The notes below the pieces were generated by a model. That model did not search any database. It saw nothing but the letters and a program-made list of their open reading frames with translations, and was not told the DNA's origin. Below, in pieces: positions 1-64,000 of a DNA stretch of 64,000 nucleotides; the stretch's first letter is position 1; each line of letters starts with the position of its first letter. A program made the position numbers and the translations under genes. This DNA is from Nitrososphaerota archaeon. GTDB lineage: Archaea > Thermoproteota > Nitrososphaeria_A > Caldarchaeales > Caldarchaeaceae. Location: positions 448,001-512,000 of the forward strand of contig JBEPYN010000001.1 in NCBI GenBank assembly GCA_041641305.1, written 5' to 3'.

Positions 1-348
1 CTTAGTCACCAAATTTTTCATTAAATTGAAGTAGTTGTCGATGCTTTTATTTTTACGAGGTCCCTGTCTTGCATGTTGATAGGTAGTTATGTAACTTAGC
101 TTAACTAACCCCCTCTTTAACTCAGTTATCTGTTCCCGAGGGACGGTATCGGCATATGCTCTGAGACTGGCGGCCAGCTTGTTCAACCTTATCAGCTCTG
201 AATGAATTCTTCTCAACTGGTGTTCGGCGAAATTCTCTCTAACTAACCCCTCCCCCAAGAATTTACCTACCTCATCTATCAAAGACGGTTCGTTTTGTAG
301 CTGTGTTAAATCTGGATTTTTTACAAAGTCTATTTTCCCTGAACTCAT
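1..348 (-). CDS. csm2: Type III-A CRISPR small subunit Csm2 (Cas11), 3' end runs off window
   Basis: Not in ORF track; manual translation from ATG at 348 (ATGA overlap with cas10 stop) is open to the window edge: MSSGKIDFVK...EHQLRRIHSELIRL...LVKLSYITTYQHARQG...; helical, with QLRR and Y..AR motifs typical of Csm2, directly after cas10. Confidence 0.8.
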   Translation of the reverse strand, partial: MSSGKIDFVKNPDLTQLQNEPSLIDEVGKFLGEGLVRENFAEHQLRRIHSELIRLNKLAASLRAYADTVPREQITELKRGLVKLSYITTYQHARQGPRKNKSIDNYFNLMKNLVTK

Positions 349-2720
349 GCTACCACCTCTTTTCTAGTGTATTTTTCCACGAGCCATGTTAGGGCTCTCA
401 TCATGGGGAATAATATTGTAAGCTCTTGTAGATATGTCTTTTCTAGCTGGTCTAGTCTCTGGCTAGCCCTTCTCTCCTCTTCCTTGGCCATGTGTTTTGA
501 CAAGACGTATTTCAGCCTATGTCTCGTCACCGACCAGTAGTGCTCCACTGAATACTCTGTGAAAAGTTGTTCGAGTTTGAAGATAAGCGCCCTCGAGACC
601 TCTCCTTTTTTAATCCCATTCGACAACTGGTGAGCTACCTTTAGTAGGTCTTTGAATACGTTCCAGCCAATGACCTCGCCCTCACAAGATATGCAGTTCT
701 TTCTCTTTTTCGCTTCCGCCATCAAGTTGTCAAGCGTCTCTGTGGCAACCTTGACAGGGGTTTTCGGGTCTTCGACCAAGAGGGCGCAGCTCATCGTCGG
801 CCTTTTGGTTCCGAAGCATTTCCTGATTTCGGTTTCAAGGACCTCGGAAAATTCGACAACTTCGTTCCATGGACCAATGATTAGAAGGTCATCCCCACCA
901 GAGTAAATTAGGTATAGGTTGTTTGTCCTTGTCCCGGTTTTATCTAGGCGTGTTTTTCTCACCAGCTGCTCTACCACCCCCTCCATAACTATGGAGACAA
1001 GCTGGGAAACCGTGGACAGGACAGAGAATCTGTCGGCCCTGTCTCTTATAAGAGAGCCCATGCCGTCCAAGTCAAGGCGTAGGTAACCGATCTCGGCGGA
1101 CCCCTCTGAGCTAGAGGCTAGGTCGTCGAAGGACATTATCTGGCCGTCTCCGGTTAGTGGGGCCCATTGGGGCATGAACATGAAGCCAACCGATATGGGG
1201 AGTTTTCCTATTTGGTTGCTGATGTGGTTGATTATTTCGGTGAGGTTAGTGTCGTTGATTATTTTGACGGAAACAAGCCTGAGGCTTTTTTGTTTATCTT
1301 CTAAGAATCGGAGGAAAGTCGCTAGTTCCTCTTTTTTCTCGGCAAGGTAGTAGCTGATGCTTAGGCCGTCAGTGGTGAAGTTGATCACGTCCTGCCAATC
1401 GTCTAGGTTTTCGATTTCTGCATCCTGCGTCCATATCTCTACGAGGTACTTGGACTTTGTTATTCTTCGTCCAAGGTCGGCTAGCCCGTAGCAAATTGAG
1501 CATACTCTTAGGCCCTCCTCACCCTCGCCAATCATCTTAGCCTTCCCCTCGTCCTCGATGTATATCCCGCATGATTCGCAGACCATGTTCTCCTTTTCGA
1601 TTCTTTCCCCGAACAGGGTATCGTAAAACTCGGAGAGCAGCTCCTTGAAAGCGTTTTCCTTTCTTTTCTTCAAGTCTTCATGGGCCTCGTTTATTTTTTG
1701 CTTTAACAATTCCCAGGTCTTCTTTTGACCGGTGCCTGTTGATGGTTCTCCGAGATTTACGTCGGCGAAGCCTATGTATAGTCTGAGGGAGCCTTTGTGT
1801 CTCTTCAACAGGAATCGGTTTATTTCTTTCACTAGCTCGGTTTTTGCGCTGCTGTATAGGGTTGGGGAGATTATCATGAAGTGTCCTCCTCCTGAGTAGA
1901 TGAGGTTGAATGGCGGTAGTCTGAGTTTGATTAGGAGGTGTTTGGCGACGGCGTCGGATAGGAAGGAGATGTATGCGCTTCTTCCTTTCAGTGATTTTAG
2001 GGCTTGTTTGTAGACTCTTTGGCCGTAGACGAATCGTTGGATGCCTCCTATGTCTCCAACTATTATTGTGAAGGATTTTTTCTGGCTTCTTTTGAAGCAG
2101 ATGGAGAGGGCGGCTGTTAGCCTTGAGTGTTCGTATAGGGAGTTGGTTGGCTCCTTTTCTACGGCTGGCGCGGATGGGACGAGAAAGAGCTCCTTTCTCA
2201 ACAGCTCTGAGAGACTGGCGATGTATGGTAGCGTGTTTCCCATATTGTAAAGTCTTTCTATTGATTGCATGCCTTCTTCGAGCTCGTTTGCAATCTCTAT
2301 GTATTCTACGATTCCTGCTTCTGCTTGGCTGGATGGATAAAATAGGGTGAGGTCTCCGATGCTAAGTCTTCTAGCTGGGTAGTAAACCTTCTCGTCCGGG
2401 TCTGCTAAGGGGGATTTTAGGGGTCTGTGGAGTGGGTAATAGATTTGGCCAGTCTCCTCGCTTCTTTCCATTTCTCTTTCACCAGCTGATGCGTGGTCGG
2501 CTTCTATGAGTAGTCGCAGTAGTGGGTCGTCTCCTCCCTCATGATGTCCTTCGACCAGCCGAGATACATTTTCAGCGGTCGTATAATCTGGAATGTGTTC
2601 TTTTACAAAGTTTGCTGAGAGTCTTTCATGTTTAACGTGGTTACCGGCTCTCTGTAACACTTTTCCGATGTCGTGGAGTAGAGATGCGAGGGAGAGGATG
2701 ACCTCGTCGGTATCTAACAA
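345..2720 (-). CDS. cas10: Type III-A CRISPR Cas10/Csm1 (HD nuclease + Palm cyclase domains)
   Basis: LLHDIGK HD motif, GDIGGIQRFV, YSGGGHF, CESC..CSIC Zn finger, LRLDLDGMG, YSGGDDLLIIG; adjacent to array. Confidence 0.96.
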   Translation of the reverse strand: MLDTDEVILSLASLLHDIGKVLQRAGNHVKHERLSANFVKEHIPDYTTAENVSRLVEGHHEGGDDPLLRLLIEADHASAGEREMERSEETGQIYYPLHRPLKSPLADPDEKVYYPARRLSIGDLTLFYPSSQAEAGIVEYIEIANELEEGMQSIERLYNMGNTLPYIASLSELLRKELFLVPSAPAVEKEPTNSLYEHSRLTAALSICFKRSQKKSFTIIVGDIGGIQRFVYGQRVYKQALKSLKGRSAYISFLSDAVAKHLLIKLRLPPFNLIYSGGGHFMIISPTLYSSAKTELVKEINRFLLKRHKGSLRLYIGFADVNLGEPSTGTGQKKTWELLKQKINEAHEDLKKRKENAFKELLSEFYDTLFGERIEKENMVCESCGIYIEDEGKAKMIGEGEEGLRVCSICYGLADLGRRITKSKYLVEIWTQDAEIENLDDWQDVINFTTDGLSISYYLAEKKEELATFLRFLEDKQKSLRLVSVKIINDTNLTEIINHISNQIGKLPISVGFMFMPQWAPLTGDGQIMSFDDLASSSEGSAEIGYLRLDLDGMGSLIRDRADRFSVLSTVSQLVSIVMEGVVEQLVRKTRLDKTGTRTNNLYLIYSGGDDLLIIGPWNEVVEFSEVLETEIRKCFGTKRPTMSCALLVEDPKTPVKVATETLDNLMAEAKKRKNCISCEGEVIGWNVFKDLLKVAHQLSNGIKKGEVSRALIFKLEQLFTEYSVEHYWSVTRHRLKYVLSKHMAKEEERRASQRLDQLEKTYLQELTILFPMMRALTWLVEKYTRKEVVA

Positions 2721-2746
2721 CTTAATTTATCGATTATGTAAGGGGT

Positions 2747-2760
2747 CATATAACTCTTTA
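2747..2760 (-). promoter_or_regulatory. Putative BRE/TATA promoter of cas10 operon
   Basis: Minus strand TAAAGAGTTATATG about 27-33 nt upstream of TTG start (leaderless spacing). Confidence 0.5.
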
Positions 2761-2946
2761 GCCGTTCACATCGCTGCACCATCGTAAAGTTGTTGCAAAT
2801 AGTGGAGTTTTGGAGGTTTGAGTCGGTAACTGTGAAACATTTACGGAGGGGCTGGTGGCTAAATTGATAGAGGGACAGCGTGCATGAAGTTGTTTGCTAT
2901 ACTTTCAATGAAAGCTCACAAGTATTCGGCCCCAGCATAGAAACCA

Positions 2947-3856
2947 CTTTCCATCCTCTTTTCATTGACAGTGACAATTCATTTGGAGAATTGCGGCATC
3001 ATCGAAATTGACACCTTTCCATCCTCTTTTCATTGACAGAGAAACACCATCAAAAGAATACTCCTACCCGCCGAATACTACTTTCCATCCTCTTTTCATT
3101 GACAGTTCAACTTTTACGGCGAGATAGTGGCGTTCACAGTGGCCTTTCCATCCTCTTTTCATTGACAGTAACTTTTTTTGAAATGTTGAGAGTGTTATGC
3201 ATAAATTGTAAGAGCTTTCCATCCTCTTTTCATTGACAGGTAGCTAAGATGCTGTTGGGTGAAGCATGAATGGGGGGGTTGTTAGTCTTTCCATCCTCTT
3301 TTCATTGACAGCCGGAGGGTGGTGGGACGCCCTCCAGCACCTCTCCAAATGTCTTTCCATCCTCTTTTCATTGACAGTCTAATTTGCTACCAATGGGTGA
3401 ATGGCAGATATGTATACTTTCCATCCTCTTTTCATTGACAGGGCTGGGCAGGTTTACGCGAACAGTATCGAAGAGGTCTACGCCAACTTTCCATCCTCTT
3501 TTCATTGACAGAGGGTTGCGAAGCCTAAGCGTTGCCCAAAATGCATGAGGTGGTTGAACTTTCCATCCTCTTTTCATTGACAGGTTTACCGAAGTAACAG
3601 TGGTTTAGTGTATATGTATCTATATCTTTCCATCCTCTTTTCATTGACAGTTAACCGACATCATGAACGCGCTTAACACTTTGCAGACGAAGACTTTCCA
3701 TCCTCTTTTCATTGACAGTTTCTCTCGCCAGCCGCCTCAACCTCGACAAAGACTTCTGGATAATCTTTCCATCCTCTTTTCATTGACAGAACCAGAAGCT
3801 TGACAAGATTTCTTGGGCAATGGTTGAGAGACTTTCCATCCTCTTTTCATTGACAG
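2947..3856 (-). CRISPR. CRISPR array, 14 identical 25-bp repeats and 13 spacers (38-47 nt); crRNA-sense repeat CTGTCAATGAAAAGAGGATGGAAAG
   Basis: Plus-strand CTTTCCATCCTCTTTTCATTGACAG at 2947, 3015, 3081, 3144, 3215, 3287, 3353, 3417, 3487, 3559, 3626, 3694, 3765, 3832; minus orientation inferred from GAAAG 3' end (8-nt tag ATGGAAAG), leader TATA on right and degenerate repeat on left. Confidence 0.98.
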
Positions 3857-3960
3857 TGTGCCTGATTTCCGGAAATTTCAGGGAATTGGGTGATTTTGTC
3901 GGGTGAGGGTGTCGGGCGACGAATTTTTGGAGCCTCTATTTAAGTTCTACGTGTGTCTAC
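3857..3960 (-). promoter_or_regulatory. CRISPR leader with TATA box (CTTAAATA on minus, 3937-3944)
   Basis: Non-coding, TATA-like element facing the array, palindrome next to first repeat. Confidence 0.6.
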
Positions 3961-4145
3961 GCCAATCCTCGGAAGCGGACCTATGCTAAAAGAAAAAACA
4001 CAGCCAAAACCCTTGGTTCATCACCTCCTCGACAAAAAATCGCGAAAGCCATCCCTGCGGCACACGTCTACCACCTTGGGCAAACCCCCAAATAAACACA
4101 ACAATCATATATAACCTCATCTCAAAAACACCGGAAACAAACAAA

Positions 4146-5045
4146 ATGATAATCCTCTATGACCTCATAGCCGAATGCAGCGACGATAAACTACTCATGA
4201 CAAGCCTCCCAACAGCCAGACTCAGAGGCCTCCTCGGACAATGCATAAAAGTCTACTCAAAAACCCACAACCTAAAACTCTACGAAAACTTCTTCAAACC
4301 CAGAAGAGGGATGGTGGGAAGGGACATTGCCAGAAAAATACCTACACCCAAACCCTACATAATCAACCCCCCAACACTACTCCACAGAGACACAATTCAG
4401 TTCAGACTCACTGTATTCGGACACGCCAACCAGCTCATGCCCCACATCCTCAAAGCAATAAAAAAAGAACACGGCAAACTGCAACTATTAGAAGCAACAA
4501 TAATAAACGACGTAACAGGCGAAAAATGGGAAATCACCGACGACGAAAAAAGAACACAACAACACGCAATAACATACCAAATGCTCCTCCAAAACACAAG
4601 ACAACACATCGAAGACAGAGAGAACTTAGACATAACACTGATGTTCCTCACACCCGTAAGACTAACCCGCGACGGCTCAGACATCAAACCCAACCAGCTA
4701 AAACCATCCGACCTCATACGCTTCGCAGCCCGACGCCTCTTCCTACTAGACTACCTATACTACTCAGCTGGTAGAACACTGCCCTTCAAGCTATCACCAG
4801 AAACCGTGAAAAAACTCACGGAATGCGCAGACTCCACAACCAATATAGAAACAACACTCAGCGAAAAAATCCTCAACCTCAAGCAAAAAACAAAAACACT
4901 CACCGGAAAACTCAAACTCAAAATCCAACATAAAGGAGAGGAGACGCTAAAGGCAGTCTTCCTGCTAAAAGCATGCGAATACCTAGGCATAGGAAAACAC
5001 ACAGCATACGGACTGGGAAAATACACACTAACATACAGCACATGA
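4146..5045 (+). CDS. cas6: CRISPR-associated endoribonuclease Cas6
   Basis: C-terminal G-rich loop YLGIGKHTAYGLGKY, N-terminal LRGLLG, PKPYII and FLTPVRL RAMP motifs; TATA (TATATAA 4108-4114) upstream. Confidence 0.9.
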   Translation: MIILYDLIAECSDDKLLMTSLPTARLRGLLGQCIKVYSKTHNLKLYENFFKPRRGMVGRDIARKIPTPKPYIINPPTLLHRDTIQFRLTVFGHANQLMPHILKAIKKEHGKLQLLEATIINDVTGEKWEITDDEKRTQQHAITYQMLLQNTRQHIEDRENLDITLMFLTPVRLTRDGSDIKPNQLKPSDLIRFAARRLFLLDYLYYSAGRTLPFKLSPETVKKLTECADSTTNIETTLSEKILNLKQKTKTLTGKLKLKIQHKGEETLKAVFLLKACEYLGIGKHTAYGLGKYTLTYST

Positions 5046-5479
5046 ACAACCCAAACAACATATGCGACATCTATCCACCTTCCCGCAGCCATAAACCAAC
5101 TTTGAGTCACGTTTTGCTCAATTCGCTACCCCAATATTCTTTTCTACACACCTACAGCTAAGACATAGCACCTATAAACAGCCCACTAGTCAAAACTCCC
5201 AATGCCAAGCGTTTACATCTGTAGAGAAGGGGTGGGAGTATGCCTGCCCCGAAAACGGAGTCCCCAATATTATCCAGCTCTGTAAAACACTCTACCCATT
5301 TTTATCAATCCCTTTTGCCTTGTGGCTTATCTTCTCTCCCTCCTCTGGCTCTCGAGGCCTTTCTACGGTTCTGTCTAGTGGCTTTTCGGGTCTTGATGGT
5401 GGTTGCTTATAAGGCTTATGGCCTACTGTTACTTCCCCTTCTTGATGATGTCCTGCTGGGGGAGGGTTGATGGGAGGCT

Positions 5480-5960
5480 CATATGTAGAGGCTCTGAGGG
5501 AGTCTAGAGAACCAGTTGTTAGACTCTACTGGGGTTAAGGCCCATAGGGCGGGATCATGGCTGGGGAGGAGATACGGTAAGAGGGGGAGGTATGTTAGGA
5601 TGCATGTAGCTGTAGATGCTAGGACTGGTGAGATAATAGACGTGGAGGTTTCCAGGGATGGTGTTCATGACTCTGAGATGGCTAGGTCCTTCTAGAAGAT
5701 CAGCTGCTAGGATGATGAGGGACCTAGGATACGACTTATGGAGGAGGATAATGGTAGGAGGTGGATGGCTGAGACAGCCATATCGGTATTCAAGTCGATA
5801 TTCTGCGAAGAGATACTATCAAAGAAGCCTAGATGGATGAGCATAGAGATAGTACATAAAACGTTCATATACAACCTCCTCCTGAACGCTGCGTAACACA
5901 AGACACAGGAAAACCAGCGGGAAAAGAGGGCATAGAACCAAAGAAATTAGGCCACAACGC
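5480..5960 (+). mobile_element. Decayed IS5-family transposase pseudogene with probable right end
   Basis: Fragments DSTGVKAHRAGSWLGRRYGKRGRYVRMHVAVDARTGEIIDVEVSRDGVHDSEMARSF* then RMMRDLGYDLWRRIM/GRRWMAETAISVFKSIFCEE...FIYNLLLNAA* (stop 5894-5896) in shifting frames; TIR-like AATTAGGCCACAACGC near 5946-5960. Confidence 0.85.
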
Positions 5961-6020
5961 ATATTTTTTCTAAAGCTTATATAGCTTGATGTGGTAGTGT
6001 TTACGCTGGTGGGCTGAATA

Positions 6021-6233
6021 ATGGATCATCAGCATAATTTGGATAATTTCTTTCCTGAGAAGGTTTTTGAGAGTGTTGAGGCTTGTAAGGTCTATGAGGC
6101 TACGGGGACGCTGAGGCTTAAGGTGAGTAAGAAGGTCTGGAAAGCGTTTAACATCCCAGATAAGGCTGTTGTAAGGTGTAGGGCGTTTAAAAGCAGGTAT
6201 GATACCACTGCCGCCCTCAGGCTACCTGTTTGA
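6021..6233 (+). CDS. Small hypothetical protein, AbrB/MazE-like swapped-hairpin signature (possibly N-terminal part of a frameshifted gene)
   Basis: TGTLRLKVSKKVWKAFNIPDKAVVRC pattern; TATA-like CTTATATA near 5976-5983. Confidence 0.45.
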   Translation: MDHQHNLDNFFPEKVFESVEACKVYEATGTLRLKVSKKVWKAFNIPDKAVVRCRAFKSRYDTTAALRLPV

Positions 6234-6513
6234 GAACGGTTTCATGGAGTATAGTGATGGAGAAAATAATGGTCAGAGGCGTTTATTTATCGACTTATGG
6301 GTTGAGGACGGCATCCTATGCACGTCTTATAAGCCTGACGAGGAATATGACCATTACGAGAATACACCGAGCTTTAAAGCGCCGAATTATGGGAAAGGTA
6401 TAGGCTTCTGCGCAAGATGCCAAGGAGGATACATTCTCGAATACTCTCCCAAATGCCCAATTCACGGTATAAAACTAAGAACAAAACCAAGAAAAAAGAA
6501 ACAAACAACATAA
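6199..6513 (+). CDS. Hypothetical protein with C-terminal zinc finger and basic tail
   Basis: FCARC...KCPIHGIKLRTKPRKKK; overlaps upstream ORF by 35 nt in +1 frame. Confidence 0.6.
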   Translation: MIPLPPSGYLFENGFMEYSDGENNGQRRLFIDLWVEDGILCTSYKPDEEYDHYENTPSFKAPNYGKGIGFCARCQGGYILEYSPKCPIHGIKLRTKPRKKKQTT

Positions 6514-6555
6514 TTAGGGCATTATTGTGATATTTAATTTTGGCTTCATGTAACG

Positions 6556-8439
6556 GTGGCTGGGTTGAGGAGGCTTCTCGACGAGGTTGGCAAGCTCTTG
6601 CTAGACGCTGGCGTGGAGCAGCCCAGGGTGTCGATGGCGAAGGATGCGAGGTTCGGCGACGTCTCATCCTCGGATGCTTTCGACTTGGCTAAGAAGACGG
6701 GGAAAAAGCCCGTCGATGTAGCGAAGGAAATCGTTAATCGGATAGACTTGTCGAAGGCTGTTTACGTTGATAGGGTTGAGGTGGCGGGTGCCGGTTACAT
6801 CAACTTCCACGCCCGCTGGCCCCGGCTCGCATCAGATATGTTGGCAGAGGCGTGCGAAAAGGGGAGAAGCTATGGCGAAACCAGCATAGGCGGCGGCCAG
6901 TATGTCTTGGTCGAACACACGAGCGTAAACCCTAACAAAGCCCTTCACATAGGACACGCACGCAACGTCTGCCTCGGCGACAGCCTCGCACGGCTGCTGA
7001 AAAAGAATGGGTACCGCGTTGCTGTGGCCAACTACATAGACGACAGCGGTGTGCAGATGGCTGAGCTACTTCTTGCATTCAAGCACCTCGGCTACAGCAT
7101 GGAGCCGCCTATAGGGCAGAAGTTCGACGAATACTGCGGCGGAGTCTACACGGAGGTAAGTAGGCGAATTGAGGCTGACCCGGAGCTTGAGGCTTTGAGG
7201 CGGCGGCTGGCTGCCCAGCTTGAGGACCCCGGGTCGGAGACGTCGCAGCTTAACAGGCAGGTTGTAGACCGTGTCTTGATGGAGCAGCTGAGGACATGCT
7301 GGCGCCTCGGAGCACGGTATGATGTGTTGAACAAGGAGAGCGACATCCTGCTTTTCGACCTGTGGTCGGAGGTTTTCAAACGGCTTAGGGAAAAGGGTGT
7401 GCTCTATGTTGCACAGGATGGGCCTAAGAAAGGCTGCTGGCTATTCGACCTTAGCGGCCACCCGAAGCTGAGCAAAGAAGGCGACGAGGTTGTGGTCAAG
7501 AGCGACGGCTCGACAACATATGTCGCGCGCGACTTTGGGTATGCTGCTTGGAAGCTCGGGCTGTTGGACAAGGACTTCCGCTACAGGCTTCTCACAAAAA
7601 ACCCCGACACCACGCCCGTATACATAACCGACCGCAACGGAGCAGAGACCCACAAATTCGGAAACGCATCCTTCACGATAAACGTTGTTGATGTTCGACA
7701 GAAGAGGCCGCAGGAGATTGTACGCTATGCGCTGGAGAAGCTTGGAGCCGACCCCTCAAGATACATCCACTACGCATACGAGGTTGTTTCGCTCAGCAAA
7801 GCAGACGCCGAGAGGCTCAACCTCAACGTCGGAGAACGTGGATTCGTCCACATGAGCGGCAGAGGCGGAATCTACGTAAACGTCGACCCGCTTCTCGACT
7901 ATGTTAAACAGAAGGCCGCTGAAGGAGCCCGGCAAAGACATCCTGACTGGAGTGAAAGCCATGTCTCCGAAGTCGCTGAAAAAATAGCGGTCGCCGCCAT
8001 AAGATACTTCCTCATACGAGCAGACCCGGATAAGATGATTGTTTTCGACAGCGAAGAAGCCTCAGACATCGAGGGCGACACAGGCCCCTACATTCAGTAT
8101 GCATACGCGAGGGCTACAAGGATAATTGAGAAGGCCGACGCCCAGCCCAACCCCCGCAACCCTCCGTCAACACTTGACGCAAAAGAAATAGCGCTCATCA
8201 AACAAATAGGGATGCTCTCACTCGTCTATGAAGAAGCGGCGAGAAACCTTTCGGTCAAAAGAATAGCCACATACCTGAGGGAGCTCTCCTTTGCCTTCAA
8301 CGATTTTTACGAAAACTGTCCAGTTCTCTCCGCTGAAGAGGATGTCAAGGTTTTCAGGCTGGCGTTGGTAGAGGCGTTCAGGTCGGCTGTTTCCTCGGCA
8401 GCGGACGCCGCTGGTATTCCCCTGCTCGAGGAAATGTAG
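6556..8439 (+). CDS. argS: Arginine--tRNA ligase
   Basis: VEHTSVNPNKALHIGHARN, MSGRGG, GDTGPYIQYAYAR, DALR-like C-terminus. Confidence 0.97.
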   Translation: MAGLRRLLDEVGKLLLDAGVEQPRVSMAKDARFGDVSSSDAFDLAKKTGKKPVDVAKEIVNRIDLSKAVYVDRVEVAGAGYINFHARWPRLASDMLAEACEKGRSYGETSIGGGQYVLVEHTSVNPNKALHIGHARNVCLGDSLARLLKKNGYRVAVANYIDDSGVQMAELLLAFKHLGYSMEPPIGQKFDEYCGGVYTEVSRRIEADPELEALRRRLAAQLEDPGSETSQLNRQVVDRVLMEQLRTCWRLGARYDVLNKESDILLFDLWSEVFKRLREKGVLYVAQDGPKKGCWLFDLSGHPKLSKEGDEVVVKSDGSTTYVARDFGYAAWKLGLLDKDFRYRLLTKNPDTTPVYITDRNGAETHKFGNASFTINVVDVRQKRPQEIVRYALEKLGADPSRYIHYAYEVVSLSKADAERLNLNVGERGFVHMSGRGGIYVNVDPLLDYVKQKAAEGARQRHPDWSESHVSEVAEKIAVAAIRYFLIRADPDKMIVFDSEEASDIEGDTGPYIQYAYARATRIIEKADAQPNPRNPPSTLDAKEIALIKQIGMLSLVYEEAARNLSVKRIATYLRELSFAFNDFYENCPVLSAEEDVKVFRLALVEAFRSAVSSAADAAGIPLLEEM

Positions 8440-8525
8440 CAAGAAAATATCCAGACAAAGAACCCTGAATAGTTTGCGGAGTGGTTGTGGAGCCTGCTCG
8501 AGCCATATGTCCGTTCAAGAGCCAG

Positions 8526-9890
8526 TTAAAACACATCCATAGCCCTACCCTGAACAGGCATCTCGGCAACGGGCCTCAAGCCAGAGTTGTTTAGAAGGTG
8601 CTTCATCATCTCAGGCTTATGGGTGTGTACCGGGATAACCTTCCGCGGCCCAATTTCTTCGATTATTTTTAGGAGGTCTTTTTGCGGAGCGTGTCCAGAG
8701 GAGTGTATGTGTTCATAGCGGAGGTTGAGGAGGTTTACCCAGTTATGTATCCGGTCTTCTTCGAGCATCTGCTCCTCCGAATGGGCCTCGCTCGTTGACA
8801 GTATGAAAGGTGAGCCCGCCGCGGGCGCTATGTCGCTCAGCTTGATGATGTCCTCGGCCCTGCTTAAAACGAGCAGATACTTTTTCTGTTCTCGCCTTAT
8901 CTCCTCGTCTCCGACGGTTGGTATTCGGTCTATTAGCTCGGTTTGCCAGCTCGGGTAATCTGTTTTGGAGTATGTGCCTGTGCGTCTCCTCTCGAGGAAG
9001 GCTGCCAGCTTGTCGTCCCTTAGCTCGGGGATGTTCATCCGGGCTCCTCCTGTTTTGAGTGTGGTCAGCAGGTTGGCGTGGTGGAGAGAGATTGCGACGA
9101 CGCGGTCAAAGTCTTCGGCTATGCTCAGAACGCTGTTGAGCCTGTCAAAATCCATCATCGCCACGACTACCGAAACAAGCTTATCACCCGCCTTCGATAA
9201 GACACGGGCCAACTCTTTTTTCACATCACTCTCAGAAGAGACATCTGTTTCATCCAACCGCGTCCCCTCGATGACAAGGGTCTCGACATTCATCTTCACA
9301 CATTTCTCCACAAAGTCATGTGTCATCTCGGCCTTGGGCCCATGCATTCGAAGGTCTCCCGTGTATGCGAGGACTCCTTCACCAGTCTCTATAACAAGGC
9401 CGTAGGCGGCCGGGATGCTGTGGTCCACGTGAACAGGGTGTATTACGACATCCTCGAAAACCAGCCTCGACCCCGTGCGGAAAACTTCTACAGGATGGTT
9501 CTCGTTCTTGTTGAACAGGTTTTCGGGCGACTTCTGCTTGGTTGTCTCCCGTGCTTTTATAAGAAGCCTAGTAGTCTCACCCATGTAGAGAGGTATGTCT
9601 GGACGCAAAAGTGAAGCATGTCCATAGTGGTCAAGGTGACCGTGGGTTATTACGACGGCTTCGGCGAAGGCTGTGCCGTCTTTTTCGTAAAGTCCTTTTA
9701 AAGCGGGTAAGACGCCTGTGGCCACGTAGTCTCTGACGAGGGCGAATCGCCGTGGTTGGAGAAAGGTGCTGAAAAACCTGCTTCTTGTGGTAAAGTCGAC
9801 TCCGAAGTCGAGGAATACACGGCGCCGGCCCTCCAGAAGTATTTTGTTTCCACCTATTTGCCCTGCTCCGCCGTAGACCGTCAGCTTCAA
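8526..9890 (-). CDS. MBL-fold/beta-CASP hydrolase, RNase J-like (COG0595-type)
   Basis: GGAGQIGGN, THGHLDH, VDHSIP, YTGDLR, HSSGHA, PVHT. Confidence 0.8.
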   Translation of the reverse strand: MKLTVYGGAGQIGGNKILLEGRRRVFLDFGVDFTTRSRFFSTFLQPRRFALVRDYVATGVLPALKGLYEKDGTAFAEAVVITHGHLDHYGHASLLRPDIPLYMGETTRLLIKARETTKQKSPENLFNKNENHPVEVFRTGSRLVFEDVVIHPVHVDHSIPAAYGLVIETGEGVLAYTGDLRMHGPKAEMTHDFVEKCVKMNVETLVIEGTRLDETDVSSESDVKKELARVLSKAGDKLVSVVVAMMDFDRLNSVLSIAEDFDRVVAISLHHANLLTTLKTGGARMNIPELRDDKLAAFLERRRTGTYSKTDYPSWQTELIDRIPTVGDEEIRREQKKYLLVLSRAEDIIKLSDIAPAAGSPFILSTSEAHSEEQMLEEDRIHNWVNLLNLRYEHIHSSGHAPQKDLLKIIEEIGPRKVIPVHTHKPEMMKHLLNNSGLRPVAEMPVQGRAMDVF

Positions 9891-9991
9891 CGGCGGGTAG
9901 ATGCGGCGCTTCCGTAAATTCTTTGCATCAGATATGCCGGTGTTGGTGTTGCGTCTTTAAATAACGGCGTTATACCCACATACCCAGAAAC

Positions 9992-10765
9992 ATGGAGCTG
10001 AAAATCGTCAACCTACACGCCAGCGTAGAAGGCAAACAAATTCTGAAAGGCGTTAACCTTACGGTAAGAGAAGGGGAGATACATAGCTTGATGGGCCCCA
10101 ACGGCTCGGGAAAAAGCACCCTCGCAGCAGTAATCATGGGTCATCCCAAATACACCGTTGACGAAGGAGACATACTTCTCAACGGCGAAAGCATAATCGA
10201 CCTATCCCCCGACCAGCGGGCGCGTAAAGGCCTTTTCCTCGCCTTTCAATACCCTGTCGAGATATCGGGCGTGACTTTGGCTAACTTTCTCCGCAGAGCC
10301 TACATCAACATGAAATATGGCGGCGACGCTGACAAGACGAAAATAAGCGTTCCCGAATTCCAGAAGCTTCTAAAGGAGAAGATTGAGATGCTTAAGCTTG
10401 ACCCTAACATCGCGAGACGCTACCTCAACGAAGGCTTCTCGGGTGGAGAGAAAAAACGCTGCGAAATCCTCCAGATGGCCATCCTCTCCCCCCGTATAGC
10501 TGTCCTCGACGAAACTGATTCCGGCCTCGACATAGACGGTGTTAAGATTGTGGCTGAGGGTGTGAGAACCATATCCGCTGAGACGGGAATGGGTGCTCTT
10601 GTAATCACGCACTACCAGAGAATACTCAACTACTTGAAGCCTGACGTTGTTCACGTGATGTATGGCGGCAGGATTGTTGAGACAGGGGGCTATGAGCTGG
10701 CCCAGCTCCTCGAGGAGAAGGGATACAGCATCATAGAGGAGAAATATGGGCCGGTCAGCGGCTGA
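9992..10765 (+). CDS. sufC: Fe-S cluster assembly ATPase SufC
   Basis: GPNGSGKST, LAFQYPVEI, NEGFSGGEKKR, LDETDSGLDID, ITHYQRIL; TATA TTTAAATA about 30 nt upstream. Confidence 0.95.
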   Translation: MELKIVNLHASVEGKQILKGVNLTVREGEIHSLMGPNGSGKSTLAAVIMGHPKYTVDEGDILLNGESIIDLSPDQRARKGLFLAFQYPVEISGVTLANFLRRAYINMKYGGDADKTKISVPEFQKLLKEKIEMLKLDPNIARRYLNEGFSGGEKKRCEILQMAILSPRIAVLDETDSGLDIDGVKIVAEGVRTISAETGMGALVITHYQRILNYLKPDVVHVMYGGRIVETGGYELAQLLEEKGYSIIEEKYGPVSG

Positions 10766-11486
10766 TGCTGGGCAGTGATATCCTCGCTCTCACGGCCTTG
10801 TATATCGGTATAGCGACAGCCGACCCCACGACGACCTGGCCGATGTTCAGCGGCACCTCAGCCGCCGGAACGATATCCGGCAAAACCCCCAAAACCACAG
10901 CCAGAGTCTCATACAGGAAGTATCCGGCCACCATGACAAGTCCAGCCAACAGAAGCGACCCCACAAGCCAGGCCTCATGCTCCTTACGCCTAAACACGTA
11001 ATAGGCTGGTACGGCAGAGCCGAGAAGCGCCAAAAGAACCCACGTTCCGGGGTTGACCGCCAACTGGAAACTCTCGCCAGTGTAGAGAGTTATCTCCACT
11101 ATTCCGCTCATCAGTAAGATGCCTACGGAAACGAGAATTCCAAAGTATAGTCCAACAACTATAGCTGATAGGAGTAGAGCGTTTGCGAAAGAAACTTTGC
11201 TCAGCCTCCTAAACAACACAGCAGCAGCAGCTCCCTCGGCTGCTTTTATCAGCAGAGTCCCGGGTGCGAAAGCCGTGTAGCCCAGCAGGACATCCGCCAG
11301 AGCCGAGCCAACTCCCCCAGCGAAGGCGCCGACAACAGGGCCGCCGACTAACGCAGCTAGATAAACCATAGTCTCTCCGAGGTTGAAGTATCCGCGTGTA
11401 AGCGGAAAGTATACGCTGAGAACCATCGTTGCGGCGGCAACCAACGCCGTGAAAACAACGAGCAAAGCAACCTCGGACGATTTCAT
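10755..11486 (-). CDS. ECF transporter substrate-specific (S) component
   Basis: GYFNLGETMV, GGVGSALADVLLGY..FAPGTLLIK; multi-TM. Confidence 0.85.
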   Translation of the reverse strand: MKSSEVALLVVFTALVAAATMVLSVYFPLTRGYFNLGETMVYLAALVGGPVVGAFAGGVGSALADVLLGYTAFAPGTLLIKAAEGAAAAVLFRRLSKVSFANALLLSAIVVGLYFGILVSVGILLMSGIVEITLYTGESFQLAVNPGTWVLLALLGSAVPAYYVFRRKEHEAWLVGSLLLAGLVMVAGYFLYETLAVVLGVLPDIVPAAEVPLNIGQVVVGSAVAIPIYKAVRARISLPSISR

Positions 11487-11517
11487 GATAAGAGTTCAGC
11501 GTTTCAGGTTATAAATA

Positions 11518-12060
11518 TTATGCGTCATCGCCCAAAACGATTCTGAAGGGGCGAGGGTTTTGGATTACATTCTCAACCTCCCTACGCAGATGATCGATGG
11601 AGATGCCGTGATAGCTTTTTGGAGCGTTGCTTAACGCTTTGAGCGCCCTGCGTAGAATAGACTTGAATCCTTTAACATCATTTTTCTGAAGGTGGACGTA
11701 GGCTGCAGCGGTCAGTATCACTCCATGTAAGATGTCTTTCTCGGGTGGCTTGGATTGTCTCCAGAGGGGTTCAAGAGTTTCATGGGCTTCCCAGAATCTT
11801 TCGCTGTTGAAGAGTGCAACGGCTTTTTCGACCGTATTCGGCGGCGCTGACGCAGTTTTCTCTGTCAACTCAATTATTTCCATAACCTCTTCATCAAGTA
11901 GCTGCGGCCGTGTCTCGCTCAGTATGTCAACCTCTATGTGGTTTGTGGCGACTCTAACGTCCACGACCCTGAGACCCTTTGCACGGAAGGCTTCTTTGAG
12001 GTGTCGGGCATCGGCTGGGCTGTAGCCTCTGTTCCTAACCAGTGCCAGAAACCGCCTCAT
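11518..12060 (-). CDS. DUF309 family protein
   Basis: LFNSERFWEAHETLEPLW motif; start set to ATG overlapping cutA stop. Confidence 0.85.
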   Translation of the reverse strand: MRRFLALVRNRGYSPADARHLKEAFRAKGLRVVDVRVATNHIEVDILSETRPQLLDEEVMEIIELTEKTASAPPNTVEKAVALFNSERFWEAHETLEPLWRQSKPPEKDILHGVILTAAAYVHLQKNDVKGFKSILRRALKALSNAPKSYHGISIDHLRREVENVIQNPRPFRIVLGDDA

Positions 12061-12368
12061 CCCCCCGTGGTCTCCAATACCCATTCCAGATATTTTGTGT
12101 TAACTTTCTCAGGGGCGAGCTCGATGATGGCTGGAACTCGGTAGGGATGCTCCATTTCCAGCACTTTCCGCAGTTCATCAGCTTTTGCTGAGCTTGTTTT
12201 GATGATGAGCAGAGCCTCCTCCACCTGGTTTAGCCGATTTTCCCAGAAGAAGAAGGAATCTACGTGTGCAACGTTTATGCTTGCGGCTAGCCTTCGTGCT
12301 ACGAGGCTTCTACACCATGACACATAGTCTCTATCTCTTGGGTAGGTGACTAGAAACAGGCGCAGCAT
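12057..12368 (-). CDS. cutA: Divalent-cation tolerance protein CutA
   Basis: LVARRLAASIN, FFWEN, EALLIIKT, HPYRVPAII. Confidence 0.88.
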   Translation of the reverse strand: MLRLFLVTYPRDRDYVSWCRSLVARRLAASINVAHVDSFFFWENRLNQVEEALLIIKTSSAKADELRKVLEMEHPYRVPAIIELAPEKVNTKYLEWVLETTGG

Positions 12369-12452
12369 AGCATAAAGAGGGCTGGCGGGAATAAAGCGTT
12401 ACTCCATAGGTGAGACTAAAATTATTGCAAATCGCTTGAAGTAGGCAAGGAT

Positions 12453-14366
12453 ATGTTGCCTCTGGCTCCATGGCTGGCATGGGTCATCCCTCTTCTCGGC
12501 AGCCTCCTTGTCCCAGTTTTCTTCAAAGCCGGTAAACGTGTAGGAGAAATTTACTCTGTGGCGGTCGCTTTCCTCGCCGCGGCCTTCAGCCTCTCCATGA
12601 TTCCCGACGTGTATGGCGGAAAATATTCCCAAGTCATAAGAGTGCCATGGATACCGCTTGGCGGGGACAGGTTCATCGAGGCAAGCCTCTTAGTCGACCC
12701 GCTGAGCGTCTTGATGGCCTCAATAGCGACGGGAATAGGCTCTCTCATAGTGTTGTACAGCGTCGGATACATGGCTCATGAGGAAGGCCTTCCACGATAC
12801 TACTTCTACATGCTCTTCTTCATAGGCGGCATGACTCTTCTCGTGATGTCGGAGAACCTGCTGATGCTCTACATAGGCTGGGAAATCGTCGGCCTCTGCA
12901 GCTATGGCCTCATCAGCTTCTACAACAAAAGACCGGAGGCTAACCACGCGGGCATCAAAGCATTCGTCACCACGAGAGTAGGAGACGCGTCGATGCTTGT
13001 AGGCATCCTCATCCTCTTCGCCTTGTTCGGCACCTTCAGCTACAGCGGACTGAGCGAGGAAATAGCCGAGGGCCTGAGAGCGGGTGTTGTCTCGGCTGGC
13101 TTCCTCGTCATACCGTTTCTCCTCCTCTTCGGCGGCGCCGTGGGCAAGTCAGCCCAGTTCCCGCTCCATGTGTGGCTGCCCGACGCGATGGAGGGTCCGA
13201 CACCCGTTTCAGCACTGATCCACGCCGCCACCATGGTCAAAGCCGGTGTATACCTAGTAGCTAGAATGATTTATACGGTGATACCTTTTGAGGAGTTTCC
13301 GCCCGCATTGTTCGCTGACTGGTATCTGGTTGTGGCGACAATCGCAGGTTTCACGGCGTTCTTCGCGGCGACGATGGGCCTCGTTTCGAATGACATCAAG
13401 AGGGTGATTGCGTATTCAACGATAAGCCAGCTAGGCTTGATGCTCGCGGCGCTTGGCATGGGCTCCGAGATAGGGTTGTTCGGGGGAACTTTTCATCTGC
13501 TTAGCCATAGCATCTTCAAGGCCCTTCTTTTCCTCGCCGCTGGAGCGGTTATCCACACGGTTCACACGAACAACCTCGATGAAATGGGTGGGCTGAGGCA
13601 AAAAATGCCCATAACATTCTGGACCTCGACCGTCGGGGTGTTGTCTCTTTCAGGAGTTCCTCTGCTAAGCGGTTTCTGGAGCAAAGACCTCGTCATAGAA
13701 TCCTCTTTGCAGGCCCTCAACATCCCCGTCTACCTCTTCATCACAGGCGCCTCAATACTCACTGTCGCCTACAGCCTCCGCTGGCTCTATAAAGTATTCC
13801 TCGCACCGGCGAGCAACAGCCACCATAATCATGTCCACGAAGCACCAAATGTCATGACAATACCGCTCATCGTACTAGCGGCACTGTCGGTTTTCATAGG
13901 CGTGACTGGCCCATTCTTCGAGGAAGAGTTTCACCACTACCTAGGATTACACGGCGAAATAGGTGTAAGCCTAACCACCTACGCCTCCACAGCGGCTATC
14001 CTCGCCCTTGGCGGGGGTCTCGGCTACCTATACTACCTCGGCGGCGTCAGAGACCCAGCTGCCATTAGGCAATCTGGCTTAGGGGCAACTCTGCACAGAC
14101 TGCTTGAAAACCGCTACTACATAGACGCCTTCTACTACAAAGTGTTCGTCAACGGCCTCGTCGCGCTCGGTTCCATCATCTACCGCTTCATAGAGGTGAA
14201 GGTGATAGACGGCTTCAACTACTTCATCTCACGCGCTACCGTGGCCTTCGTCCAAGTATTCCGCAACATCCAGACAGGCCAAAGCAACATCAACATCAGC
14301 GGCCTCATCCTAGGACTGGCAATTCTACTCATTCTCCTACTCAGGATATTCTTTGGCCTCAGCTAG
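12453..14366 (+). CDS. nuoL: NADH-quinone oxidoreductase subunit L (antiporter-like)
   Basis: GWEIVGLCSYGLI, KAFVTTRVGD, GKSAQFPLHVWLPDAMEGPTPVSALIHAATMV, AYSTISQLG, HSIFKALLFL. Confidence 0.93.
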   Translation: MLPLAPWLAWVIPLLGSLLVPVFFKAGKRVGEIYSVAVAFLAAAFSLSMIPDVYGGKYSQVIRVPWIPLGGDRFIEASLLVDPLSVLMASIATGIGSLIVLYSVGYMAHEEGLPRYYFYMLFFIGGMTLLVMSENLLMLYIGWEIVGLCSYGLISFYNKRPEANHAGIKAFVTTRVGDASMLVGILILFALFGTFSYSGLSEEIAEGLRAGVVSAGFLVIPFLLLFGGAVGKSAQFPLHVWLPDAMEGPTPVSALIHAATMVKAGVYLVARMIYTVIPFEEFPPALFADWYLVVATIAGFTAFFAATMGLVSNDIKRVIAYSTISQLGLMLAALGMGSEIGLFGGTFHLLSHSIFKALLFLAAGAVIHTVHTNNLDEMGGLRQKMPITFWTSTVGVLSLSGVPLLSGFWSKDLVIESSLQALNIPVYLFITGASILTVAYSLRWLYKVFLAPASNSHHNHVHEAPNVMTIPLIVLAALSVFIGVTGPFFEEEFHHYLGLHGEIGVSLTTYASTAAILALGGGLGYLYYLGGVRDPAAIRQSGLGATLHRLLENRYYIDAFYYKVFVNGLVALGSIIYRFIEVKVIDGFNYFISRATVAFVQVFRNIQTGQSNINISGLILGLAILLILLLRIFFGLS

Positions 14367-15708
14367 AAACCTTGATAACGAAGACACATTTTTTACCGCC
14401 TTTACTACTGCACTCCAGCTCCGAAACCTCAACACCCGTCCTAAACACTGCCTTCGCAGCACCCTTGAGCACGTGTGAAAATGTTTCCATACAGTGGCCC
14501 GGGTTCTCGAAGGCGTCTAATTCACAGCACACAGGGCAGCTCTTCACCTCCATCACATACATAGTTGACGATTTTTTCTTAACATCAGCCTTCAACCCAA
14601 GATGGCGCCTCAATATCTTCTCTAACAACGCCTCAAACGATATGCTCTCTATGTTAGCGTATGCATATGCTGTGAGGCGTGCGTAGAGCTGGCGCAGATA
14701 GCCCAAAGTGTTGTCAAGCTTCATATCTTTATTCATATCGTAGGTAAGGTTGAGATAATCTATAACCGTCTCAGCCAGCTCCTCAAACCCTGCCGTGAAA
14801 ACAACCGCGAGCTTTTGCCCATAGTTCCCCACTTTTTCATGGAGAAATGACTTGTCAACCGGAATAGCTACAAACTTGACGACGCCCAGATCATACAGAA
14901 TCCCGAGGCTCTTTAACACATCGTCAACCTCGTCCCAGAAGGCGTCCGCAACCCAGCTTAGGCTCCAGCCCGAAACCTCTCTCAACAGGAAATAGTGGTT
15001 GATAGATGTTTTACCGGCGTATTTACCTGTGAAAACAACCTTTACCCCTTCACCCGATACAAGCAACTGCCTTATCCTTGCCATCGCAGATTCGGGAGTC
15101 TGCACCTCAGGCCTTATCAACAGTTTACCATCTGTGATGACGTATGAGACTGGCTTGAGGTTGTATCTTTCGTCCGACAGCCTGATAGGTGTAAAGGTTG
15201 TTTCATAGCCGGCTGGCTTTTTCTCGACGTTCAACTCAATAGCTCCATCAACTATTGAGAGCAGCTTTCTCTCAAAATCTGTGAAAGTATGCTTAGGGAT
15301 GATGAAGAACTCAAGATGCCCGTTTCTCCTTATCTCGTCCAACCAGAAATTAATCATCCTCAGGACGTTTTCTTCACCATGTTTTACCAAGATGTCGGGG
15401 AGATAGAGATGTAGGAGAATCATAGGTTGATGCGTTTTCCTTACGGTGTTCACCTGTATGGAGAGAGACTGAAGATTGTCGACCTCTACTTGGAGAACGT
15501 TCCTGCTTTGGGAAGAACCGCGCGGCGAAATTATTTCTATGATAGGCGAGCTCTGGAACAATGTCTGGATGAAATTTCTTCCCTCAGCGAAACTTTCATC
15601 CAGTACAAGGACAGCTGCGCCAGCATTAAACTTCACAATCTCGTCGAACTCTTTGTTACCGGTCTTGAACAGCTCCCCCATGCCGGGGCGCTGCTTTTCA
15701 CCACTCAA
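14359..15708 (-). CDS. Degenerate KaiC/RecA-like ATPase domain fused to C-terminal V4R domain
   Basis: N-terminal KTGNKEFDE..GAAVLV, LLSIVDGAIEL; Walker A replaced by DESFAEGR; C-terminal CPVC..HC..LKG..EVSELECSSKGGKKCVFVI. Confidence 0.65.
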   Translation of the reverse strand: MSGEKQRPGMGELFKTGNKEFDEIVKFNAGAAVLVLDESFAEGRNFIQTLFQSSPIIEIISPRGSSQSRNVLQVEVDNLQSLSIQVNTVRKTHQPMILLHLYLPDILVKHGEENVLRMINFWLDEIRRNGHLEFFIIPKHTFTDFERKLLSIVDGAIELNVEKKPAGYETTFTPIRLSDERYNLKPVSYVITDGKLLIRPEVQTPESAMARIRQLLVSGEGVKVVFTGKYAGKTSINHYFLLREVSGWSLSWVADAFWDEVDDVLKSLGILYDLGVVKFVAIPVDKSFLHEKVGNYGQKLAVVFTAGFEELAETVIDYLNLTYDMNKDMKLDNTLGYLRQLYARLTAYAYANIESISFEALLEKILRRHLGLKADVKKKSSTMYVMEVKSCPVCCELDAFENPGHCMETFSHVLKGAAKAVFRTGVEVSELECSSKGGKKCVFVIKVSS

Positions 15709-15874
15709 CTCTCTAGAAGATAGATTAGTCTATCCTTAATAAGTGTGCGGGGCCACGTTAGTGATTCATTGACTGTCACGAGCCGCCTAAAGGGCGTAAT
15801 GCGGAAAAACGTAGACATGGTTGCGGAGGTTTGGCCAAGCTTGCGAGGAGAGGCTTAGCATTATATTGTAGTTT

Positions 15875-17377
15875 TTGGCTGGATGGATGATGCTGCCCGG
15901 TACACAGCTTGATGTTCCGCTTCTATCGCTCGCAGTCTTTCTCCCCATAGCGATGACACCATTTGTGTATCTGGTGGGTAAAGTGGCTTCTTGGAGGGCA
16001 GCCTATGTCTTTTCCTCAGTCGTTCTGTTCATTCCCTTGGTTGTTTTTCTCAGCCTCACGCCCATGGTGTTAAGTGGGCAGGGGTTCTACGAGGAGTATG
16101 AATGGGTGCCGTTTCTCGGCCTCAACGTTGGACTTGTGCTCGACAACCTCAGCTACCCATTCATCCTACTCATAACTCTGGTCGGCTTCCTCGCGACAGT
16201 TTACTCGGGAAAATACATGGAGAAAGAACATGGCTTAACAGCCTACTTCACGCTCTTGACGCTCTTTGTCGGCGGAATGATAGGCGTCGTACTCGTCTCA
16301 AACCTTTTTCTCTTCTACATCTTCTGGGAACTGATGCTCATTCCCTCATACGCGTTGATAGCGTACTGGGGCACGGGTAACCCGAGGCTGATAGGCTTCA
16401 AGTACTTCATATTCACTCACGCGGGCGCGCTCTCTCTGCTTATAGGCATAGCTTGGCTCGCCGCGGTCTTCGGCGACCTAAACATCTTCTCCCTCTCCCA
16501 AAAAGCTCTGCAAGCCTCCGAGACACTTCGCCCTGTTCTCACATCTATAGCCGTGTTGATTTTCATCGGGGCTGCTGTTAAGATGGCTGTTTTCCCCTTC
16601 CACACCTGGCTGCCCGACGCACACGCTGAAGCGCCCACACCGATCAGCGTCCTCCTTAGCGGTGTGATGATCAAAACCGGTGTCTACGCGGTGGCTAGAC
16701 TCGTCCTCGGAATAATGCCTTTCACCATGGTGGACCTCAGGCTGCCCGTGGCCGTTCTGGCTCTCGTAAGCATGGTTTGGGGCGGTGTGATGGCCCTTGT
16801 GCAGACAGATGTTAAGCGGCTGCTCGCCTACAGCAGCATAAGCCAAATAGGATACATAGTTTTCGGGCTTTCTGCGGCAAACCTCGCCGGTGTACAGGGA
16901 GCGCTGTTCCATGTACTCAACCACGGCTTCGCCAAAAGCCTCCTCTTCATGGCCGCCGGTGTCCTCATCCACGAGGTCCATGAGAGAGACATCCGCAAGC
17001 TCGGCGGCCTCAGCTCAAAAATGCCCCTGACAACAATAGCCATGCTCGTCGGCGGCCTCTCGATAGCGGGCACACCCCCATTAGGCGGATTCATGAGCGA
17101 GTGGATGATATTTGCCGGAGGAGTCGAGGCGGGATGGAACATATTCGTGGCGGTTGCGGTATTCGCCACAGCTATCACCGCTGGATACTATCTGAGAATG
17201 ATCAGAGCTGTTTTCTTCGGCGAAGGAGCTGTCGAGGGCAGAGACCCGGGAGCCTTGATGGCTGCGCCCATGTCCCCTCTACTTGCCCTGGTCATCGTGT
17301 TAGGTTTCCTCGCATCACCAATACTCGCTGTAGTAGGCGAAGGAGCAGCGGCCCTAGTGCTAAATGTGCTACCTTAG
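15875..17377 (+). CDS. nuoM: NADH-quinone oxidoreductase subunit M-like
   Basis: FYIFWELMLIP, VKMAVFPFHTWLPDAHAEAPTPISVLLSG, AYSSISQIG, FMSEW. Confidence 0.85.
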   Translation: MAGWMMLPGTQLDVPLLSLAVFLPIAMTPFVYLVGKVASWRAAYVFSSVVLFIPLVVFLSLTPMVLSGQGFYEEYEWVPFLGLNVGLVLDNLSYPFILLITLVGFLATVYSGKYMEKEHGLTAYFTLLTLFVGGMIGVVLVSNLFLFYIFWELMLIPSYALIAYWGTGNPRLIGFKYFIFTHAGALSLLIGIAWLAAVFGDLNIFSLSQKALQASETLRPVLTSIAVLIFIGAAVKMAVFPFHTWLPDAHAEAPTPISVLLSGVMIKTGVYAVARLVLGIMPFTMVDLRLPVAVLALVSMVWGGVMALVQTDVKRLLAYSSISQIGYIVFGLSAANLAGVQGALFHVLNHGFAKSLLFMAAGVLIHEVHERDIRKLGGLSSKMPLTTIAMLVGGLSIAGTPPLGGFMSEWMIFAGGVEAGWNIFVAVAVFATAITAGYYLRMIRAVFFGEGAVEGRDPGALMAAPMSPLLALVIVLGFLASPILAVVGEGAAALVLNVLP

Positions 17378-17387
17378 CTAAACTTGG

Positions 17388-18104
17388 CTAACCTCTTTTC
17401 TCTTGACCCGGGTTTGTTTTGAGCAAGGCTGTGTCGATTTTCTCGAACAGTTCCGGAAAGTTTTCTCTGAAGTAGAGCCTTACCACGTATGCTGTTACCC
17501 CTAATCCGACCAGGCCTGACAATATCATGGCCCACCGTGGATAGAAAAGCGACTCGGTTAGGAATGATGAGATAGCTATCCAGAGGGCAGGAGTTAGTAT
17601 GATGAACAGGGCGACAACCGCTTTAGTCACAAGCATTTTGTCGGCGAGTATTCTGGCTATTGCTGCTGATAGGCCCTCGTGTGTCTCGAGCTCTGAGACG
17701 AGGTCGGGTGAGAGATTGTAGAAGGTTTTACCTATGTTTTCGAAGAGCTGTGGGGTGCTTGCCGCGAAGAGGTCGGGCCTAAGCAAAGCCCTTCTCACAC
17801 CGTCGCGTGTAACAAGGTAGACGCTGTCTCCCTCTACAAACACCCCGAGACCTCTCCTTTTAGCAAACCTCTCGATTTTTGACAGGTTATCTGATGCCGT
17901 GATGTTTGGCACAGGGTTCTTAAGAGCCATGCCGAGGAGAGGGGGTGTTGACGGGATGTATCTATTTACAACAAAGGCGCCGTCCCTGAACTCGGGCATC
18001 TTCTCCATCATCACAGCCTCAGGTACATTTTTGCCAAGCTGCTCCAACACGTGTTTGAAAGCTTTAGAAAAGGCCTCGGACATGATCGCCCAAAACATGT
18101 CCAC
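17388..18104 (-). CDS. Hypothetical membrane protein (two C-terminal TM helices)
   Basis: Long ORF, hydrophobic C-terminus; true start may be ATG at 18083. Confidence 0.7.
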   Translation of the reverse strand: MDMFWAIMSEAFSKAFKHVLEQLGKNVPEAVMMEKMPEFRDGAFVVNRYIPSTPPLLGMALKNPVPNITASDNLSKIERFAKRRGLGVFVEGDSVYLVTRDGVRRALLRPDLFAASTPQLFENIGKTFYNLSPDLVSELETHEGLSAAIARILADKMLVTKAVVALFIILTPALWIAISSFLTESLFYPRWAMILSGLVGLGVTAYVVRLYFRENFPELFEKIDTALLKTNPGQEKRG

Positions 18105-18197
18105 CGTCTATTTAATCGTGACTTTGTCCACCGGCAACCCAATCCTATGGAGAACATGAAAAAACTAAATAAAACATCTCGGCAACTGGTTACACGG

Positions 18198-18274
18198 GCC
18201 CAGGTGGTATAGCCAGGTTAGCATCGCCGGCTGTCGCCCGGCGGACCCGGGTTCAAATCCCGGCCTGGGCGCCA
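18198..18274 (+). tRNA. tRNA-Asp(GTC), CCA encoded
   Basis: Acceptor GCCCAGG/CCTGGGC-G-CCA, anticodon arm GCCGG-CTGTCGC-CCGGC, T-loop GGTTCAAATCC. Confidence 0.97.
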
Positions 18275-18314
18275 ATCATGAACATTTTAATTGCTTCGGA
18301 GGGTATCATAGATC

Positions 18315-19523
18315 ATGCGGGAAAGGCTTTGGGCCTCTAGGCGGGTTGCTGTCCCCGGTATTGCTTTGGCTACTTTAGCGGGGTTGTTGGGGGTTTTGCT
18401 CGGAGCATTTTGGCTGCTGTCTTTGTCTGGCTCAAGAATGTTCACTGCGCTTGTCATCCATCATCCCAAGCTGGTGCTCTATGGCTTTGTCTACACCTTC
18501 ATAGCCTCTGTAGCTGCCATACTGGTTCCGAGGTTCAGAGATTTTTCTCCGCAAAAGTATGTGAAGACGCGGCAGGTTTCGGTCTCTCTTCTCGCAGGAG
18601 GAGTTCTGATGTCAGTTTTGGGATATCCTTTCAATGTTCTTGGATTTTTGCTGGCATGCCTTGGAGCCTTGGTGTTGACCTTCTACACCGTGAAGGTTGT
18701 TGGCAGGCCGAGAGGATATCTCGCCCCAGCCGACCCCTTAATTATTCTCTCGATGATTTTGATGCCTGTCACGATAGCGGTTCACGGCTGGCTTGAGCTA
18801 TCGGGTTTCAACCCGTTTTCTAGAGAAGGAATACTGCAGCTCGGATTGTATGGTGCACCGGCCTCCATGGTCTTCGGCATAGGCATCAAGACCGTCCGCT
18901 TCCGCATAGACACTCTATTGCGAAGAGGTTTATCATGGATGCTTACCCCCACACAGCTCCTCACCGTTTTTTCCGCATCAGCGGCAGTGGTCACCGGAAA
19001 CCATCTCTACGAAACGCTATCATCTGTGTTTTTTCTCGCATCAACGGTTTTGTGGATTTTTTCTGTCGATGCTTTTCACAGGGTCACGAGTGGGGTGTTG
19101 GTTGAAAGGATGGCGGAGAGAGATAAAGTGAGATATCTCTATTTCTCTATGGTATTTGTTATTGCCTCGGCTTGGCTCATAGCGGCCGCCTTATTTGGAC
19201 TGCTCACACAGCTAACGAGGGAAATTCATCCGATGACATGGTACCTTTTCAGGGACAGCTTCATTCACTCTTTAACGGTAGGCTTCATAGCAAACATGAT
19301 ACTGGCATATTCGCCGATAATTCTCCCCAGCCTCTTCACAGGCCGCATACCATACAAGGGCCTGAGCTATGTGCCAGCTATCTTATTGAACATAGGAAAT
19401 GTGGCTAGAGTGGGATGGTTTCTATCGGGAGCGTTTCCGAACGTACTACTCACAGCAGTGGTTGCAATCGTGTACATCGCCTCGATATTCCTGACATTAG
19501 CCATGATGCATAACCTACGTTAG
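18315..19523 (+). CDS. Polytopic membrane protein, NnrS/heme-copper-like
   Basis: About 12 TM; HPKLVLYGF and DSFIHSLTVGFIANMI His motifs, LLNIGNVARV. Confidence 0.55.
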   Translation: MRERLWASRRVAVPGIALATLAGLLGVLLGAFWLLSLSGSRMFTALVIHHPKLVLYGFVYTFIASVAAILVPRFRDFSPQKYVKTRQVSVSLLAGGVLMSVLGYPFNVLGFLLACLGALVLTFYTVKVVGRPRGYLAPADPLIILSMILMPVTIAVHGWLELSGFNPFSREGILQLGLYGAPASMVFGIGIKTVRFRIDTLLRRGLSWMLTPTQLLTVFSASAAVVTGNHLYETLSSVFFLASTVLWIFSVDAFHRVTSGVLVERMAERDKVRYLYFSMVFVIASAWLIAAALFGLLTQLTREIHPMTWYLFRDSFIHSLTVGFIANMILAYSPIILPSLFTGRIPYKGLSYVPAILLNIGNVARVGWFLSGAFPNVLLTAVVAIVYIASIFLTLAMMHNLR

Positions 19524-20056
19524 ATTTCGTCCGCGGCTTTCTCGAGCCTGTGATGCTCCTCCTCGCCTACCTCCCTCAGCTCCACCTCCTCATAGCATGC
19601 GTTGGCTTGGCCGATATCTTCTCCAGTGGCCACGTTCTCGCCCATGGGAAATAGAATATCGTTCTCTTTCGCAATGTGTTGTCTTATCAGCCCGATGTAG
19701 TCTTCGCAAACTGTCAACACCTTCTCCAGCCCCTGGCCCTCGTTGAAATATGTCTCGGCGGCTTTCTCCAAACGGCTTATAAGCTCTCGGCCCAATTGAT
19801 GCTCATATAACATCACTCCAATAGGCCCTCCATTCCGCGGTATCCCCCTCTTCTCCATGCATGGAAAAAGACACCGCTCCTCCTTGCCATGGTGGCATCT
19901 ATCAGTAAAAAGTTTCGCAAATTCTATAAACTTCTCGAGACTCTCGCGCTCGATACGCCCACTCAGACGCCATTCCACAACTCTGTTCTCAAGCCGAGCC
20001 ACAGCTCTCAAAATAACCTCATGATCTTTCAACAGAGAACTTGTTAAACTCTCCAA
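19520..20056 (-). CDS. Hemerythrin (HHE) domain protein
   Basis: DHEVI, CHHGKEERCLFP, EHQLGR, QHIAKENDILFP; start set at TTG 20056 (TATA TTTATA about 26 nt upstream). Confidence 0.9.
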   Translation of the reverse strand: MESLTSSLLKDHEVILRAVARLENRVVEWRLSGRIERESLEKFIEFAKLFTDRCHHGKEERCLFPCMEKRGIPRNGGPIGVMLYEHQLGRELISRLEKAAETYFNEGQGLEKVLTVCEDYIGLIRQHIAKENDILFPMGENVATGEDIGQANACYEEVELREVGEEEHHRLEKAADEI

Positions 20057-20148
20057 GGTATCATGCAGTAGTTTCCGCACGATATAAATCAGTCGCGGCA
20101 AGCCTCCAACCCATTTTTTTCTGAATAGTCATGTCTATGCTCCGAAGC

Positions 20149-20285
20149 TTAAACAGGCTCTATGTTGCATTTGATTATGCCTTTTTCATATGGTTTCGTC
20201 GCGTGTTTTATACCCCTATTTGTGTATTATGACTTAGCTTAATAGACGCATTGGGGTGACTCGGGCCGGCTCCCGACACCCAGCA
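20149..20285 (-). pseudogene. Degenerate duplicate of the 3' 140 bp of the gene at 23857-24426
   Basis: GGCTCTATGTTGCATTTGATTATGCC...CTCCCGACACCCAGCA aligns by eye with 23857-23996, with small indels. Confidence 0.9.
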
Positions 20286-20397
20286 TCTAGAGGAGTGCAG
20301 AGAAACTTAACAAACGCACAAGGGCGAGACATGCTGCAGTACTTTTAATCAATGGAGCTTTTTATCATCTAAATATAGGTCTGTAGGGTTTACTGGT

Positions 20398-20970
20398 GTG
20401 GGGTTTGCTGAGTTTATCCGAGATGTTTTGCGGCATGGTGATGTGGGGAAGGTTTTCGCCGTATCTTCGGCTGTTTTTGCGCTGGTTTATGTCTTCGGGG
20501 TTGGAATGGTTTTCCAGCTTCCGTTTGCGCTTCCTCCATCTTTTACCACTCCTTCGGTTGATGTGGTGTTGGATGGGCCGCTGGGACAAGTTCCATTGGT
20601 GACAATTTACGTTAACAGCCGCTGGGCTTTCTCCTTCAACCCCGAGGCTCTCACAGCCTTAACCGCTTTGTCGATATTGTTTGGCTTAAGCATGGCTGCC
20701 ACACTCTACGCAGGGAGATGCTCAGCATGCAACGTAGCCAAAAGAATACATCTATCTTGGGCTGCTGTGCTCCCCTCATTTTTCAGCTTCTTCACATGCT
20801 GCGGAGGAGGAGTAGTATCAAGCATCTTAATCGCATTAGGCATGGGTCTCTCGCTGCTGCAGGACTACGGCAGACTGTTCACCATAGCTTCGGCCTCGGC
20901 TCTTGCCGCAAACCTATACATCACCTATAGAAGAGTTGCGCGAGTGTCTAGAACATTCCATAAAATATAG
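20398..20970 (+). CDS. Membrane protein with CxxC and Cys-Cys motifs (putative metal-binding)
   Basis: About 4-5 TM, RCSAC and FTCCGGG. Confidence 0.65.
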   Translation: MGFAEFIRDVLRHGDVGKVFAVSSAVFALVYVFGVGMVFQLPFALPPSFTTPSVDVVLDGPLGQVPLVTIYVNSRWAFSFNPEALTALTALSILFGLSMAATLYAGRCSACNVAKRIHLSWAAVLPSFFSFFTCCGGGVVSSILIALGMGLSLLQDYGRLFTIASASALAANLYITYRRVARVSRTFHKI

Positions 20971-21037
20971 TAGGTCACACAAGATTTGCAACATTTCAGA
21001 TTTTTGTTGAGAGGAAATAACTTTTGATGTGCCGCGG

Positions 21038-21988
21038 TTAACCTGCAGTCAACATATCTGCAATCCGGAGCCAGTCGTCCTCTGTTAGAGTCCCAAACCT
21101 TTTCTCATAAACTATGCTGCCGTCAACAGATATGCCGAAAACGGTTTCCTGGCTTATCACCCGCAGAGAAACAAGGAAGTCGACGTTGGGTAGTGTTACT
21201 ATCCAGTCGCTGTGTGCGTTGTGCTGTTCGAGAAATCGCGTTATTTTTTCAACAGTGTCTCCTGGGTCGAAGCTTGACAAAAAAACGGTCACCTTCTCTC
21301 TCATTGACTCATAGGCTCTACTGAGTGTTGTAATGTTTTTGCTGCAGGTCGGACACCAAGTCGCGAAGAAAACGAGCACCAATGGTTTACCTCTTTTGAG
21401 AGCCTCTGAAACCGTGGTTACGTTGTTGTGCAAGGTTTTCAGAGGTATGTTGAAGGCATTGTGGACATCACTAACCTCACTATGCTGATGGCCCTCCTGC
21501 TTTTCCCCATCGGTAAACTTTTTTAACACCACATCCCACCCCATCACCTCTCCACCAAACTTACCACCAAAGTCCAGAGCATCTGAGAAGGATTTGAACG
21601 CAATAACCCCGTGTCTCATAGGTGTCATGACAGACGAGCCCTTCACATACCATGCGACTTTTGCATCAACCTTCTCTGACGACAAATAGTCGTAAACGGC
21701 CGCTCGCTTTACCTCCGCGTTCTTAACCATGTTCTGAACAGGTGGAATAATCCCCATGTGGGATAGGTAATGTATCATCATGCATCCAACGTCGTCGTAG
21801 AAAAGGGTCTGATTGTCTACGATGAGTTCGGCGGCAAACCTCAGGTCCCTGATTTCCATTCCACAGTAGCTGCAGCTTCTTCCGATGGGGCCAGGTTCGT
21901 CAGCCACCGGAGAGGTTCTTAAAAAAACGATTGAGACTACAGCCGTGGCCAGACAAGCTGAAGCAGCGAGAAAAAGCCTTCTCTTCAA
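21038..21988 (-). CDS. NosL-type copper chaperone fused to TlpA-like redoxin
   Basis: Signal anchor; CSYCGMEI, FYDDVGCM, TPMRHGVIAF (NosL); FFATWCPTC thioredoxin fold. Confidence 0.85.
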   Translation of the reverse strand: MKRRLFLAASACLATAVVSIVFLRTSPVADEPGPIGRSCSYCGMEIRDLRFAAELIVDNQTLFYDDVGCMMIHYLSHMGIIPPVQNMVKNAEVKRAAVYDYLSSEKVDAKVAWYVKGSSVMTPMRHGVIAFKSFSDALDFGGKFGGEVMGWDVVLKKFTDGEKQEGHQHSEVSDVHNAFNIPLKTLHNNVTTVSEALKRGKPLVLVFFATWCPTCSKNITTLSRAYESMREKVTVFLSSFDPGDTVEKITRFLEQHNAHSDWIVTLPNVDFLVSLRVISQETVFGISVDGSIVYEKRFGTLTEDDWLRIADMLTAG

Positions 21989-22045
21989 GACAGTCTACTA
22001 CCTTCGCCACCGCTTTACTCGGCAGAACATGGACAAGTCAGCGCG

Positions 22046-23059
22046 TTACTCTTCAATGATGATTAACCCTATCATCCCCGCGTCGGCGTGGCTAACCACA
22101 TGGCAGTGGAATAAGTAAACACCTGGCTTGTTGTATACAAGGATGACTGTGTCGGCGGCGCCCGGTACGAGGGGCACAATCTGCGCTGGCCAACTTCTTC
22201 CACCCAGCACATACTGTGAGCGATGGTCTCCCACATGGGCGTGGAAGCTGTGGAAAAGGTCCCCTATGTTGATTATGTGGAACCTAAGCCTCTCACCGAG
22301 CTTGGCCTTGAAGACGGGCAGCGACTTGTTGAAGAGCTGCGAAACCCCCTGTAACCCCTTGAGCTGTGGGTAAATTGTGCTCTTGCCCAAGAACACCTTC
22401 TCAAGCTCCGGCTCACCGCCTGGGACACCCATGCTGTTCATGATGTAGAAGGGACGTGGACCTGTGCCTACAATAGCTCCTCTCACCGCAGGTGTTTCAG
22501 CCATGAAGACCACAAAGTTCCGGGAAGGCGGCTCATCTATCTCGTCAACGATTATGGCCCCGTACAATCCCATAAGCATATGGTCAACAATCCTTAGGCC
22601 TCCGTCGGCTGAGTGACAGTGGTAGTACCATATGCCTGCCTTAGTCGCTGGCCATTCGTAAACCCATTCACCGCCCGGGGGAATCATCGAGCCAGCTCCA
22701 ACTCCGGTGATTATGTTTACCTGGCTGCCGTCATGCTGAAGGTCATAATATGGGAGATGTGGGTGGAGACTGTGGGTTAGATTAAGCCTGTTGATGGCCC
22801 TGACCCTGATGATATCACCTACCTTCGCGTAAAGAGTCGGGCCAGGAACTGTTCCGTTATAGGTCCACGCATGCCAGACGACGCCGGGAGCCAACTCTAT
22901 TTCAGCAGGCTCTATAATGATGGTGTACTCTCTAATGTTGGCCTGCTGTGCCACGCCGAAAAGATTCGGAAACCATGTCGGTGCCCAAAAGATGGCTGTT
23001 GCATAACCCATCAAAAAGCCTGCAGCAATCAACGCAGCCAGTATATATGCGGCTCTCAT
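22046..23059 (-). CDS. Membrane-anchored two-domain multicopper oxidase
   Basis: WTYNGTVPGP, HSLHPH, WYYHCH..DHMLMGLYG, FHSFHAH, YLFHCHVVSHADAGM; start set at ATG 23059 (TATA about 25 nt upstream). Confidence 0.9.
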   Translation of the reverse strand: MRAAYILAALIAAGFLMGYATAIFWAPTWFPNLFGVAQQANIREYTIIIEPAEIELAPGVVWHAWTYNGTVPGPTLYAKVGDIIRVRAINRLNLTHSLHPHLPYYDLQHDGSQVNIITGVGAGSMIPPGGEWVYEWPATKAGIWYYHCHSADGGLRIVDHMLMGLYGAIIVDEIDEPPSRNFVVFMAETPAVRGAIVGTGPRPFYIMNSMGVPGGEPELEKVFLGKSTIYPQLKGLQGVSQLFNKSLPVFKAKLGERLRFHIINIGDLFHSFHAHVGDHRSQYVLGGRSWPAQIVPLVPGAADTVILVYNKPGVYLFHCHVVSHADAGMIGLIIIEE

Positions 23060-23122
23060 GGTTCGGGCGAATAAAGGCTCCGATATAATCTTAAGCACGG
23101 GAAATAGACATAAATGCTAAAA

Positions 23123-23142
23123 AACCCTTACATATGAGGGTT
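23123..23142. promoter_or_regulatory. Palindromic putative operator AACCCTTACATATGAGGGTT
   Basis: AACCCT-N8-AGGGTT inverted repeat between divergent MCO and HTH regulator genes. Confidence 0.6.
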
Positions 23143-23147
23143 CAATA

Positions 23148-23762
23148 ATGGAGGAGGCCGTCCTCAGGCTCAGGGTCGAGTGCCCAACCATCGCTGAGAT
23201 AATGAAGTATTCCTCATCGGTTGAAATTTTGAGCTGCAAACCCTTTAACAACTCCGACGGCACCAGCACGATCCTAACTTTTAGAACCAAATTGTCTACC
23301 TCACAGCTACAAACACATTTTCAGAGCAACCCCCAAGTGTTGGAGGCGCAGTTCAGAAAAATAGGTCGTGAAGGAGGAGTTGCAGTAGTCACATCCTTCA
23401 AATGTCCCTGCACAAAAACGGGAATACTAAACACCCATGTCCTCTCCATAAAAAAGGACGGAAACTGGATAACCTTTCACATAGTTTTCATCAACAAACA
23501 GGAGAAGGAGAAGATTATAAGGAACATTGACGCAACAGGAATAAAATACGAGCTTGAGACAACAAGATTCTTCACCACAAAAAATATTCTAACCACTAAA
23601 CAGGAGGCGGTTTTAAGACACGCCCTAGAAAAAGGCTTCTTCAGGCATCCAAGACCCATGAACATCACTCAAATGGCGAAACACTTCGGCGTTTCAGCCT
23701 CATCCTATACCGAAACGCTGAAAAAAGCATTAGAGAAAATAGTTGCGAAAGTTCTTTTTTGA
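23148..23762 (+). CDS. Bacterio-opsin-activator-type (HTH_10) transcriptional regulator
   Basis: LTTKQEAVLRHALEKGFFRHPRPMNITQMAKHFGVSASSYTETLKKALEK; N-terminal Cys residues (EC, SC, CPC). Confidence 0.85.
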   Translation: MEEAVLRLRVECPTIAEIMKYSSSVEILSCKPFNNSDGTSTILTFRTKLSTSQLQTHFQSNPQVLEAQFRKIGREGGVAVVTSFKCPCTKTGILNTHVLSIKKDGNWITFHIVFINKQEKEKIIRNIDATGIKYELETTRFFTTKNILTTKQEAVLRHALEKGFFRHPRPMNITQMAKHFGVSASSYTETLKKALEKIVAKVLF

Positions 23763-23856
23763 CAGCTGCTTTCAAGCTCTTTCACAGATCTAAAGATAAC
23801 CTCTGTAGACCGTAACTGTTTATTACTACAAGCTTGCCAAATGGGGAGTTGCTGAG

Positions 23857-24426
23857 CTATAGCGGCTCTATGTCGCATTTGATGATGCCTTTTCCTATGG
23901 TTTCGTTGCGTGTTTTGTACCCGTATTCGTGTATTATGGCTTTGAAGGCTTCGTAGACGCATTGGGTTGACTCGGGCCTGCTCCCGACACCCAGCACCGC
24001 TATCTCATATTGCTTCATCTGCTTCATCTTAACCTCGAGACGCTTAAGTGGAAAGAACTGCCCCACAGTTTTCGCGAGGTCGAAAAGCTCCTCGATACTT
24101 GTAGCATAGACCTTGAGCACTTTGCCAACATCTCTTCCAAGCTGTCTGAACCTTTCAAGAAGCTTCTCCCTGTTCACCATGTATAGGTCTGCTATCAGCA
24201 TGTCCATAAACTCGGAAGGCAGAACCACCGCGTCCAAATCCTTCAAGAGAACATGTGCCCTGAAAAGTGCTTTTACATCCTGAGGCTCGATGTTTTCCTT
24301 CATCATTTCCACGAAGGTTTGGAGAATCTGGTTGGTCAATGAATAAAGTGTCATGTGCTTAGCTTCAGCAAGTTTTGACAGTGATTCAGCTATTTGGGCG
24401 TCGACGGCGAGGGAGGCTCTAACCAT
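23857..24426 (-). CDS. Hypothetical protein with N-terminal ribbon-helix-helix-like DNA-binding region
   Basis: RASLAVDAQIAESLSKLAEAKHMTLYSLTNQIL pattern. Confidence 0.6.
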   Translation of the reverse strand: MVRASLAVDAQIAESLSKLAEAKHMTLYSLTNQILQTFVEMMKENIEPQDVKALFRAHVLLKDLDAVVLPSEFMDMLIADLYMVNREKLLERFRQLGRDVGKVLKVYATSIEELFDLAKTVGQFFPLKRLEVKMKQMKQYEIAVLGVGSRPESTQCVYEAFKAIIHEYGYKTRNETIGKGIIKCDIEPL

Positions 24427-24457
24427 AGTGCCGACCTATACCCATGGTCTATTAAGC

Positions 24458-25717
24458 TTAACGGGTGAATATTTGATGAAAACGCAGCGACTTTTCGAAG
24501 GTTATTTCCTCGAAGTTGATGCCTAGTGACCGGGCGTAGCGGTATGACTCCAATATCTCCTCTTCTGTTGGATAACGTGCCATATCGCTGTATCTTTTGT
24601 CGAAACGTGGATCGGATGGGTTGCAGTAGCAGTCTGGGTGATACTGGTCCATGATATTGACAGGTGTGTCGGGCATGTTCTCGGCTATCCATCGGAGCGC
24701 CGGCTTGGTGCAGCATTCCACGTGACCCGGCATAACTAGGTGCCTGATTACAATGTCCTCGCCCCAATCATATATCAGCTTATGGTTTTGTGTAACCGTC
24801 TCCAAATACCATGGTGTTCTCGAGAGCCAGATAGCGCATTTGTCGTTCCCGAATTTGAAGTCGGGCAGCCAGATGTCGACGATTTCGCGGAGTATTTTCA
24901 TCGTTTCGCCGCTCATGTACATGTTTGAGTTCCAGAGGATGGGGATGTTGAACTCGCCTTCGTAGAAGGCGTTTCTTGTGTCGAGGCTGTAGGGATAGTA
25001 GATGTCCGCCTTGGCGTCCATAGCCTCCGTATATGTTTCTTTGAAAAATCTGAGCATGCTTATGGCTTCGACGATGGTGTGGAGATGTATGGTTGGTTCT
25101 CCGCCGACGAGGTTGATATTGTGACATCCCTCCATACGGAGTTGCCACATGGCCCACGCCAACATCTGAGGTGTGAAGACTATGCCGTTGTCCTTGTCAT
25201 GCGATATGTCAGCGTTTTGGCAGAATACGCACCGCATGTTGCATGATGTGAAGAATATTGTTCCGGACCCTTTTGTACCCCTTATCGGAAGCTCCTCGCC
25301 CCTGTGGTGAAAATAGCTTGAGACACGTGTGACTGATTCGAGCTGGCAAGTCCCATGTTTGCCGCCTGCCGCCCTGTCAACCCGACAGTTCCAGCGGCAG
25401 AAGTTACAGTGCCTAAGCATCTTTTTAACCAACGCAACTTTGACATCGAGGAAACTGGGCTTTTCTACCCTCAGCTCTTTAAATGAGATCGCCCCTTCCC
25501 TAATCCCTTTGCGGATCCTGTGGAATTCTTCAGCCGCTCTGTCATGTAGGCGCCAGAGCTCCTCCTCCGTCAACCCGTCCAGCTCATCACCGACGGGGAT
25601 GCGCCGGCATATCAGATACTTCGCCGGCAACCTGTTCACCGACACCTGGAAATACCAGTCAAGCTTATTCCGTATCTCCGGTGTTCTCCAGACAGACAGA
25701 GACTCGAAGGCCGCCAT
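24458..25717 (-). CDS. Radical SAM protein, PflX family
   Basis: CNFCRWNCRVDR, SGTIFFTSCNMRCVFCQN, INLVGGEPT, WLPDFKFGN, VNIMDQYHP. Confidence 0.88.
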   Translation of the reverse strand: MAAFESLSVWRTPEIRNKLDWYFQVSVNRLPAKYLICRRIPVGDELDGLTEEELWRLHDRAAEEFHRIRKGIREGAISFKELRVEKPSFLDVKVALVKKMLRHCNFCRWNCRVDRAAGGKHGTCQLESVTRVSSYFHHRGEELPIRGTKGSGTIFFTSCNMRCVFCQNADISHDKDNGIVFTPQMLAWAMWQLRMEGCHNINLVGGEPTIHLHTIVEAISMLRFFKETYTEAMDAKADIYYPYSLDTRNAFYEGEFNIPILWNSNMYMSGETMKILREIVDIWLPDFKFGNDKCAIWLSRTPWYLETVTQNHKLIYDWGEDIVIRHLVMPGHVECCTKPALRWIAENMPDTPVNIMDQYHPDCYCNPSDPRFDKRYSDMARYPTEEEILESYRYARSLGINFEEITFEKSLRFHQIFTR

Positions 25718-25779
25718 TCCAACAATGTGTTAGCTTCGGTGAACTTATGCTTTTATCCAGCCAGGGGTAACACGGCCCC

Positions 25780-26799
25780 ATGTACACGGTCAGCGTCATA
25801 AAAGGTGATGGCATAGGGCCGCATATTGTTGAGGAGACTTGTCGTCTTGTAGGTTGGCTTTGCCAAAGTCTGGGTGTTGAGCTGGAGTTTACCGATGCTC
25901 CTGCGGGTGACACGGTCAAAGAGGCTACGGGCTCTGCTCTGCCACCAGAGTCGCTGGAGACGATCATGAAGAGTGACGCGTGCCTGAAAGGCCCCGTCGG
26001 AGAAACCGCGAGAGACGTGATCGTTTACCTAAGGCAGAGGCTGGATCTTTACGCCAACATCAGGCCTTTCAAGAACATGCCCGGCGTCAAGAGCAAATGG
26101 ACCGGTGTTGACTTCGTGATCGTGAGGGAGAACACTGAAGATGTCTACAAATCTGTTGAAGATGTTGGCGTAGATTATGCCGTTGCGCTGCTGATTGTTT
26201 CGCGGCGTGCGGCCGAGAGAATCGCACGTGTTGCCTTCGAAATGGCTGAGACGAGGAGACGTAAAGTGACTGTTGTCCATAAGAGTAATGTGGTCAGGGC
26301 TTACGGATTTTTCCGCGACATCTGCTTTGAGGTTGCCAAGAATTACCGCGATGTGGTTGTCGAAGAGATGTATGTGGATAATGCCGCTTATCAGATGGTT
26401 TTGAACCCTCATCAGTTCGACGTAATACTCACACCCAACATGTTTGGGGACATTTTGAGCGACCTGGCAGCTGGTGTGGTCGGCACGATTGGTGTTGCTG
26501 GGTCGGCAAACGTCGGCGACCGCTTCGGTTTATTTGAGCCTGTTCACGGCTCCGCTCCAACACTAAACCCTGAGCAGGCCAACCCGACTGGACAATTACT
26601 CGCGGCGAAGATGATGCTAGACTGGTTGGGCCGCTTCAAAGTGGAAAAGCGTTTGACAGAGGCTGGAGAGATTCTCGAAAAAGCGGTGTACAGTGTATTG
26701 GCGGAGGGTCGTGCCCTAACTATGGACCTCGGCGGCTCGGCTACATGCAGTCAATTTGTTGAAGAGGTGCGGAAAAAAGCCGAGGCTCTCCTTAGGTGA
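25780..26799 (+). CDS. Isocitrate/isopropylmalate dehydrogenase family (LeuB/AksF-like)
   Basis: [40 protein letters not shown]; substrate not resolvable. Confidence 0.9.
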
Positions 26800-26805
26800 G
26801 GGCCT

Positions 26806-27789
26806 GTGGTCGCAGGAGTTTTCGAGGCGCCAGCCAGCTCAGCCAACCTCGGGCCCGGATACGATGTTTTCTCCCTGGCCCTGGGGAAGCCTAGGCTGAG
26901 GCTCGGCATCGTAGCCGAGGACAGCGACGAATTTGAGGTTATGATTAAAGCTACTGGAAAATACGGATCGGAAATACCTACAAACCCCGATGAGAACGCC
27001 GCAGCAAAAGCAGCCGAAGCTGTGCTACGCTATAAAAAGATAAGGAAAAAACTGTCAATAACCATAGATGCATCTATTCCACCTCGGAAGGGACTTGGAG
27101 CAAGCGGGGCAGAGGCAGCGGCCGCAGTGTATGGGCTTAACACTCTGCTTGGATTGGGGCTGACGAGGGAGGAAATGGTTGAACTTGCTTCAGCGGCCGA
27201 GCCTGGGCAACATGCGGACAACGTCGCGGCATCTCTTCTAGGAGGGTTTGTCATAACACATAGAGACGAATTCGGGTTTAGCGTCCTCTCACTGAAACCG
27301 CCCGAAAACCTCGGAATCGTGCTGATAATACCTGATGTCAAAAAAAAGTCGACCGCCGCAGCGAGAAAAGCTGTTCCGCAAAATATTGCAACTTCTGTTC
27401 ACGTCAGGATAGCGGCGGAGACCGCTCTCGCGGCCGCGGCGATGGCCCAAGGTGATGTTGACCTTTTTCTAAGAGCTGTTCTCATGGACCCGTTTGTCGA
27501 GCCTGCGAGAGCCGATGCAGGGGTTTACGGCAGTGGCTACACTGCTCAGAAACTTTTACAGGAGAAGCAAGAGCTATACAGAAGGTTTGGCGTTTCACTG
27601 GTTATAAGCGGGGCGGGGCCTTCACGCCTGATTCTGTTTAACAGGACAAGAAACATGGGAAAAGTGGGGGAGAGGCCCGTGGACAAAGCTTTGGAGAAAG
27701 TGGTTCAGGGGCTGGATGAAGATGAAATACGCGTTCTTGAAATATTTGAAACTTTTCCAAACACAACAGGATGTGTAAAAATTTCCTGA
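26806..27789 (+). CDS. thrB: Homoserine kinase
   Basis: APASSANLGPGYD, IPPRKGLGASGA, HADNVAASLLGG, ISGAGPS. Confidence 0.92.
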   Translation: MVAGVFEAPASSANLGPGYDVFSLALGKPRLRLGIVAEDSDEFEVMIKATGKYGSEIPTNPDENAAAKAAEAVLRYKKIRKKLSITIDASIPPRKGLGASGAEAAAAVYGLNTLLGLGLTREEMVELASAAEPGQHADNVAASLLGGFVITHRDEFGFSVLSLKPPENLGIVLIIPDVKKKSTAAARKAVPQNIATSVHVRIAAETALAAAAMAQGDVDLFLRAVLMDPFVEPARADAGVYGSGYTAQKLLQEKQELYRRFGVSLVISGAGPSRLILFNRTRNMGKVGERPVDKALEKVVQGLDEDEIRVLEIFETFPNTTGCVKIS

Positions 27790-27808
27790 AAAAGACGCGT
27801 TCGGTCTT

Positions 27809-28945
27809 CTACACCTCCTCCAATAGCTGGAAAACCTTCGCAAGCTGGTTGACCGACGCCAGTATGAGGTCTACTTCGTTCTCAAACATATAGTCTAAAC
27901 GTCGGTAGTCGTTGTCCGTAACACCGGCGAAGAGCAGGTTTTCCTGGCTGGTCAACGCTCGTTGATACATTATGTGGTCTTCGGCCGAGTTTCCTACATA
28001 TAGCTTGGGACCTTCGCCGCCGAGTCCTTTGAGAGCTTCGAGAAGTGGGATGGGGCTTGGTTTCTCGAGATAACTGTATTTGACAGGGTCTATGATGATG
28101 TAGTCGCTGATGAACATGCATGCGTCCTTCACGAAATACCGGCTCAGCTCACCGAGCGTTCTCCAAGTCTCCCATGAACCACGGCCCGTGCATAAGCCCA
28201 GCCGTATTCCACGCATCGATAGTTTTTCGAGAGTGTCGCGACTGACTAAGAGTTTTTCTTCATCAAGCTTTCCGCTAAATGAAAAGAATGGCCCCGCGTT
28301 CCTCACCTGTGGGACATTCGCCGAGCCGTAGAAAGCCTCGTCAAAAATAGTGGTTAACGGGCTTTCGCCATATCGTCCACCAGGCTTCAACACCTCCTTC
28401 ACCATCTTGGTCAAGGTTGTGTCAATGCCCATTTTTTCCTCCAAGGACGGTAGGTCAGCCGCCGAACCTGAAAAAGGCGCGACCTTTCCGGACAACTCTC
28501 TCAACCAGTTTTCCACCACCGTGTTTGAGACAGCACCGCGGTCTTGTATGGCTCCCAGCCACTCAGTGAAACTTTTCGCCCTCAGCTCATTCACTCTCTC
28601 GCCAACTTGGTCATCCAGTTCAGCCGAGATTCTATCGACAAGCCATTCAACCAAAAGCTGAATAGTGTTGGCGTCGTTGTTGAAGCTGCCTATTGCCCTT
28701 ATGTCGTAGATTGTTTCCTGTTTGATGGATGAGACATCTAGCGTGTAGCCCGTCAACACGCGTGTCAAATAAACAGTTACTTCTTGGATAACCTTGTCAT
28801 AGGAGGTTCTCTCGTCAATCAACACACCATCGCAGTCAAAAATTATACCACATACCCTAGAGAGAGATTCTAACGATGAGAACTTTACGTAGACTGTGCC
28901 CACACTCGTCCGGTACTCCAAGTATTTTCTCTCAGGAGGTTCCAA
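27809..28945 (-). CDS. HAD-superfamily hydrolase with large cap
   Basis: IIFDCDGVLID, CTGR, EKPSP, YVGNSAED. Confidence 0.8.
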   Translation of the reverse strand: MEPPERKYLEYRTSVGTVYVKFSSLESLSRVCGIIFDCDGVLIDERTSYDKVIQEVTVYLTRVLTGYTLDVSSIKQETIYDIRAIGSFNNDANTIQLLVEWLVDRISAELDDQVGERVNELRAKSFTEWLGAIQDRGAVSNTVVENWLRELSGKVAPFSGSAADLPSLEEKMGIDTTLTKMVKEVLKPGGRYGESPLTTIFDEAFYGSANVPQVRNAGPFFSFSGKLDEEKLLVSRDTLEKLSMRGIRLGLCTGRGSWETWRTLGELSRYFVKDACMFISDYIIIDPVKYSYLEKPSPIPLLEALKGLGGEGPKLYVGNSAEDHIMYQRALTSQENLLFAGVTDNDYRRLDYMFENEVDLILASVNQLAKVFQLLEEV

Positions 28946-29016
28946 GAGCTTCCCAGAATGCTGTTACTGATGATGCATCTTAAAGATTTTTAAGCCGTTC
29001 CGAGCGTTGGACACAT

Positions 29017-29382
29017 ATGTCTAAGGTGAGAACCATAGGCTGGGATGACTTGGAATGGGAAAGAGTGCGAGACGATTTTCTCAGAAAAATAGTTTCCGGA
29101 GAGAAGGTTATGGTTGCGAAGCTGTTGCTTAAGAAGGGGGCCCACGTGCAGTTGCATAGACATGAGAATGAGCAGTTGACGGTGGTTCTTGAGGGCAACA
29201 TCAGGTTCTGGTTTGACGACAACACAGAGCTTGTCGCGAAGACCGGCGAAGTGGTCATAATTCCGTCGAATGTGGGACATGCTGCCGAAGCCCTCGAGGA
29301 CACAGTAACTTTTGACATTTTTGCACCTCCGCGAGAAGATTGGCTAACCGGGCGAGACCACTACCTACGTAACAGGACCTAG
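29017..29382 (+). CDS. Cupin domain protein
   Basis: HRHENEQ, IPSNVGH, DIFAPPREDW. Confidence 0.9.
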   Translation: MSKVRTIGWDDLEWERVRDDFLRKIVSGEKVMVAKLLLKKGAHVQLHRHENEQLTVVLEGNIRFWFDDNTELVAKTGEVVIIPSNVGHAAEALEDTVTFDIFAPPREDWLTGRDHYLRNRT

Positions 29383-29723
29383 GTTTTTTCGTAGAAAATC
29401 CATTCTTTCATCAGTCGTTCGTGCCAGTCAATCGTCTCCTCTATGACCGTGTAAAGCTCCGTTAGCTGCGCTATCTTCACCGCGAGCAGATGATAGCACA
29501 TAGGTTTTTCGTGGCTCATAACCCTGAAGAAAAAGTCTTCACAACTGCAGTAACCGGCGTCAGGTAAAACGAGATAGTCTCGTGTTTTTCCCACAACCAC
29601 CCACCTCACCCTATCACCCGGCTTGAAAACATACTTCTTGACACGCTTCATTTTTACAGTTTCGTAGGCCTCTTGGAAAAGCTCAGGATTCTCTCTCTCA
29701 AGTTTAGAAAGCTCTGTGTTCAA
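29379..29723 (-). CDS. SWIM zinc-finger protein
   Basis: YCSCEDFFF...PMCYHLLA (CxC..CxH). Confidence 0.85.
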   Translation of the reverse strand: MNTELSKLERENPELFQEAYETVKMKRVKKYVFKPGDRVRWVVVGKTRDYLVLPDAGYCSCEDFFFRVMSHEKPMCYHLLAVKIAQLTELYTVIEETIDWHERLMKEWIFYEKT

Positions 29724-30505
29724 CTGACCAGCCTCCGCAGCTCAGCGAGCGTGCCGAGAAAGGTGCCGTCGAGTCCTATAACCTCTGCTTCATCGAGGTC
29801 GAATGCGCCCGACCTCAGCAAAGGCCCCCTCGTTAGACTGCTTTGGCTCAGCTCTGTGACAGACCGTCCCTGCATGATTTTGTTGAAGCTGGGCATGATG
29901 ATGAGAAAGATTTCAGACGGGGACGGTGGGGCATCTGTTTTGAAGAGCTTTGTGAATAGCTTTCGTCTATCACCCCTTATCCGCAGCCAGACACCCATTC
30001 TTACTGATGAGCCGCCTCTTCCTATCCTCAGTACAGGATGTAGGTGACCAGTCACAACAACATCCATGGACACCACGTCGATAGAGGGCTTTACGTGACC
30101 ATGCGTAAACCCAACAGACTCCTCCTCCACAATAAACCCGTCAGCCGGACAAAACTTGGCGTATCCAGATAAAACCTTCTCAATCTTTCCGTCGTGGTTG
30201 CCCGGTAGGACAATCAATTCATCTACAAGTCGCTTTACCGGGTTAACAAATTTTGGGACAATTTCATACTCTAGCCTTGAGAGGCCTTGAACGTTGTGTT
30301 TAAGGTCACCGACCACGATCAGTCTCTTCGCACCCGTTGACTCCACGACGTTAACCAACTCGTCGACGATTTTGAGGCTCTGCAGCGGGACTCGGACGCC
30401 TTTGCTGCGAAGCTCTTCCTCAAACCCGAGATGAAGGTCCGCGACTGCAAGTGTTTTCACCGGTTTTTCGAGCAGAAGCGCCCCATGGCCCTCGACGAGC
30501 TTCAT
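29720..30505 (-). CDS. Metallophosphoesterase (COG1407-like)
   Basis: ADLHLG, GDLKH, GNHD, THGH, GHLHP, MPSFN. Confidence 0.9.
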   Translation of the reverse strand: MKLVEGHGALLLEKPVKTLAVADLHLGFEEELRSKGVRVPLQSLKIVDELVNVVESTGAKRLIVVGDLKHNVQGLSRLEYEIVPKFVNPVKRLVDELIVLPGNHDGKIEKVLSGYAKFCPADGFIVEEESVGFTHGHVKPSIDVVSMDVVVTGHLHPVLRIGRGGSSVRMGVWLRIRGDRRKLFTKLFKTDAPPSPSEIFLIIMPSFNKIMQGRSVTELSQSSLTRGPLLRSGAFDLDEAEVIGLDGTFLGTLAELRRLVS

Positions 30506-31602
30506 GACTTGGTCAGCTCAGCCAGCTTCTCGGGAAGGTAGTCGGATACTATGTATTCGAGGCCGTAGCGGCTGAGGGCCTCGAGCTCCGCTTTTTTCTG
30601 GAGTTTTTTGAAGTTGGTTATCTCGCGTTTCCAAGGGTCTGAGACATAGCGTGGATCTTTCTCAAGCTCCGACACTCGTCGGATGTCTTCGTCGTTGAAC
30701 TTCATGGCGGGCAGCTTGTATTTTGTGATGTCGCTTGCCCATAGACCCGCCCAGACAGCGTCGGGAACATTCAGTTCTCTGACGTGGGCCGAGAGGGCTG
30801 AGCCGAACACTATCACGCTCGCTATGTGCATACCCCATGGGTCGGCGTCCGTGAAGATGTAGACCGGCAATCCGAGCTCCGCGTTAAGTCTGCGGATGAA
30901 TTTGCGCGTAGCCCGTGGAGCTTGACCCGCGGTGTGGACTACAATCGCCTTGTACTTGGAGGGTACGTTCTCTTCGAGAAATCTCTGGTATATTGCGCCT
31001 TTTTCCACGACGAAGACCTGCTTGGCCGATGATTTTACGAATTTGGCGGTGGTCATGGCGGGGCCTATCATAGCGCCGTCTGGAATGGTTGTGAGGTCAA
31101 GCCTTCTGCCCTCGTAGCCCGGTACATCATATTCTATGGTCAGGGGGCCAAAGACGCTTGAACGTTCTTCGGGATAGATGTTGAAGTCTTCGCGTACGGT
31201 GCCTATGATGGTTTCGAGCTCTGTTACAGCTTCGTCGCTTTCCTGCTGGTCCTCGAAATCGACGTCATAGCCTAAGGCGTTGTAGAAAGCGTCTCTTAGG
31301 GTGCTTGTTTTCCGTGAGCGTATGAGCTGGGAGGCGAACATCGTCATCCAGCAAAGCTGTGCAAGCGGCCTCAGGTGTTTGATGTTTCTGGCTGTCCTAA
31401 CAATCTTCCTGTCCCCCAGCACGTATTGCCTCAGCTCGGCGTTGTACTCTATGTTGGCTGTTGTCCTCGCGGGGATGGCTACCTCGGGAAACTCTCCTTG
31501 CTCCATGCTCTTGACAATTGTTTCAGCGAACTTTGTGATGCTCCTCAGAACCCTGTCTCTCGTGTCCTCCTTATTCTGAAGTTGTTTTGCTTTTTTCACC
31601 AC
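30502..31602 (-). CDS. top6A: DNA topoisomerase VI subunit A
   Basis: STLRDAFY (catalytic Tyr), VVEK, GQAPRATR, TDADPWG, KAELEAL. Confidence 0.95.
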   Translation of the reverse strand: MVKKAKQLQNKEDTRDRVLRSITKFAETIVKSMEQGEFPEVAIPARTTANIEYNAELRQYVLGDRKIVRTARNIKHLRPLAQLCWMTMFASQLIRSRKTSTLRDAFYNALGYDVDFEDQQESDEAVTELETIIGTVREDFNIYPEERSSVFGPLTIEYDVPGYEGRRLDLTTIPDGAMIGPAMTTAKFVKSSAKQVFVVEKGAIYQRFLEENVPSKYKAIVVHTAGQAPRATRKFIRRLNAELGLPVYIFTDADPWGMHIASVIVFGSALSAHVRELNVPDAVWAGLWASDITKYKLPAMKFNDEDIRRVSELEKDPRYVSDPWKREITNFKKLQKKAELEALSRYGLEYIVSDYLPEKLAELTKS

Positions 31603-31631
31603 CTATGCCATGGTTCACGCGGTTCTTAAAT

Positions 31632-33092
31632 CTACATCATAAGGATTCTGGAGATTGCCAGAGCCGCGTCGAGGAAAGGTGTTGGATAAATGCCTATCAC
31701 TATAGCTGATGCGGCGAGAGCCAGAAGCGAGAACCGCATACCAGCCGTCACCGGCTTTTTGAGTTGGAGTGTGGGAGAGACCTCTTTGAGGAAAATTGTT
31801 TGGACGAGTCTCATGTAATATGCCACGCTGACCAAGATGTTGATTATCATTATGGCGGCTAGGATTGGGTAGATGCCTCCTGCTTGAAGGGCTGCCGTGA
31901 CTATGGTGAACTCGCTCCAGAAGACGTTTAGACCAGGTATTCCAGCGAGGGAGAAGGCGCCTATGCCGAAACAAGTGGCGGCCAGTGGCAGTTTCTTACC
32001 GATCCCGGCGAGGTCGTCTATACGGCGTGTCTGGGCTGCGTGTATGAATGCTCCGGCCCCGAGGAAGAGGAGGGCCTTCATGAGAGCGTGGTTGAGGACG
32101 TGGAATATTCCTCCCGTCAACCCTGTTACGGTCGCTATGCTAATGCCGAAAACAATGTAGCCGATGTGTGCTATGGAGCTGAAGGCAAGCAGCCTCTTGA
32201 CATCCTCCTGCATGAGCGCCAACAAGTTTCCAAGCGACATGGTCAGGATTGCGAAGATAGCCAACCCCAGCTGCCAGCCGAAAAGACTCGGCGGAAACAC
32301 CCCCATCAACACCCTAATCATCGCGTAAACACCCGCCTTGATTACTACACCTGAAAGCATGGCGCTTATTGGGCTGGGAGCTGCAGGGTGTGCGTCAGGC
32401 AACCAAGAATGAAACGGGGCCATGGCGGCGTTGACACCGAAACCTGTGATGAGAAGAGCGACGGCCAGATAGGCCCATGGCTCGGCAGCCACAGCCGGCG
32501 ACGCGAGAATTTCTCCGAGCCTGCTGAGCTCAAGGGTGCCGGCCAGACCGTAAATAAGCGACATCCCGAACAGTATCGCGGCCGCTCCCGCCGCGCTCAT
32601 TATCAGATACTTGAGAGAAGCTTCCACGGCCTCCCATGTCCTGTACCTGAAGGCCACGAGAAGATAGGAGGAGATTGACATCAGCTCCCAAAATATGAAG
32701 AACGTGAAGAGGTCGCCTGAGTAAACCACGCCGACTAAACCCGTTACCAGAATCATCAGAAGCGGATAGAATTCTGGTTTACGTTCCTCGATGTAGCCGA
32801 AGGCAAACAACGTCGATAGAATACCGACCACCAAAAATGTAAGTGCAAAAAATATGGCGAGCCTGTCCACGTAAATCTGCGATCCCGGAGACCCGAATGA
32901 GACTGTGTAGACTTTGCCCGCGAAAACTTCCATAGCCTGCGTCAAGGCGATGGCTGTTACAGCCGCCAGCGCCAGAGCCGTGTAAACCTCGACCACTCTC
33001 GGCCTGTTCACGCCCCTGCTTATCAGAGAGAAAATGGGTGAGAGAAGTGTTAGGAATATGAGGGCGTTCAGGGAGGGTGTAAAGTCTATCAT
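31632..33092 (-). CDS. Proton-conducting antiporter-like subunit (NuoN/MrpD family)
   Basis: FIFWELMSISSYLL, EASLKYL, PFHSWLPDAHPAAPSPISAMLSG, HALMKALLFL. Confidence 0.85.
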   Translation of the reverse strand: MIDFTPSLNALIFLTLLSPIFSLISRGVNRPRVVEVYTALALAAVTAIALTQAMEVFAGKVYTVSFGSPGSQIYVDRLAIFFALTFLVVGILSTLFAFGYIEERKPEFYPLLMILVTGLVGVVYSGDLFTFFIFWELMSISSYLLVAFRYRTWEAVEASLKYLIMSAAGAAAILFGMSLIYGLAGTLELSRLGEILASPAVAAEPWAYLAVALLITGFGVNAAMAPFHSWLPDAHPAAPSPISAMLSGVVIKAGVYAMIRVLMGVFPPSLFGWQLGLAIFAILTMSLGNLLALMQEDVKRLLAFSSIAHIGYIVFGISIATVTGLTGGIFHVLNHALMKALLFLGAGAFIHAAQTRRIDDLAGIGKKLPLAATCFGIGAFSLAGIPGLNVFWSEFTIVTAALQAGGIYPILAAIMIINILVSVAYYMRLVQTIFLKEVSPTLQLKKPVTAGMRFSLLALAASAIVIGIYPTPFLDAALAISRILMM

Positions 33093-33134
33093 CGAGACTC
33101 GGTTATCCGACTTTATAGCAGCTTTTTAAGGTAA

Positions 33135-36100
33135 TCAGGAGCAGCCTGTCGTGGCTCCGCAGTTTGTGCAGACATAGCAGGTGCCGCTCCTCGCCATTAT
33201 GCTGCCGCATTCTCTACACGCCGGAGCGTCGGGCGCGGGTGTCGCAGAAACTCTCTTCAAAGTCTCTTCGCCTGCGACAACTTGGGTGTCGACAGCTGCT
33301 TCTGATATGCCCAGCTCAGCTATTTCACTGGCTGGCAGAAACTTTAGCGCAAGCCAGCGGAAAACATAGTCCACGACAGATTTGGCGAAGCGTATCTGCG
33401 GGTTGTCGGTGTAGCCCATAGGCTCGAATCGTGTGTGTATAAACTTCTCAACCAAAACACGTAGCGGAACACCGTATTGTAGAGCTATCGAGGTCACTAT
33501 TGAGAAGGAATCCATCAAACCTGCGAGAGTGCTGCCTTCTTTCGCCATCTTGATGAATATTTCTCCCGGTGTACCGTCCTCGTAGAGGCCTACGGTGATG
33601 TATCCCTCCTGCTCACCGACTCTGAACTTGTGTGTGATGGCTTTTCTTTCAGCGGGTAGGCGGCGCCGCACAGGCCGAGGCGCCTGCTCCTCTGGTTTCT
33701 TAGCCGTCATCAAGGGCTGGGAAAGCTTGCTCCCATCCCTGTATATGGCTATGCACTTTAGGCCGAGCCTCCACGCATCCATGTAAACCTCTGCAACATC
33801 CTCAACCGTCGCATCGTTCGGCATGTTCACCGTCTTGCTTATGGCTCCGCTGAGAAACGGCTGGACAGCAGCCATCATCAAGATATGTGCCTTGTAGTGG
33901 ACAAAGCGTTTACCCTTCCTACCCGATGGAACAGCGCAGTCAAACACTGGGATGTGCTCGGGCTTGATATGTGGCGCATCCTCGACGGTCAACGAGCCGC
34001 AGATAACATCCTCTGAATACCTGATTTCCTCTTCGCTAAAGCCGAGATACTTGAGAAGCGAAAAATCTGGAGACTTGTAGACAGATTCGGGGATGCCGAG
34101 CCTCCGCATAGTCTCGGGGCCAAGGGTCTGCGGGTTGATTACGTCGCTTAGACGGGTGGCGGATACAAGGAGCTGCTCTATCTTTTGTAGATCTGCGTCG
34201 GTGAGCCCGCGTTTCTTTAGCGACTCGTAGTTGATAGGCTGGTTGCCATGTAAAGTGTTTGTCCCGACAACGTATTCGATGATGTCTCTGATTTGTTTCT
34301 CGGTGTATCCGAGTTTTCTCAGCGCGGGTTCAAGTGACCTGTTGACCAGCTTGAAATATCCTCCTCCAACGAGTTTCTTCAGCTTGACTAGCGAGAAGTC
34401 GGGTTCTACGCCAAGTGTGTCGCAGTCCATCAAAAGCCCTATAGTCCCTGTCGGAGCTATCAGTGTCGCTTGAGCGTTTCTAACACCGTATTTTTCCGCC
34501 ATAGCTATTGCACGGTCCCAACTTACCCTTGCAGCGTCGAGCAGATACTTTGGCGCAAGCTCAAGAGGCGGTAAATGTGGCTTAATCTCGAGACCCTCGT
34601 ATTCATGCGGCTTGGCTCCGTAGACGGCTCTCCGATGATTGTTCAAAACCCTAAGAACATGAACACGGTTTTTCTCAAACTCTTCAAACGGGCCAGCAAT
34701 ACTCGCAATCTCAGCCGATGTGGCGTAGACTTCGCCCGTCATCAAAGCCGTTACAACGGCGGCGACAGCACGGCCCTCATCACTATCATATGGGAATCCC
34801 ATTCTCATCAACAGTCCGCCAAGGTTAGCGTATCCAAGGCCAAGACTCCTCGTCCTGTAACTCATTTCCGCAATCTCTGGGCTGGGATACTGAGCCATCC
34901 CAACCGTTATCTCAAGCACAATGGTCCACAGCCTCACGGCATGTCTAAAGGCTTCGACGTCGAACAATCCTTTTTCCTCATCGTAGAATTTCACGAGGTT
35001 TAGTGATGCGAGGTTGCAGGCGGTGTTGTCGAGAAAGTTGAACTCGGAGCAGGGGTTGGTTGCGTTTATCCTACCGGTCTCGGGGCAGGTGTTCCACTCG
35101 TTAATAGTGGTGTCGAACTGCAGGCCTGGGTCTGCGCAAGCCCAAGCAGCCTTAGCAATCTTCTCCCAGAGGTAACGGGCTTTTACAAACTTCGCAGGTT
35201 TACCGTCTGTTCTCCGTATCAGCGCCCAGTCTCTGTCTTCAAGAACTGCGCGCATAAATTCGTTGGTCACTCTGACAGAGTTGTTGGAGTTCTGTCCCGA
35301 GACGGTTTGGTATGCTTCCCCTTCGAAATCGGCTGAATAGCCTGCGGCAACCAAGGCGGCGACTTTCTGCTCCTCCTTCACCTTCCAGTCGATAAACTCC
35401 TCTATCTCCGGGTGGTCGATGTTGAGCACAACCATCTTGGCCGCTCTACGTGTCGTTCCCCCAGATTTGATGGAGCCGGCCACAGCATCTCCAACCTTGA
35501 GGAACGACATCACACCGCTCGAGACTCCTCCTCCCGAAAGAGGCTCACCCTTAGCCCTCAAAGTAGAGTAGTTGCAGCCCTCCCCACTTCCATACTTGTA
35601 AATACGGGCTTGCTTAACCCATGTATCCATAATGCCGCCCGGGTTGACTAGATCATCCTTGATGGAGAGGATGAAACATGCATGCGCCTGTGGACGTGAA
35701 TAAGCATCCTTCGATGGAACAACCTGTTTAAGCTCCTCATCATAGTAGTAGTGGCCTTGTGGTGGGCCAGTTATTCCATAGGCCCAGTGAAGCCCTGTGT
35801 TGAACCATTGTGGAGAGTTGGGCGCACATATCTGGCTAATCAGCATGTACTCAATCTCGTCTTGGAAAGCTTGTGCATCCTCTTGTGACGCGAAGTAGCC
35901 AAACCGCTCTCCCCAGTATCTCCAGCAACCGGCCAGTCTCCTCACAACTTGTTTGAGTGACCTCTCCGGTCCCAGTACTGGTTTGCCGTCTTTGTCAAGT
36001 ATGGGGTTACCGTATTCGTCAAACTGAGGTACACCAGTTTTCCGAAAATATTTCTGCGCAAGGATGTCGGTCGCCACCTGCGACCAGAAGCTGGGAACCT

Positions 36101-36269
36101 CGACATCCTTCATCTCAAAGATGACGTTGCCTGCTAAGTCCTTTATCTGAGAAGTCCTCCTCTCCCACTTGAAATATGAGAAGACATCACGTCCATCAGT
36201 GTAGAAACGATTTATCTTCAAACCTTTTGAAGACCCTTTCTGCTCCACAACAGTCATGGCTTCAATCAC
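33135..36269 (-). CDS. nrdJ: Class II (B12-dependent) ribonucleotide reductase
   Basis: PNSPQWFN, HACFI, TNPCSE, ACNLASLNL, IAPTGTI, ISKTVN, C-terminal Zn ribbon ending TTGCS; no intein seen. Confidence 0.96.
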   Translation of the reverse strand: MIEAMTVVEQKGSSKGLKINRFYTDGRDVFSYFKWERRTSQIKDLAGNVIFEMKDVEVPSFWSQVATDILAQKYFRKTGVPQFDEYGNPILDKDGKPVLGPERSLKQVVRRLAGCWRYWGERFGYFASQEDAQAFQDEIEYMLISQICAPNSPQWFNTGLHWAYGITGPPQGHYYYDEELKQVVPSKDAYSRPQAHACFILSIKDDLVNPGGIMDTWVKQARIYKYGSGEGCNYSTLRAKGEPLSGGGVSSGVMSFLKVGDAVAGSIKSGGTTRRAAKMVVLNIDHPEIEEFIDWKVKEEQKVAALVAAGYSADFEGEAYQTVSGQNSNNSVRVTNEFMRAVLEDRDWALIRRTDGKPAKFVKARYLWEKIAKAAWACADPGLQFDTTINEWNTCPETGRINATNPCSEFNFLDNTACNLASLNLVKFYDEEKGLFDVEAFRHAVRLWTIVLEITVGMAQYPSPEIAEMSYRTRSLGLGYANLGGLLMRMGFPYDSDEGRAVAAVVTALMTGEVYATSAEIASIAGPFEEFEKNRVHVLRVLNNHRRAVYGAKPHEYEGLEIKPHLPPLELAPKYLLDAARVSWDRAIAMAEKYGVRNAQATLIAPTGTIGLLMDCDTLGVEPDFSLVKLKKLVGGGYFKLVNRSLEPALRKLGYTEKQIRDIIEYVVGTNTLHGNQPINYESLKKRGLTDADLQKIEQLLVSATRLSDVINPQTLGPETMRRLGIPESVYKSPDFSLLKYLGFSEEEIRYSEDVICGSLTVEDAPHIKPEHIPVFDCAVPSGRKGKRFVHYKAHILMMAAVQPFLSGAISKTVNMPNDATVEDVAEVYMDAWRLGLKCIAIYRDGSKLSQPLMTAKKPEEQAPRPVRRRLPAERKAITHKFRVGEQEGYITVGLYEDGTPGEIFIKMAKEGSTLAGLMDSFSIVTSIALQYGVPLRVLVEKFIHTRFEPMGYTDNPQIRFAKSVVDYVFRWLALKFLPASEIAELGISEAAVDTQVVAGEETLKRVSATPAPDAPACRECGSIMARSGTCYVCTNCGATTGCS

Positions 36270-36368
36270 GCAAGATTCTGATTAAAATCTTTTCTCCCTT
36301 TCTCACCACTGTAGGATGCTAAGACATAGTGCAATTGACGAACATAGGTTCTTGAAACCGCTTTTTGC

Positions 36369-37460
36369 TCATCTAGTGATTTCCTGCGACTTGACGAACT
36401 CGTACAGCTCTCTGGCGCGGCGGTGGGTCTCGAACCAGTTTCTTATTGGTGTCAGGAGCTCATCGAGGTAACGTGCGACAGTGTTTTTGAGGTCGAGTGG
36501 ATGTAGTTTTCCTTCTGTATAGTCTTTCTCGAGTGAGAGATAGTTGGTGTAGGTGACTTCGCCGCCGTATTTCGCGGGCCGCTCAACAACGATTGTTTGT
36601 TTAAGTGGGAAGATGATGTATTTGCAGTATTCGAGGACCGGGTTGCCTGTTGCTTGGCGTGGTGGGCAGTATGCATTGTTTATTTTTCTCTTGATGGTTT
36701 CGGTGTCGTCGTGTACGAAGATGCTTGACTCTGGGATGCTTTTGCTCATCTTCGAGCTTATCTGGATGTCGATGCTCTCCTCCTCCTCGAGGCCCTTTGG
36801 ACCTGTCGGCCCCTCTAATCCCATGAGCATGTGGTGGTGGACTGCCACGGGTTTCCAGAAACCGAGTTTCGGCCCAAGTTCTCTCGCGAGAATGTTGGCC
36901 CGCCGCTGGTCCAGACCGAGCTGACATATCTTGGCCTCGAGCCTGAATATGTCCGCGACCTGCATACCTGGGTAGAGCAACTGAGCGGCTTCTTGAAGCT
37001 CACCCTCCTTCCGGCCCATTATAGGCAAGCATCTAAGCGCACGGCGTAGAGTTGTATTCTGGAGAACCTCGATGACCAGCCGCCAGTAATCTCTGTCCGC
37101 AGCCAAGTCGCTTGCCCAGACAATTTCGACGCGGCTTGTGTCTATGCCCGAGGCTTTCCACACCTCGACAAAGTATTCACCCACTTTTCGGATTTTCTCT
37201 AGATCTCCGCCCATTTTTCTGTTGATTGCTGCATGCCAATCCGCCAGCAGGAGCTTGAAGCGGCAGCCCGCCTCTAGCATGTCGCGGAGCTTAATGGCTC
37301 GGAGAAGGGCGAATGGGATGTGGGCCAAGCCACTTGGCTCAAAACCATCATAGGCGATTGGGGAAGACTCTGTCTCGAGAAGAGCACGTAGCTCCTCGGG
37401 TGTCAAAACCTCCTCAGTCGGCTGCCTCATAATTAGCTCAAGCCTTCTCTCGACATCCAT
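36369..37460 (-). CDS. tyrS: Tyrosine--tRNA ligase (archaeal type)
   Basis: [35 protein letters not shown]. Confidence 0.95.
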
Positions 37461-37499
37461 GCACAGCTCAGCCCCATCACCGACGAGAAGCCAAGTTAT

Positions 37500-39584
37500 A
37501 TGAATATGCTCTTTAGCTGGATAAACATGGCTGACGGCATGCAGAAGCCCAACCGGCTAATCAACGAGAAGAGCCCCTACCTACTGCAGCATGCTTACAA
37601 CCCCGTCGACTGGTATCCATGGGGTGAAGAAGCCTTTAGGAAGGCCAAAGAAGAGAACAAACCCATTTTCCTCAGCATAGGATACTCATCATGCCACTGG
37701 TGCCACGTAATGGAGAAAGAGTCTTTTGAGGACGAAAAGATAGCAGAGCTTCTCAACACCTATTTCGTGCCTGTTAAGGTGGACCGTGAAGAAAGACCCG
37801 ACATAGATGATGTATACATGAAGGCTGTCATGATGATGACGGGGCATGGTGGATGGCCTCTCACCGTTTTCCTCACGCCTGACTTGAAACCATTTTTCGG
37901 GGGAACATACTTTCCGCCTAGGAGGAGGGGTGGACTACGTGGTCTCGACGAAATACTGCGGGGAATCGCCGAGCTTTGGAGAAAAGACCCCAAACAGGTT
38001 ATGGATGCCGCTGAACAGAACGTCAGCTTACTCAAATCATTCTACACCACGGAAAGATCTGTTTCCACACCATCCTACAACCTCGTCTTCACAGCTTTTG
38101 ACATCTTAGCCACTTCCTTCGACAGCCTTTACGGAGGCTTCGGCGGAGCGCCCAAATTCCCCATGCCGGTTTACCTCGACTTTCTACAGGTCTTCAGCGT
38201 GTTGGAGAAAGAGTCTGCGGCAGTCCGCATGGTTTCAACAACTCTCGAGAACATGGCCCGCGGAGGGCTGCATGACCATCTTGGCGGCGGCTTCTTCAGA
38301 TATTCCACTGACCGTGTATGGCTAGTCCCACATTTTGAGAAAATGCTCTACGACAACGCCCTGCTCGCCCGTGTATACATGCAGCATTACCAGCTCACCG
38401 GCGACACATTCTACAAAGAAGTCGGGACAGCCACGCTTGACTGGCTGATGAACGAGATGATGTCGCCTGAAGGTGGCTTCTACTCGGCCATGGATGCCGA
38501 CAGCCCCGAGGGCGAGGGAGCATACTATGTCTGGAGGCTCAATGAGTTGGAGCAGGTTCTCGGCCATGAGTTGGCGAAGATTGCTGCAAAAATTTTCGCA
38601 GTAACAGATACGGGCAACTTCGAGCATGGAAAAAACATCCTCACGATGCGGAAGAGGATTGCAGATCTTGCGGTCGAGCTGGGTGTTGATGAGCAGGCGT
38701 TTAAACAAATTCTGGCCGAAGTGAAAAGCAAGCTTTTGGATGCTAGAAGAAAACGGCCAGCACCCGGTGTAGATGACAAGATAATCGCATCTTGGAACGG
38801 CCTCGCTATCTCAGCACTTTGCACAGGATACCGAGCCACAGGCGAGAAACGCTACCTCGACGCAGCGGTGAAAACCACTGACTTCATCGTCTCCGAGATG
38901 TGGCACGAAAACATTCTCTATCGCATCTACAAGAACGACGCATCTATCCCCGGCTTTCTCGACGACTACGCGGCCGTCGTCAACGCTTTGCTCGATGTGT
39001 TTGAGGTATGCTTTGAGCCGAGGTTCCTCGCCACAGCTGTGGACATCGCTAATAGATTGATTGAGCTTTTCTGGGACAACGAGGGCGGGGGGTTCTATTA
39101 CTCTGTTGATGATGTGGCAGGATTTGCACGGATAAAAGATGCCTATGACGGAGCCACCCCATCCGGGAACACACTGGCAGCCGCCGCACTCCTAAAGCTC
39201 TCCGAGCTAACCGGAGAAACAAAATATCTCCAATATGTTGAGGCGACTCTGAAGAGTTTCGCATCCAGGATGGAGACGGCGCCGGCTGAACACACCGGAT
39301 TGATTACTGTGTTGGCGGGCTTCCACACGAGGAGGATGGAGGTTGTGTTGGTCACCGAATCACTGCGGGACGTACAGCCATACCTTACTCATTTGTATAG
39401 AGAATTCAAGCCGTTTAGAAGCGTGGTAGTGGTTCATGGCGGGAACAGTGAGACGCTTCTGAAATACACGGGTCTCGTGGCCGACAAGCCAGCTAAGGGA
39501 CCTGTTACCGCATATGTCTGCGAAAACTACAGCTGCAAAATGCCTGTAACAAGTTTCGAGGAATTCGTCAAAATGCTTAGTTGA
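37500..39584 (+). CDS. YyaL/SSP411-family thioredoxin + alpha/alpha-barrel protein
   Basis: [46 protein letters not shown]. Confidence 0.92.
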
Positions 39585-39590
39585 GTAGAC

Positions 39591-40760
39591 ATGAGGAAAA
39601 GGTTTGCAGCTCTTTTGCTTACGTGGGTTTCTTGGTTCTGGAGCCATGGTACACGTGTGGGCATATCGGCGATTACGCCATTCATCCGCCAGAGATACAG
39701 CATGTCCACACCCGAGGCCGCCGCGGTGCCCGGAATACTCAACCTCGGCTTCTACGGCTTCGCAGTCTTCTCGGGAAAAGTTCCGTCAAAGACGGGGTAC
39801 AGAAACACGGCAGCGGCTGCAGCCCTCGGCTCCGCAGCCTTCATGTTCTTGGCCGCCCTTTTCGACAACCAACTATTCCTCTACGTGGCCGTGTTCATGA
39901 CAGGAATTTTCCTTTCCCTTCATCTGCCATCTGTGATACCTTGGCTGGGCACACTCTTCAAGGGTAGTCGACAGGGGTTCATCATAGGTGTGCATGAGTC
40001 GGCGGCGCCCGCTGGCCAGACGCTTGGCCCAATCATACTTGCTATTCTCGTATCAACTGTTGGAGTAGCCTACATGTTCGCAGCATGGGCATTCATCCCA
40101 TTCCTCGCAGGCCTCTGCCTATTGCTCCTATTCCGCGGAGACAGGCAAATGCCTGCACAGGTTGTTGGCGGAGGTGGAAAAATTTTTGACACGGAGTTTC
40201 TCGCTCTGACCCTTGTAACGGTAGCCAACCTAGTCGGAAACCTCGGAGTCGTCGCAATTGTGCCGCTGCATCTCGTGGACACCTTCGGATTGGAGAAAAC
40301 CTTCGTGGCTACGGTGGTTGGTGTCAGCAGGTTATTGGGCGTCTTTGGACAGCCTTTAGGCGGATACCTCCACGACAAACACGGTTTCTACAAAGTCGCG
40401 CTAATAGTAACTGTGGCCAACCTCTTTTCCAACATTTACTTGATTCTAGCGCCATACAATCCTCTATACCCTGTTGTCATGACCATCCAAGCATTCGTGA
40501 CAGCAATGTACTTCCCCCTCGTCTACAGTCACCTCGTCAAAACTCATGGCCCACAGGCATCACAATATCTTGGCTCTATGTTCTTCATAGCTGGACTCGC
40601 AGGTCCCACGACCGCGCCAATCTTAGCAGGGTTTATTGCGGAACGGGTTGGTTATGCAGCTGCTCTCGGCTATCCCGCTGCATTGGCTTTGGCCGGTTCT
40701 CTCATGATGCTTTCTTTGCGAAAAGGAAAAAATATGGGTTCGATAGTTAACCATGGCTGA
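39591..40760 (+). CDS. MFS transporter
   Basis: About 12 TM, GGYLHDKHG motif A-like. Confidence 0.85.
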   Translation: MRKRFAALLLTWVSWFWSHGTRVGISAITPFIRQRYSMSTPEAAAVPGILNLGFYGFAVFSGKVPSKTGYRNTAAAAALGSAAFMFLAALFDNQLFLYVAVFMTGIFLSLHLPSVIPWLGTLFKGSRQGFIIGVHESAAPAGQTLGPIILAILVSTVGVAYMFAAWAFIPFLAGLCLLLLFRGDRQMPAQVVGGGGKIFDTEFLALTLVTVANLVGNLGVVAIVPLHLVDTFGLEKTFVATVVGVSRLLGVFGQPLGGYLHDKHGFYKVALIVTVANLFSNIYLILAPYNPLYPVVMTIQAFVTAMYFPLVYSHLVKTHGPQASQYLGSMFFIAGLAGPTTAPILAGFIAERVGYAAALGYPAALALAGSLMMLSLRKGKNMGSIVNHG

Positions 40761-40766
40761 TTTGAA

Positions 40767-41903
40767 ATGGTTGTCATCAAGCTTCCGGATGTTGGAGAAG
40801 GAATAGCCGAGGGGGAGGTTCTGAAGTTTCTTGTGAAGGAAGGTGATTTTGTGGAGAAGTATCAGCCGCTCGTCGAGGTTATGACAGTGAAGGTGACGGT
40901 TGAGATTCCATCGCCCGTGAGGGGCCGTGTCACAAAGCTTTTGGCTTCGCCGGGTCAGGTGCTCAAGGTCGGCGACCCATTCATCGAGATAGAGACAGAG
41001 GAAGCCGTTGAATCACCCGTTGAAGATAAGGGGGCTGTTGCGCAGGCTGCTGCACCCACTTCTACGGTTGAGAAGGCTACAAAGGTTCAGGCAACTCCCG
41101 CGGTAAAGAAGCTTGCAAAAGAGCTCGGCGTGGACCTCTCAACAGTTGTGGGAACAGGACCGGGTGGAAGAATCACTGAGGAAGATGTGAGAAGAGCTGC
41201 GTCATCTGAAGAGACACGCATACCCATAAAAGGTCTTCGACGCATCATCGCTGAAAGACTCGTCCAGGCCAAGACACGGGCAGCCCTCGTCACTGTTTTT
41301 GAAAATGTAGACGCCGAGGAGCTTGTCAAGCTCAGAGACGAACTCCGGTCTATGCAGGATGAGAAGGGTGTTAAGATGACGTACTTGCCGCTGGTTATGA
41401 AGGCGGTGGTTGCAGCTGTAAGGGATGTTCCCGCTATGAATGGATGGGTTGATGATGATAGAAACGAGATAGTTTTGTCGAAATCCGTCAACATCGGTAT
41501 AGCCGTCGACACACCCGATGGACTTCTAGTACCAATTGTCAAAAATGTTGAATCAAAAGATGTGTGGAAATTGGCGCGTGAGATAGAGGAGTTGGCTGAG
41601 AAAGCTCGTAGCGGTAAACTCTCTCTCGACGACGTTAGAGGGGGGACCATAAGCATATCCAGTTACGGATCACTCGGCTCGCTGTCAGGAACTCCGATAA
41701 TCAATTACCCGGAGATAGCTATCGTCGGGGTTGGCCGTGTAGAGAAAAGGCCTGTCGTGAAAAACGATGCTGTGGTTGTTGGGCATGTGATGGAGATTGC
41801 TGTTACGATGGACCACAGGGCTGTTGACGGTGGAACGATGGCGAAGTTCGTCAACTCGCTCAAACATCATCTCGAAAACATCAGGGCCGCTGCGGGAGTT
41901 TGA
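40767..41903 (+). CDS. 2-oxoacid dehydrogenase E2 (dihydrolipoamide acyltransferase)
   Basis: LPDVGEGIAEG lipoyl domain with MTVKV, ATPAVKKLA E3-binding region, GTGPGGRI, DHRAVDG. Confidence 0.92.
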   Translation: MVVIKLPDVGEGIAEGEVLKFLVKEGDFVEKYQPLVEVMTVKVTVEIPSPVRGRVTKLLASPGQVLKVGDPFIEIETEEAVESPVEDKGAVAQAAAPTSTVEKATKVQATPAVKKLAKELGVDLSTVVGTGPGGRITEEDVRRAASSEETRIPIKGLRRIIAERLVQAKTRAALVTVFENVDAEELVKLRDELRSMQDEKGVKMTYLPLVMKAVVAAVRDVPAMNGWVDDDRNEIVLSKSVNIGIAVDTPDGLLVPIVKNVESKDVWKLAREIEELAEKARSGKLSLDDVRGGTISISSYGSLGSLSGTPIINYPEIAIVGVGRVEKRPVVKNDAVVVGHVMEIAVTMDHRAVDGGTMAKFVNSLKHHLENIRAAAGV

Positions 41904-42523
41904 AAAAAGTTTCGGAGCTGGGGTTTAGGACGGACAGCTGGTATGAGGTGATTGTCTCAACCTATTCAGAGCATGGCGAACCACATTTCGCGGCGATGGG
42001 ATGCGGCCTTTCGGATGATGAGCATCTTATCCTGAAACCATACACCAACACAGAGACCTACAGAAACCTACTATCACAAAGGGCCGCGGCCATAAACATC
42101 ACCAACGAACCCGTTCACTTCTACTCTGCAGTTTTCAAAAAACAGCTTCCCCATATACGGAGCGACAAGGTCCCAGCACCACTTCTCGACGGAGCTGACG
42201 CATGGATAGAAGCGGTGGTTGAAAACATCTCCAACGACGCCCCTGATAGAGCCGTAGTCACACTAACCCCAGTCAACATAAAACCCGCCCAGCCATATAT
42301 ACGACCGTATTCACGAGCTCGCCATGCGCTTATTGAGATGCTCATACACTACACTCGGGTCAGGGTTTTCGCGCATACTCCGATGCATCACAGGGCTGTA
42401 GCTTTGGCTGAGAAAATTCTGGACTACGCGGCTCTCGTTAGACGTGTATCCTCCAACTCTGTTTATCTCCATATATGTGAGGAGGTTGTTAATGAGCTGG
42501 GTAAGCTGGGTGTGCTGGGTTGA
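41900..42523 (+). CDS. DUF447 family protein
   Basis: YEVIVST...PHFAAMG, TYRNL, RARHALIEMLIHYTR. Confidence 0.8.
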   Translation: MKKVSELGFRTDSWYEVIVSTYSEHGEPHFAAMGCGLSDDEHLILKPYTNTETYRNLLSQRAAAINITNEPVHFYSAVFKKQLPHIRSDKVPAPLLDGADAWIEAVVENISNDAPDRAVVTLTPVNIKPAQPYIRPYSRARHALIEMLIHYTRVRVFAHTPMHHRAVALAEKILDYAALVRRVSSNSVYLHICEEVVNELGKLGVLG

Positions 42524-43455
42524 TTGTAGAAGTAGAGGCCTATGCTAGGCTTCATATGGGGCTGTTCGAGCTTGGGCAACATTTTGGGAGGAGATGGGGA
42601 GGCCTCGGAGTAGCTATAAATCAGCCAAGCCTCCGTATCACCATAAACGCCGAGAATAGTAAACATTTTGAAGGCGTCGATGAAGAGGAGGCCGAGAGGA
42701 TTGTCAACACATTGTGTAAAAATTTTGGGAGAGAGTTCAAGGGAGGTTTGAGGGTGTATTCAGGTATCCCGGTGCATAGGGGGTTTGGGTCGCGTACGCA
42801 GTTTCGACTTGCGTTGGCTACTGCCGTATGCATGGCCGTGAATGTCGAGTGCCCGATTGACCGCCTCGCCGAGATACTGGGAATAGGTGAGGTTTCCACT
42901 GTTGGCACGCATCTGTTTGCTCATGGCGGCTTCGTTGTCCAGCTTCCCAGACAATTTACTCATAAGGGCCTCGGCTCCTTCATCAGGCTTGAGTTTCCAG
43001 AGGACTGGTGGTTTGTCATAGCTTATCCCACTGACGTCAGGGGCCTTGATGAGAATGAGGAGCGGCGGATGTTCAGCACCCTACCACCCCAAGAGAGCGT
43101 GTCATGTATGGAGATAAGCCACCTTATACTCGGCGGCCTTTTACCCTCGCTTATGGAGAGAGACTTGACAGGGTTTGGGGAATGTTTATCGGCTCTTCAG
43201 CGGCTTGTTGGACAGTATTTTGCCTCGGTTCAAGGAGGTGTTTTCAGGGTGGCTGAGGCTGTTCAGCTCCTGAGGATGGCCGGTGCGAAAGGTGTTGGGC
43301 AGAGCTCATGGGGCCCAGCTGTATACGGACTGTTCGGAGCACATTCTGATGCTGAAAAAGCGGCTTCGGAGCTTAAACAACATCTTGGCGACAAGTGGAT
43401 TGTTTATGCAACAACCGCGGTGAACCATGGTGCACGTGTCTCAGTCAGACCTTAG
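42520..43455 (+). CDS. Beta-ribofuranosylaminobenzene 5'-phosphate (RFAP) synthase-like GHMP-family protein
   Basis: ARLHMGL, GGLGVAI, PVHRGFGSRTQ, FAHGGFVV, GQSSWGPAVY. Confidence 0.85.
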   Translation: MIVEVEAYARLHMGLFELGQHFGRRWGGLGVAINQPSLRITINAENSKHFEGVDEEEAERIVNTLCKNFGREFKGGLRVYSGIPVHRGFGSRTQFRLALATAVCMAVNVECPIDRLAEILGIGEVSTVGTHLFAHGGFVVQLPRQFTHKGLGSFIRLEFPEDWWFVIAYPTDVRGLDENEERRMFSTLPPQESVSCMEISHLILGGLLPSLMERDLTGFGECLSALQRLVGQYFASVQGGVFRVAEAVQLLRMAGAKGVGQSSWGPAVYGLFGAHSDAEKAASELKQHLGDKWIVYATTAVNHGARVSVRP

Positions 43456-44547
43456 CTCACTAATTATTCTCTCAACCTCGAACCCGCTGAGCCTAACATG
43501 GTCTAGAACGGTGCCTTGTGCCCTCCTTATCTCAAGTGTCTCGACAAGCTCGGAATATTTTCCGCCGCCGAGGCCGTTTGCTATCAGAGCCGCGCCCATA
43601 GCCACATCCTTTGCACGTTTTGCGAAAACATTCGTGGGCCTCCGCGTCTTCAACCCCAGCTTCCTCTGAAGCCATGCGGCCACGGCTTCACGTATAGGCT
43701 CAACCCTCGAGAGACGGCCCGTCAAAATCACCTCCCGCGGCCTCTTCTCCATAACAGCCGCCAGCATGGCGACAGCCTTGCCAACACCCTCGACAAAGCA
43801 GCGGAAAGCATCGGCGTAATCACTGTTTAGGCCTGCGGCCAGTTTTTCGACTTCAACCTTCGTTCCCGCCGCAATCCATGAAACTCCTCCCTCGAAAAGC
43901 GTCTTTTTACTGAAGCCACCAAGAAGATAGGCGAGCTCGCCGTCCATCAGCCCGATAGATAGGTATCCGGGACCTGGGAAAATGGTTCCACCCACTCCGT
44001 CCACGATTTTCCCGTTCTCCACAGCCATGGCTGCGTTGTATCCCAGCCCCATCTCCACGCAAATCAGAGATGTTTCATCATACCTTATGCCATGGACCAT
44101 CGACTGGTCCCAAACCGCATAAGCTGTCACACATGTCTTGTCCGCCGTGCCCATGTCTATTTTGTTGTATTTCCTGTGTGCTGGGACGGTTGGGAGCTGA
44201 ACTACTCCCGGCAGAGTATATCCATTCACACGTCGTTCACGGAGCATGCGGAGCATCGACCTCACACCCGAGAGCACCGGAGCACCATAGTCGCTCCTAC
44301 GCTCCAGAGTAGTCAGAGCAAGATCCTTTTCATCGATTTCGCTCAGCTTCTTGAAGCTTAGGCCATAGCCCGACGGCCCTACAACTAAATCAGGCTTGAC
44401 GGAGAGAACCATTTCTACGACTTCCGCGGGCCTCTCAGCCACTTTAGACGATGGAATCGTCTCGTCGAGAACAACATTGTCCACATCGTCCTCGATGCAG
44501 AGGATGTCGAAGTTACCCGTGCCCGGGTCGATTCCCAAAGCCCTCAT
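43441..44547 (-). CDS. DUF1464 family (ASKHA-fold kinase-like)
   Basis: ALGIDPGT, GPSGYG, KYNKIDMGTADK, GKIVDGVGG, MDGELAYLL. Confidence 0.85.
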   Translation of the reverse strand: MRALGIDPGTGNFDILCIEDDVDNVVLDETIPSSKVAERPAEVVEMVLSVKPDLVVGPSGYGLSFKKLSEIDEKDLALTTLERRSDYGAPVLSGVRSMLRMLRERRVNGYTLPGVVQLPTVPAHRKYNKIDMGTADKTCVTAYAVWDQSMVHGIRYDETSLICVEMGLGYNAAMAVENGKIVDGVGGTIFPGPGYLSIGLMDGELAYLLGGFSKKTLFEGGVSWIAAGTKVEVEKLAAGLNSDYADAFRCFVEGVGKAVAMLAAVMEKRPREVILTGRLSRVEPIREAVAAWLQRKLGLKTRRPTNVFAKRAKDVAMGAALIANGLGGGKYSELVETLEIRRAQGTVLDHVRLSGFEVERIISELRSD

Positions 44548-44575
44548 AATGGGTTGAAAAAATGGTGATGGTTTT

Positions 44576-45760
44576 TTAGTTTTTTTGGGATGTTGGGAGG
44601 CTTATTCTTAGGTTTGTCAGTGTTTGTCGGAGGCCTGTGTCGCGGCTTATGCCGAGTGTTATGAGGCCGATGCTGAAGCTCAAGGGCAGCAGGTAAGCTA
44701 GGGTCGGGTTGATGGAGTAGAGGCTGAAGGATGGCAGTATAGGAGGTATGATGGCTCTCCAGAAGTCATAGTGTAGAGCGAGAGTTGGCATGCCGAGGAA
44801 AATTGTCGAGAGCAAGACCGTCATGCTGTAGATGCTGCCGCTTCCTGCTCTCCACTCTGTGCTGTAGATGCATGAACCCGCTAAAGCGATTCCTACGCCG
44901 AAGATCAGGCCGCCCAACGCTATCTGTATTTGGCTGATGTTGGGGACCACGCCGCCGAAGCCTATCGGTATTCCGAGAAGCTGGAGAATGTATATTCCGG
45001 TTGAGAATGTTAGAAGAATTATCCCAATTGCTTTGACGTTGACCCAGCTCGCTATCTGTTTGTTGACTAGGTCTCGGTAGCATGAGCCGAAGCAAATCCC
45101 TGAAAAGGTTCCCAACGCACCAAACGCTATTCCCGCGGCCCAGAACACGGCGACAACAGGTGGCAGAAAAGGTATCAACGCAACACCCAGCACCCCAAGC
45201 AGAATACCCACAACCTTCTGCAAACCTGTGGCCGGTAGGTAGGAGAATTTGTGAGCCCTAGCCCTGAACATGAAGAACTTCTCTGTAACCTTCAAGCCAC
45301 CATACACTCCCACAAGCAGCGCAGCTGTGAAGGTGATTGCGTTGATGCCTGCCGCCGTCCATGCTGATAGGAAGTTTCCGATGTTGCATCCCAGCGCAAG
45401 CCTCGAGCCGTAGCCAAGCAAAAACCCACCAACGATAGCCTGCAAAAGCATCCATCTGTTGGGCAGATGCCGGAGCAGAAACTGTCCAGAGAGTAGGGCT
45501 GGCAACGCTCCTCCCAACAAAATAGCTAGCACGATCGTCTGGGCCGGGTCCGAGAAAACAGGCACGAGCTTGAACTGCTGATAGTAGGTCAGCGACTCGA
45601 CTGGTAGGCCGAGTAGGTTGTAGAGATGGCCACCGATCTTCGATTCACCGCTTGTTATCCCCCAGAGACTGCCGCGTCCCGTCACCGAATAAACGGCAAC
45701 AGCTATTCCGACCGATACGAGCCCTATAAGAAATGCTGATACGTATGTTTTTCGCGACAT
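44576..45760 (-). CDS. YeeE/YedE (TsuA-like) thiosulfate transporter
   Basis: WGIT, GYGSRLALGCNIG, GICFG, FGVGIALAGSC. Confidence 0.85.
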   Translation of the reverse strand: MSRKTYVSAFLIGLVSVGIAVAVYSVTGRGSLWGITSGESKIGGHLYNLLGLPVESLTYYQQFKLVPVFSDPAQTIVLAILLGGALPALLSGQFLLRHLPNRWMLLQAIVGGFLLGYGSRLALGCNIGNFLSAWTAAGINAITFTAALLVGVYGGLKVTEKFFMFRARAHKFSYLPATGLQKVVGILLGVLGVALIPFLPPVVAVFWAAGIAFGALGTFSGICFGSCYRDLVNKQIASWVNVKAIGIILLTFSTGIYILQLLGIPIGFGGVVPNISQIQIALGGLIFGVGIALAGSCIYSTEWRAGSGSIYSMTVLLSTIFLGMPTLALHYDFWRAIIPPILPSFSLYSINPTLAYLLPLSFSIGLITLGISRDTGLRQTLTNLRISLPTSQKN

Positions 45761-45806
45761 CTTTTCACCTCTTTTACGCTTCTTGAATATTTCGCCAATA
45801 TAAAAG

Positions 45807-45830
45807 TATTATTAGGTTTAACTAATAGTA
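45807..45830. promoter_or_regulatory. AT-rich palindrome TATTATTAG-GTTTAA-CTAATAGTA between divergent yeeE and tusA-like genes
   Basis: 9-bp inverted repeat with one mismatch, between two TATA-like elements. Confidence 0.5.
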
Positions 45831-45879
45831 AACTAATACCAAAATAAAGTATTTAAACCACCGAAGATAATCATAAACC

Positions 45880-46152
45880 ATGACACAAAGCATAGAGCAT
45901 ATGCTGAAGAAGGTCGAGGAGAAAAGGTATGTCCTTGATGTCCGCGGCTATTCATGCCCTTACCCACAGCTTTTCCTCGCACAAGCTCTCAAAGCCGTCG
46001 AGAAAGACTCCTTTCTCGAAGTCCTAACGGATAACCCGCCGTCAACAGAAACCCTGCCCCGCTCCATACGCAACAACAAACAAGAATATGTCGGCACCGA
46101 GGTTGTCCAGCCCGGGGTCTGGAAAATAACCGCAAAAAAGGTTACCGCCTAG
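45880..46152 (+). CDS. TusA/YeeD (TsuB-like) sulfurtransferase
   Basis: LDVRGYSCPYP, LEVLTDNPPS. Confidence 0.88.
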   Translation: MTQSIEHMLKKVEEKRYVLDVRGYSCPYPQLFLAQALKAVEKDSFLEVLTDNPPSTETLPRSIRNNKQEYVGTEVVQPGVWKITAKKVTA

Positions 46153-47204
46153 ACGAGCAGCAGCGAGCTTTTGATGACTGAGACGTCGGAAACACCCTCC
46201 TCGATATACTTCGCGATTGTCGAGAGGTTGCGTACCTCGGCCTCCTTTAGGTAGATGAAGGCCATGAGGTTCAGCTGTTTGAAGGGTGTCTTGTAGAAGC
46301 TTTGTGAAGCCCATTTCACGCGATAGATCTTCACCGTCTCCTCGATATCTGAAACAACCTGTGCCACATCCTGCTCAGAACGTATTTTGCTAAACAAAGG
46401 GCTCTCCGGCAGTTGGGCCAACACTTTTTTCACATCATCGGCCTCAACCAAATCGTCTAACAACCGTCTAGGCACCTCGACGGTCTCCTCGGGCAAAAAC
46501 TCTCTCAGGTTGCTGGGCACAAGTCCCCACAGCCGACCCCTTATCGCTATCGCAAATGCTCTCAAATCTATTTCGAGAACCATGGCGGGCTGGAGAAGTT
46601 TTCTCTCGTCTCGTGGAGTTTTCTTATATGCTTTGTACAGTTGTTGGATGTAGTCTTTATCTATTACGGCGTCGACTGCGGAGAAATCTCTCCGACTGTT
46701 CCAAACTTCGACCGCCTTCTGCACTATGCTGTGATAGGGTGTGGCGAGAAATTCTTTGAGAAACTCCGCCAAATCCTTGGCCGTTAAAGCTCTTAGGGCA
46801 GTGTCACGGACCCCAAGCAGCTCCTCTGGATAAAGATCTATCCGCTTCAAAACCTCATCCTGTGACAAGCCCAGTGCCCTTGACTTGAGAATGGTCTTGA
46901 TGTTGAAGTAAACGTATCGCATAAACAGCGCTTTCAACAAGTTTGGCCGATTAGCTGTTTGAACCAGTTTATGATGGATGTTTACGAGTCCGTGTGTGAG
47001 AGCTTTTTCGATATCGACGGCGGTGTATGGTTTCTGTAACATGGCGAGAAACGGGCCGTATGTTGTTGCTCGGAGCCTGTCTACGAAGTCTGAAAGGTTT
47101 TTGGAGTATGCAATATCCTCGAGCCCTGTTGGTGTTAATAGCAGTGATTTGAGGGCGTAGACCTTTGTGACTGCGTAGACGGGGTCTCCGCGAAGCGTCA
47201 CCAC
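46149..47204 (-). CDS. A/V-type ATP synthase subunit C
   Basis: YAVTKVYALKSLLL, NIKTILKS, FIYLKEAEVRNLSTI. Confidence 0.8.
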   Translation of the reverse strand: MVTLRGDPVYAVTKVYALKSLLLTPTGLEDIAYSKNLSDFVDRLRATTYGPFLAMLQKPYTAVDIEKALTHGLVNIHHKLVQTANRPNLLKALFMRYVYFNIKTILKSRALGLSQDEVLKRIDLYPEELLGVRDTALRALTAKDLAEFLKEFLATPYHSIVQKAVEVWNSRRDFSAVDAVIDKDYIQQLYKAYKKTPRDERKLLQPAMVLEIDLRAFAIAIRGRLWGLVPSNLREFLPEETVEVPRRLLDDLVEADDVKKVLAQLPESPLFSKIRSEQDVAQVVSDIEETVKIYRVKWASQSFYKTPFKQLNLMAFIYLKEAEVRNLSTIAKYIEEGVSDVSVIKSSLLLV

Positions 47205-47210
47205 GGCTGC

Positions 47211-47540
47211 TCAGCTCCGAATGCCTAGAAGGGCTTTTCTCACAAGTTCTTCGGCCTGAGGCTTGACCTGCTCAGCTCTTCTCCTCACCTTCTCAACCTC
47301 ATACACACCCCTAGCCTGAATCTCCCGAGCCGCTTCCTCTGCTTTGCCAACCTCCTCATCATACAGCCTGCTCTGCCAAGCCCTCATCTCCTCCAAAACA
47401 GCCTGCCTTCTCTTCTCCGCCTCAACATACGCCATGTCGAGAAGAGCACGTCTCATCGAGTTAGCGAGGTCATTAACTTCGTCGATAACTTTCTCAACCT
47501 GCTGAAGCTCATCAAGTATTTTCCGTAGCTCGTCGACCAC
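47211..47540 (-). CDS. A/V-type ATP synthase peripheral stalk subunit H (G-like)
   Basis: 109-aa Glu/Arg/Ala coiled coil directly upstream of subunit C. Confidence 0.55.
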   Translation of the reverse strand: MVDELRKILDELQQVEKVIDEVNDLANSMRRALLDMAYVEAEKRRQAVLEEMRAWQSRLYDEEVGKAEEAAREIQARGVYEVEKVRRRAEQVKPQAEELVRKALLGIRS

Positions 47541-47590
47541 GGAAAACCCCTATACACCCCCGTTATAACCTTATTTCGGTCCAGCACCAT

Positions 47591-47884
47591 ATGCCGACGA
47601 TGACGGACATCGCCGACGAAGTGAGAAAAGCTCTCGCTATGCTGCGGGACCCAGTCTCAAACGCTCCAGCGATCTTTCTCGAATGCAAAGTCGTGATAGA
47701 GAAAGTTGAGGAGAACATTCTACACATCATATTGTATGCACGTGACCCCTATTCTCCGAAGATGCTAGCCTATGCGGAGGCGGCAAAAAGAATTGCATCC
47801 AAAACAGTTGGGGTCGCTAAGGTGTACGTCGAGGTACGCAACCATTTCATGGCTGAGCAGATCAACCTAATGCTGAATGGATAA
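47591..47884 (+). CDS. DUF59/MIP18-like Fe-S assembly protein (divergent)
   Basis: VRKALAMLRDPVS, PYSP, GVAKVYVEVRNH. Confidence 0.6.
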   Translation: MPTMTDIADEVRKALAMLRDPVSNAPAIFLECKVVIEKVEENILHIILYARDPYSPKMLAYAEAAKRIASKTVGVAKVYVEVRNHFMAEQINLMLNG

Positions 47885-47916
47885 TCATCCTTTTATCCAA
47901 CCATATAGGCTGTTGG

Positions 47917-49110
47917 ATGGACATGAGCACGAACTTTTTCGGCGAGAGAACCGTTTTGATGATTCCTGGTCCAACGGAGCTTCATCCGGCTGTCCAGCGT
48001 GTGCTCAACTCGCCTATTATGGCGCATTACGGTCCCGAGTGGGCTCCCATCTACAACGAAACCCTCAAGCTCGCGGCCTCCATCTTCAAGACAAAGCAGG
48101 AGGTTTTCATGATGCCGACACCCGGCACAGTTGCTTTAGAGACGGGTGTGGTTAGCCTGGTTGAGCCTGGTGAGAAGGTTGCGGCGGTTGTCAATGGGTT
48201 TTTCAGCGAAAGGCTAGCCGAAATAGCGTCTTTAACAGGAGCGGAGACCATAAAGGTGACGGCTGAGCTGGGCAAGGTCGTCGACCCCAACGAGCTTGAC
48301 AACGTGCTGAGCAAAAACAAAGATGTGAAGGCTGTTCTCGCTGTCCAAAACGAGACGTCAACGGGTGTGTTGAACCCTATTCCCGAGTACGCCAAAGTTG
48401 CTAAGCAGCATGACGCTCTCGTCATCGTGGACGCTATCTCATCCTACGGCGGAGTTGAGATGGAGTTCGACAGCTGGGATATCGACTTCTGCGTGGGATA
48501 TGCCAACAAGTGTCTCGGCAGCATCCCCGGCACAGTCCCAGTGGCCGTAAGCGAGAAGGGCTGGGAAACCTTTAGGAGGAGAAAAAAACAGCCAAGGTCC
48601 TTTTTCACCAACCTCGGCGTCTGGCGACACTATATCGACGAATGGGCTCCAATCGGTCACCCCTATCCCACAACCATAAGTCCCCACGCAGTTCTGTGCT
48701 TCAAAGCCGCCGCAGAGGCCCTGCTTCAAGAGGGGCTGGAAAACCGTTACAGACGCCACCGGCTTGTGTCTGCAGCTTTTAGAAAAGCTGTAAGAGCCAT
48801 GGGCCTCGAAACACTGCCCGACGAAAGAGACGCATCACCCGTGGTTACCGCAGTCGCCCTACCATCATCACTCTGGAAAGACGGTGGAAAAGTCGGCCAA
48901 ATAATGCTGCAGAAACACCGCATCATGATAGGCGGAGGACTCGCACAACTACATAACAAAATAATCCGCATAGGACACATGTGCGTAACGGCGAGCAGCA
49001 GATACATCGTACCAACCCTGGCAGCACTTAGAGACACCTTCCAACAACTCGGCTACAGCCTAAACGACGGCGTAGAACCCTTCATGAATAATTTGAAGGA
49101 TGCAAGCTAA
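47917..49110 (+). CDS. Class V PLP aminotransferase (serine-pyruvate/alanine-glyoxylate family)
   Basis: LMIPGPT, NETSTGV, IVDAISSYGG, ANKCLG, IRIGHM. Confidence 0.9.
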   Translation: MDMSTNFFGERTVLMIPGPTELHPAVQRVLNSPIMAHYGPEWAPIYNETLKLAASIFKTKQEVFMMPTPGTVALETGVVSLVEPGEKVAAVVNGFFSERLAEIASLTGAETIKVTAELGKVVDPNELDNVLSKNKDVKAVLAVQNETSTGVLNPIPEYAKVAKQHDALVIVDAISSYGGVEMEFDSWDIDFCVGYANKCLGSIPGTVPVAVSEKGWETFRRRKKQPRSFFTNLGVWRHYIDEWAPIGHPYPTTISPHAVLCFKAAAEALLQEGLENRYRRHRLVSAAFRKAVRAMGLETLPDERDASPVVTAVALPSSLWKDGGKVGQIMLQKHRIMIGGGLAQLHNKIIRIGHMCVTASSRYIVPTLAALRDTFQQLGYSLNDGVEPFMNNLKDAS

Positions 49111-49141
49111 GCCTTAAATCAGTCAAAGCACCATCAATTGT

Positions 49142-49786
49142 ATGCCACTACTTAGTGAGAGAGACCGGAAAGCTGTTAGAGGCAGGCTCGAGAGTAATCT
49201 TGTTACCCCTGTCACGATGCGGGTTTTCACTCAGGAGTTTGAGTGCCAGTACTGCGCAGACCTTCGTACATTGGCTGAGGAGCTTGTCGAGATTGGTAAT
49301 GGGAAGCTTAGGCTTGAGGTTTATGATTTTGAGCGTGATGCAGATAAGGCCTCTGTATGGGGTGTGGACAAGATTCCAGCGCTGCTTCTACATGGTGCTA
49401 AGGAATACAAGGTTAGGTACTTTGGGCTGCCTGCGGGCTACGAGTTCGCGGCCCTTCTTGACGACATCATAGACGTGAGCAAGGGAGCCTCGCGTCTTTC
49501 GCCCAGCGTCAGGTCCAAGGTTAAGGAAATCAACAAACCTGTCCACATACAGGTCTTCGTCACACCCACTTGCCCATATTGTCCACGGGCTGTCCGGACA
49601 GCACATCAAATGGCGATAGAAAATGAGCTTATTACGGCTGACATGGTGGAGGCGATCGAGTTTCCGCATCTCGCCAACAAATACGACGTCATGGCCGTGC
49701 CCAAAGTCGTTATAAACGATAAAGTATCCTTCGAAGGGGCGTTGCCCGATACACATTTTCTCGAGCATGTTTTGATGGCTATTTGA
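49142..49786 (+). CDS. Protein disulfide oxidoreductase (PDO)
   Basis: CQYC and CPYC, GLPAGYEF, VMAVPK. Confidence 0.92.
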   Translation: MPLLSERDRKAVRGRLESNLVTPVTMRVFTQEFECQYCADLRTLAEELVEIGNGKLRLEVYDFERDADKASVWGVDKIPALLLHGAKEYKVRYFGLPAGYEFAALLDDIIDVSKGASRLSPSVRSKVKEINKPVHIQVFVTPTCPYCPRAVRTAHQMAIENELITADMVEAIEFPHLANKYDVMAVPKVVINDKVSFEGALPDTHFLEHVLMAI

Positions 49787-49803
49787 TGGAAAATCGTTAA
49801 AGC

Positions 49804-50736
49804 TTGGCTTGGCCGGTCTTCACCGGCTTGAAGGCTGTCTGGATGGATGGTGAGCTTGTTCCCTGGGAGCAGGCTAAGGTCCATGTGACCGTCAACGCTC
49901 TACACTATGGTACGGCTGTCTTCGAAGGCATAAGGGGCTACAGCCAAAACGAGGAGGTCTATGTTTTCCGTCTCCGAGACCATCTAAAAAGACTTGTTGA
50001 ATCCGCGAAAATAGTCATGTTCAACAACCCCTACACCGTTGAGCAGCTACAAGACGCGGTTATCAAAACCATAAGGGCCAACGGATACCGGTCAAACATC
50101 TACATCCGGCCGATAATTTACGCAGGTGAAAACATCATGTCGCTCAACGCAAGAGATCTGCCGATAAGAGTGTCGGTCATAGTTTTTCCGCTCGACAAGT
50201 TTTTCGGGAAAACTGGTTTGCGTGTGTGTGTTTCGTCTTGGCGAAGGCTTCCCGACACCTCTATGCCGCCGCGGGCGAAGGCCGCCGCCAATTATCTAAA
50301 CTCAATTCTTGCATCCACCGAGGCCAAGATGATGGGCTATGACGAGGCGCTGCTGCTTGACCACCAAGGCTACGTAAGCGAGGGAGCGGGTGAGAACCTT
50401 TTCCTCGTCAAAAACGGTGTTTTGGCGACCCCACCTACCTCTTCATCAATTCTCGAAGGAATAACGCGGGACACGGTGATAAAAATCGCCACTGACCAGG
50501 GCTTCAGGGTTGTTGAGCGGCCTATTTCGCGGACGGAGCTTTACACAGCCGATGAGCTGTTTTTCACGGGGACGGCGGCTGAAATAACTCCAATAGTGGA
50601 GGTTGATGGCAGGAAAATCGGCGACGGAGCAGCAGGCCTTATCACTAGCAGACTGAGCAAGCTCTACGAAAACATAGTTAGAGGCCTTGAGCCGCGTTAC
50701 AGAGAATGGCTCACACCGGTGTATGGTTCCCAGTAG
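49804..50736 (+). CDS. ilvE: Branched-chain amino acid aminotransferase
   Basis: LHYGTAVFEGIR, AKAAANY, EGAGENLF, LEGITR, GTAAEITP. Confidence 0.95.
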   Translation: MAWPVFTGLKAVWMDGELVPWEQAKVHVTVNALHYGTAVFEGIRGYSQNEEVYVFRLRDHLKRLVESAKIVMFNNPYTVEQLQDAVIKTIRANGYRSNIYIRPIIYAGENIMSLNARDLPIRVSVIVFPLDKFFGKTGLRVCVSSWRRLPDTSMPPRAKAAANYLNSILASTEAKMMGYDEALLLDHQGYVSEGAGENLFLVKNGVLATPPTSSSILEGITRDTVIKIATDQGFRVVERPISRTELYTADELFFTGTAAEITPIVEVDGRKIGDGAAGLITSRLSKLYENIVRGLEPRYREWLTPVYGSQ

Positions 50737-50748
50737 GGGTGGTTTGGG

Positions 50749-51072
50749 TTGAAATGTGATGTCTGCGGCGAGTCTGTGCCATATTTGTTGTTGAGGCTGG
50801 ATAAGCCGCGTTGCTCCAAGGGTCACGAGCTGGGTGTATGGGTCGCGTGCGGGAACCCCGAGGAGAGCCATGTCTATCTCTGGAAAGAAGGTATGAAATG
50901 CCCCTACTGCGGTGACGAAAAACATCAGCCCATGTCTCGAGGCGTTAAGGTCAGATGCCTAAACGTGGGTCCGAGCGGTCCATGCAACTATCCCTACTAC
51001 ACCTGGCTCGAAGACGGGCCACCCTGCCACATGAACCACCTGAGCAAAATAGCGGTGGTGAAAAACGCATAG
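50749..51072 (+). CDS. Cys/His-rich multi-zinc-ribbon hypothetical protein
   Basis: CDVC..CSKGH..C..H..CPYC..C..C..CHMNH; in tandem between ilvE and sua5. Confidence 0.7.
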   Translation: MKCDVCGESVPYLLLRLDKPRCSKGHELGVWVACGNPEESHVYLWKEGMKCPYCGDEKHQPMSRGVKVRCLNVGPSGPCNYPYYTWLEDGPPCHMNHLSKIAVVKNA

Positions 51073-51079
51073 ACACCCT

Positions 51080-51676
51080 TTGCTTGCGGCCGTAAACGCC
51101 GCGGCAGAGGCCATAAAACGCGGTGGCGTGATAATTTACCCGACTGATACGGTTTACGGTATTGGCTGCGACCCCTTCAACCTCGACGCAGTACAACGGG
51201 TTATCGATGCTAAGAAGCGGGAGAAGAAGCCCGCCCCGGTTCTGGTAAGCGACCTGGACCAGCTTAACGAGGTTGCTGAGCCGACTGAGGAGGAGCTGGA
51301 GGCCGCTATTCGTCTCTGGCCCGGGGCTGTAACAATCGTGATGGCTAAGAGACCTGAACTGCCTGATCTGGTCACGGCGGGTGAGAAAACAGTAGGGGTG
51401 AGGATGCCCGCACACATGGTTCCTCTCATGATTATGCAGAAGACCCGCAGACCCTTGGTTGGCACGAGCGCCAACATATCCGGAGAACCGGCGGCAACAA
51501 CCGTGGACCAAATACCCTCAAGCGTCCTCGAGAGTGTGGACGTTGTCGTAGACGCTGGCAAAACACCTCATCAACTACCGTCGACCGTTGTGAGAATTCA
51601 GCGAGGTGATGTTATTGTTTTGCGTGAGGGCGCGGTGTCCCGCGAAGAGATTATGCGGAGGATTGGGCTTAGATGA
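51080..51676 (+). CDS. sua5: L-threonylcarbamoyladenylate synthase (YrdC/TsaC domain, short Sua5)
   Basis: YPTDTVYGIGC, KKR, WPGAVT, TSANISG, PSTVV. Confidence 0.92.
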   Translation: MLAAVNAAAEAIKRGGVIIYPTDTVYGIGCDPFNLDAVQRVIDAKKREKKPAPVLVSDLDQLNEVAEPTEEELEAAIRLWPGAVTIVMAKRPELPDLVTAGEKTVGVRMPAHMVPLMIMQKTRRPLVGTSANISGEPAATTVDQIPSSVLESVDVVVDAGKTPHQLPSTVVRIQRGDVIVLREGAVSREEIMRRIGLR

Positions 51677-52211
51677 GGGTTGAGGCTATTTTCTGCATTA
51701 TTGCGAGCTTGAGTGCTTCGGTGCTTGTTTTCGCTTGGACGGATTTGTAAATTTTGTCGCTAATTCCGTAGAGTTCAGCGAACCGTGTTGGGTTAGGGTT
51801 TTTCGGCAAATCTATCTCACCGCCCTCAGCAAGAGACAGAACCGTCGCCGCCTTCTCCTTAACCTGTTCCAGAGAACCTCCCAGCACAAGAAAAACCGCC
51901 CTATCGCATCCGGGGTTAAGCCCAACCTTCTCGATGGCTTCGCTGATTTGTGTGGTCGCGGCAAGCCGTATCAACACCTCATTGGACAGAGTGCGCGCCC
52001 TCTGTCGGCCAGCCCGTATGGCCAAGACCGCGTTCACGAGAGCAGCGTCGAAAACGTCCCAGTCAAGTACAGAGTCTGCGTCAAAGACCTGCGCATCATC
52101 CACGCTGCCACGCACCCTCTCCACAAAATCTTGGACAGCTTTGTCACGCAGCCTAACGACGCCGGCGGCGAAAAACAAATCCAAAACTTTTCCCACCCTC
52201 ATCTCAGCCAC
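51669..52211 (-). CDS. cgi121: KEOPS complex subunit Cgi121
   Basis: QVFDAD, RARTLSNEVLIRLAATTQISEAIEKVG. Confidence 0.8.
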   Translation of the reverse strand: MAEMRVGKVLDLFFAAGVVRLRDKAVQDFVERVRGSVDDAQVFDADSVLDWDVFDAALVNAVLAIRAGRQRARTLSNEVLIRLAATTQISEAIEKVGLNPGCDRAVFLVLGGSLEQVKEKAATVLSLAEGGEIDLPKNPNPTRFAELYGISDKIYKSVQAKTSTEALKLAIMQKIASTLI

Positions 52212-52473
52212 CGTGGATGGAGGGTATCACCGTAACCACATCATCCTCGTCAACCACTGTGTCCAGCCAAGTTAGATACCGCACGTCAATACCGTTAACC
52301 AGTATAAGCAGCCCAGGCTGAGGCCGCCCAGCCTCATCCATAATCATCCGCCGAACCTCCTCACCAAACATCATAAAAACATCCCTCAACCGAATCGGCT
52401 CCTTCAACTCCATTTCGACGTACCTCTTCCCCACCACCGCCCTCAGAGGACCCAGCAACTCAACCCTCAACAC
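52204..52473 (-). CDS. MoaD/ThiS-like ubiquitin-like protein (SAMP)
   Basis: LRVELLGPLR, ILVNGIDV, C-terminal IPSIHGG; start trimmed from ORF track. Confidence 0.88.
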   Translation of the reverse strand: MLRVELLGPLRAVVGKRYVEMELKEPIRLRDVFMMFGEEVRRMIMDEAGRPQPGLLILVNGIDVRYLTWLDTVVDEDDVVTVIPSIHGG

Positions 52474-52545
52474 AGACCACTCAAGCAACGCTGTAAAAAA
52501 CTTATCAGAAGAAAATTTTTTAGATATTCCTCCAAACTCAAGGCC

Positions 52546-53049
52546 GTGAAGGTTCCGGAAGAACGTTTGAAGATATTCTTCGAGATGGAGGAAAAATTCA
52601 GGCAGAAAGATGCAGAATATTTCAGGACTCTGCTGAAGAGCGATGACTTCGTTATCCGCGCACGGGCCACATGTATTTTGGCTGAGATAGGTGGCAGAGA
52701 CTATATACCGGATCTCGCAGAGGTTCTGCTTCACGATGACAACCCCATTGTACGTCACGAGGCGGCGTACAGTCTTGGGCAGCTTGGCTACCGCGAAGCT
52801 ATTCCCTACCTAGTCGAATCCATGAAAAAAGACCTGCATCCCATAGTCCGCCATGAGTCAGCCATAGCCCTTGGGGTAATAGGTAGAACAGACCCTGTCC
52901 CAGACCTGCTCGAGGCTTTGAAGGACGCGGCTCCCGAGGTGGTGGACTCTGCCATCATAGCGCTGAGCAACATAGAGTTCTGCAGAAGGCTTTTCACACA
53001 ACCAGTGGGCGATGAGGCGGCGGAGTTCGCCCGCAAAACAGGAGGCTGA
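52546..53049 (+). CDS. HEAT-repeat protein resembling one half of deoxyhypusine hydroxylase
   Basis: IVRHEAAYSLGQ...IVRHESAIALGVIG...EVVDSAIIAL; HEAT fold confident, function inferred. Confidence 0.75.
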   Translation: MKVPEERLKIFFEMEEKFRQKDAEYFRTLLKSDDFVIRARATCILAEIGGRDYIPDLAEVLLHDDNPIVRHEAAYSLGQLGYREAIPYLVESMKKDLHPIVRHESAIALGVIGRTDPVPDLLEALKDAAPEVVDSAIIALSNIEFCRRLFTQPVGDEAAEFARKTGG

Positions 53050-53088
53050 AAAACGGGAGGATATATTAAGGTCGTATAGACGGTATAT

Positions 53089-53559
53089 GTGATGAGGTAT
53101 TCCCGTGTTGAAAAAGAATTTACCTTCAAGCTGAACGGTGAAGAGGTGAGGATTAGGGCGCCGCCGGGGTACACTCTTCTCGAGGTCCTGCGCCATGTTC
53201 TTCATTTGACAGGTACAAAGGATGGATGCAGCAGCGGCGACTGCGGAGCATGCACAGTATTGCTGGATGGCCGCGCTGTACATAGTTGTTTGACTCTTAT
53301 TTCTCAGGTTGAGGGGAGGGAGGTGACAACTGTCGAGGCTATTGATGAAAAGGTTGCGGAGGCCTATGCTCGGCATGGGGCGGTGCAGTGCGGATACTGT
53401 ACACCCGGGTTTGTGGTGGCCACGGCGTCTTTGCTAAACAAGATTCATAACCCTTCTACATCGGAAATAAGGGAGTGGCTGAGGGGCAACCTCTGCAGAT
53501 GCACCGGCTACGTCAAGATCGTGAAGGCTGTCGAGTCGCTGGCCGGTGAAGGCGGTTGA
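53089..53559 (+). CDS. Molybdenum hydroxylase small 2x[2Fe-2S] subunit (CoxS/XdhC-like)
   Basis: GTKDGCSSGDCGACTV, QCGYCTPG, NLCRCTGY. Confidence 0.95.
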   Translation: MMRYSRVEKEFTFKLNGEEVRIRAPPGYTLLEVLRHVLHLTGTKDGCSSGDCGACTVLLDGRAVHSCLTLISQVEGREVTTVEAIDEKVAEAYARHGAVQCGYCTPGFVVATASLLNKIHNPSTSEIREWLRGNLCRCTGYVKIVKAVESLAGEGG

Positions 53560-54428
53560 AATCCCTCAGCTACATCGAAGTCTTCACACCTAGGAACCTC
53601 GAGGAGGCGCTGGATCTTCTCGATAAACATAGAGGAGAGTTGGCTGTTTTGGCGGGCGGCACCGACCTCATAATCCAGCTGAGGAAATCCCAGCAACGGG
53701 CACCCAACCTGCTCAACATCTACATGCTCGACGAGCTCAGATACATCAAACTGGAAAACGGGTTAATCAAAATCGGGGCTCTCACAGACTTCGCGACGAT
53801 AACGGAGTCGCCGATTATCCAGAGGCATGCGACGGTTTTGGCCGAGGCGGCGGCCACCATAGGGTCTGTCCAGATACTGAACAAGGCCTCGATAGGAGGA
53901 AACATAGTAAACGCTTCACCTGCCGCAGACTCTCTACCGGCCCTCTACGTTCTCAACGCAACACTAACACTTAGAAGCAAGACGGAGACACGGAAAGTGG
54001 CTATCGAACAGTTCTACAAAGGATACAAGAAGCTCGACCTTCGGAGCGGCGAACTGTTAACAGAGGTCTCCTTCCCAGCCATAAAGCAAAACCAGGTGGG
54101 TATGTTTTTTAAACATGGGCTTAGGCAGGGGGATGCGATATCTGTTGTAAACGGCGCCATACTTCTCGATGTTTTGAACGGCTTTGTCAAAGACGCTAGA
54201 ATAGCGCTTGGAGCTGTTGCGCCGACAGTCGTACGTGCCACGGAATCTGAGAAAATCCTCATCGGCAAACGCCTTGATGAACAGGTTATCCGTGAAGCTT
54301 CACAAGCATGTCTCAGCTCCATTTCGCCGATAGATGATGTGAGAGGTTCCGCGGATTATAGGAAAGAGATGTGTGTCAACTATCTCTACATGACTCTTTG
54401 GCAAATCATGAGGATGGTGAATCCATGA
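53556..54428 (+). CDS. Molybdenum hydroxylase FAD subunit (CoxM/XdhB-like)
   Basis: LAGGTDL, ASIGGNIVNASPAADS, PIDDVRGSADYR. Confidence 0.93.
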   Translation: MKSLSYIEVFTPRNLEEALDLLDKHRGELAVLAGGTDLIIQLRKSQQRAPNLLNIYMLDELRYIKLENGLIKIGALTDFATITESPIIQRHATVLAEAAATIGSVQILNKASIGGNIVNASPAADSLPALYVLNATLTLRSKTETRKVAIEQFYKGYKKLDLRSGELLTEVSFPAIKQNQVGMFFKHGLRQGDAISVVNGAILLDVLNGFVKDARIALGAVAPTVVRATESEKILIGKRLDEQVIREASQACLSSISPIDDVRGSADYRKEMCVNYLYMTLWQIMRMVNP

Positions 54429-56695
54429 ACCAGTCTGCTGCATGGGTTGGTAAAGAGGTTGTGAGGAGAGATGCGTTGGAGAAGGCGCGGGGGCTGACGA
54501 AATATGCCTCCGACATTTTTTTGGACAACATGCTCTGGGTGATGGCGTGTAGAAGCAAGTATCCTCACGCGGCGATAAAGCGGATAGATGTTTCAAACGC
54601 TTTGAGGAGCCCGGGGGTAGTGGCTGTTTTCACGCATCGTGACATACCCAACAACAGGTATGGCGTCTTCGTCAAAGACAGGCCCGTGCTCTGCGACGAT
54701 AGAGTGCGTTACATCGGAGACCCTGTAGCTCTGGTGGCGGCTGAGTCTAAGGAGGAGGCTGAGCAGGCTGTTGAGGAAATTGTTGTGGAGTATGAGCCGC
54801 TGCCGGTTGTCTCGGACCCTTTGGAAGCCATGAAGCCAGATGCATTCCCCATCCATGAAGGTGGAAACGTTTCGCGAAGCACTCGCATATCCTTCGGCAA
54901 CGTGGAGGAGGGTTTCATGGCCTCGAAGGTAGTCGTCGAAAACGAGTACCGCACCGCGCCGCAGATACATATGTTTCTCGAGACGGAGGCGGGCGTCTCC
55001 TACATAGATGAGAAGGGTGTGATAACTGTTGTTGCAGGCGGCCAGTCACCATACAGAGACCATCACGAGATTGTTTCCACGCTTCAGCTTCCCCCCGAGA
55101 AGGTGAGAGTTGTCATCCCCCATGTGGGCGGGGCCTTCGGTGGAAAAGACGATGTCTCGGTCCAGATTTATCTCGCGCTCGTGACTTGGAAAACGGGGAG
55201 ACCGGCCCGCTTCGTCTGGAACAGAGACGAGTCAACCATAGCGGGAACAAAGCGTCACGGCTCAATAGTCAGAATGAAGACAGGTGCTTCGGCGGATGGA
55301 AAACTTCTGGCAAACGACGTAGAAATCATCTACGACACAGGCGCCTACACCGCTCTCGGACACGCTGTCCTCGACGTCGCCATAGAGAACTGCAACGGCC
55401 CCTATAAAATACCTAACATAGACATCAAGGCATGGCTCGTATACACCAACAACATGGTCGCGTCTGCGTTCCGCGGGTTCGGCGCACCGCAGGTGATGTT
55501 CGCGATGGAGCAGCAGGTTGACCAGCTTGCACACGACCTTGGCCTGGACCCGATAGAGTTCAGGCTCCGCAACGCGTTGAGAAAAGGGGATGTTATGGTC
55601 TTCGGCAACAAGCTTGAAACCAGTGTGGGGATAGCGCAGTGTCTCGAAGCGGCGCGAAACCACCCAGTCTGGCGTAACAGAGACACGGTAAAGACTGAGC
55701 CTAGTCTGCCCTGGATTAGGAGAGGCGTAGGCGTTGCGGCTGCGATAAAGGGGTTCACGCTTGGAGCTTTGCCCGACAGGGGGAGCGTGGCTGTCGAGCT
55801 GCGGCTTGACGGAGGCATAACAGTAAAGGGTAGTTTTACAGAGATTGGGCAAGGCGTCATACAGGCAGTTGCTCAGCTGGCCGCCGAGCTCTTCAAAACC
55901 GACATAGAGAATGTGGAAGTTGTCTTTGCAGACACGGGCAAAACACCTGACACGAGCGTGACATCAGCGTCCCGGCAGCTATTTCTCGCAGGAAACGCGT
56001 TGAAAAAGGCGGCCGAGAACATGCTCAACCACATCCGAGAATTTCTGGCATCACAGTATGGACATAAAGTGACAGAGGCCCGGTTCGAGAACGGATGCGT
56101 TGTTGGACCTGGCTTCAGCCACTCGTTTAAGGAGATTGCGCAGATGCTTGAGGAGCATGGCCTCTCTAGAGAGGTTGTGGGTGTGTATGATGTTCCACGG
56201 GTCGAGCCTATTCCAGGTTCTCTTGAGATACCGCATCTATTCTACATGTTCGGCGCAACCCTGGCCCTTGTCGAGGTCAACATCTTGACAGGTGCTGTGA
56301 CCGTGCCCAAGCTCGTCAGCATAGCAGACGTAGGTAAAGTGGTCAACCCTCAGACTTTGACAGGTCAGCTGGAGGGGGCGGCGGCTCAGGGGCTTGGATT
56401 CGCACTCACCGAAGAGCCGAAGATAGACAAAGGCATATTGAAGACCACCAACCTCTCCACCTACCTCATCCCAAGCATAAAAGACGTCAACGAAATAGAC
56501 GTCATCCCGGTTGAGAGCCTCGAGGACGAGGGGCCATTCGGCGCCAAAGGCATAGGCGAGATAGGCATAATCTCAGTAGCACCCGCAATCGCCAACGCCA
56601 TATACGATGCCGTCGGAGTTCGCCCAAAATCTGCGCCCATGACACCTGAGAAGGTTTACTGGCTACTCAAGCAAGCCGGTATAACCGTTAAATAA
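54425..56695 (+). CDS. Molybdenum hydroxylase large subunit (xanthine/aldehyde oxidoreductase type)
   Basis: GGAFGGK, SAFRGFGAPQ, TSASRQ, GAKGIGE; start at ATG overlapping upstream stop. Confidence 0.92.
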   Translation: MNQSAAWVGKEVVRRDALEKARGLTKYASDIFLDNMLWVMACRSKYPHAAIKRIDVSNALRSPGVVAVFTHRDIPNNRYGVFVKDRPVLCDDRVRYIGDPVALVAAESKEEAEQAVEEIVVEYEPLPVVSDPLEAMKPDAFPIHEGGNVSRSTRISFGNVEEGFMASKVVVENEYRTAPQIHMFLETEAGVSYIDEKGVITVVAGGQSPYRDHHEIVSTLQLPPEKVRVVIPHVGGAFGGKDDVSVQIYLALVTWKTGRPARFVWNRDESTIAGTKRHGSIVRMKTGASADGKLLANDVEIIYDTGAYTALGHAVLDVAIENCNGPYKIPNIDIKAWLVYTNNMVASAFRGFGAPQVMFAMEQQVDQLAHDLGLDPIEFRLRNALRKGDVMVFGNKLETSVGIAQCLEAARNHPVWRNRDTVKTEPSLPWIRRGVGVAAAIKGFTLGALPDRGSVAVELRLDGGITVKGSFTEIGQGVIQAVAQLAAELFKTDIENVEVVFADTGKTPDTSVTSASRQLFLAGNALKKAAENMLNHIREFLASQYGHKVTEARFENGCVVGPGFSHSFKEIAQMLEEHGLSREVVGVYDVPRVEPIPGSLEIPHLFYMFGATLALVEVNILTGAVTVPKLVSIADVGKVVNPQTLTGQLEGAAAQGLGFALTEEPKIDKGILKTTNLSTYLIPSIKDVNEIDVIPVESLEDEGPFGAKGIGEIGIISVAPAIANAIYDAVGVRPKSAPMTPEKVYWLLKQAGITVK

Positions 56696-56791
56696 TCGGC
56701 GACCTTTCCGAAGACGTCGAAATTGAACGGAGAAGCTGCGGCGAAGATGTCTGCCTGGTTTTGTGGCTGAGTCTCTGCCGGGGGTGCTTAG

Positions 56792-58012
56792 TTGGGTAAA
56801 TATGTTGTCAAGCTTGGTGGGTCGGTTCTCGCCGATGAGGTGAGCATTGAGCGGGCTGCTTCTTGGATAAAGGGTCTCGTGGAGAAGGGTAATAGGGTGG
56901 TGGTCGTGGTCTCTGCTCTCAAGGGTGTTACGGATGAGCTTCTCCGCAGCGCCCAGAGGCTACATCCCGACGCGCCTCCGGAAATGCTTGACGAAATCTT
57001 GGCCATGGGTGAGAGAACGAGTGCGAGGCTCTTCATACTCGCTCTCAGGAGACAGGGTGTCGACAGCGTTTTGGTCGACCCCGCTTCACCCCACTGGCCC
57101 ATTATCACGAACAACCAGCATCTCGACGCCACACCCATCCTCGAAACATGCAGACAAAAAGTCTCAGAGGGCCTCGCCAAGCTCGTTGAACAGGGTAAAG
57201 TCCCCGTCGTATGCGGATACGTAGGTGTCACGGTCGACGGCAAAATCACAACCATGGGCCGCGGAGGCAGCGACACGACAGCCGTCGTGCTCGCCAATTG
57301 TCTCGACGCTGACGAGGTCATACTGGTAAAAGACGTTTCAGGAGTATATTCAACAGACCCGCGTAAAGATGCTGAGGCACAGGTGCTTGAAGTGTTGACA
57401 GCAGACGAGGTTTTCCGCCTAAGCAAAGGCGGCGCCAAAGTGATACACGCTAAAGCACTCCTCTACCTCCATCCACGGGGGAAAATAAGAATCGGCTCCC
57501 TTGACACTCTCGAAACAACAGGAACACTCATCCTCGGCTCAGACATCCCCCGGCTCAGCGTCGCCGTAGATGACACAAACGTCACCATGGTCACAATAAT
57601 CGGAGAATCGATGGGCGAACCCTCCAAGATAGCCGCCGCGGTCAAAGCCGTTGAAAGCGCTGGCGGAAAGCTCGCCGCAGCCTCGGTAGAAGAAGAATCG
57701 CTGATACTCTATCTCCGTGGGGACGGAGAGATAGTTGAGAAGCTTCACGACTACTTTGTCCAGAACAGGTTGGGAAAAGCTGTGAGCCACTTTCCCAACC
57801 TCAGTATGATAAAGATCTATGGGGCCATGCTTGAGCTTGTTCCCGGCGTTGTCTTCAAAGCTGTGCAGCCACTCGCCACACAAGGGGTTAACCTCTTCGG
57901 GGTTCTGACGATAAGCTCATCCATCCGCATCTTCGTCTCAACAAAGGATGTCGAAAAAGCTCTCCACCTAATCAAAAACAATCTATCCGAATACATGACC
58001 CCGGAGACATAA
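56792..58012 (+). CDS. lysC: Aspartate kinase
   Basis: VVKLGGS, VVSALKGVTDEL, TMGRGGSDTTA, DVSGVYSTDPR, ACT domains. Confidence 0.93.
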   Translation: MGKYVVKLGGSVLADEVSIERAASWIKGLVEKGNRVVVVVSALKGVTDELLRSAQRLHPDAPPEMLDEILAMGERTSARLFILALRRQGVDSVLVDPASPHWPIITNNQHLDATPILETCRQKVSEGLAKLVEQGKVPVVCGYVGVTVDGKITTMGRGGSDTTAVVLANCLDADEVILVKDVSGVYSTDPRKDAEAQVLEVLTADEVFRLSKGGAKVIHAKALLYLHPRGKIRIGSLDTLETTGTLILGSDIPRLSVAVDDTNVTMVTIIGESMGEPSKIAAAVKAVESAGGKLAAASVEEESLILYLRGDGEIVEKLHDYFVQNRLGKAVSHFPNLSMIKIYGAMLELVPGVVFKAVQPLATQGVNLFGVLTISSSIRIFVSTKDVEKALHLIKNNLSEYMTPET

Positions 58013-58014
58013 GC

Positions 58015-58935
58015 CTACTCGAATTCCTCCAGAAGCGCCAGCACAAGCAGAGGCAGTGCAACCGTGGCATCCGTTTTCACGAAGACATGACGCCCCTTTG
58101 ACGAGATTTTATGCCATGTAATTGCTTCCTTTGGCCTCGCCCCGCTCAGGCTGCCGTCATATTCATCAGCCGTTGAGATGTAAACCGCTGTGTCAAGCCC
58201 CTCTCCACCGAACTGAGACCACCATAGAAGATGATGCTTCGATATTCCTCCACCAAGTATAAGCCCCGCTTTTCGGCGGCTACTCCACATCATCTCGTTG
58301 AGCAGGTCCTGGTCTCTTTCATACTGCAGCCTAATTCCCATACTTCTTCCACGAAGCCACATCTGATATCCAAAGGCGCCGTCAAAAATTCCCGGAACCA
58401 TGACGGGAACCCTGTGTCTATAACACCAGTAAAGCCATGAGTTTTCGGAGCCCAGCCTCTCCCCAACTCTCCACAAAACCTCATACACAGGAAGATCTGC
58501 TCCGGAGCCAAGCATGGTTACAAGGTCTGCGACCTCGCGCTCAACCACCAGACCATAGCTTGACTGGTCGATGTAGACGTTGCCGAGACGGTGGATGTTT
58601 TTCTCGGCCAACTCCCAGTCATCGGCGTCAAAGCTGCCAACCATGTACCGTGACCTTGTGCGGGCGATGTCGTGGTCCACGGCCCCGCACGTTGTAAACA
58701 CCAAGTCAAACCATTTTCTCCGCAGCATCTCCACAAGAACCCCGCGGAGACCTGTCGCCACGAGGTTGCCTGTAAAAGAGACCATCCTCAAACATTCTCG
58801 TTCGGATAACATGTCTCTGAGAAGCTGACATGCCTCAGCGAGATGAGCCCCCATGAACCCGCCCATCCTACCCATCATGCGCAGAAGCTCCGCCGCCGAA
58901 CACCCCTTCACCAGCTTCACATCCTCAACATACAT
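58015..58935 (-). CDS. dys: Deoxyhypusine synthase
   Basis: SFTGNLVATGLRG, IHRLGNV, ILGGGISKHH, DGSLSGARPKEAITWHK, DATVALP; start set at ATG 58935. Confidence 0.92.
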   Translation of the reverse strand: MYVEDVKLVKGCSAAELLRMMGRMGGFMGAHLAEACQLLRDMLSERECLRMVSFTGNLVATGLRGVLVEMLRRKWFDLVFTTCGAVDHDIARTRSRYMVGSFDADDWELAEKNIHRLGNVYIDQSSYGLVVEREVADLVTMLGSGADLPVYEVLWRVGERLGSENSWLYWCYRHRVPVMVPGIFDGAFGYQMWLRGRSMGIRLQYERDQDLLNEMMWSSRRKAGLILGGGISKHHLLWWSQFGGEGLDTAVYISTADEYDGSLSGARPKEAITWHKISSKGRHVFVKTDATVALPLLVLALLEEFE

Positions 58936-59007
58936 AGATGTATCCGCTGAATCGCCGGCTATAAACCCGCGAAACAATTAAGAAACCCCAATCACACAAC
59001 CGTTTAC

Positions 59008-59250
59008 ATGACACTTGTAGGGATTTTTCTTGCTGTTGTGGGCGGCCTGCTGACTGCCGGCGGGTTCTGGCTATGCTGGGACGTTTACAAGACACAGCAA
59101 TACGAGGGAGGCGGAGCCGAGACCCCATTCCCACTCCCCTTTTTCTCAAAATATCTCAAACGCGACGCAGCCTTCGACCTCGGCGTCTCCATGGGCGTAT
59201 CCGGATACCTCCTAGGACTATTGGGCGTCCTCTTCTTCTGTCAAACATAA
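59008..59250 (+). CDS. Small two-TM membrane protein
   Basis: Two hydrophobic segments; fits intergenic space. Confidence 0.6.
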   Translation: MTLVGIFLAVVGGLLTAGGFWLCWDVYKTQQYEGGGAETPFPLPFFSKYLKRDAAFDLGVSMGVSGYLLGLLGVLFFCQT

Positions 59251-59294
59251 AAGGTGGATAAATCAACAAAACCTAGGAAAATAGAGGAAAAGAA

Positions 59295-60548
59295 ATGGAG
59301 ATAACTTTTCTAGGAGGATGCCTAGAGGTTGGTAGGTCAGCGATACTAGTCAGCTACAAAAACACTAGGATTCTTCTCGACTATGGGGTCATGCTCAACG
59401 ACCATCCCGAGTTCCCTATGCCGGTCGAAACAAAGAAGCTCAACGCAATAATCCTTACTCACGCACATCTCGACCACTCAGGCGGAATCCCCATGCTCTA
59501 CATTAACAGAAACCCAAAACTCTACACAACATCTATGACGATAGACACTGCGACGCTTCTCGTAAAAGATTTCATAAAACTCTCCGGACAACATCTCCTC
59601 TTTGAACACCAAGAGCTGGAAAAAATGCTGCGAAACACGCGAACCGCATACTATCGTGAACCCTTCACAGTCGGCGACCTTGAAATAGAGCTAATAGACG
59701 CCGGCCACATTCCTGGAAGCGCCCAAATACTGGTGAACGGTGACAAAACGCTCGTTTACACAGGCGACTTCACAACTGTAAAAACGCGGATGCTTGACGG
59801 AGCTGACACAACAATAGGTGACGTGGACGCAGTAATAATAGAATCGACCTATGCACACGAGGATCATCAGCCGCGGCCTGAGCTGGAGAAAGACTTTGTC
59901 AAAGCCTGTCGTGAGGTGGTGGAAAATGGTGGAAGAGTCTTGGTGCCAGCTTTCTCCGTGGGCCGTTCGCAGGAGATACTTTGCATACTCGCCGCCCACA
60001 ACTTCCCCCACCCCATCTGGCTCGACGGCATGGCGAAGAAAGCACTAGAATCATATTTGTCGGATAAGAGGTTCGTGGACAACGCAGACATTCTCGAAAA
60101 AGCCAGCAGAAAAACACGTTTCGTAAAAGGACGCAGAGGAAGAGAGACAGCGCTCTCGGAGCCGGGTGTGATCGTGACACCTGCAGGCATGCTGAAGGGA
60201 GGCCCTGCTCTCTACTACGCACCGGAGATAGTTGAGGACGAGAAGTCGGCGATCTTCCTCGCAAGCTTCCAGATACCGGGGACACCTGGTGAAATTCTCC
60301 TCAACCAAGGGAGACTAGTAGTCGACGACCTGGACAAGCCAGCCAACTGCATCGTCAAACAGTTCAGGTTCTCTGGACACGCGGGCAGATCACAGCTACA
60401 CGACTACCTGAAAAAAATCGAGACAAACGCCAAAGTCTTCACGGTCCACGGCGAGCCTGAGATGTGCAAAACCCTCTCAACATGGGCCCAGCAAGAACTG
60501 GGGCTCGAAGCCACAGCCCCCCAAATCAACGAAACAGTCACCCTTTAG
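59295..60548 (+). CDS. MBL/beta-CASP ribonuclease (aCPSF2-like, no KH domains)
   Basis: GGCLEVGRS, THAHLDHSG, AGHIPGS, ESTY, PAFSVGRSQE, FSGHAG, VHGE. Confidence 0.9.
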   Translation: MEITFLGGCLEVGRSAILVSYKNTRILLDYGVMLNDHPEFPMPVETKKLNAIILTHAHLDHSGGIPMLYINRNPKLYTTSMTIDTATLLVKDFIKLSGQHLLFEHQELEKMLRNTRTAYYREPFTVGDLEIELIDAGHIPGSAQILVNGDKTLVYTGDFTTVKTRMLDGADTTIGDVDAVIIESTYAHEDHQPRPELEKDFVKACREVVENGGRVLVPAFSVGRSQEILCILAAHNFPHPIWLDGMAKKALESYLSDKRFVDNADILEKASRKTRFVKGRRGRETALSEPGVIVTPAGMLKGGPALYYAPEIVEDEKSAIFLASFQIPGTPGEILLNQGRLVVDDLDKPANCIVKQFRFSGHAGRSQLHDYLKKIETNAKVFTVHGEPEMCKTLSTWAQQELGLEATAPQINETVTL

Positions 60549-60592
60549 CCAGAAAATCCTTTAAATAAATCGCCTACCACCAATACAAACGC

Positions 60593-60666
60593 GCGGCGGT
60601 CGTCTAGCCTGGTAGGACACCAGCCTGCCACGCTGGGAGTCGCGGGTTCAAATCCCGCCCGCCGCA
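60593..60666 (+). tRNA. tRNA-Gly(GCC), CCA not encoded
   Basis: Acceptor GCGGCGG/CCGCCGC-A, anticodon arm CCAGC-CTGCCAC-GCTGG, GGTTCAAATCC; TATA TTTAAATA at 60560. Confidence 0.97.
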
Positions 60667-60685
60667 CGCAAACACTTTTGAGAAG

Positions 60686-62065
60686 GTGTTTTGTGGTTTG
60701 ACCGGTTTGAGGGCTTCGGCTGTTCTGCTATTGATAGGGTTATCGTTTTTGTTGGTTGCGGGTGTTGAGGGGTTGTCGCCGCCTCGGCTGATCGAGGTTG
60801 GGTTCAGCGGCACCGTTTCACGTGTCGACTCGGACGGCGCCTCGGTTGTTGCGTTGGCTTTCAGCGACAAAGATGTGCTGGGTCTATACTATGAGGAGAT
60901 TGGGTCGTATGTAGAGGTTGAGGTTGGGGCTCCTGTTGTGATGACTGTTTTTTCCAAGAACGTTGCTGCAGCACTTCTCCAAGGCGGTGAAAGAATCGCT
61001 CTAATCGACTTAGTTTCGAAAAAAGTTGACACCTTGGATTTGGAAGCTTCTGCCTCGGCACTGGCGGCTGACGAGACAGGTGTGTATGTTGTTTATCCAC
61101 GGATTGGACGTGTTGGGAAGCTCGACCCGACGTCGAGGCAGTTTGTGGCCAGTTGGGATATCCGTGTTGCCGATAATGTTAAAGGTGTGTCAGCCGCCGG
61201 CGGATTATTTTACGGTCTCTCCGAATCTCTTGATGAGCTTGTCATACTGGGAAACGGTGTATCACGTGTGAGACTGGATGGTTTAGGCTCGATTGTCAGA
61301 GCCTCTAAACAGGTGGTCTGGGTTGTCAGAAACGACGACACCATTCTACGGGTCGTCGGTTCATCGGTCACCTCGAGAACCGCCTTACCGAGAGCCACAT
61401 TCGTCACAGAGGCCGCTGCTATGGCTGATAAGCTTGTTTATGTAAGCATTTCTCGCAGGGTTGTTGGTGTCGTCGACCATACAGGTTTCAGAGAGAGTAG
61501 GCTAACTGAACAGGTTCCAGTCTCGGTGGCTGCATCAAGCGGTGGCCGGATATGGTTTCTCGACGGGCAGAGCAACAAGCTATACCTCTTGTTCGACTCG
61601 GTGCCTCCGGTAATTTTGGAAAAGAAGCTGGAAACCTCCGCCGACCGCTCGACAACTATCAGGGTCAGGGCCACTGACCCCGACAACGACCTTGACAAAG
61701 TCGTGATGCAGCTATACGAGTACCAGGGCACTTTCCCGCTTGACCCACGCACAATCTCCATGGATGTTGTGGAGGGGGTTTGGGTGGCTGTTTATCGCCC
61801 AGGCGAAGCAGTGACAAGGGCCGAGTTTTTCGTCAACGCAACAGACAAGGCGGGCAACAGCGTGTTCGAGAAAGTAGGTGAAGCCGACTACAGAAGCTCT
61901 CCGACAAGTGTCCAAGTAACGGTTATCCAAACCACTGCTCCACCGAACCAAGCCGCCGCACCCCTACTATTCGCTGAACTGCTCCTCCTCATCCCGCTAA
62001 TACTCGTAGCCACGTTGTTTGTCTTTGCGAGAAGAGGTAGACGAAAGAGACCTAAGAAGAGATAG
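60686..62065 (+). CDS. Secreted, C-terminally anchored beta-propeller-like surface protein
   Basis: Signal peptide, repeated beta-rich blades (GRIWF, VVWVV), Ig-like ATDKAGN, Thr-rich linker, TM and basic tail. Confidence 0.7.
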   Translation: MFCGLTGLRASAVLLLIGLSFLLVAGVEGLSPPRLIEVGFSGTVSRVDSDGASVVALAFSDKDVLGLYYEEIGSYVEVEVGAPVVMTVFSKNVAAALLQGGERIALIDLVSKKVDTLDLEASASALAADETGVYVVYPRIGRVGKLDPTSRQFVASWDIRVADNVKGVSAAGGLFYGLSESLDELVILGNGVSRVRLDGLGSIVRASKQVVWVVRNDDTILRVVGSSVTSRTALPRATFVTEAAAMADKLVYVSISRRVVGVVDHTGFRESRLTEQVPVSVAASSGGRIWFLDGQSNKLYLLFDSVPPVILEKKLETSADRSTTIRVRATDPDNDLDKVVMQLYEYQGTFPLDPRTISMDVVEGVWVAVYRPGEAVTRAEFFVNATDKAGNSVFEKVGEADYRSSPTSVQVTVIQTTAPPNQAAAPLLFAELLLLIPLILVATLFVFARRGRRKRPKKR

Positions 62066-62587
62066 GTCACGTGGCTTGTCTACATCAAAGGCCGTGCCCA
62101 ATTCATAGTATATCTTTGCTGAGGGGTTTTGACGCAGATGTTTGATCAAGCTGTTTGATCCGAAGCATGGGCGATATCCACCCCACATGCTGACGTATAC
62201 GATGTTTGTTCCACGGAGAGTTTTATCCGGGCAGACAACGTATTCGGCGCCTAATTCATGAATCGCCTTCAAGTTTGCGGCTGTTAACATAGGCAAGTCC
62301 GGCAAGATGATGAAGTAACTTGTGGGCCTCAGTGTTTTAATGGCGTGTTCTATAGCCTTGTTCAGCCCACGCCCCGGTTCCACTATCGCGTGTTTGCCCA
62401 GCTTATCTGCGAGGCTACTGTCCGAGGTCACCGCATAGGGCCGCAGACCAGCTTCTAGACATGTTTCCCACACATGGTCAAACATTTTTTCCGCGAGTCT
62501 TCTACGCTGGCTCGTCGAGAGAACAGACGATAACCTTGTCTTCGCTTCCGATAATTTCTTGATTGGCAGAATGGCTGCTTCTTTCAA
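61997..62587 (-). CDS. cofC: 2-phospho-L-lactate/PEP guanylyltransferase
   Basis: PIKKLSEAKTRLS, GLNKAI, PDLPML, GTN, FGSNSL, DVDKPRDL. Confidence 0.88.
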   Translation of the reverse strand: MKEAAILPIKKLSEAKTRLSSVLSTSQRRRLAEKMFDHVWETCLEAGLRPYAVTSDSSLADKLGKHAIVEPGRGLNKAIEHAIKTLRPTSYFIILPDLPMLTAANLKAIHELGAEYVVCPDKTLRGTNIVYVSMWGGYRPCFGSNSLIKHLRQNPSAKIYYELGTAFDVDKPRDLSLLRSLSSTSSRKDKQRGYEY

Positions 62588-63516
62588 CTTCTGTATCCAA
62601 CGGCCTTCAGACAGAATTCTGCAAGCTTTACTCTATCCTCAAAGCGCTCCATGATTGTCCTTGTTGTCAACGGCTTCACTCCCAGAGCCTTGACATCATT
62701 CACCAGCTCCTCGTCAGCAGTGTCGAAAACGAGTATGTCGAGAAAATCGCAGTACATTTCAGCCACTCCGACAGGAGAAGGATCGTGTCCCAAGCTTTTC
62801 ATCAGCTCGGCGGCCGGGCCCCGCAGAGCCTGGCCTCTTACTATGGGTGAGACCGCGAGGATTGTCGCCCCGCTGTTCCTCAGTAAATCTCTCACCCCTG
62901 ATAATGCAAGAATGGGTCCGATGCTTACGACTGGGTTGCTTGGCGGGATAATGATGTACTCGGCTTCGCTGAGTGCGGTGATGACCTCTTTTGTTGGCTT
63001 GGCTTTCTCTATGCCCTGGAAACGTATGCCGCGAGCTAGTATGCTGTGACCGTGTTTGACAAAGTATGTTTGGAAAGGCATTATTCCATTCTCTGTTTCG
63101 ACGATGGTTTTGACGGGGTCGTTGGACATCGGCAGTATTCTCCACCTGACTCCAAGCTTTTCCGCAAGTTCTGCTGTGACCTGTGTAAGTGATGCGCCCT
63201 CGTTTAGCCTATTTGTTCGGTAAAGGTGTATGGCGAGGTCTCTGTCACCTATCTTAAACCATGTCTCGAGACCCAGGCGGCCAAGCATCTCCAGGGTGTT
63301 GAAAGTGTCATCCTTGATGCCCCATCCCTTGACATCGTCGCCGACGCCCGCAAGCTGGTAGAGCATGGTGTCTACATCGGGTGAGACGTATAGTCCGTAG
63401 AATGTTTCGTCATCGGCTGTGTTGACCACCACAGTCCCTATATCGGGATGTATGACGTGGCAGAGGCCTGTGACCAGTTTTGAGCCACCTACTCCTCCCG
63501 CGAGGGCTGTCAACAA
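62584..63516 (-). CDS. cofD: LPPG/EPPG:FO transferase
   Basis: LAGGVGGSKL, NTADD, SPDVDT, IGDRDLAIH, PSNPVVSIGPIL, GPAAELM. Confidence 0.95.
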   Translation of the reverse strand: MLTALAGGVGGSKLVTGLCHVIHPDIGTVVVNTADDETFYGLYVSPDVDTMLYQLAGVGDDVKGWGIKDDTFNTLEMLGRLGLETWFKIGDRDLAIHLYRTNRLNEGASLTQVTAELAEKLGVRWRILPMSNDPVKTIVETENGIMPFQTYFVKHGHSILARGIRFQGIEKAKPTKEVITALSEAEYIIIPPSNPVVSIGPILALSGVRDLLRNSGATILAVSPIVRGQALRGPAAELMKSLGHDPSPVGVAEMYCDFLDILVFDTADEELVNDVKALGVKPLTTRTIMERFEDRVKLAEFCLKAVGYRS

Positions 63517-64000
63517 ACTGGTTCACCCCATCGGTTGAGCGCCGCAACCTCGTGTAACGGTTTTCTTCTTCCCTGTGTCTCTCCTCCTCTCATCCCAATT
63601 TCTACAAGAGCCATAGGCTCGAAGTCCTTCGGCAGCTCCAGCACACGTTTTACCGCATCGGGGGCGAAAAGTGGTGAGCAACGCCAACACGCGCCATAGC
63701 CCAGAGCATGAACAGCGAGGAGAATGTTCTGCACAGCCGCCGCCACGCTTTGAACAGCCATTATATACTCACATCTACTGCGTTTCGCATCCCAGTAAAC
63801 ATCCATCTCACGCATACACAGGCATGCGACGATCAAGTACGCGGCTTTCATGCTTCTGCCGTTGGATGATTCAATTATCTGCCGCGCTTTCTCTTGGTCG
63901 ATGCCGTCTGCCAGGAGGTCGGTGAGCCACTCCTTACCCATCTCCTCGAGAAGCCGCCTCTTCACATCAGGGTCGGAGACCACGACAAACCGCCACGGCT
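63510..64000 (-). CDS. Nitroreductase-fold protein like FbiB C-terminal domain/FbiE (dehydro-F420 reductase), 5' end off window
   Basis: PWRFVVVSDP..LLEEMGKEWLTDLLADG..MAVQSVAAAVQNILLAVHALGYGACW..PLFAPDAVKRVLELP; upstream of cofD-cofC. Confidence 0.75.
   Translation of the reverse strand, partial: PWRFVVVSDPDVKRRLLEEMGKEWLTDLLADGIDQEKARQIIESSNGRSMKAAYLIVACLCMREMDVYWDAKRSRCEYIMAVQSVAAAVQNILLAVHALGYGACWRCSPLFAPDAVKRVLELPKDFEPMALVEIGMRGGETQGRRKPLHEVAALNRWGEPVC

Follow-up and report, generated by a model that had tools for sequence, protein, structure and literature searches.

The analysed stretch of DNA (64,000 nucleotides of a Nitrososphaerota archaeon, hereafter the window) encodes a half-size protein that is, with very high confidence, homologous to a single half of the eukaryotic deoxyhypusine hydroxylase (DOHH). 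The family to which it belongs (hereafter family A) probably acts as a homodimeric di-iron deoxyhypusine hydroxylase. By the definition of the DOHH family, the window protein is not a full member: it has four repeats and two His-Glu motifs, compared with eight repeats and four motifs with a loop in the single chain of DOHH. According to reviews and primary papers, archaea have no DOHH orthologue, and how archaeal hypusination is completed is described as unsolved (PMC5178350, PMC6105217).

The half-size gene and its surroundings

The features discussed below are listed in Table 1. An earlier note on this DNA had described a 167-residue HEAT protein with two His-Glu pairs, H71-E72 and H103-E104, and the open reading frame and its translation agreed with that description, including the distance of 32 residues between the pairs and the motif contexts given for them. 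In the protein, four PBS-type HEAT repeats are preceded by an N-terminal helix and followed by a C-terminal tail. The F-A-x-x-T-G-G tail was found in all family-A proteins, and only the second unit of a fused relative (P0212, see below) keeps it. Neither this tail nor the extra N-terminal helix has a counterpart in DOHH.

The gene is flanked on the left by a Urm1/SAMP-like gene, Cgi121, and Sua5, and on the right by CoxS, CoxM, and CoxL. A deoxyhypusine synthase (DHS) gene lies about 5 kb downstream, with the coxSML and aspartate kinase genes in between. The identification of this gene as dys (58015-58935) in the earlier note was correct as to the enzyme, while the end had been misplaced: the gene extends to 58977, and 58935 corresponds to an internal ATG. 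The window genome also contains aIF5A (loop SKPGKHGSAK) on another contig and two DHS genes in all, the second paralogue being located on another contig as well (G000 C2:239825-240721). No second copy or paralogue of the half-size gene was found in the window genome. Close orthologues of the gene carry the name Candidatus Caldarchaeum.

The Urm1/SAMP-like beta-grasp gene (52204-52494, minus strand), whose product has a GG end, is divergent from the HEAT gene. Its open reading frame was listed with 184 residues and overlaps the HEAT gene; the true start is probably near 52494, because only the last ca. 86 residues match ThiS/Urm1.

Table 1. Location of the half-size gene, its motifs, and related genes and loci.
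Feature	Location	Strand	Description
Half-size DOHH-like gene (family A)	52546..53049	+	ORF and translation; 167 aa; GTG start
His71-Glu72, motif 1, context VRHEAAYSLGQ	52756..52761	+	Aligns with human H56-E57 and H207-E208
His103-Glu104, motif 2, context VRHESAIALG	52852..52857	+	Aligns with human H89-E90 and H240-E241
C-terminal tail FARKTGG	53026..53046	+	F161, A162, T165, G166, G167 invariant in family A
Deoxyhypusine synthase (DHS)	58015..58977	-	Pfam DS E 9e-90; NCBIfam PRK01221 374.7 vs cut-off 350
P0212 island	L084:2857-9902		DHS, polyamine, IF5A-like genes; contig logan SRR21363124_14, 18 kb, GC ~40%
DPANN full-length DOHH-like locus	L085:8001-8849		GCA_964384165.1
DPANN full-length DOHH-like set			P0367, P0376, P0378, P0383, P0385, P0388, P0390, P0423

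Homology to the halves of DOHH

When the window protein was searched as a single sequence against all PDB sequences, the top natural match was human DOHH (4d4z, E 2.5e-24). A profile built from 29 family-A members matched both halves of the same entry (E 7e-35). In these PDB searches, the next natural matches were Rpn2 (1e-12), YibA (2e-9), CpcE (5e-6), and MTH187 (1e-4). The window protein was also aligned by BLASTP with P0138, a genuine DOHH (E 4e-78 against 4d4z): identity was 36% with the N-half (E 2e-17) and 30% with the C-half (E 1e-11). In both alignments the His-Glu motifs were in register, as were the LGQ that follows motif 1 and the ALG that follows motif 2. In the reciprocal direction, a named yeast DOHH searched against the whole window genome retrieved the half-size gene as the best match (E 2.9e-10; next match, 0.005). 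The likeness to a DOHH half that had been noticed in the sequence was thus confirmed by the PDB search, the in-register alignments, the reciprocal search, and the structural fit described below.

Each half of DOHH is characterised by strictly conserved His-Glu pairs in repeats 2 and 3, about 33 residues apart, and the pairs of the window protein align with those of both halves. The earlier note had left conservation among orthologues as a point that could overturn its proposal. All four residues of the two pairs, H71, E72, H103, and E104, as well as G78 and Q79, showed no variation among 29 orthologues of Caldarchaeales and Nitrosopumilaceae with 52-91% identity. The third Glu of the eukaryotic HEAGE/HEAAE motif is missing, as had been observed before; the window protein has I107 at this position, and the residue is also missing in full-length forms from DPANN archaea (see below).

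Generic HEAT_PBS repeats had been named as a possible source of this resemblance, and such an origin was not supported. Among 2,589 similarly shaped repeats drawn from 233 long HEAT proteins that matched the family profile, six (approximately 0.2%) had His-Glu at these two positions, and five of the six belonged to one protein. The only generic protein in the sample with repeated His-Glu was P0317, an NTPase-HEAT protein of 1029 residues with five near-identical VRHEAAQALG repeats, which are the product of recent tandem amplification.

The reading that the window protein is an ordinary HEAT_PBS protein, resembling DOHH and carrying His-Glu pairs by chance or convergence, is consistent with two results. 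Pfam returned only the generic HEAT_2 (E 8e-25), HEAT_PBS, and HEAT models, apart from which only PBS-lyase-type NCBIfam models matched, and artificial consensus alphaRep proteins, alone among all PDB entries, scored above DOHH. However, the E-value of DOHH was more than 10 orders of magnitude below that of any other natural HEAT protein, and more than 20 orders below with the profile. Scores for the NCBIfam PBS-lyase/NblB models were 16-31 bits (ca. 25-31 bits for the PBS-lyase models) against cut-offs of 220-600, which places the protein below the curated thresholds for CpcE, CpcF, CpeY, and NblB. The rarity of His-Glu in generic repeats, the reciprocal best match with yeast DOHH, and the separation of all His-Glu families from generic HEAT proteins in the phylogenetic tree (support 100/97) also argue against this already disfavoured explanation, which we regard as highly improbable.

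Some orthologues have already been given the name 'deoxyhypusine monooxygenase' by automatic annotation at JGI, and no discussion of orthologues so labelled was found in the literature searched.

Structure models

The AlphaFold2 (AF2) monomer of the window protein (pLDDT 93, pTM 0.87) was predicted to consist of paired helices, with low pLDDT (62-68) in the C-terminal tail. Its fold is a PBS-type HEAT alpha-solenoid, as in DOHH. By Foldseek, the model matched one half of 4d4z_A with a query TM-score (TMq) of 0.71 and an rmsd of 2.9 A over 138 columns, whereas alphaRep solenoids deviated by 6-8 A.

An exhaustive profile search was dominated by giant multi-repeat HEAT proteins, and its useful yield was a single protein, P0212 (363 aa), which is composed of two full family-A units and carries four His-Glu motifs. 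Identity to thaumarchaeal half-size proteins is 55-62% for each unit, and P0212 was the only family-A relative with the eight-repeat, four-motif feature of DOHH. The model of P0212 (pLDDT 93, pTM 0.91) was folded with an alignment, A2, that included eukaryotic DOHHs. Against whole human DOHH, Foldseek gave TMq 0.73 and TMt 0.80, and VIA-align gave Z 30.9 and 3.1 A over 264 residues, compared with Z 17.5 at 14 A for the next entry; human DOHH was the sole PDB entry that matched the model globally. Because A2 held eukaryotic DOHHs and AF2 had been trained on 4D4Z, the DOHH-like packing of this model is not independent evidence. The predicted structure shows that P0212 is compatible with the DOHH fold and does not constitute independent proof of it.

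P0212 is known from a single contig and has a signal-peptide-like N-terminus. A metagenome search for P0212 returned only two contigs, both of which end at the match, and no relatives were found in viral contigs.

Active-site residues and proposed mechanism

In human DOHH, the di-iron centre is anchored by H56, H89, E90, H207, H240, and E241, and the deoxyhypusine side chain is bound by E57, E208, and conserved glycines (PMC9117371). According to these roles, each DOHH half contributes one His/His/Glu set. The archaeal half-size protein has exactly one such set, together with the substrate-side Glu and Gly. By alignment only, the substrate-side residues of DOHH (human E57/E208, and G214 with its N-half counterpart) correspond to the invariant E72 and G78. 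Two irons in each active unit and a peroxo-diiron(III) species are further characteristics of DOHH.

For family A, we infer homodimerisation, iron binding, substrate, and chemistry as follows. Two half-size copies would pair head to head, like the N- and C-halves of DOHH, and each would provide one His-Glu/His-Glu set, in which H71, H103, and E104 would ligate one iron. A non-haem di-iron site would then form at the interface of the two copies, and E72 and G78 of each copy may take the substrate amine. Activity would require a dimer, because the window protein has only two His-Glu motifs. That two units would act together is backed by the tandem fusion P0212, the predicted model of which corresponds to the whole DOHH fold.

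Linkage to deoxyhypusine synthase

Synteny with DHS, aIF5A, Urm1-like, KEOPS, and Cox genes was compared across 80 + 8 loci. The arrangement of the window, with DHS across the cox and aspartate kinase genes, was kept only in the genus Caldarchaeum, so that the earlier description of the dys linkage as loose was appropriate. Linkage was absent in Nitrosopumilaceae, Nitrososphaera-like, and other lineages represented among these loci, and in three of the loci (L006-L008) a 2.3-kb insertion lies ahead of coxS. On these grounds, co-transcription with coxSML and adjacency to the Urm1-like gene were rejected as functional clues.

Two other loci, both independent of the window's own arrangement, support a connection with hypusine synthesis. 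One is that of archaeon HR01, a member of the window genome's family, where 76 bp separate the half-size gene from a divergently oriented DHS gene and another DHS gene lies alongside. The contig of P0212 contains a same-strand row of genes encoding DHS, a PLP-dependent decarboxylase (Orn_Arg_deC_N), CN_hydrolase, agmatine deiminase, and, as the last, P0212. As predicted from their sequences, the products of this row would together make putrescine-type polyamines and deoxyhypusine. The row is flanked by genes for two proteins with IF5A-like N-domains (P0476 and P0478), both above the Pfam cut-off, in which K-x-G-K-H/Q-G modified-Lys loops stand behind long acidic tails.

As side observations, genes for a TauD/GBBH-like dioxygenase and for cNMP-binding proteins were present upstream at the P0212 island. 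At the HR01 locus (L012:3982-7551), the two adjacent DHS paralogues by the half-size gene are followed by a SLOG/LOG-like gene and then by a ferritin-like gene.

A DOHH-type di-iron oxygenase acting on another modified protein or on a polyamine-like small molecule would be in line with the lack of a conserved DHS/aIF5A link in Nitrosopumilaceae, where the neighbours are peroxiredoxin-like, cupredoxin, and L15e genes, and with the fact that the IF5A-like N-domain proteins of the P0212 cluster are non-canonical and not canonical aIF5A. The N-terminal helix and TGG tail specific to family A also point in this direction, as does a second half-size paralogue in Nitrosopumilaceae (family B, below), which suggests functional diversification. 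On the other hand, both independent tight linkages are to DHS, the IF5A-like neighbours of P0212 have the loop that DHS modifies, and the DOHH substrate-side residues, the first-motif Glu and the LGQ glycine, are invariant. We consider a different substrate unlikely, and deoxyhypusine remains the preferred one.

Family B (165-182 aa) was found in Nitrosopumilaceae (L088-L092; G083, G250, G202, G044, G298), where it occurs in addition to family A in these ammonia oxidisers, and is absent from the window genome. Its members have a RWDAVW motif and two His-Glu motifs without LGQ. Family B may act as a heterodimer partner or as an oxygenase in its own right.

Distribution and relation to oxygen

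A scan of the genome collection detected relatives in 457 species, the best 80 of which were all Nitrososphaerota. Across 400 genomes sampled from this phylum, scores were bimodal. Strong matches (>200 bits) were obtained in 55 of the 56 sampled genomes of family f5, which corresponds to Nitrosopumilaceae by named loci, patchily in the family of the window genome, in 2/15 genomes of its sister family, and in families f56 and f58 (three genomes together). Nitrosopumilus maritimus and Nitrososphaera viennensis carry the gene. Elsewhere in the phylum sample, only weak matches to HEAT proteins of about 830 aa were obtained.

The search of the control genome of Sulfolobus acidocaldarius with HEAT_2 and HEAT_PBS gave no match, and family A therefore cannot explain hypusine in Sulfolobales. 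Family A is not a universal archaeal enzyme, and the Sulfolobus hydroxylase must be something else. The earlier suggestion of a missing archaeal enzyme accordingly holds in part: among the genomes searched, family A was detected in Nitrososphaerota alone, and it is a candidate for this one archaeal group and not for archaea in general.

Within the order of the window genome, the haem-copper oxidase gene COX1 was present in all 11 gene-bearing genomes, and the half-size gene was found in none of the 30 genomes lacking COX1; these genomes are related, and the counts are not independent. Profiling against aerobic archaea, as had been called for, gave one result in favour, the confinement of the gene to COX1-bearing genomes of the order, and one against, its absence from 34 genomes with COX1. 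These account for most COX1-bearing Caldarchaeales and include 4 of the 11 other members of the genus. The only copy in one same-family genome is interrupted by TAG (G374:C30:15344-15652), which suggests a loss in progress. Since it is missing in 4/11 same-genus genomes and broken in one same-family genome, the half-size gene is dispensable. The COX1 pattern fits an O2-dependent yet dispensable step. In yeast, DHS alone is essential, and eIF5A with deoxyhypusine still works (PMC5178350).

Dispensability within the genus is equally what might be expected of a non-catalytic HEAT adaptor or metal-binding protein of the DOHH lineage, for example one that binds aIF5A or DHS or handles iron; HEAT repeats are typical protein-binding scaffolds, and the HR01 copy has a ferritin-like gene nearby. 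Such a role is harder to reconcile with the invariance of all four His-Glu residues over roughly 50% sequence divergence, with the restriction of the gene to oxidase-bearing genomes, and with the recurrence of two-unit, DOHH-like fusions, and we judge it improbable, somewhat more so than a change of substrate. A catalytic role as a deoxyhypusine hydroxylase is preferred for family A.

DPANN forms and phylogeny

In one search, many named eukaryotic DOHHs ranked right after the family's own members. The same search uncovered longer proteins in DPANN/Nanoarchaeota MAGs (Table 1); these have about 280 residues, four His-Glu motifs that do not vary, and a conserved P-Y-x-G end. One of the DPANN genes shares its contig with PCNA and gyrase B. 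They are rare: in a sample of 251 genomes from the DPANN phylum, one full-length copy and two short matches, one of them with stop codons, were detected.

A maximum-likelihood tree was calculated with single units as tips; its root is uncertain. Apart from the split between generic HEAT proteins and all His-Glu families given above, the N- and C-halves of eukaryotic DOHHs were sisters (95/93), as were the N- and C-halves of the DPANN proteins (100/99), and eukaryotes and DPANN grouped together (95/88). Family A formed a group that included both P0212 units (96/92). A single ancient duplication common to eukaryotes and DPANN was rejected: forcing the N-halves together cost 61.8 log-likelihood units (AU p 1e-4). 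The tree favours descent from a single-unit ancestor through three separate duplications, in eukaryotes, in DPANN archaea, and in P0212, a picture that concerted evolution between halves would mimic. The proposal that the half-size protein represents a pre-duplication form is compatible with this tree, and the phylogeny against the DOHH halves favours independent duplications.

Evolutionary reading and significance

Taking these results together, we tentatively propose, without setting it quite at even chance, that family A is the surviving single-unit homodimeric DOHH, that aerobic Nitrososphaerota make hypusine and not deoxyhypusine only, and that tandem duplication or fusion produced the two-domain enzyme on at least three occasions, once each in eukaryotes, a DPANN lineage, and the lineage of P0212. 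If this is true, eukaryotic DOHH would descend from an archaeal half-size gene. No report of hypusine or deoxyhypusine in Nitrososphaerota was found in the literature searched, nor did any paper there connect Thaumarchaeota, Nitrosopumilus, or Asgard with DOHH or hypusine.

Family A provides an easily expressed candidate for the ammonia-oxidising archaea, a large and ecologically dominant group, and for their thermophilic relatives. It is also a putative model, minimal and symmetric, for an unusual di-iron oxygenase built of HEAT repeats, and it bears on the origin of eukaryotic DOHH by duplication of a homodimeric unit.

Comparison with known systems

CpcE/CpcF, NblB, MTH187, E. coli YibA, and the artificial alphaRep proteins share the HEAT_PBS/HEAT_2 repeat type and the solenoid fold with family A, but they lack His-Glu motifs, and their solenoids are continuous instead of being divided into two four-repeat units that face each other. 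A functional analogue is found in EpmC/YfcM, which hydroxylates the modified Lys34 of bacterial EF-P in a last, dispensable step (PMC6105217); the comparison is by function only and concerns a dispensable hydroxylation of the lysine that is modified in IF5A/EF-P proteins.

The full-length proteins of DPANN/Nanoarchaeota (P0367, P0383, and relatives) are archaeal and have the same unit architecture and His-Glu motifs as family A. Unlike family A, they consist of two fused units, and their N-halves are most closely related to their C-halves, which points to a separate duplication or to concerted evolution.

Compared with eukaryotic DOHH (human, PDB 4D4Z/4D50; yeast Lia1; EC 1.14.99.29), the chain of family A is archaeal and half as long, has neither the interdomain loop nor the HEAxE Glu, and bears the extra conserved N-terminal helix and the invariant F-A-x-x-T-G-G tail. 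Common to both are the unit of four PBS-type HEAT repeats, the His-Glu pairs in repeats 2 and 3 at a distance of 32-33 residues, the LGQ after the first pair and the ALG after the second, a conserved Arg in repeat 1, and the co-occurrence with DHS and IF5A.
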